Assembly (NCBI GenBank): GCA_964510165.1
Contig: CAZEBC010000143.1
Span: forward strand, 1 to 10,504
Origin: an uncultured bacterium
GTDB lineage: Bacteria; Abyssobacteria; SURF-5
Direction: 5' to 3'
DNA length: 10,504 bases
In this document: in pieces, positions 1-10,504 of the stretch
How positions within the stretch are numbered: position 1 is the first letter of the stretch
Layout of the letters: every line of letters begins with the position of its first letter
Translations under genes and position numbers: made by a program
Notes under the pieces: generated by a model
Told to the model about the DNA's origin: nothing
Database searches by the model: none
What the model saw: the letters and a program-made list of their open reading frames with translations, nothing else

Positions 1-126
1 CTTCAACAGGAGATGCCCGAGTCTGTAAGCGTCTTCCACTGAAAGAATAGTCGCCTCTTCATGCTCTTTGACCCATTCAGACGCCGATTCTGAAGAACTG
101 AAGAAATGCACCTTGTCGCAAAAGGG
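1..126 (-). pseudogene. merB: C-terminal fragment of an organomercurial (alkylmercury) lyase MerB-like protein; 5' part missing, 3' end runs off the window
   Basis: My translation of the minus strand 126->1 gives PFCDKVHFFSSSESASEWVKEHEEATILSVEDAYRLGHLLLK. This matches the MerB C-terminal pattern (FCxxVHFFxS...W...H....ILSVxEAxxLG). The frame is closed upstream by TGA at 162-160 and has no ATG between there and the homologous part. Confidence 0.75.
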
Positions 127-438
127 GCCCTCGATCTCATCCTGACCGGCAGGGGCGTTTCAGGCGAGGAGCCTCTCCGGATGGGTCTTGCGAATCGGCT
201 GGCGCCCAAGAGCAAGGCCCTGGAGCATGCAATCCAGCTCGCTCGCGAGATCGCATCACGGCCCCAGGCAGCGTTGCGCAGCGATCGGCTCTCCTCTTAT
301 GAACAGTGGTCGCTCAGCCTTACCGACGCGCTCAGCGCCGAATGCCATCACGGCATGGCCACACTCAGGACCGGCCAGATGTTCTCCGGGCTCGACGATT
401 ACGCCTCCGGAGGCTGGAAGAAGGCTCCGCGGAAATAG
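127..438 (+). pseudogene. C-terminal fragment of a crotonase / enoyl-CoA hydratase-isomerase family protein (5'-truncated)
   Basis: ALDLILTGRGVSGEEPLRMGLANRLAP...AIQLAREIASRPQAALRSDRLSSYEQW is the typical crotonase C-terminal third. In-frame stops lie upstream (TGA 91-93 and 40-42), and the catalytic N-terminal two-thirds are absent. The ATG at 106 lies inside the antisense merB remnant. Confidence 0.8.
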
Positions 439-443
439 ACGAA

Positions 444-590
444 TCAGGTTCTCCGGATTTCAGAAGCGCAACGGTCAGACTTTACGAAACAGAAGTCTGA
501 GCAGGCGGGAGCGACTGAAGGTGCCATGATTATCAGCAGGACAAGTCCGATGTGAAGCATGAGACGCTTCGGGTACTCAGAGACCGGCAT
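444..590 (-). pseudogene. Possible short remnant of an exported protein (signal peptide followed by Cys-Ser-Asp-Phe)
   Basis: MPVSEYPKRLMLHIGLVLLIIMAPSVAPA|CSDFCF... has a basic n-region, a hydrophobic h-region and an AxA site. The ORF is only 48 aa long. Confidence 0.25.
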
Positions 591-880
591 TCCTTCGATC
601 CTGTAATACGCCCACCAACTGGGAAACGCGGGCGGGTTCTTTTTTCCAGATGAGCATGGTGACGAGCATGTTGCCCGTACGATCAAACGCGATATCGAGG
701 AACCTGGCCTGATAACCTGCGGCGGCTGAAGCTTGGCGAATACGGTCGCATCGCTTCCCGTCTCGCTTCTTCCCAATGAATCCTGCTCACACTCGTTTCC
801 TGCTCGAGCAACGTGATGGTAATGTCCGGCCGAGAAAGCGCTCCAATAAGGACCAGGATGACCGGCAGCATCGTCAAGCC

Positions 881-1594
881 TCATGCGGGAATCTTGGCGA
901 GCACGTTCTTCAGTTGAGTGAGAAGGCCGGGGTCAAGCCTTGTGTGAATCGTGTGGGAATACTCAAGCGTATAGTCGGGGGCCCGCGTGAGGAGGTCGAT
1001 CCTCACATCCTTTTGGCGAACGAGCCGGTTGAGCTCGAAGAGGTCGCCTCGCTCGAACAGGTAGAACTTGGTCTTGATCGTCTCCGCCGCCGCGCTCTGG
1101 CCGAAGCCCAGTTTGAACGCGATGGTCTGCGTGCCCATGTCGGGCTCGGCGGTGATCTCAACACCCTGCCCGTCGACGCCTCGCGCATCGTTCAGTTTGG
1201 CCATGAACACTACATTGTCGGAGGAATCGAGAGTGTGACAAAGGTCGCCGCTGGAGAAAAAGTTAACCATCCATTGAGGCAGCACGTAGTTCTCGCCGCC
1301 CTCCACAAGCAATTCCCGGTATTCATACGTCGGCATTGAGAGCGGCGTCGCCACCGGAACATCGGGTTCCATCTCCCGCACCTTTGAAACCTCAGCGACC
1401 ACGCGACCGCGTCGAGGTGTCTGTCCTTCGTCGTCAACGCGTCCCTCAGAGCGGGTCTTCTCAACGGCCTCGGCCCGGGCCTCCATCGCGGCGATGGTGG
1501 GCGTCTCAAGCTCGACCTTTGAAGCGTTGAACATATAGCACAACAGAACAAACGTGGCCACAACCAACAGTGAAAGCACGATAACAGAACCCAT
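881..1594 (-). CDS. Hypothetical protein with an N-terminal transmembrane anchor (237 aa)
   Basis: GGAGG RBS lies just upstream of the ATG at 1594 (minus strand cacGGAGGacaagATG). The protein has a hydrophobic N-terminus (VIVLSLLVVATFVLLCYMF), a charged linker and a globular-looking C-domain. It starts 54 bp downstream of the yihY-like stop on the same strand. Confidence 0.8.
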   Translation of the reverse strand: MGSVIVLSLLVVATFVLLCYMFNASKVELETPTIAAMEARAEAVEKTRSEGRVDDEGQTPRRGRVVAEVSKVREMEPDVPVATPLSMPTYEYRELLVEGGENYVLPQWMVNFFSSGDLCHTLDSSDNVVFMAKLNDARGVDGQGVEITAEPDMGTQTIAFKLGFGQSAAAETIKTKFYLFERGDLFELNRLVRQKDVRIDLLTRAPDYTLEYSHTIHTRLDPGLLTQLKNVLAKIPA

Positions 1595-1648
1595 CTTGTC
1601 CTCCGTGGTATGCGGTGCGTGTTACGCCTTGCGCCGAAAGTCCATCGT

Positions 1649-2947
1649 TCACGCCTTGCTCTGCTCGACCAGTTCCTGCATGCTGAGTCCGTCCAACGCC
1701 GAATCAAGCCCCGTCGCCACTTCCTCAAAAGCCTTCTTGAGCCGTCGCGAGATTGGGTCTTTGATGTCCACAGGCACGAGCATCTTGCTTCCCGTCGCCG
1801 CCTCGATCACTTCGCGAACGGTTATGTGAGATGGATGCCTCGCAGGAACGTATTCATTCTCCTCAGTAAACGTGATCAGATGCTTCTCGGACAGGCGGCC
1901 CAGGATATCTCCCACCACCTCGGCCGGAATCTTGATGCTGTCCAAAGCGTCCACGGTGCTCGTCTGTTGCTGCTCGGAATCGTTGAATCGTCTGACGATC
2001 TCGGCCATCGCGCGCACCGAGTAGAAGTCGAGATAGCGCACCGATTCGGCATAATCAGTCGTCACCTTTTCGCCATGGTATTGAACCGCGTACGCGACCT
2101 CTGTCCCGAACAGCACAATCAACCACGTCAAATAAACCCAAAGCAGGAACACGGGCACGGTGCCGAGAGACCCATAGACCTTGTCAAACGTCGCCATGTT
2201 CGTAATGTACCAGTTAAATCCGTTCTTCGCCATCTCCCACAACGTGCCACCCACCACCGCCCCGATAGCCGCAGCCCGAATGCGCACGTGCGTATAAGGC
2301 ACGAATTGATACATGAGCCAGAAAGCCGCCCACGTCAGCAGGTACCCGATGAACCTGAACCTCAGGGAGAAGACATCGGGACCCTGCGCAGCCAGTTTCG
2401 CGGCGATATAGAATGAAACAAAAACTAACAGCGGCGCCGCGGTGAGCACGGTCCAAAATGCCGTGAACTTGCTCAAAAACGGCCTGCGCTGTTTCGCATG
2501 CCATATCTCGTTGATTGTATGTTCGATGTTATTGAAAAGGAAGATCGCCGCGAGCAGGAGGGTCGTGACGCCGAATATGCCCAGCACCCCAACGTTCTCA
2601 ACATACTGAGTGAGATATTCCCGGACGATATCCGTGCGGGCAGGCACAAGGTTCCTGAACAGAAAATCCTGCACGCGTTCCTTTATGGCGCTGAACGCCT
2701 CCAGCTTGGTGAGCAGAAAGAAAAAGATGGCGCTGACAGGCACGAGCGCGAGCAGACTCGCAAACGCCAGCGCGCTCGCGCGAAGCACACACTTGTCGGC
2801 GAAGAACTCCTCGAATGCGCGAATGGCCACTCTGCCGGGATACAGCAGAATCTTCAGGTGCAGTGACGATTTCGAGATGTCGGCCTCACGAAATTGCTCG
2901 TAAAGCCCGGCGAGCCTATTGTGCCGTTTTGGGAACCTCTGCATCAT
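1649..2947 (-). CDS. YihY/virulence factor BrkB family inner-membrane protein with a C-terminal Rrf2-like winged helix-turn-helix (~432 aa)
   Basis: Family motifs: RASALAFASLLALVP, IEHTINEIW...RPFLSKFTAFW, MYQFVPYTHVRIRAAAIGAVVGG, VYGSLGTVPVFLLWVYLTWLIVLFGTEV. The C-terminal IPAEVVGDILGRLSEKHLI...YVPARHPSHITVREVIEA resembles the Rrf2 wHTH. The start is probably the ATG at 2947 or 2944; the track's 3244 start overlaps the divergent kinase. Confidence 0.9.
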   Translation of the reverse strand: MMQRFPKRHNRLAGLYEQFREADISKSSLHLKILLYPGRVAIRAFEEFFADKCVLRASALAFASLLALVPVSAIFFFLLTKLEAFSAIKERVQDFLFRNLVPARTDIVREYLTQYVENVGVLGIFGVTTLLLAAIFLFNNIEHTINEIWHAKQRRPFLSKFTAFWTVLTAAPLLVFVSFYIAAKLAAQGPDVFSLRFRFIGYLLTWAAFWLMYQFVPYTHVRIRAAAIGAVVGGTLWEMAKNGFNWYITNMATFDKVYGSLGTVPVFLLWVYLTWLIVLFGTEVAYAVQYHGEKVTTDYAESVRYLDFYSVRAMAEIVRRFNDSEQQQTSTVDALDSIKIPAEVVGDILGRLSEKHLITFTEENEYVPARHPSHITVREVIEAATGSKMLVPVDIKDPISRRLKKAFEEVATGLDSALDGLSMQELVEQSKA

Positions 2948-3228
2948 TACGTAATCCCAAGCATCATATGTCGTTGCTTGTTCCTCATGTCCGAATATAG
3001 CAGAGCGCAACTGGTTTGTCAATGCGGAGATGCAAAGTCTGCAAGAGGCACGGCACGCAGTTCCGCTGCCATATGCGTCTCCGAAACGCGCGGGCCGCGC
3101 ACCCGTGCACATCCCCTTGCGCCGCAGTTCCCGGTTTCGAATTGCGCTTCTAGCGTCTTCAAGCAGGCGAGACATACTAAAGCAATTAATAACGTCTCTT
3201 TTCGGCGCCATAAGATCGGCGGCATTCC

Positions 3229-4296
3229 ATGAAGACGGAATCAAAGGTCTTGGTCCTGGCAGTTGCCCTCGGCCTGTGCGTCGGCTTCGTTGACGCGCTC
3301 CTGGACTACCTCTTCTTCTACGACCTCCCCTTCCTCGACCTGCTTATCCTCGACGTGCCGCCGCATGAGATATACTTTCGTTCGCTCATCTTGGTCTCCA
3401 TGATCTCCATCGGGGCCATCGTCGGAAAGCTGCTTGCGAAATGCCGCCGCGTGGAACATGAACTGCGCGAGGCCCGCGAACATCTCGAGCGGCGGGTCGA
3501 GACGCGGACGGCTGAACTCGCCAGGTCCAGCGAACTCCTTAGACGTGAGATCGAGGAAAGAACCAGGACGGAACTCGAACTTCGCTCTTCCCAGGAAAAG
3601 CTCAGCGCGCTTTCTTCAACCCTCCTCTCCGCCCAGGAAAACGAGCGACAACGAATCTCGCTCGAACTCCATGACGAACTCGGCCAGTCGCTTGCGCTCC
3701 TTAAGCTGCGCCTGCGATCCATTGAACGAAAGCTCGACGCGGCGCGGCCGGAAATCAAGCAGGAGTGCGACGAGACAATCAATTCCCTCGATGAAATCAT
3801 TGAGAGCGTCCGCCGAATCTCTCACGACCTCTGCCCCTCCGTAATCGAAAGCCTCGGCCTGTGCGTCGCCCTCCGAAGCCTCATGAACGATTTCGCTAAA
3901 CATTTCGGCGTCAAGCTGACGCTCGACATGGAGCGCATCGAACATCTGTTCTCGCGCGAATCGCAAATCCTGATTTACCGAATCTTTCAGGAGGCCTTCA
4001 GCAACATCGGGAAGCACGCCCACGCGGAGAATGTCAGGGTTTCAATCAGGAAGGACGAACGCGCCATCATTATCCTGATCGAGGACGACGGAAAGGGATT
4101 CGAACCTGACATGATCAACTCCGGCAAACCCCGCCCAAGAGGAATGGGCCTCGCGGCCATGAAAGAAAGAGTGCGCATGCTCGGAGGGCAGATGACGATA
4201 ACCAGCCGTGACGGAGAGGGGACCCGCATACGCCTGACATTGCCGAGTCGCGTGAATCGAGAGTCCATTCCGCCCGGAATAGGTAATACTACCTAA
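3229..4296 (+). CDS. Membrane-bound sensor histidine kinase, HisKA_3 (NarX/UhpB/DegS-type) plus HATPase_c (355 aa)
   Basis: H-box ERQRISLELHDELGQSL, N-box IFQEAFSNIGKHAHA, G1 IEDDGKGF, G2 GMGLAAMKERVRMLGG. Two N-terminal hydrophobic segments and a coiled-coil linker (LERRVETRTAEL) precede these. Confidence 0.93.
   Translation: MKTESKVLVLAVALGLCVGFVDALLDYLFFYDLPFLDLLILDVPPHEIYFRSLILVSMISIGAIVGKLLAKCRRVEHELREAREHLERRVETRTAELARSSELLRREIEERTRTELELRSSQEKLSALSSTLLSAQENERQRISLELHDELGQSLALLKLRLRSIERKLDAARPEIKQECDETINSLDEIIESVRRISHDLCPSVIESLGLCVALRSLMNDFAKHFGVKLTLDMERIEHLFSRESQILIYRIFQEAFSNIGKHAHAENVRVSIRKDERAIIILIEDDGKGFEPDMINSGKPRPRGMGLAAMKERVRMLGGQMTITSRDGEGTRIRLTLPSRVNRESIPPGIGNTT
4280..4295. promoter_or_regulatory. 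Perfect inverted repeat TAGGTA-N4-TACCTA, candidate NarL/LuxR-family response-regulator box
   Basis: The palindrome is seen directly. Its half-site resembles the NarL-type TACYY motif. It lies about 26 bp upstream of the candidate -35 element. Confidence 0.4.
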
Positions 4297-4321
4297 TCTG
4301 CTCAATCCGGGCCAATTTCTC

Positions 4322-4351
4322 TTGCGCAGCTTATATCCAGTTCGGTATACT
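4322..4351 (+). promoter_or_regulatory. Candidate sigma70 promoter for the MCO/diheme operon
   Basis: TTGCGC (4322-4327), an 18-nt spacer and TATACT (4346-4351), in an AT-rich intergenic region. A second, perfect TATAAT lies at 4463-4468. Confidence 0.45.
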
Positions 4352-4622
4352 GATTATCAGAGTATTTGGAGCGTTTACCTCCAAAGGCGCGGCTTCGGTG
4401 AGATTGAACGACCAACACGCGGGGCTCTGATTCCTGAAAGGCAATAATCAATCCAAAATCAATATAATCGATAAAAGCGTAAAAGGGGAGTTGCTTGAAA
4501 GTGTATCATTTATTTACAGTAAGCGCCCTCCGCATTGGAAAATTGTCTGGGCGTGTGTGCGGGTGTACCCTTGGAGACCATACCCGGGGCATCGGTTTTT
4601 GCCATAACTTTTGGAGGACGTT

Positions 4623-6206
4623 ATGAAGAGGAGAGAATTCATCAAGATGGGGATGGGCGGACTTGCGTTCATAACGGCGGGCTCGGTCCTCGCCGGTCGG
4701 AAGGGCGGACTTGCCCACGCGGCCGCTCCGCTGCAACAGGGCGGCGTGACCTTGAACATCAACCTCACAATGGAAGAGGTCATGCTCGAGATGGTGGACA
4801 AGATTCCCGTCTACCATTGGGCCTATAGGGACCCGGTCAACGGGCTGCGCGTCCCGGGGTCGGTCATCGTGGCGGTGGAGGGCGACACCCTCAATTTCCG
4901 AGTGCGCAACCTCTTGCCCGGCGGAATCCATTCTTTCGCGGTTCCGGGCATCGCGGAGAGCCCCATTATCCCGAGGGGCGACACGGTATCTCTCAGTTTC
5001 GCAGCGCCCCCCGCTGGAACGTACATGTACTGCGATCCGCTTCAATTCGGCAAGAGCCGGGCGATGGGACTGCACGGGATGCTCATTGTTCTGCCCCGGG
5101 TCGGCAACACGCCGTACAGCAATCCGACGCCGGCGGTTCAACAACTCTTCAACCACCTTGGAACCTTGAACTGGTCTCCGGGGCGCGGTTCCGCGCATTA
5201 TCCGGGTCATCCCTGGGACCCCGACCGCTCGTTCATCTGGATTTTCCATACCGTCGATTCAGTCAAGCACGAGGCCGTCCGGCAGAACCCCGACTTGAGG
5301 GGCGAACCCTTCTTGGACGGCTATCGGCCCGACTATTTCCTCATCAGCGGCAAGAGCGGCTTCTTCCTGTCTCATGACGACCACATAGGTCCCCACGGAA
5401 ATGTCGGCCAGCCGGCCCTTATCCGCGCGATGAACGCAGGGCTGAACAACGCTTCTCCTCACATCCACGGCAACCACGTGTACATGCTTGCCGAGAACAA
5501 CGCGCTTGCGCAAACCCACTTGCCCCTTCCCCTGCCAGCGAACGGCCACATACACGAAAACGTGGTCCTGCTTGAGACGTGGACGATGAGGCCGGGTGAC
5601 CGGAAGGACCTCCTGCTGCCGTTCATGCTTCCGCCGGATATCCCCGTTGAGAGGGACGTGGATTTCACCTGGGCGCCGCTCTCGCTGGAGGAGAGAATCG
5701 GCAGAGGAGGCAGCGAAAAGGCGTGGCCTCCTATAGAGGAGCCGTTCCCGCTCGTGTATCCTATGCATGACCATGACGAAATCTCTCAAACTGCCGCGCA
5801 CGGCAACTATCCGCAAGGAGCAGTCCTCCACTGGCAAATTGACGGCGACATTGACATGGAGATCGTCGAGGACGTGTTCGGGGCCAACCGGAGGCAGGTC
5901 ACCCAGGTCGTGCCGGGCAAAGACGGCGTCATCCTGGTGGATGTCGCGGACGTGAACCTGGCGACCAGGACCCTGACCGTGACGGGCCGCTACTCCGGCC
6001 TGCGCGGCGACACGCTCACAATATTTGCCGGCTCGACACTTGACGGCCTGCAACTCGGACAGACAACGGTCACTCCCGACGGCACATGGGCATTCGTGCT
6101 GACGGTGAACCGGATACCGCCCGCTGCGCGGAACATGCGAACGATAAGCATACGAAACGAGAATACCGGCGCCACACGGCTGGGTGTTCGCTTCCAGATA
6201 GTTTAA
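4623..6206 (+). CDS. Tat-exported cupredoxin/multicopper-oxidase-like protein, 'subunit A' (527 aa): two cupredoxin domains plus a C-terminal Ig-like beta domain
   Basis: GGAGG at 4613-4617 precedes ATG 4623. Tat signal MKRREFIK...LAHA. MCO-fold motifs PGSVIVAVEGDTLNFRVRN and APPAGTYMY. Domain 2 has SPHIHGNH (5460-5477) and YPMHDH (5766-5774). Confidence 0.88.
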   Translation: MKRREFIKMGMGGLAFITAGSVLAGRKGGLAHAAAPLQQGGVTLNINLTMEEVMLEMVDKIPVYHWAYRDPVNGLRVPGSVIVAVEGDTLNFRVRNLLPGGIHSFAVPGIAESPIIPRGDTVSLSFAAPPAGTYMYCDPLQFGKSRAMGLHGMLIVLPRVGNTPYSNPTPAVQQLFNHLGTLNWSPGRGSAHYPGHPWDPDRSFIWIFHTVDSVKHEAVRQNPDLRGEPFLDGYRPDYFLISGKSGFFLSHDDHIGPHGNVGQPALIRAMNAGLNNASPHIHGNHVYMLAENNALAQTHLPLPLPANGHIHENVVLLETWTMRPGDRKDLLLPFMLPPDIPVERDVDFTWAPLSLEERIGRGGSEKAWPPIEEPFPLVYPMHDHDEISQTAAHGNYPQGAVLHWQIDGDIDMEIVEDVFGANRRQVTQVVPGKDGVILVDVADVNLATRTLTVTGRYSGLRGDTLTIFAGSTLDGLQLGQTTVTPDGTWAFVLTVNRIPPAARNMRTISIRNENTGATRLGVRFQIV

Positions 6207-6223
6207 GCAGAGGAGACACGAAC

Positions 6224-7528
6224 ATGGCGATAACTGACATAATCCCGCGAGATCTCAATCATCCTTTCGACCCGGCCAACCCGGGCGACCTCACCGAGTT
6301 CCGCCAGCACGGCTGCTCGATCCCGGCATGCACCGACCTGCAATTCCGAATTCCTCTATCGAGGATAGACCCGGAAGTGGTGGGCGGCGAGGACAGAGAC
6401 CGAATCCTGAACCTGGTCGTGCCCGAACTCGCCAGAATCCCCACGCCGGACGGTTCGGCTCTGGCGACGCCGGACCGCGTGGTCGCCGACAGGTTCTTCT
6501 TCCGACAGATGGCGCATGGTATTTTCGTTCCGGACGGCAAGAGCGGAACGGTGGAGGTCTGGAGCTTTGACGACACCGGTCCGAACCAGATTTTCGATGT
6601 TTGGCCGGCGCCGACCATCCGCGCCAGGGAAGGCGACATGGTACACACCATGTTGACTACCCGGCGCGGCACCCACACCATTCATCATCACGGCATCGAG
6701 CCGACCACGATGAACGACGGCGTGGGCCACATCTCCTTCGAGGTCGACGGCGGCGGTTACACCTATCAATGGCTTGCTCGCGAGGCCGGCACCTACTTCT
6801 ATCATTGCCACAAGAACACCGTGCTCCACTTTGAGATGGGAATGTACGGCTTCCTGATAATTGACCCGCCAGAGCCGGACGCTCCCTATGTTGACGGCGG
6901 TCCGGGCGCCATTCGAGTCGGAAACGACATCGTTCGATACGACCAGGAGAAGCTGTGGGCGGTCGATGAGCTTGATTTCCGGTGGCACAGCATCGTCGGC
7001 AAGCGAGTGGACTCGGGCGTCGAGTGCGATTTCTATCACGCGACCATAGACGGCATCCCGATACCGGGCACGAACATCCCGATGCCGGACGGGCCTGACC
7101 CGCTGATGCACCGCTTCGAACCGACCATCTTCACTATATCGGGCGTCGCGGTTGACCAGACACAGGGGCCGCCCCCATGGATGATGACCGACCCGCGCGT
7201 CGCTATCACGGCGCAAAGGGGCCAAAAAGTCGTCCTGCGGCTTCTGTGCGCGGGCTACACCACTCAGGTGTTCCGGTTCGGGCTGCCGTGCACACTTATC
7301 GAAGTGGATAACCGCACGCTCGGCTACGGTCCGCGCCAGCAGTATTCGCACCCGGAAGCGATACCGGCCAAACAGCCGTTCGAGATGACCACGGCCCGGA
7401 AAAAGGTGTTCCTGTTCGACACCACGGACATAGCGCCGAAAACCTATCCGATGCGGGTCGATTTCATAGACTGGGTCAATGGAAGGGTATGGGGAACCGT
7501 CATAGCTACGTTCACAGTGACCCCGTAA
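6224..7528 (+). CDS. Multicopper-oxidase-like protein, 'subunit B' (434 aa), with a complete type-1 Cu site in domain 1 and no signal peptide
   Basis: AGGAG RBS at 6211-6215 precedes ATG 6224, 17 bp after the previous stop. Motifs: [18 protein letters not shown] (6674-6694) and [22 protein letters not shown] (HCH at 6803-6811, H at 6827, M at 6842). Confidence 0.9.
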
Positions 7529-7569
7529 AGTCTTGGAGACGGGACGGTCTGCGTGCTGCCCCGCTATTT

Positions 7570-7612
7570 TCACCCCCCAACCCTCTCCCACTGGGAGAGG
7601 GCAGGGTGAGGG
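7570..7612. repeat. REP-like palindromic element (CCCTCTCCC-act-GGGAGAGGG with outer TCACCC/GGGTGA arms)
   Basis: A 9-bp perfect stem (7581-7589/7593-7601) plus outer pairing of TCACCC with GGGTGA. It resembles the widespread CCCTCACCCnnnCCCTCTCCC...GGGAGAGGG intergenic repeat type. Confidence 0.7.
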
Positions 7613-7661
7613 TTTGGATTGCTTTCTGCATTTCAGAGGAACAATGAAGGAGGAAGTGAAC

Positions 7662-10478
7662 ATGCGTGTGATGGCACGACAAAAGGCAAGACGCCCAGGG
7701 AATCTTGGAAGAAAATCCGTCCCGGCGGCATTAGCGCTCTCTCTAGCGCTTGTGGCCTTTTTCGCGGGAAGCGCGTGGGCGGTCACAATTCCGGTTCCGG
7801 AACCGGATGGTCTCGATGAATTCATCCGGGACAGGAACATGGCCATAGTGCTCGGAAAGGCGCTATATTGGGATATGCAGGTCGGAAGCGACGGCGTCAC
7901 AGCCTGCGCCTCATGCCATTTCCATGCCGGCGCCGACGCCCGCTTCCGCAACCAGATCAATCCGGGGCAGCTTGGCGGCGATAACACCTTTAATACGGCG
8001 CCGCCAAATGCCGCGCTCAAGTTCGATTTCTTCCCGCTCCACAAGCTCACGGACCCCAACGACGAGCATTCCCAGGTCATCTCTACCAGCGACGACGTGA
8101 TCTCCTCGCAGGGAGTGTTCCTTCACGATTTCGCGGGAGTCGTCCCCGGAAGCGCGACCGACCTGGGCACGGAGCGCCCAGATCCCGTGTTTAATGTCAA
8201 TGGAATCAACACAAGACGAGTCGAGCCCAGGAACACGCCGACCGTCATAAATGCGGTCTTCAACCTGGCCAACTTCTGGGATGGCCGCGCCAACACCATC
8301 TTCAACGGCGTCAACCCATTCGGCCCGGCCGACCTCACAAGCGGCGTGTACGTGGACCGGGGAACAGGTCTGGCGACAGAACTCGTCAGACTCAACAACT
8401 CCGCCCTCGCCTCCCAGGCCGTGGGGCCCCCGCTCAGCAACTTCGAGATGTCCTTTGGCGGGCGCACGTTCCCTGATATCGGCAAGAAAATGCTCTCGCT
8501 TCAGCCCCTCGCGAAACAGCTTGTCCATCCGCAGGACGGCTACCTCGGCCCTTACTCCAAGGCGACTCTTGACGCGAGAGGACGTGCGCGGGGAACGCCA
8601 GGAATTACGAAAAATTACAAGGGCCTCATAGCAGCCGCGTTCCAGCCCAGATACTGGGCCAACAACACCCAGATAGTCAGGATCACCGACGGGATACCCG
8701 AGGTTGTGCCCAAACCCGACCGCGCACTTGAGGCCAACGAGTTCACGCAGATGGAGATCAACTTCTCGCTCTTCTTCGGACTGTCCATTCAGCTTTACGA
8801 GGCGACGCTCGTCTCGAACGATTCGCCGTTCGATCGGTTCGCAGCGGGCGACCCCTCTGCGCTCACTCCCCAGCAGCAGCAGGGGTTTGAGATATTCCAG
8901 GGCCGCGGCAATTGCATCGTCTGTCACGCGGGCGCCGAGTTCACGCTTGCCACGGTGAATGACCTAGTGGGGCTGACTCCCGAAGCGGTCGCCCTGACCG
9001 CCAAGCTTGACGGCGGACAGGTCGTCCCGCCGGTCGCCACCGCCGCCAAGGGCCTGGCGGTGCTGACCCTCGATGCGCTCCGTACAAAGATCGTCTTCGA
9101 CCTGAGGACCGAGAATATCACGGACATAACATCCGCTCGCATCCATTCGGGTGTGCCGGGCCAGAATGGGCCAGCCATGTTCACATTGTCCGCGACCGGC
9201 TTTGTGGACCGGGCGACCGGCTCATTAACCGAGGCCAGTTTCACGCCCGTGCCGGGGATCCCAACTTTCGCGGACGCGCTCCAGGCGATGATCAAGGGCG
9301 AGACGCATCTGCTCGTGACCACTGCGGCGAGTCCTTCAGGCGAGATACGCGGACAAATCGAACAGGCCGTGTTCGTCATGGACGCCAGGCTTTCAAAATA
9401 CCAAGTGGTCCCCCCGACCACCAGCACCGCCATCGCCTCAGCTGAATTCATCAGCGAGCCTTTCACCGACCGGATCGATTTTGAGGTTTCCGTGACCAGG
9501 ATAAACACGGCGGAGGTCACCGCGGTCGATCTGCGCCTCGGCGCCGTCGGACAGAACGGGCCGGTCATCTTCAACCTGTTTGTCGTTCCCTTCAATCGCA
9601 ACGCGATAGAAGGAGTCCTGCGGCCGGAGCACCTCATCCCGGCGCCCGGCATATCAACCTTCGCGGAAGCCATTGACGCGATGTTTGCCGGCGAGACGTA
9701 TGTCGAGATTCGCACACAGGCGTTCCCTGAAGGTGAAATACGCGGCCAGGTATTTGCCGCTCCCGAACTGCTCCTCAACCCCATCGAACTCATGAACATG
9801 GCCGTCGGCAGGGCGTTCTATGACAACGGCTTCTACAACACGGGCATTCGATTGCCGGAACACGACATTGGCAGAGGCGGTAACGACCCATTCGGGCTTC
9901 CGCTCTCGTTCTCCAAACTGGCGGTGCTCAAGAGCGAGGGACTGCTGCCGCCCGAAATGGAGGGGTTTGTCCCCAACCTGCCTTCTGGCGTGACCGACCC
10001 TCCCAACCGCACCGCCGTCAACGCCGCGTTTAAGACGCCGGGCCTTCGCAATGTCGAACTGACGACCCCCTACTTCCACAACGGCGCATTTGGAACGCTC
10101 AGACAGGTAGTTGACTTCTATGCGCGCGGCGGAAACTTCTCCGATGAGAACATCGAGAACCTGGCGCCGCTCATCGCGCCCATCCCCGGAATGGATGAGG
10201 CCGCAAGGAGCGCGCTCGTATCCTTCCTGCTCTCCCTCACCGACCAACGAGTGAAGAACGAGTCGTTCCCGTTCGACCATCCGCAGTTGTTTGTGCCGAA
10301 CGGTCAGAAGGGAGACGAAAACCAGATACTCGGCGATTGCTCGAGTTTCAACCCGCTCGGCTTCAAACGCTGCGAGCGCATCATGGCCATACCCGCCGTC
10401 GGAGCGCAAGGCCGTTCCGCAGCCGGGTTCCCGCCGCTTCGGGCTCCGGTAGACCATTTTGACCCCAATTACAACTAG
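7662..10478 (+). CDS. Secreted diheme cytochrome c of the bCCP/MauG superfamily (938 aa) with two inserted CHRD domains
   Basis: AAGGAGG at 7647-7653 precedes ATG 7662. Sec-type signal ending ...AFFAGSAWA. Motifs: [13 protein letters not shown] (7905-7919), [20 protein letters not shown] (8913-8927), [19 protein letters not shown] and VVDFY. Confidence 0.92.
8994..9752 (+). other. Two tandem CHRD domains (about 8994-9359 and 9372-9752) inside the diheme protein
   Basis: Each repeat has AxL...QVVPP, GxxGQNGP and the CHRD C-terminal signature PxGEIRGQ[IV]. Confidence 0.85.
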
Positions 10479-10504
10479 CAGATTCAACCTTCACGGCGCG
10501 GACC

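Follow-up and report, generated by a model that had tools for sequence, protein, structure and literature searches.

To our knowledge, the oxygen-reducing cluster of multicopper oxidases (MCOs) has always been described as lying either inside a single chain or between copies of the same chain. The locus considered here raises the question of whether such a cluster can be divided between two different gene products. The window, that is, the whole stretch of 10,504 nucleotides that was analysed, comes from an uncultured bacterium (GTDB lineage Abyssobacteria, SURF-5) and contains two consecutive forward-strand genes, here called A and B. A sequence-only reading had proposed that each of them carries half of the ligands of a trinuclear copper site, so that only the two proteins together could form an active enzyme. 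Its gene assignments and residue numbering hold. The evidence collected below makes it quite probable that the A-B pair is an obligate heteromeric four-copper oxidase, with one trinuclear cluster located at the interface between A domain 2 and B domain 1.

The gene for subunit A (4623..6206, + strand) encodes 527 amino acids starting with MKRREFIK, and a GGAGGA Shine-Dalgarno sequence lies upstream of its ATG. The protein is built of two cupredoxin domains followed by a C-terminal extra domain, and it matches PF07732 at residues 76-159 with 25.2 bits, above the cut-off. At least 139 homologues of A were found in a search limited to 8000 candidates, so that this number allows no comparison of family size with the 1454 found for B. 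Domain 1 contains a vestigial copper region (4929..5075, + strand) from which the HxH pairs and the type-1 Cys, His, and Met are gone. The stretches IHSFAVPG (at residue 102) and GTYMYCDP (at residue 132) are both devoid of HxH and, in a profile alignment against 2zwn, fall under HTIHWHG and WYHCH; the domain-1 ligands have therefore been lost, as the sequence-only reading had noticed. The loss of the HxH pairs does not, however, leave the domain free of ligands. His103 (4929-4931), Asp138 (5034-5036), and His151 (5073-5075) are conserved in 117, 120, and 109 of 120 homologues, respectively. Asp138 occupies the column of the type-1 Cys in the profile alignments to 2zwn and to B, and the two alignments differ on which His of B corresponds to His103.

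Conversely, domain 2 of A retains two HxH pairs. The first belongs to the motif H280-I-H282-G-N-H285 (5460..5477, + strand), which aligns to HAMHSHG of 2zwn, and the second to H382-D-H384-D-E386 (5766..5783, + strand), which aligns to FHDHVD of the same structure and ends in a conserved Glu. All five His residues are present in 120/120 homologues, and E386 is present in 118/120. No type-1 copper ligand is found in A. A second type-1 site at an HCH sequence of domain 2 was considered and rejected, as the Cys occurs in only 66/120 homologues and the sequence has neither a conserved type-1 His upstream nor a His or Met downstream. The C-terminal extra domain (residues 420-527; 5880..6203, + strand) is confined to a long-A subgroup; a weak match of residues 445-500 to repeat adhesins is below the cut-off.

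The gene for subunit B (6224..7528, + strand; 434 amino acids, start MAITD) begins with an ATG located 17 nt past the stop codon of A and has GAGGAG upstream. A longer open reading frame from 6086, overlapping A, is not supported, since the Met equivalent to that of MAITD is the start in 108/120 homologues. B consists of an N-terminal arm and two cupredoxin domains, lacks a signal peptide, and matches PF07732 at residues 126-217 with 48.7 bits, again above the cut-off. Its domain 1 is as complete as that of A is depleted. The motif H151-T-I-H154-H-H156-G (6674..6694, + strand) holds a type-1 His and the first HxH pair and aligns to HTIHWHG of 2zwn, 3g5w, and 9cck, while H194-C195-H196...H202...M207 (6803..6844, + strand) provides the second HxH pair around the type-1 Cys, the second type-1 His, and the axial Met. 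In profile alignments with 2zwn and 3g5w, domain 1 of B lies under the complete HTIHWHG...YHCH..H..M set. H151, H154, H156, H194, C195, H196, and H202 are each conserved in 120/120 homologues; position 207 is Met in 116/120 and Leu in 4/120 of them, and Met in 40/77 and Leu in 37/77 of the genome loci. Domain 2 of B had been described as devoid of His motifs. This holds, in that neither the 11-residue stretch at residue 343 nor YPMRVDF at residue 408 contains HxH; the equivalence of YPMRVDF with the second domain-2 motif was confirmed by no alignment. For the first motif, hhalign of A against B places the AGYTTQ stretch of B under NAGLNNA of A, immediately before the SPHIHGNH motif.

In solved oxidases, such HxH and type-1 motifs are the copper ligands. 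Eight His in four HxH motifs are supplied by A and B jointly, each chain contributing at most four, and the type-1 set of His, Cys, and His plus an axial Met or Leu is present in B and absent from A. The same pattern recurs with the full ligand sets intact in 80/81 A and 76/77 B open reading frames of independent genome loci, and it is far beyond chance. hhalign identifies the two proteins as paralogues (probability 99.1%, E 1.5e-18), and by its sequence each resembles a protomer of a type-C two-domain multicopper oxidase. In type-C oxidases both ligand sets stand in each chain; A is without the domain-1 set and B without the domain-2 set, so neither can be classed as a type-C two-domain oxidase despite descent from that kind. 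Other classes were also considered. Both proteins have the Cu-oxidase type of cupredoxin domain, as indicated by PF07732 in each and by the model of a fused homologue, which reaches Z 17-21 against two-domain oxidases and ceruloplasmin. Neither protein reaches the cut-off of 296.3 bits of the nitrite reductase (NirK) equivalog TIGR02376, A scoring 29.4 and B 35.9 bits, and the six domains on one chain of the ceruloplasmin type are replaced by four domains on two chains.

The proposal that A and B homologues are always neighbours was examined from both sides and was borne out. Among 80 A-centred loci from species genomes, B lies directly downstream in 76 and is fused to A in 1. In the remaining 3, the sequence stops no more than 568 bp from A; 77/77 evaluable loci thus have B directly after A or joined to it. 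Among 80 B-centred metagenome loci, A is directly upstream in 59 as read by script and in 7 more as read from coordinates, the B open reading frame being over-extended in these; of the rest, 1 has a fusion and 13 are truncated at the edge of a contig, which gives A before B, or fused to it, in 67/67 evaluable loci. In the phylum of the window's genome, 4 of the 11 genomes in the collection have a match. As 11 genomes are too few for a co-occurrence analysis, an order of 121 genomes around another genome was surveyed instead, and there 12/12 B places are just downstream of an A place. For two A places of this survey (G040 and G070), a threshold of E <= 1e-40 yields no B; the subgroup to which both belong has B-like partners with scores close to this threshold. 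Three pairs, each with A before B, occur in the genome of the window itself. The family as a whole comprises hundreds of sequence clusters in many phyla, and its carriers include Desulfuromonadales, Chloroflexi, Nitrospirae, anammox Planctomycetes, Actinomycetota, and Alphaproteobacteria, with Geomobilimonas luticola and Skermanella aerolata as examples in culture.

Natural fusions point in the same direction. Nine full-length A-B fusions of 713-837 amino acids and one partial fusion were found, all in the order A then B, and they carry exactly the four HxH motifs. The A part stops at about A residue 404-416, leaving out the C-terminal extra domain, and the B part starts at B residue 56-83, so that most of the N-terminal arm of B (residues 1-87; 6224..6484, + strand) is absent as well. 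The alignment used for the fusions (A4) has B rows with 43-61% identity. A MAFFT alignment of fusions together with many A and B sequences (A3) was discarded, as it laid B on the A half at about 22% identity.

The export signal is also divided unequally between the two chains. The N-terminus of A (4623..4724, + strand) runs from MKRREFIK through a hydrophobic stretch to AHA and is a Tat signal peptide by the twin-arginine consensus. R3, R4, and F6 are conserved in 113, 113, and 110 of 120 homologues, respectively. An RR motif is present in 111/120 A homologues and 0/120 B homologues, and a hydrophobic N-terminal stretch in 99/120 and 5/120. With a Tat signal on A and no signal peptide on B, the two are most likely exported jointly as a folded complex, with B as a hitch-hiker on the signal of A. 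A comparable arrangement is known in [NiFe] hydrogenase, a heteromeric redox enzyme exported by Tat hitch-hiking, in which only one of the small and large subunits bears the signal. No description of hitch-hiker export for multicopper oxidases was found in the literature search, and the A-B pair offers a directly testable case for Tat co-export of a copper enzyme.

These observations bear on whether A and B might be two independent copper proteins linked by no more than co-regulation. B could then be, for instance, a homotrimeric nitrite-reductase-like enzyme that uses its type-1 site and an incomplete type-2 site, and A some other metal-binding protein. Domain 1 of B is indeed similar in sequence to nitrite reductases as well as to oxidases and has by itself two His per motif, as a type-2 site of the nitrite reductase type needs, so that B might have some activity independent of A; domain 1 of A, for its part, keeps the conserved His/Asp/His trio. 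Nevertheless, separate proteins would not be expected to pair strictly in both directions, to share one export signal, or to keep both halves when fused. The eight invariant His would be purposeless in them, and the two chains give a complex model that passes its controls. Such a separation is considered very improbable, and the heteromeric oxidase is retained as the reading of choice.

The model of the A+B complex scores 0.94, and the best control scores 0.00. In the calibration, the score mark was reached by 58/80 solved complexes and 2/110 mismatched pairs, and the use of own alignments makes this calibration only rough. Three runs have at least 87% of the contacts in common, and the partner pLDDT is at least 89. 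In the model, about 330 contacts join the two chains. On the A side the predicted interface includes residues 280, 282-285, and 384-387; on the B side it includes 154, 156-163, 198-201, and 203-204, and the arm contributes residues 3, 5-13, and 15 up to 83-87. The arm, in which M1, I7, and R9 are conserved, is modelled as wrapping around A. The two HxHG motifs are apposed, with G283 of A in contact with E159 of B. In the model, residues of both His sets face each other, as had been anticipated. By the contact list alone, five of the eight His (A 280, 282, and 384; B 154 and 156) touch the other chain, and cross-chain contacts are missing from the list for A 382, B 194, and B 196. The success of the complex model may stem from the likeness of the chains to the solved homotrimeric two-domain oxidases and nitrite reductases.

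The fold was also approached through a fused homologue, whose model has a pLDDT of 88.6 and a pTM of 0.88. It superposes on residues 1-698 of ceruloplasmin 4enz (Z 21.2, rmsd 4.1 A, 517 residues), that is, on four consecutive ceruloplasmin domains, and it matches MnxG 9bxa_A (Foldseek E 1.2e-28, TMq 0.52). Its A half superposes on 3g5w with Z 19.3 and rmsd 2.5 A over 280 residues. Four domains make up two-thirds of the six-domain ring found in ceruloplasmin and in the trimers of two-domain oxidases, so that the actual assembly may require a further component. The working enzyme might then be a closed six-domain ring in which the A-B pair is incomplete and a third component of two-domain size is needed, such as one more A or B chain, some unrelated protein, or a paralogue devoid of ligands. 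The coverage of just four ceruloplasmin domains by the fused model speaks for such a ring. Yet the window holds no third paralogue, and no third ligand-free paralogue was detected by hmmsearch (E <= 1e-5) in the 80 A-centred loci. In the window's genome, the matches to PF07732 are confined to the members of the three A-B pairs and a single additional gene, which lies on a separate contig; the single-chain fusions L030 and L145 have no adjacent third cupredoxin gene, and the two-chain model is already confident with its extensive contacts. A closed ring is thus regarded as unlikely, and an enzyme made of A and B remains preferred. As a side observation, the only extra hmmsearch matches in the A-centred loci are further copies of the A/B type, in L047 and L090.

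The proposed mechanism begins with a type-C two-domain multicopper oxidase, from which A and B would derive as paralogous proteins with two cupredoxin domains each, having lost complementary halves of the copper ligands. The two proteins would sit side by side as do neighbouring protomers in the trimer of a two-domain oxidase. The cluster would be bound by H280, H282, H382, and H384 of A domain 2 together with H154, H156, H194, and H196 of B domain 1, and the type-1 site of B (H151, C195, H202, and M207) would be wired to it through the H-C-H triad. Electrons from the substrate would enter at the type-1 copper, and O2 would be reduced to water at the trinuclear cluster. The donor may be a periplasmic cytochrome c or a reduced metal ion, a best guess held with low confidence. 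The sequence-only view of an obligate heteromeric MCO thus finds support in silico from gene pairing, the complex model, and the invariant ligands; that the dependence is obligate is what we infer.

It may also be considered that the complex forms and does not reduce O2, holding fewer coppers or another metal and serving electron transfer or some other reaction, such as N-oxide chemistry. Among solved structures, Nmar_1354 (9CCK) is closest to B domain 1, and it oxidises hydroxylamine according to PMC11761707; members of the A/B family are present in the genomes of anaerobes, anammox bacteria, and Nitrospirae. The same source states that Nmar_1354 nonetheless reduces O2 at its cluster, which is located at the interface between two protomers. 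Furthermore, the canonical set of one type-1 site and one trinuclear site is invariant in the A-B pair and is accompanied by Glu386, a conserved residue beside the second HxH pair of A. A function other than oxygen reduction is therefore considered improbable, and a four-copper oxidase made of A and B is favoured.

Among known systems, the closest are the type-C oxidases, which include the blue copper oxidase of Nitrosomonas europaea (3g5w), the metagenomic mgLAC (2zwn), the Arthrobacter oxidase (3gdc), and Nmar_1354 of Nitrosopumilus (9cck). They share with A and B the fold of two cupredoxin domains per subunit; B matches their HTIHxHG...YHCH..H..M, and their domain-2 HxH pairs match A. In them, the cluster forms where domain 1 of a chain meets domain 2 of its neighbour, and a corresponding position is predicted for the A-B pair. 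However, type-C oxidases are homotrimers with both ligand halves in each chain and three clusters per trimer, whereas the A-B pair has one half per chain, requires two different chains, bears an export signal on one of them only, and is expected to form one cluster per pair. The protomers of NirK (for example, 3wi9 and 5zl1) likewise have two cupredoxin domains, with the catalytic copper located where two protomers meet, and NirK sequences match domain 1 of both A and B. NirK differs in being a homotrimer with a three-His type-2 site, while the eight His in four HxH motifs of A-B are the oxidase pattern. The best matches of the whole model belong to the six-domain MCO fold, namely, ceruloplasmin (4enz and 5n0k), MnxG (9bxa), and coagulation factors V and VIII. 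This fold is a pseudo-symmetric array of cupredoxin domains with a trinuclear cluster at one inter-domain interface, that of the first and last domains, and degenerate sites at the others. It is a closed ring on one chain, in contrast to the four domains of A-B on two chains, or on one in the rare fusions.

Heteromeric oxidases do exist. The Mnx complex of Bacillus (MnxG with MnxE/F) resembles A-B in being an oxidase made of different polypeptides, and fungal laccase-like enzymes with a small subunit of the POXA3 type are heteromeric as well (PMC10443355). In both, all copper ligands are in the oxidase subunit and the partners are small and unrelated, whereas in A-B the ligands are shared between paralogues. 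These two were the heteromeric matches of a full-text literature search in which no split two-gene multicopper oxidase was described, in agreement with the earlier view of the architecture as uncharacterised. Two further candidates were judged not to be of this kind: the Nitrospina oxidase, which is MnxG-like and unrelated, and Brocadia BpMHAO, a type-B two-domain oxidase fused to hydroxylamine oxidoreductase. All ligands of BpMHAO are in one protein, which was modelled as a homotrimer.

A cluster whose formation depends on two distinct gene products would be a new quaternary architecture for multicopper oxidases and would make A and B a natural example of complementary degeneration following duplication. 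The pair may also represent a surviving intermediate on the way from the trimers of two-domain enzymes to the six-domain oxidases. In practice, the annotation of each gene as a "multicopper oxidase domain-containing protein" conceals the dependence between them, and expression of A or B singly would be expected to fail.

The neighbouring genes offer some indications of the physiological context. Downstream of B (7644..10478, + strand) lies a gene for a secreted di-haem protein that resembles cytochrome c peroxidases and into which two CHRD domains are inserted (PF03150 and PF07452); its start is uncertain and may be at 7644, 7662, or 7671. The best solved relatives of this protein are bacterial di-haem peroxidases (2c1u, 4.5e-23, versus 7e-07 for MauG), and a CCP_MauG gene immediately follows B in 8/16 evaluable long-A loci. 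A role as a MauG-type maturase of A and B is not favoured, both because the protein is nearer to di-haem peroxidases and because the gene accompanies just part of the A/B family. As a low-confidence best guess, the oxidase and the adjacent di-haem peroxidase may constitute a module disposing of O2 and H2O2.

Taken together, a wider interpretation can be proposed tentatively, although it is rather doubtful that all its parts will hold. A and B would represent an undescribed and widespread class of obligate heteromeric MCOs, arisen by complementary degeneration, with one cluster in an open four-domain ceruloplasmin-like array and with export by Tat hitch-hiking. Domain 1 of A would have been rebuilt as a mononuclear metal or substrate site (His103, His151, and Asp138 in place of the type-1 cysteine) that feeds or regulates the enzyme, and the whole might work with the di-haem peroxidase as a periplasmic O2- and H2O2-reducing module in low-oxygen bacteria.

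A scan for promoters and terminators gave counts at or below the shuffled expectation and was uninformative. Upstream of A, a HisKA_3-type sensor histidine kinase is encoded (3229..4296, + strand; PF07730 and PF02518), and a related kinase/regulator cluster occurs in 26/80 loci. In favour of a copper enzyme, in the short-A loci a gene for an SCO1/SenC copper chaperone is found immediately after B in 10 of the 49 that could be evaluated.

The two genes of the candidate oxidase lie on the same strand and together fill positions 4623-7528. Gene A (4623-6206, +) has a GGAGGA ribosome-binding site just 5′ of it and encodes a protein of 527 aa, which starts MKRREFIK and continues with a hydrophobic stretch and then AHA. 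Gene B (6224-7528, +) begins 17 nt past the A stop, has GAGGAG ahead of it and encodes 434 aa starting MAITD. A longer B ORF from 6086, which overlaps A, was rejected, since the Met equivalent to that of MAITD is the start in 108 of 120 homologues. Upstream of A lies the gene of a HisKA_3 sensor kinase (3229-4296, +), and B is followed by a gene for a secreted di-haem protein that has two CHRD domains (about 7644-10478, +).

The ligands of a multicopper oxidase are divided between the two proteins, and all the motifs that the sequence-only reading had quoted are found where it placed them. In domain 1 of A, HxH is absent from both IHSFAVPG (at 102) and GTYMYCDP (at 132), and domain 2 holds the pairs H280-I-H282 and H382-D-H384. 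Domain 1 of B carries H151-T-I-H154-H-H156-G followed by H194-C195-H196...H202...M207, and inspection of its second domain found no HxH. In profile alignments, the first domain of the type-C two-domain oxidases 2zwn, 3g5w and 9cck lines up with B domain 1, HTIHWHG and YHCH..H..M included, and A domain 2 matches HAMHSHG and FHDHVD of 2zwn. In type-C enzymes these motifs are the established copper ligands. When A domain 1 is aligned to the same oxidase region, 'eeHaFaipg' falls under HTIHWHG and 'YlYlDp' under WYHCH. A and B also align with each other (A 59-277 with B 106-348; hhalign probability 99.1%, E 1.5e-18) and, on this profile similarity, are paralogues. Paralogy and the ligand pattern together thus point to complementary loss after duplication.

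Conservation was counted in 120 homologues of each protein, the window's own proteins included and, for A, fused forms as well. H280, H282, H285, H382 and H384 of A, and H151, H154, H156, H194, C195, H196 and H202 of B, are each present in 120 of 120. ORFs drawn independently from species genomes agree: the ligand set is whole in 80 of 81 for A (the exception has Gln at 382) and in 76 of 77 for B (Tyr at 156). The axial residue of B, 207 (window 6842-6844; Met here), is Met in 116 of the 120 homologues and Leu in the remaining 4; the 77 genome ORFs comprise 40 with Met and 37 with Leu. This near-even division suggests subgroups differing in type-1 potential.

Two further features of A were observed. 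Residue 383 (window 5769-5771) is Cys in 66 of 120 homologues, which creates an H-C-H triad, and Asp in 39, the window's A among them. The 120 conserve no further type-1 ligand near this position; the Cys may be left over from an ancestor in which both domains had type-1 sites. Domain 1 holds a conserved trio (window 4929-5075) of H103 (117/120), D138 (120/120) and H151 (109/120). D138 occupies the type-1 Cys column and H151 adjoins the axial-ligand column; the B His that corresponds to H103 differs between two alignments. In 9 of 81 genome ORFs, R103, His 137 and Glu/Asp 138 take the place of the H103/D138 pattern. Judged from the sequences, the trio could form a rebuilt mononuclear metal or substrate site.

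Three surveys agree that A and B always occur as neighbours. From 455 places encoding A relatives in the species-genome collection, 80 loci were kept; B directly follows A on the same strand in 76 (once split into two ORFs, and in a few cases cut by the contig end), A and B form one 854-aa ORF in L030, and the contig stops 0, 111 or 568 bp past A in the remaining three. No A without B was found in any evaluable locus of these 80. From 476 places encoding B relatives in metagenome contigs, 80 were likewise kept. The script placed A directly upstream in 59, and the coordinates show the same for 7 more, where the called B ORF was over-extended into A; one locus (L145) is fused, and the other 13 have less than 400 bp upstream, with an A fragment at the edge in 3. 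In the order around Geomobilimonas luticola (121 genomes), with a B threshold of E <= 1e-40, A was matched in 13 genomes (14 places) and B in 11 (12 places), each of these 12 being immediately downstream of an A match. Both genomes with A alone fall in a divergent subgroup (G049, G051, G055, G086, G093, G099; also G040 and G070), in which an A-like gene is followed by an open frame of ~660-790 aa matching only B domain 1, with a score near the threshold.

The window's genome (97% complete) contains three A-then-B pairs on three contigs, the further ones being on C140 and C239 (loci L002-L009). The ligands of the second pair follow the same pattern; in the third, on C239, B is larger (an ORF of 503 aa) and A is masked or unknown where the second His pair is expected. 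An A match is present in 4 of the 11 species genomes of the phylum in the collection searched, and the spread of the family over many other phyla hints at horizontal spread. An unusual expansion is seen in Skermanella aerolata (G013, locus L092), with seven B-type genes, one of which has an in-frame TGA.

Fusions of A and B, in that order, are rare. Nine full-length proteins of 713-837 aa and one partial protein were found, with an A portion that ends near residue 404-416 and a B portion that starts near residue 56-83. The Tat-type N-terminus of A is present in each, and four HxH motifs stand where expected, the second and third domains having two each; several fusions have one more elsewhere. 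A fused query matched 725 cluster representatives at E <= 1e-10 and 227 at E <= 1e-30, and four of the best 150 among 3160 representatives matched are fused or partly fused.

The predicted structures bring the two ligand halves together. A (residues 35-527, 95-row alignment) and B (118-row alignment), modelled as a complex, scored 0.94, 0.94 and 0.96 vs 0.00 for the best control, a level that 58 of 80 solved complexes and 2 of 110 mismatched pairs attain; for custom alignments this calibration is only rough. At least 87% of contacts are common to the runs, with a partner pLDDT of at least 89. This pass may in part reflect likeness to solved homotrimers of related proteins. Modelling A with B had been proposed as a check, and the predicted interface indeed joins residues 280, 282-285 and 384-387 of A with 154, 156-163, 198-201 and 203-204 of B. 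A G283 and B E159 are among the low-error pairs, which would place the two HxHG motifs in apposition. In the contact list, which gives contacts and not distances, five of the eight candidate cluster His touch the other chain and the other three are two residues from one that does. The N-terminal 87 residues of B wrap round A in the model.

The natural fusion P0088 was modelled from a 37-row alignment (pLDDT 88.6, pTM 0.88). Its best whole-chain matches are six-domain proteins (MnxG 9bxa_A, E 1.2e-28, TMq 0.52; ceruloplasmins, TMq 0.50), and three-domain oxidases reach merely 0.26-0.29. Residues 41-794 superpose on human ceruloplasmin 1-698, which makes up its first four domains, with Z 21.2 and rmsd 4.1 A over 517 residues; the N half superposes on 3g5w (Z 19.3, rmsd 2.5 A, 280 residues) and the C half on small laccase 7pfr_C (Z 18.2). 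These superpositions suggest four domains set like four consecutive domains of a six-domain ring; put differently, the modelled array resembles a pair of adjacent protomers from a two-domain oxidase trimer. The missing third of such a ceruloplasmin-like ring is the main puzzle that the model raises. No third paralogue is present in the window, and none was found in the 80 A-centred loci by hmmsearch at E <= 1e-5, where extra matches are A/B-type copies (L047, L090). In the window's genome, PF07732 (Cu-oxidase_3) gives just the six genes of the three A-B pairs and one other, on another contig.

Export signals are confined largely to A. Of the 120 homologues of each protein, 111 of A and none of B have a twin-arginine motif, and 99 and 5, respectively, have a hydrophobic N-terminal stretch. 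The B N-terminus is conserved from the first residue and lies within the modelled interface. The simplest reading is that the folded pair would be co-exported on the signal of A, which argues for an obligate complex.

Most likely, A and B work only as a heteromer, an oxidase whose single cluster they share. Every computational test available supports this proposal, and from them we infer that each protein depends on the other. A single trinuclear cluster would be built jointly by A domain 2 and B domain 1; the type-1 copper of B would receive electrons from a substrate and relay them via the H-C-H link, and O2 would be reduced to water at the cluster. The report on 9CCK (PMC11761707) describes a trinuclear site formed at a two-protomer interface and joined to the type-1 copper via Cys-His diads. 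Type-C two-domain oxidases are the closest relatives of A and B and likely their ancestors. Each type-C protomer carries both ligand halves, whereas A and B carry one each and are therefore not classed with them. Ceruloplasmin-type proteins resemble the proposed A-B complex as pseudo-symmetric arrays in which one cluster survives, but have all six domains on one chain. In the heteromeric oxidases already known, namely the Mnx complex and the fungal laccase-like enzymes that have small subunits (PMC10443355), a single subunit carries all the ligands. A full-text collection with few subscription journals gave no account of a cluster whose ligands are shared between two subunits, and the phrases 'heterodimeric', 'heteromeric', 'two-subunit' and 'four-domain multicopper oxidase' do not occur in it.

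The di-haem protein downstream of B is far closer to 2c1u, a bacterial di-haem cytochrome c peroxidase (4.5e-23), than to MauG (7e-07) among solved structures. Its two CHRD (chordin-type) domains are inserted between the two haem-binding halves, and CHRD/Ig-like proteins adjoin other A-B pairs as well (e.g. L014, 5906-7945). Where A is long, with the extra C-terminal domain that the window's A has, 8 of 16 evaluable loci have a di-haem peroxidase gene after B (a ninth, L014, by eye); where A is short, the number is only 2 of 49. The peroxidase is therefore no fixed part of the enzyme. We would guess, with low confidence, that the window's A-B and peroxidase form a periplasmic module disposing of O2 and H2O2. 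In the short-A loci, a gene for an SCO1/SenC copper chaperone follows B in 10 of 49 evaluable. It lies directly after B in the alphaproteobacterial loci L068, L078-L081, L083-L085, L087, L089, L092 and L093, seven of which also have a secretin gene near A-B. Elsewhere in the window, a 531-aa ORF (1649-3244, -) has a BrkB/YihY-type membrane domain (PF03631, 4.4e-55), and its C-terminus gives a weak, below cut-off match to an Rrf2-like regulator.

What the first reader, a model, noticed from the sequence alone, without database searches (positions are those of the whole stretch)
7662..10478. The 'peroxidase' has MauG-type residues (His-Tyr heme, bridging Trp), suggesting a high-valent enzyme rather than a plain CCP
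Seen: TTPYFH806[14 protein letters not shown]820 has Tyr 14 residues after the His and no Met there. Also present are FW206DGRA, RNTP and [12 protein letters not shown]. Established (from recall): MauG has His280...Tyr294 (the axial ligand), Trp93 as the hopping residue, and a Gln103/Pro107/Glu113 distal pocket with the same spacings. Canonical bCCPs use a Met ligand. Tyr-ligated members (MauG, BthA, MbnH) form bis-Fe(IV), and MauG and MbnH oxidise Trp in a neighbouring gene's product. Inference: this enzyme may modify or redox-couple to the adjacent MCO pair, or oxidise the same substrate using H2O2.
Basis: partly seen in the sequence, partly recalled or inferred. Interest (0 to 1): 0.75.

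Follow-up and report, generated by a model that had tools for sequence, protein, structure and literature searches.

The report
Tyrosine-ligated haem partner of copper oxidases
This gene encodes a two-haem enzyme of a large, barely studied family whose second haem is predicted to be held by a tyrosine as in strongly oxidising MauG-type enzymes, and because family members repeatedly sit beside, co-occur with or are fused to multicopper oxidases, it likely works with the neighbouring copper oxidase as its hydrogen-peroxide-using arm.

Summary
The residues are real. Tyr820 aligns without gaps to MauG's axial Tyr294 and is kept in 376 of 381 relatives; the rival Met711 is not kept. Only the Tyr is diagnostic: the bridging Trp, Gln/Pro/Glu pocket and PYFH His are also in ordinary Met-ligated peroxidases. 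The protein is neither MauG nor MbnH (109 and 108 bits; cut-offs 444 and 363). It belongs to the long (~680 aa core, at least 5087 relatives) subfamily of Methylococcus SACCP/MCA2590 and CorB, whose Tyr is already aligned with MauG's in print. New support for a link to multicopper oxidases: a conserved A-B-peroxidase gene order, 12 of 12 genomes with oxidase subunit B in one order also carry the peroxidase (20 of 83 overall), and 17 of the best 120 long relatives are oxidase-peroxidase fusions. Best reading: an exported H2O2-driven oxidant acting beside the O2-driven oxidase (0.4); a Trp-modifying maturase is the main rival (0.3). No target is identified and no chemistry is measured. The scan noted this long family beside a copper oxidase before, on other DNA.

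The parts
7662..10478 (+). Long di-haem enzyme of the SACCP/CorB subfamily with two inserted CHRD domains, 938 aa
   Evidence: AlphaFold2 model mean pLDDT 91.3, best structural match MbnH 6e1c Z 23.0, rmsd 2.7, 319 aligned, tied with open-form canonical peroxidases
7662..7781 (+). Predicted Sec-type signal peptide (basic start, hydrophobic stretch, AWA at 38-40)
   Evidence: read from the sequence; no signal-peptide program was run
7869..7871 (+). Trp70, family-specific (Phe in MauG and canonical peroxidases); candidate extra redox relay (inferred)
   Evidence: 383 of 386 non-gap rows; Fig. S1 of PMC4831470
7905..7919 (+). Haem 1 motif CASCH (82-86), predicted peroxide-binding haem
8229..8240 (+). 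RNTP (190-193), Asn191 in line with the superfamily Ca2+ ligand position
   Evidence: role from recalled knowledge of MauG/bCCP
8277..8279 (+). Trp206, inter-haem Trp (MauG W93 position; shared with canonical peroxidases)
   Evidence: 361 of 388 rows
8415..8450 (+). Distal pocket Q252, P256, E262, M263 (shared with canonical peroxidases)
8655..8657 (+). Trp332, family-specific conserved Trp in an insertion; candidate surface relay (inferred, exposure not checked)
   Evidence: 375 of 388 rows
8913..8927 (+). Haem 2 motif CIVCH (418-422); His422 is the proximal ligand by motif
8994..9359 (+). CHRD domain 1 (445-566), inserted inside the haem-2 domain
   Evidence: Pfam PF07452; absent from most relatives
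9369..9755 (+). CHRD domain 2 (about 570-698), 38% identical to domain 1; one His, no Cys
   Evidence: SOD-like beta-barrel Z 9-10
9783..9800 (+). IELMNM (708-713): the rival Met711, on a beta-strand of an insertion; not family-wide
   Evidence: 280 of 367 non-gap rows; 3 of 22 methanotroph rows; Thr in SACCP by HMM alignment; strand in model
10119..10121 (+). Tyr820, predicted distal axial ligand of haem 2 (MauG Tyr294 position)
   Evidence: gapless alignment; 376 of 381
10272..10283 (+). FDHP (871-874), C-terminal signature of the long subfamily, shared with SACCP
4623..6206 (+). Oxidase subunit A: twin-arginine-type start, HIH and HDH histidine pairs, no complete blue-copper site
6224..7528 (+). 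Oxidase subunit B: no signal peptide seen, HTIHHHG and [14 protein letters not shown] (complete type-1 copper motif)
3229..4296 (+). HisKA_3 sensor kinase upstream; the same kinase type flanks the peroxidase genes in close relatives

Best explanation
The gene encodes a two-haem enzyme of the SACCP/CorB subfamily with Tyr820 at MauG's axial-ligand position, and it likely works outside the cytoplasm as the H2O2-driven arm of an oxidation module whose O2-driven arm is the neighbouring split multicopper oxidase. Shown: motifs, Tyr position, family, gene order, co-occurrence, fusions in relatives. Inferred: H2O2 would bind at haem 1 (Glu262, Gln252, Pro256); one oxidising equivalent would move through Trp206 to the His422/Tyr820 haem, giving a bis-Fe(IV) state as in MauG, MbnH and BthA; this state would pull electrons over a distance (Trp70 and Trp332 are candidate relays) from the same reduced donor that the oxidase oxidises with O2, so that the module removes both oxidants and oxidises one donor. 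The donor is not identified; a reduced metal such as Mn(II)/Fe(II) or a phenolic/humic compound is a guess. The CHRD pair is an optional insertion, likely a binding or spacing module without metal. Layered odds: SACCP/CorB-type family 0.9; Tyr ligation 0.9; bis-Fe(IV) 0.75; functional link to the A/B oxidase 0.7; this particular mechanism 0.4.
For: Tyr alignment and conservation. Gene order A-B-peroxidase on one strand in L110, L114, L181, L192, L193, with one gene between in L118 and L054 and a gap in L180. One order, all 83 genomes: B in 12, peroxidase in 20, all 12 have both (hypergeometric 1.3e-9), 6 of the 12 within 0.3-2.6 kb, B upstream. Phylum sample of 301: B 7, peroxidase 8, both 5. 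Fusions: 17 of the best 120 long relatives carry a type-1 copper motif and at least four HxH pairs besides the peroxidase core, 6 clusters at 60% identity, in both domain orders; 16 of these were checked and keep the Tyr. Partner oxidases are of several unrelated types, and 2 of the 120 are fused to a galactose/glyoxal-oxidase-like domain (one rescanned), a type that makes H2O2 (recalled), which fits shared chemistry better than one specific target residue. Many long members carry Ig-like, cadherin-like, S-layer or sugar-binding domains, and SACCP itself is found at the cell surface (PMC4831470, PMC3912023 passages). BthA turns over H2O2 with an external donor while also forming bis-Fe(IV) (PMC6405878 passage).
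Against: No activity, spectrum or substrate for any member was found in the papers I could read. Most family members have no oxidase nearby: motif found in 6 of 36 genome loci, 10 of 77 metagenome loci, 1 of 20 methanotroph regions and 2 of 14 regions from an even gammaproteobacterial sample, plus one partial hit; many loci are short. 8 of 20 peroxidase genomes in the order have no B match at E<=1e-25; 2 of 7 B genomes in the phylum sample have no peroxidase match. The own genome has two further A/B pairs with no peroxidase beside them on their contigs. Genomes are kin, so the p-values overstate. None of the fusions involves the A/B type (no A or B hits). Tyr-type enzymes are described as poor dye-linked peroxidases (PMC11892367), and those with a known target oxidise a protein Trp. 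Multicopper oxidases normally reduce O2 to water without releasing H2O2 (recalled), so the peroxide source is open.
Confidence: 0.4

Rival explanations
1. Maturase: the bis-Fe(IV) state oxidises a Trp (to kynurenine) or forms a cross-link in a co-exported protein, here subunit A or B or the recurrent neighbour X (about 400 aa exported protein without Pfam match).
For: MauG modifies preMADH and MbnH installs kynurenine in MbnP (PMC11951088 passages). Within this very family the methanotroph members lie beside MopE and CorA homologues, which carry kynurenine, and SACCP/CorB are proposed to make it (PMC3912023). B has conserved Trps (W245 120/120, W417 115/120, W254 113/120, W113 111/120). X lies next to or near the peroxidase in L004, L054, L118, L121, L147, L180, L181, L192, L193 and is fused to it in 4 proteins.
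Against: A and B together already supply a full His/Cys/Met copper set; no multicopper oxidase is known to me to need a Trp cofactor (recalled). No invariant Trp in 14 X sequences. The MopE/CorA/PEP-CTERM-linked members form their own clade (support 1.0) apart from the window protein. Partners are unrelated to one another. No MopE or CorA homologue lies in the window.
Confidence: 0.3
2. Stand-alone peroxide scavenger: a Tyr-ligated enzyme that protects the periplasm or surface from H2O2 and is merely co-regulated with the oxidase as part of an oxygen-response island.
For: BthA reduces H2O2 with a donor. Shared upstream kinase type. Most members have no oxidase beside them.
Against: The genome also encodes an ordinary Met-type peroxidase (L058). 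Repeated fusion to oxidases in both orders and 12 of 12 co-occurrence are more than co-regulation needs.
Confidence: 0.17
3. Electron-transfer subunit: the two haems pass electrons to or from the type-1 copper of subunit B without using H2O2.
For: Fusions and operon. c-type cytochrome maturation is needed for Mn oxidation in Pseudomonas putida GB-1 (PMC13631088 passage); whether that strain has a member was not tested.
Against: The peroxide-activating Glu/Gln/Pro are kept (E262 385 of 388). His/Tyr haems are low-potential, about -100 to -200 mV, though that would still allow donation to copper.
Confidence: 0.09
4. Ordinary Met-ligated cytochrome c peroxidase, with Met711 or Met713 as haem-2 ligand.
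For: Met711 in 112 of 120 nearest relatives; phmmer and Foldseek rank canonical peroxidases as high as MauG-type ones.
Against: The canonical Met position (His+14) holds Tyr. Met711 drops to 280 of 367 family-wide and 3 of 22 methanotroph rows, while Tyr820 stays. Atom distances could not be read from the model.
Confidence: 0.04

Closest known systems
SACCP (MCA2590, Methylococcus capsulatus Bath; AAU91314.1) and CorB (Methylomicrobium album BG8): long subfamily of the bCCP/MauG superfamily
   Same: Same long core with the same insertions, LGKALxWD, [17 protein letters not shown], Tyr at His+14, C-terminal FDHP. 40% identity over 443 and 45% over 146 columns to a SACCP orthologue; family HMM scores SACCP 613 bits against 124 for a MauG and under 100 for Met-type enzymes. 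P0249 matches the MCA2590 rows of Fig. S1 of PMC4831470.
   Different: Neighbour is a split multicopper oxidase, not MopE/CorA; different branch of the tree; two CHRD domains inserted. CorB itself was not fetched by name: CorA-adjacent members stand in for it.
MbnH (6e1c)
   Same: Tyr at the same position; best structural match, Z 23.0, rmsd 2.7, 319 aligned, tied within 1 Z with several canonical enzymes; copper-linked context.
   Different: 107.7 bits against cut-off 362.85; no MbnP neighbour seen; about 300 extra core residues.
MauG (3l4m)
   Same: His280/Tyr294, Trp93, Gln103/Pro107/Glu113 positions all matched; Z 21.2, rmsd 2.4, 300 aligned.
   Different: 109 bits against cut-off 443.85; no mau genes in the window; no Trp at the Trp199 position.
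BthA (6nx0)
   Same: Tyr-ligated, bis-Fe(IV), target unknown; Z 18.1.
   Different: BthA lacks the inter-haem Trp and Ca2+, both positions kept here.
CHRD domain (chordin, PF07452)
   Same: Two copies, SOD-like barrel; chordin's CHRD region binds sulphated glycans and lacks SOD's metal His (PMC13382577 passages).
   Different: Here inserted inside a haem domain; net acidic or neutral, so glycan binding is not implied.

Membership tests
bCCP/MauG superfamily (PF03150) | Two CxxCH motifs and the di-haem peroxidase fold | tested here: met
MauG-type (Tyr-ligated) branch | Tyr at the haem-2 axial position in sequence | tested here: met
MauG-type (Tyr-ligated) branch | Tyr actually bound to haem-2 iron | not testable with these tools
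MauG-type (Tyr-ligated) branch | bis-Fe(IV) near-IR band with H2O2 | not testable with these tools
   needs purified protein
MauG (TIGR03791) | Score above curated cut-off 443.85 | tested here: not met
   109 bits; CHRD-free relative 91.5
MauG (TIGR03791) | In a mau gene cluster | tested here: not met
   no mau genes among window ORFs scanned; the contig ends 26 bases after the gene
MbnH (TIGR04039) | Score above cut-off 362.85, MbnP partner | tested here: not met
   107.7 bits; no MbnP match among the window proteins scanned
Canonical bCCP | Met at His+14 | tested here: not met
   Tyr820
SACCP/CorB long subfamily | Full-length homology to MCA2590 including insertions and FDHP tail | tested here: met
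   (no curated model exists in the libraries scanned; my own HMM was used)
SACCP/CorB long subfamily | Groups with SACCP apart from short enzymes in a tree | tested here: inconclusive
   SACCP is nested among long members, but support at the base is 0.76 and two short proteins fell inside, probably by poor alignment
SACCP/CorB in the strict sense | Encoded beside MopE or CorA | tested here: not met
   neighbours are oxidase A/B; downstream gene not in the assembly contig
SACCP/CorB in the strict sense | Copper-repressed, surface or periplasmic location | not testable with these tools
   signal peptide only read by eye

The most novel reading that the evidence does not exclude
The long SACCP/CorB subfamily is the overlooked H2O2 arm of bacterial exported multicopper-oxidase systems, including manganese-oxidase-like ones: a bis-Fe(IV) haem enzyme used in multiple turnover on a non-protein substrate, recruited again and again by operon and by fusion. 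It would be the first MauG-type enzyme with such a role and could explain why cytochrome c maturation is needed for bacterial Mn(II) oxidation.
Probability: 0.3. Interest if true: 0.8.

Novelty: new variant of a known kind. Interest (0 to 1): 0.52.

Why it matters
Only three Tyr-ligated di-haem enzymes have a verified bis-Fe(IV) state in the papers I read, and the long subfamily, with at least 5087 sequences, has no solved member among the PDB hits. A recurring tie to multicopper oxidases gives it a testable job outside methanotrophs, and single-chain oxidase-peroxidase fusions in named Ramlibacter species are ready test objects. The Tyr itself is not news: it is aligned with MauG's in a published supplement for MCA2590.

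Tried and rejected
Complex prediction of a cognate CHRD-free peroxidase with subunit B (both from L110): score 0.00, no verdict, not evidence either way. No RNA holder listed for the operon. ESM Atlas gave no answer. No relative of B found in viral contigs. Promoter/terminator scan at chance level. Haem-ligand distances could not be measured: no coordinates in the script box. The MbnH, MbnP and P. putida mcoA primary papers were not held; Karlsen 2005 and 2010 on SACCP and CorB were not seen, so a network figure or supplement there may already note oxidase neighbours. Eight paper searches were answered; none showed a paper linking this subfamily to multicopper oxidases or CHRD; subscription journals are mostly missing. 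Rejected: MauG or MbnH membership (scores); Met711 ligation (conservation); SOD-like metal site in the CHRD pair (2 and 1 His, no Cys); X as an obvious kynurenine carrier (no invariant Trp). No end-to-end overlap between the window contig and contig C76. Whether P. putida GB-1 has a member was not tested. Labels MofA-, McoA- or MnxG-like for the fused oxidases are recalled; only one source name says 'manganese oxidase' (P0270).

Full report
What is there. The window is a whole contig of a 4.17 Mb genome. Its right half holds, on one strand, a HisKA_3 kinase (3229-4296), oxidase subunit A (4623-6206), subunit B (6224-7528) and a 938-aa di-haem protein (7662-10478); the contig ends 26 bases later.

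Which residues mean something. Residues 785-823 align without gaps to MauG 259-297, putting His806 on His280 and Tyr820 on Tyr294, and to MbnH. In Met-type enzymes the residue 14 after that His is Met (3hq8). But the same Met-type enzymes have FWDGRA and Gln, Pro+4, Glu+10, Met, and a 2025 paper states that the inter-haem Trp and Ca site are shared and that Met versus Tyr is the discriminator (PMC11892367, passages). So the case rests on Tyr820. It is kept in 120 of 120 nearest sequences and 376 of 381 non-gap rows of a 388-sequence set made of search hits and locus ORFs above 350 bits, not de-duplicated, duplicate loci left out. The rival Met711 is in 112 of 120 near relatives but only 280 of 367 overall and 3 of 22 methanotroph rows, where the alignment of this insertion is weak. 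His806 is Arg in 11 of 120. An AlphaFold2 model (pLDDT 91.3) matches MbnH best (Z 23.0, rmsd 2.7, 319 aligned), tied with open-form canonical enzymes, MauG at 21; a CHRD-free relative gives the same set. The models hold no haem, so ligation is inferred from alignment.

Family. NCBIfam scores are far below the MauG and MbnH cut-offs. The search found 5087 proteins at E<=1e-30 among 7995 candidates scored, mostly 650-720 aa. To name the family I found a methanotroph genome by pmoA, searched its family (44 of 64 genomes have a member), and fetched 20 regions. In L083 the gene lies directly before a MopE homologue (2vov, E 4.5e-213); others lie beside CorA homologues (4bz4). The cluster look-up returned AAU91314.1 of M. 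capsulatus Bath (P0249), whose segments match the MCA2590 rows of Fig. S1 of PMC4831470 (supplement read in full except a cut legend). That figure already lines up the MCA2590 Tyr with MauG's. The window protein is 40% and 45% identical to the L083 orthologue over 443 and 146 columns; a CHRD-free relative aligns with SACCP end to end (35%). PMC3912023 and PMC3621798 (passages) propose that SACCP and CorB make the kynurenine of MopE and CorA; PMC11951088 (passages) still lists that step as undetermined. In a FastTree tree of 73 chosen sequences the MopE/CorA/PEP-CTERM-linked members form a clade (1.0) inside the long family, and the window protein lies elsewhere among A/B-linked members, with weak deep support and two short proteins misplaced. 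So: member of the long subfamily, not a SACCP orthologue.

The insertion. Two CHRD domains (Pfam E 9.6e-40; 38% identical to each other) sit between CIVCH and the Tyr helix. 15 of the best 120 near hits, the query included, list CHRD; forms with none, one and two exist, so it is optional. It has too few His for an SOD-type site.

The oxidase link. A carries two HxH pairs, B a full type-1 motif plus two more, agreeing with earlier scan notes on a split oxidase. The order A-B-peroxidase recurs in L110, L114, L181, L192, L193, L118, L054, L180. In all 83 genomes of one order, B matched in 12 and the peroxidase in 20; all 12 had both, 6 within 0.3-2.6 kb with B upstream. The order was picked from a genome known to have both; without it 11 of 11, p 5e-9. 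In an even sample of 301 genomes of a phylum, overlapping with that order, B 7, peroxidase 8, both 5; few candidates per genome were scored, so counts are floors. Kinship inflates these p-values. Among 776 long relatives the best 120 were listed; 17 carry a type-1 motif and at least four HxH pairs fused to the peroxidase core, in six clusters and both orders; 3 list SCO1, 2 a galactose/glyoxal-oxidase-like domain, 4 the X domain. Against: a copper-oxidase motif was found near the gene in only 6 of 36 genome loci (4 of 17 with 4 kb on both sides; L001/L002 dropped as duplicates, L032 with an oxidase dropped by the score cut), 10 of 77 metagenome loci (3 of 17), 1 of 20 methanotroph regions and 2 of 3 plasmid regions fetched of 7 full-length hits, and in 2 of 14 regions from 13 of the 16 positive genomes among 401 Gammaproteobacteria. 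The same motif gives 7 ORFs in the 4.17 Mb own genome, so these rates are well above background but the link is not universal. Other members lie in type II secretion clusters, beside C39-peptidase exporters, or between PEP-CTERM genes. The own genome has two more A/B pairs without an adjacent peroxidase and one Met-type peroxidase.

How it most likely works. By analogy with MauG, MbnH and BthA H2O2 at haem 1 would give a bis-Fe(IV) state spread over both haems through Trp206. What it oxidises is open. I favour a donor shared with the oxidase (0.4) because the partners are unrelated oxidases, fusions recur, A/B already has all its copper ligands, and neither A/B nor X shows a singled-out target Trp. 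A maturase role (0.3) has the best precedent, including inside this family. Scavenger (0.17), electron-transfer subunit (0.09) and Met-type peroxidase (0.04) follow.

Novelty. The Tyr-ligated long subfamily is known from methanotrophs; the oxidase partnership and the CHRD insertion I did not find in eight answered searches, with key primary papers unavailable. Other papers seen as passages: PMC6405878, PMC11492766, PMC13689576, PMC4257694, PMC4831470 main text, PMC13382577, PMC13631088, PMC8218464; none of the passages mentions this pairing. An earlier scan note on other DNA reported the long family beside a manganese-oxidase-like enzyme; it is not independent evidence. Verdict: new variant of a known kind, interest 0.52.

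Noticed in passing
G000:C76:350-1576 (+); also L004, L054, L118, L121, L147, L180, L181, L192, L193, L215: Protein X, about 400 aa exported, no Pfam match, recurs near the peroxidase and is fused to it in tandem in 4 proteins. In the own genome it starts 350 bases into contig C76, which may continue the window contig (no overlap found).
   Followed up: partly
P0261 and P0010: P0261 is 99.7% identical to residues 349-938 of the window protein and lists the same longest-contig length (6915) as the CHRD-free relative P0010, hinting at a second paralogue downstream that is missing from this assembly.
   Followed up: no
L054/L055 (G004:C193): A same-family genome has four long paralogues in one island (three with CHRD), with A/B, two X genes, a short Tyr-type peroxidase and three kinase genes.
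   Followed up: partly
L003:10020-11885, L020, L023, L026, L028: Gammaproteobacterial members lie directly before an unknown 620-640 aa gene and beside ABC exporter genes (C39-peptidase type in L003 and L023), suggesting a peptide- or protein-modifying export locus.
   Followed up: no
L010, L014, L016, L017, L030, L041: Planctomycete and some proteobacterial members sit inside or beside type II secretion gene clusters.
   Followed up: no
L089, L090, L091, L092, L094: Some methanotroph members lie between small exported genes; those scanned from L089 have PEP-CTERM-type tails, possible unrecognised clients.
   Followed up: no
P0356, P0376; P0328, P0330: Fusions of the peroxidase core to galactose/glyoxal-oxidase-like domains and to redoxin domains.
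   Followed up: partly
window 4623-7528; G000:C140 and C239: Three split A/B oxidase pairs in this genome; only this one has the peroxidase beside it. A conventional laccase-like gene lies on C6.
   Followed up: partly
window 5900-6206: Subunit A here has a C-terminal extension of about 100 residues absent from the other A sequences aligned.
   Followed up: no
window 1649-2941 (-): YihY/BrkB membrane protein fused to an Rrf2-like winged-helix domain; an unknown 237 aa gene (881-1594, -) follows.
   Followed up: no
window 10338-10373: A Cys pair (893, 904) near the C-terminus, shared with the closest relatives only; possible disulphide.
   Followed up: no
L059 (G000:C276:236-1006): A stand-alone exported CHRD protein in the same genome; one X-family protein (L147) also carries CHRD.
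   Followed up: no
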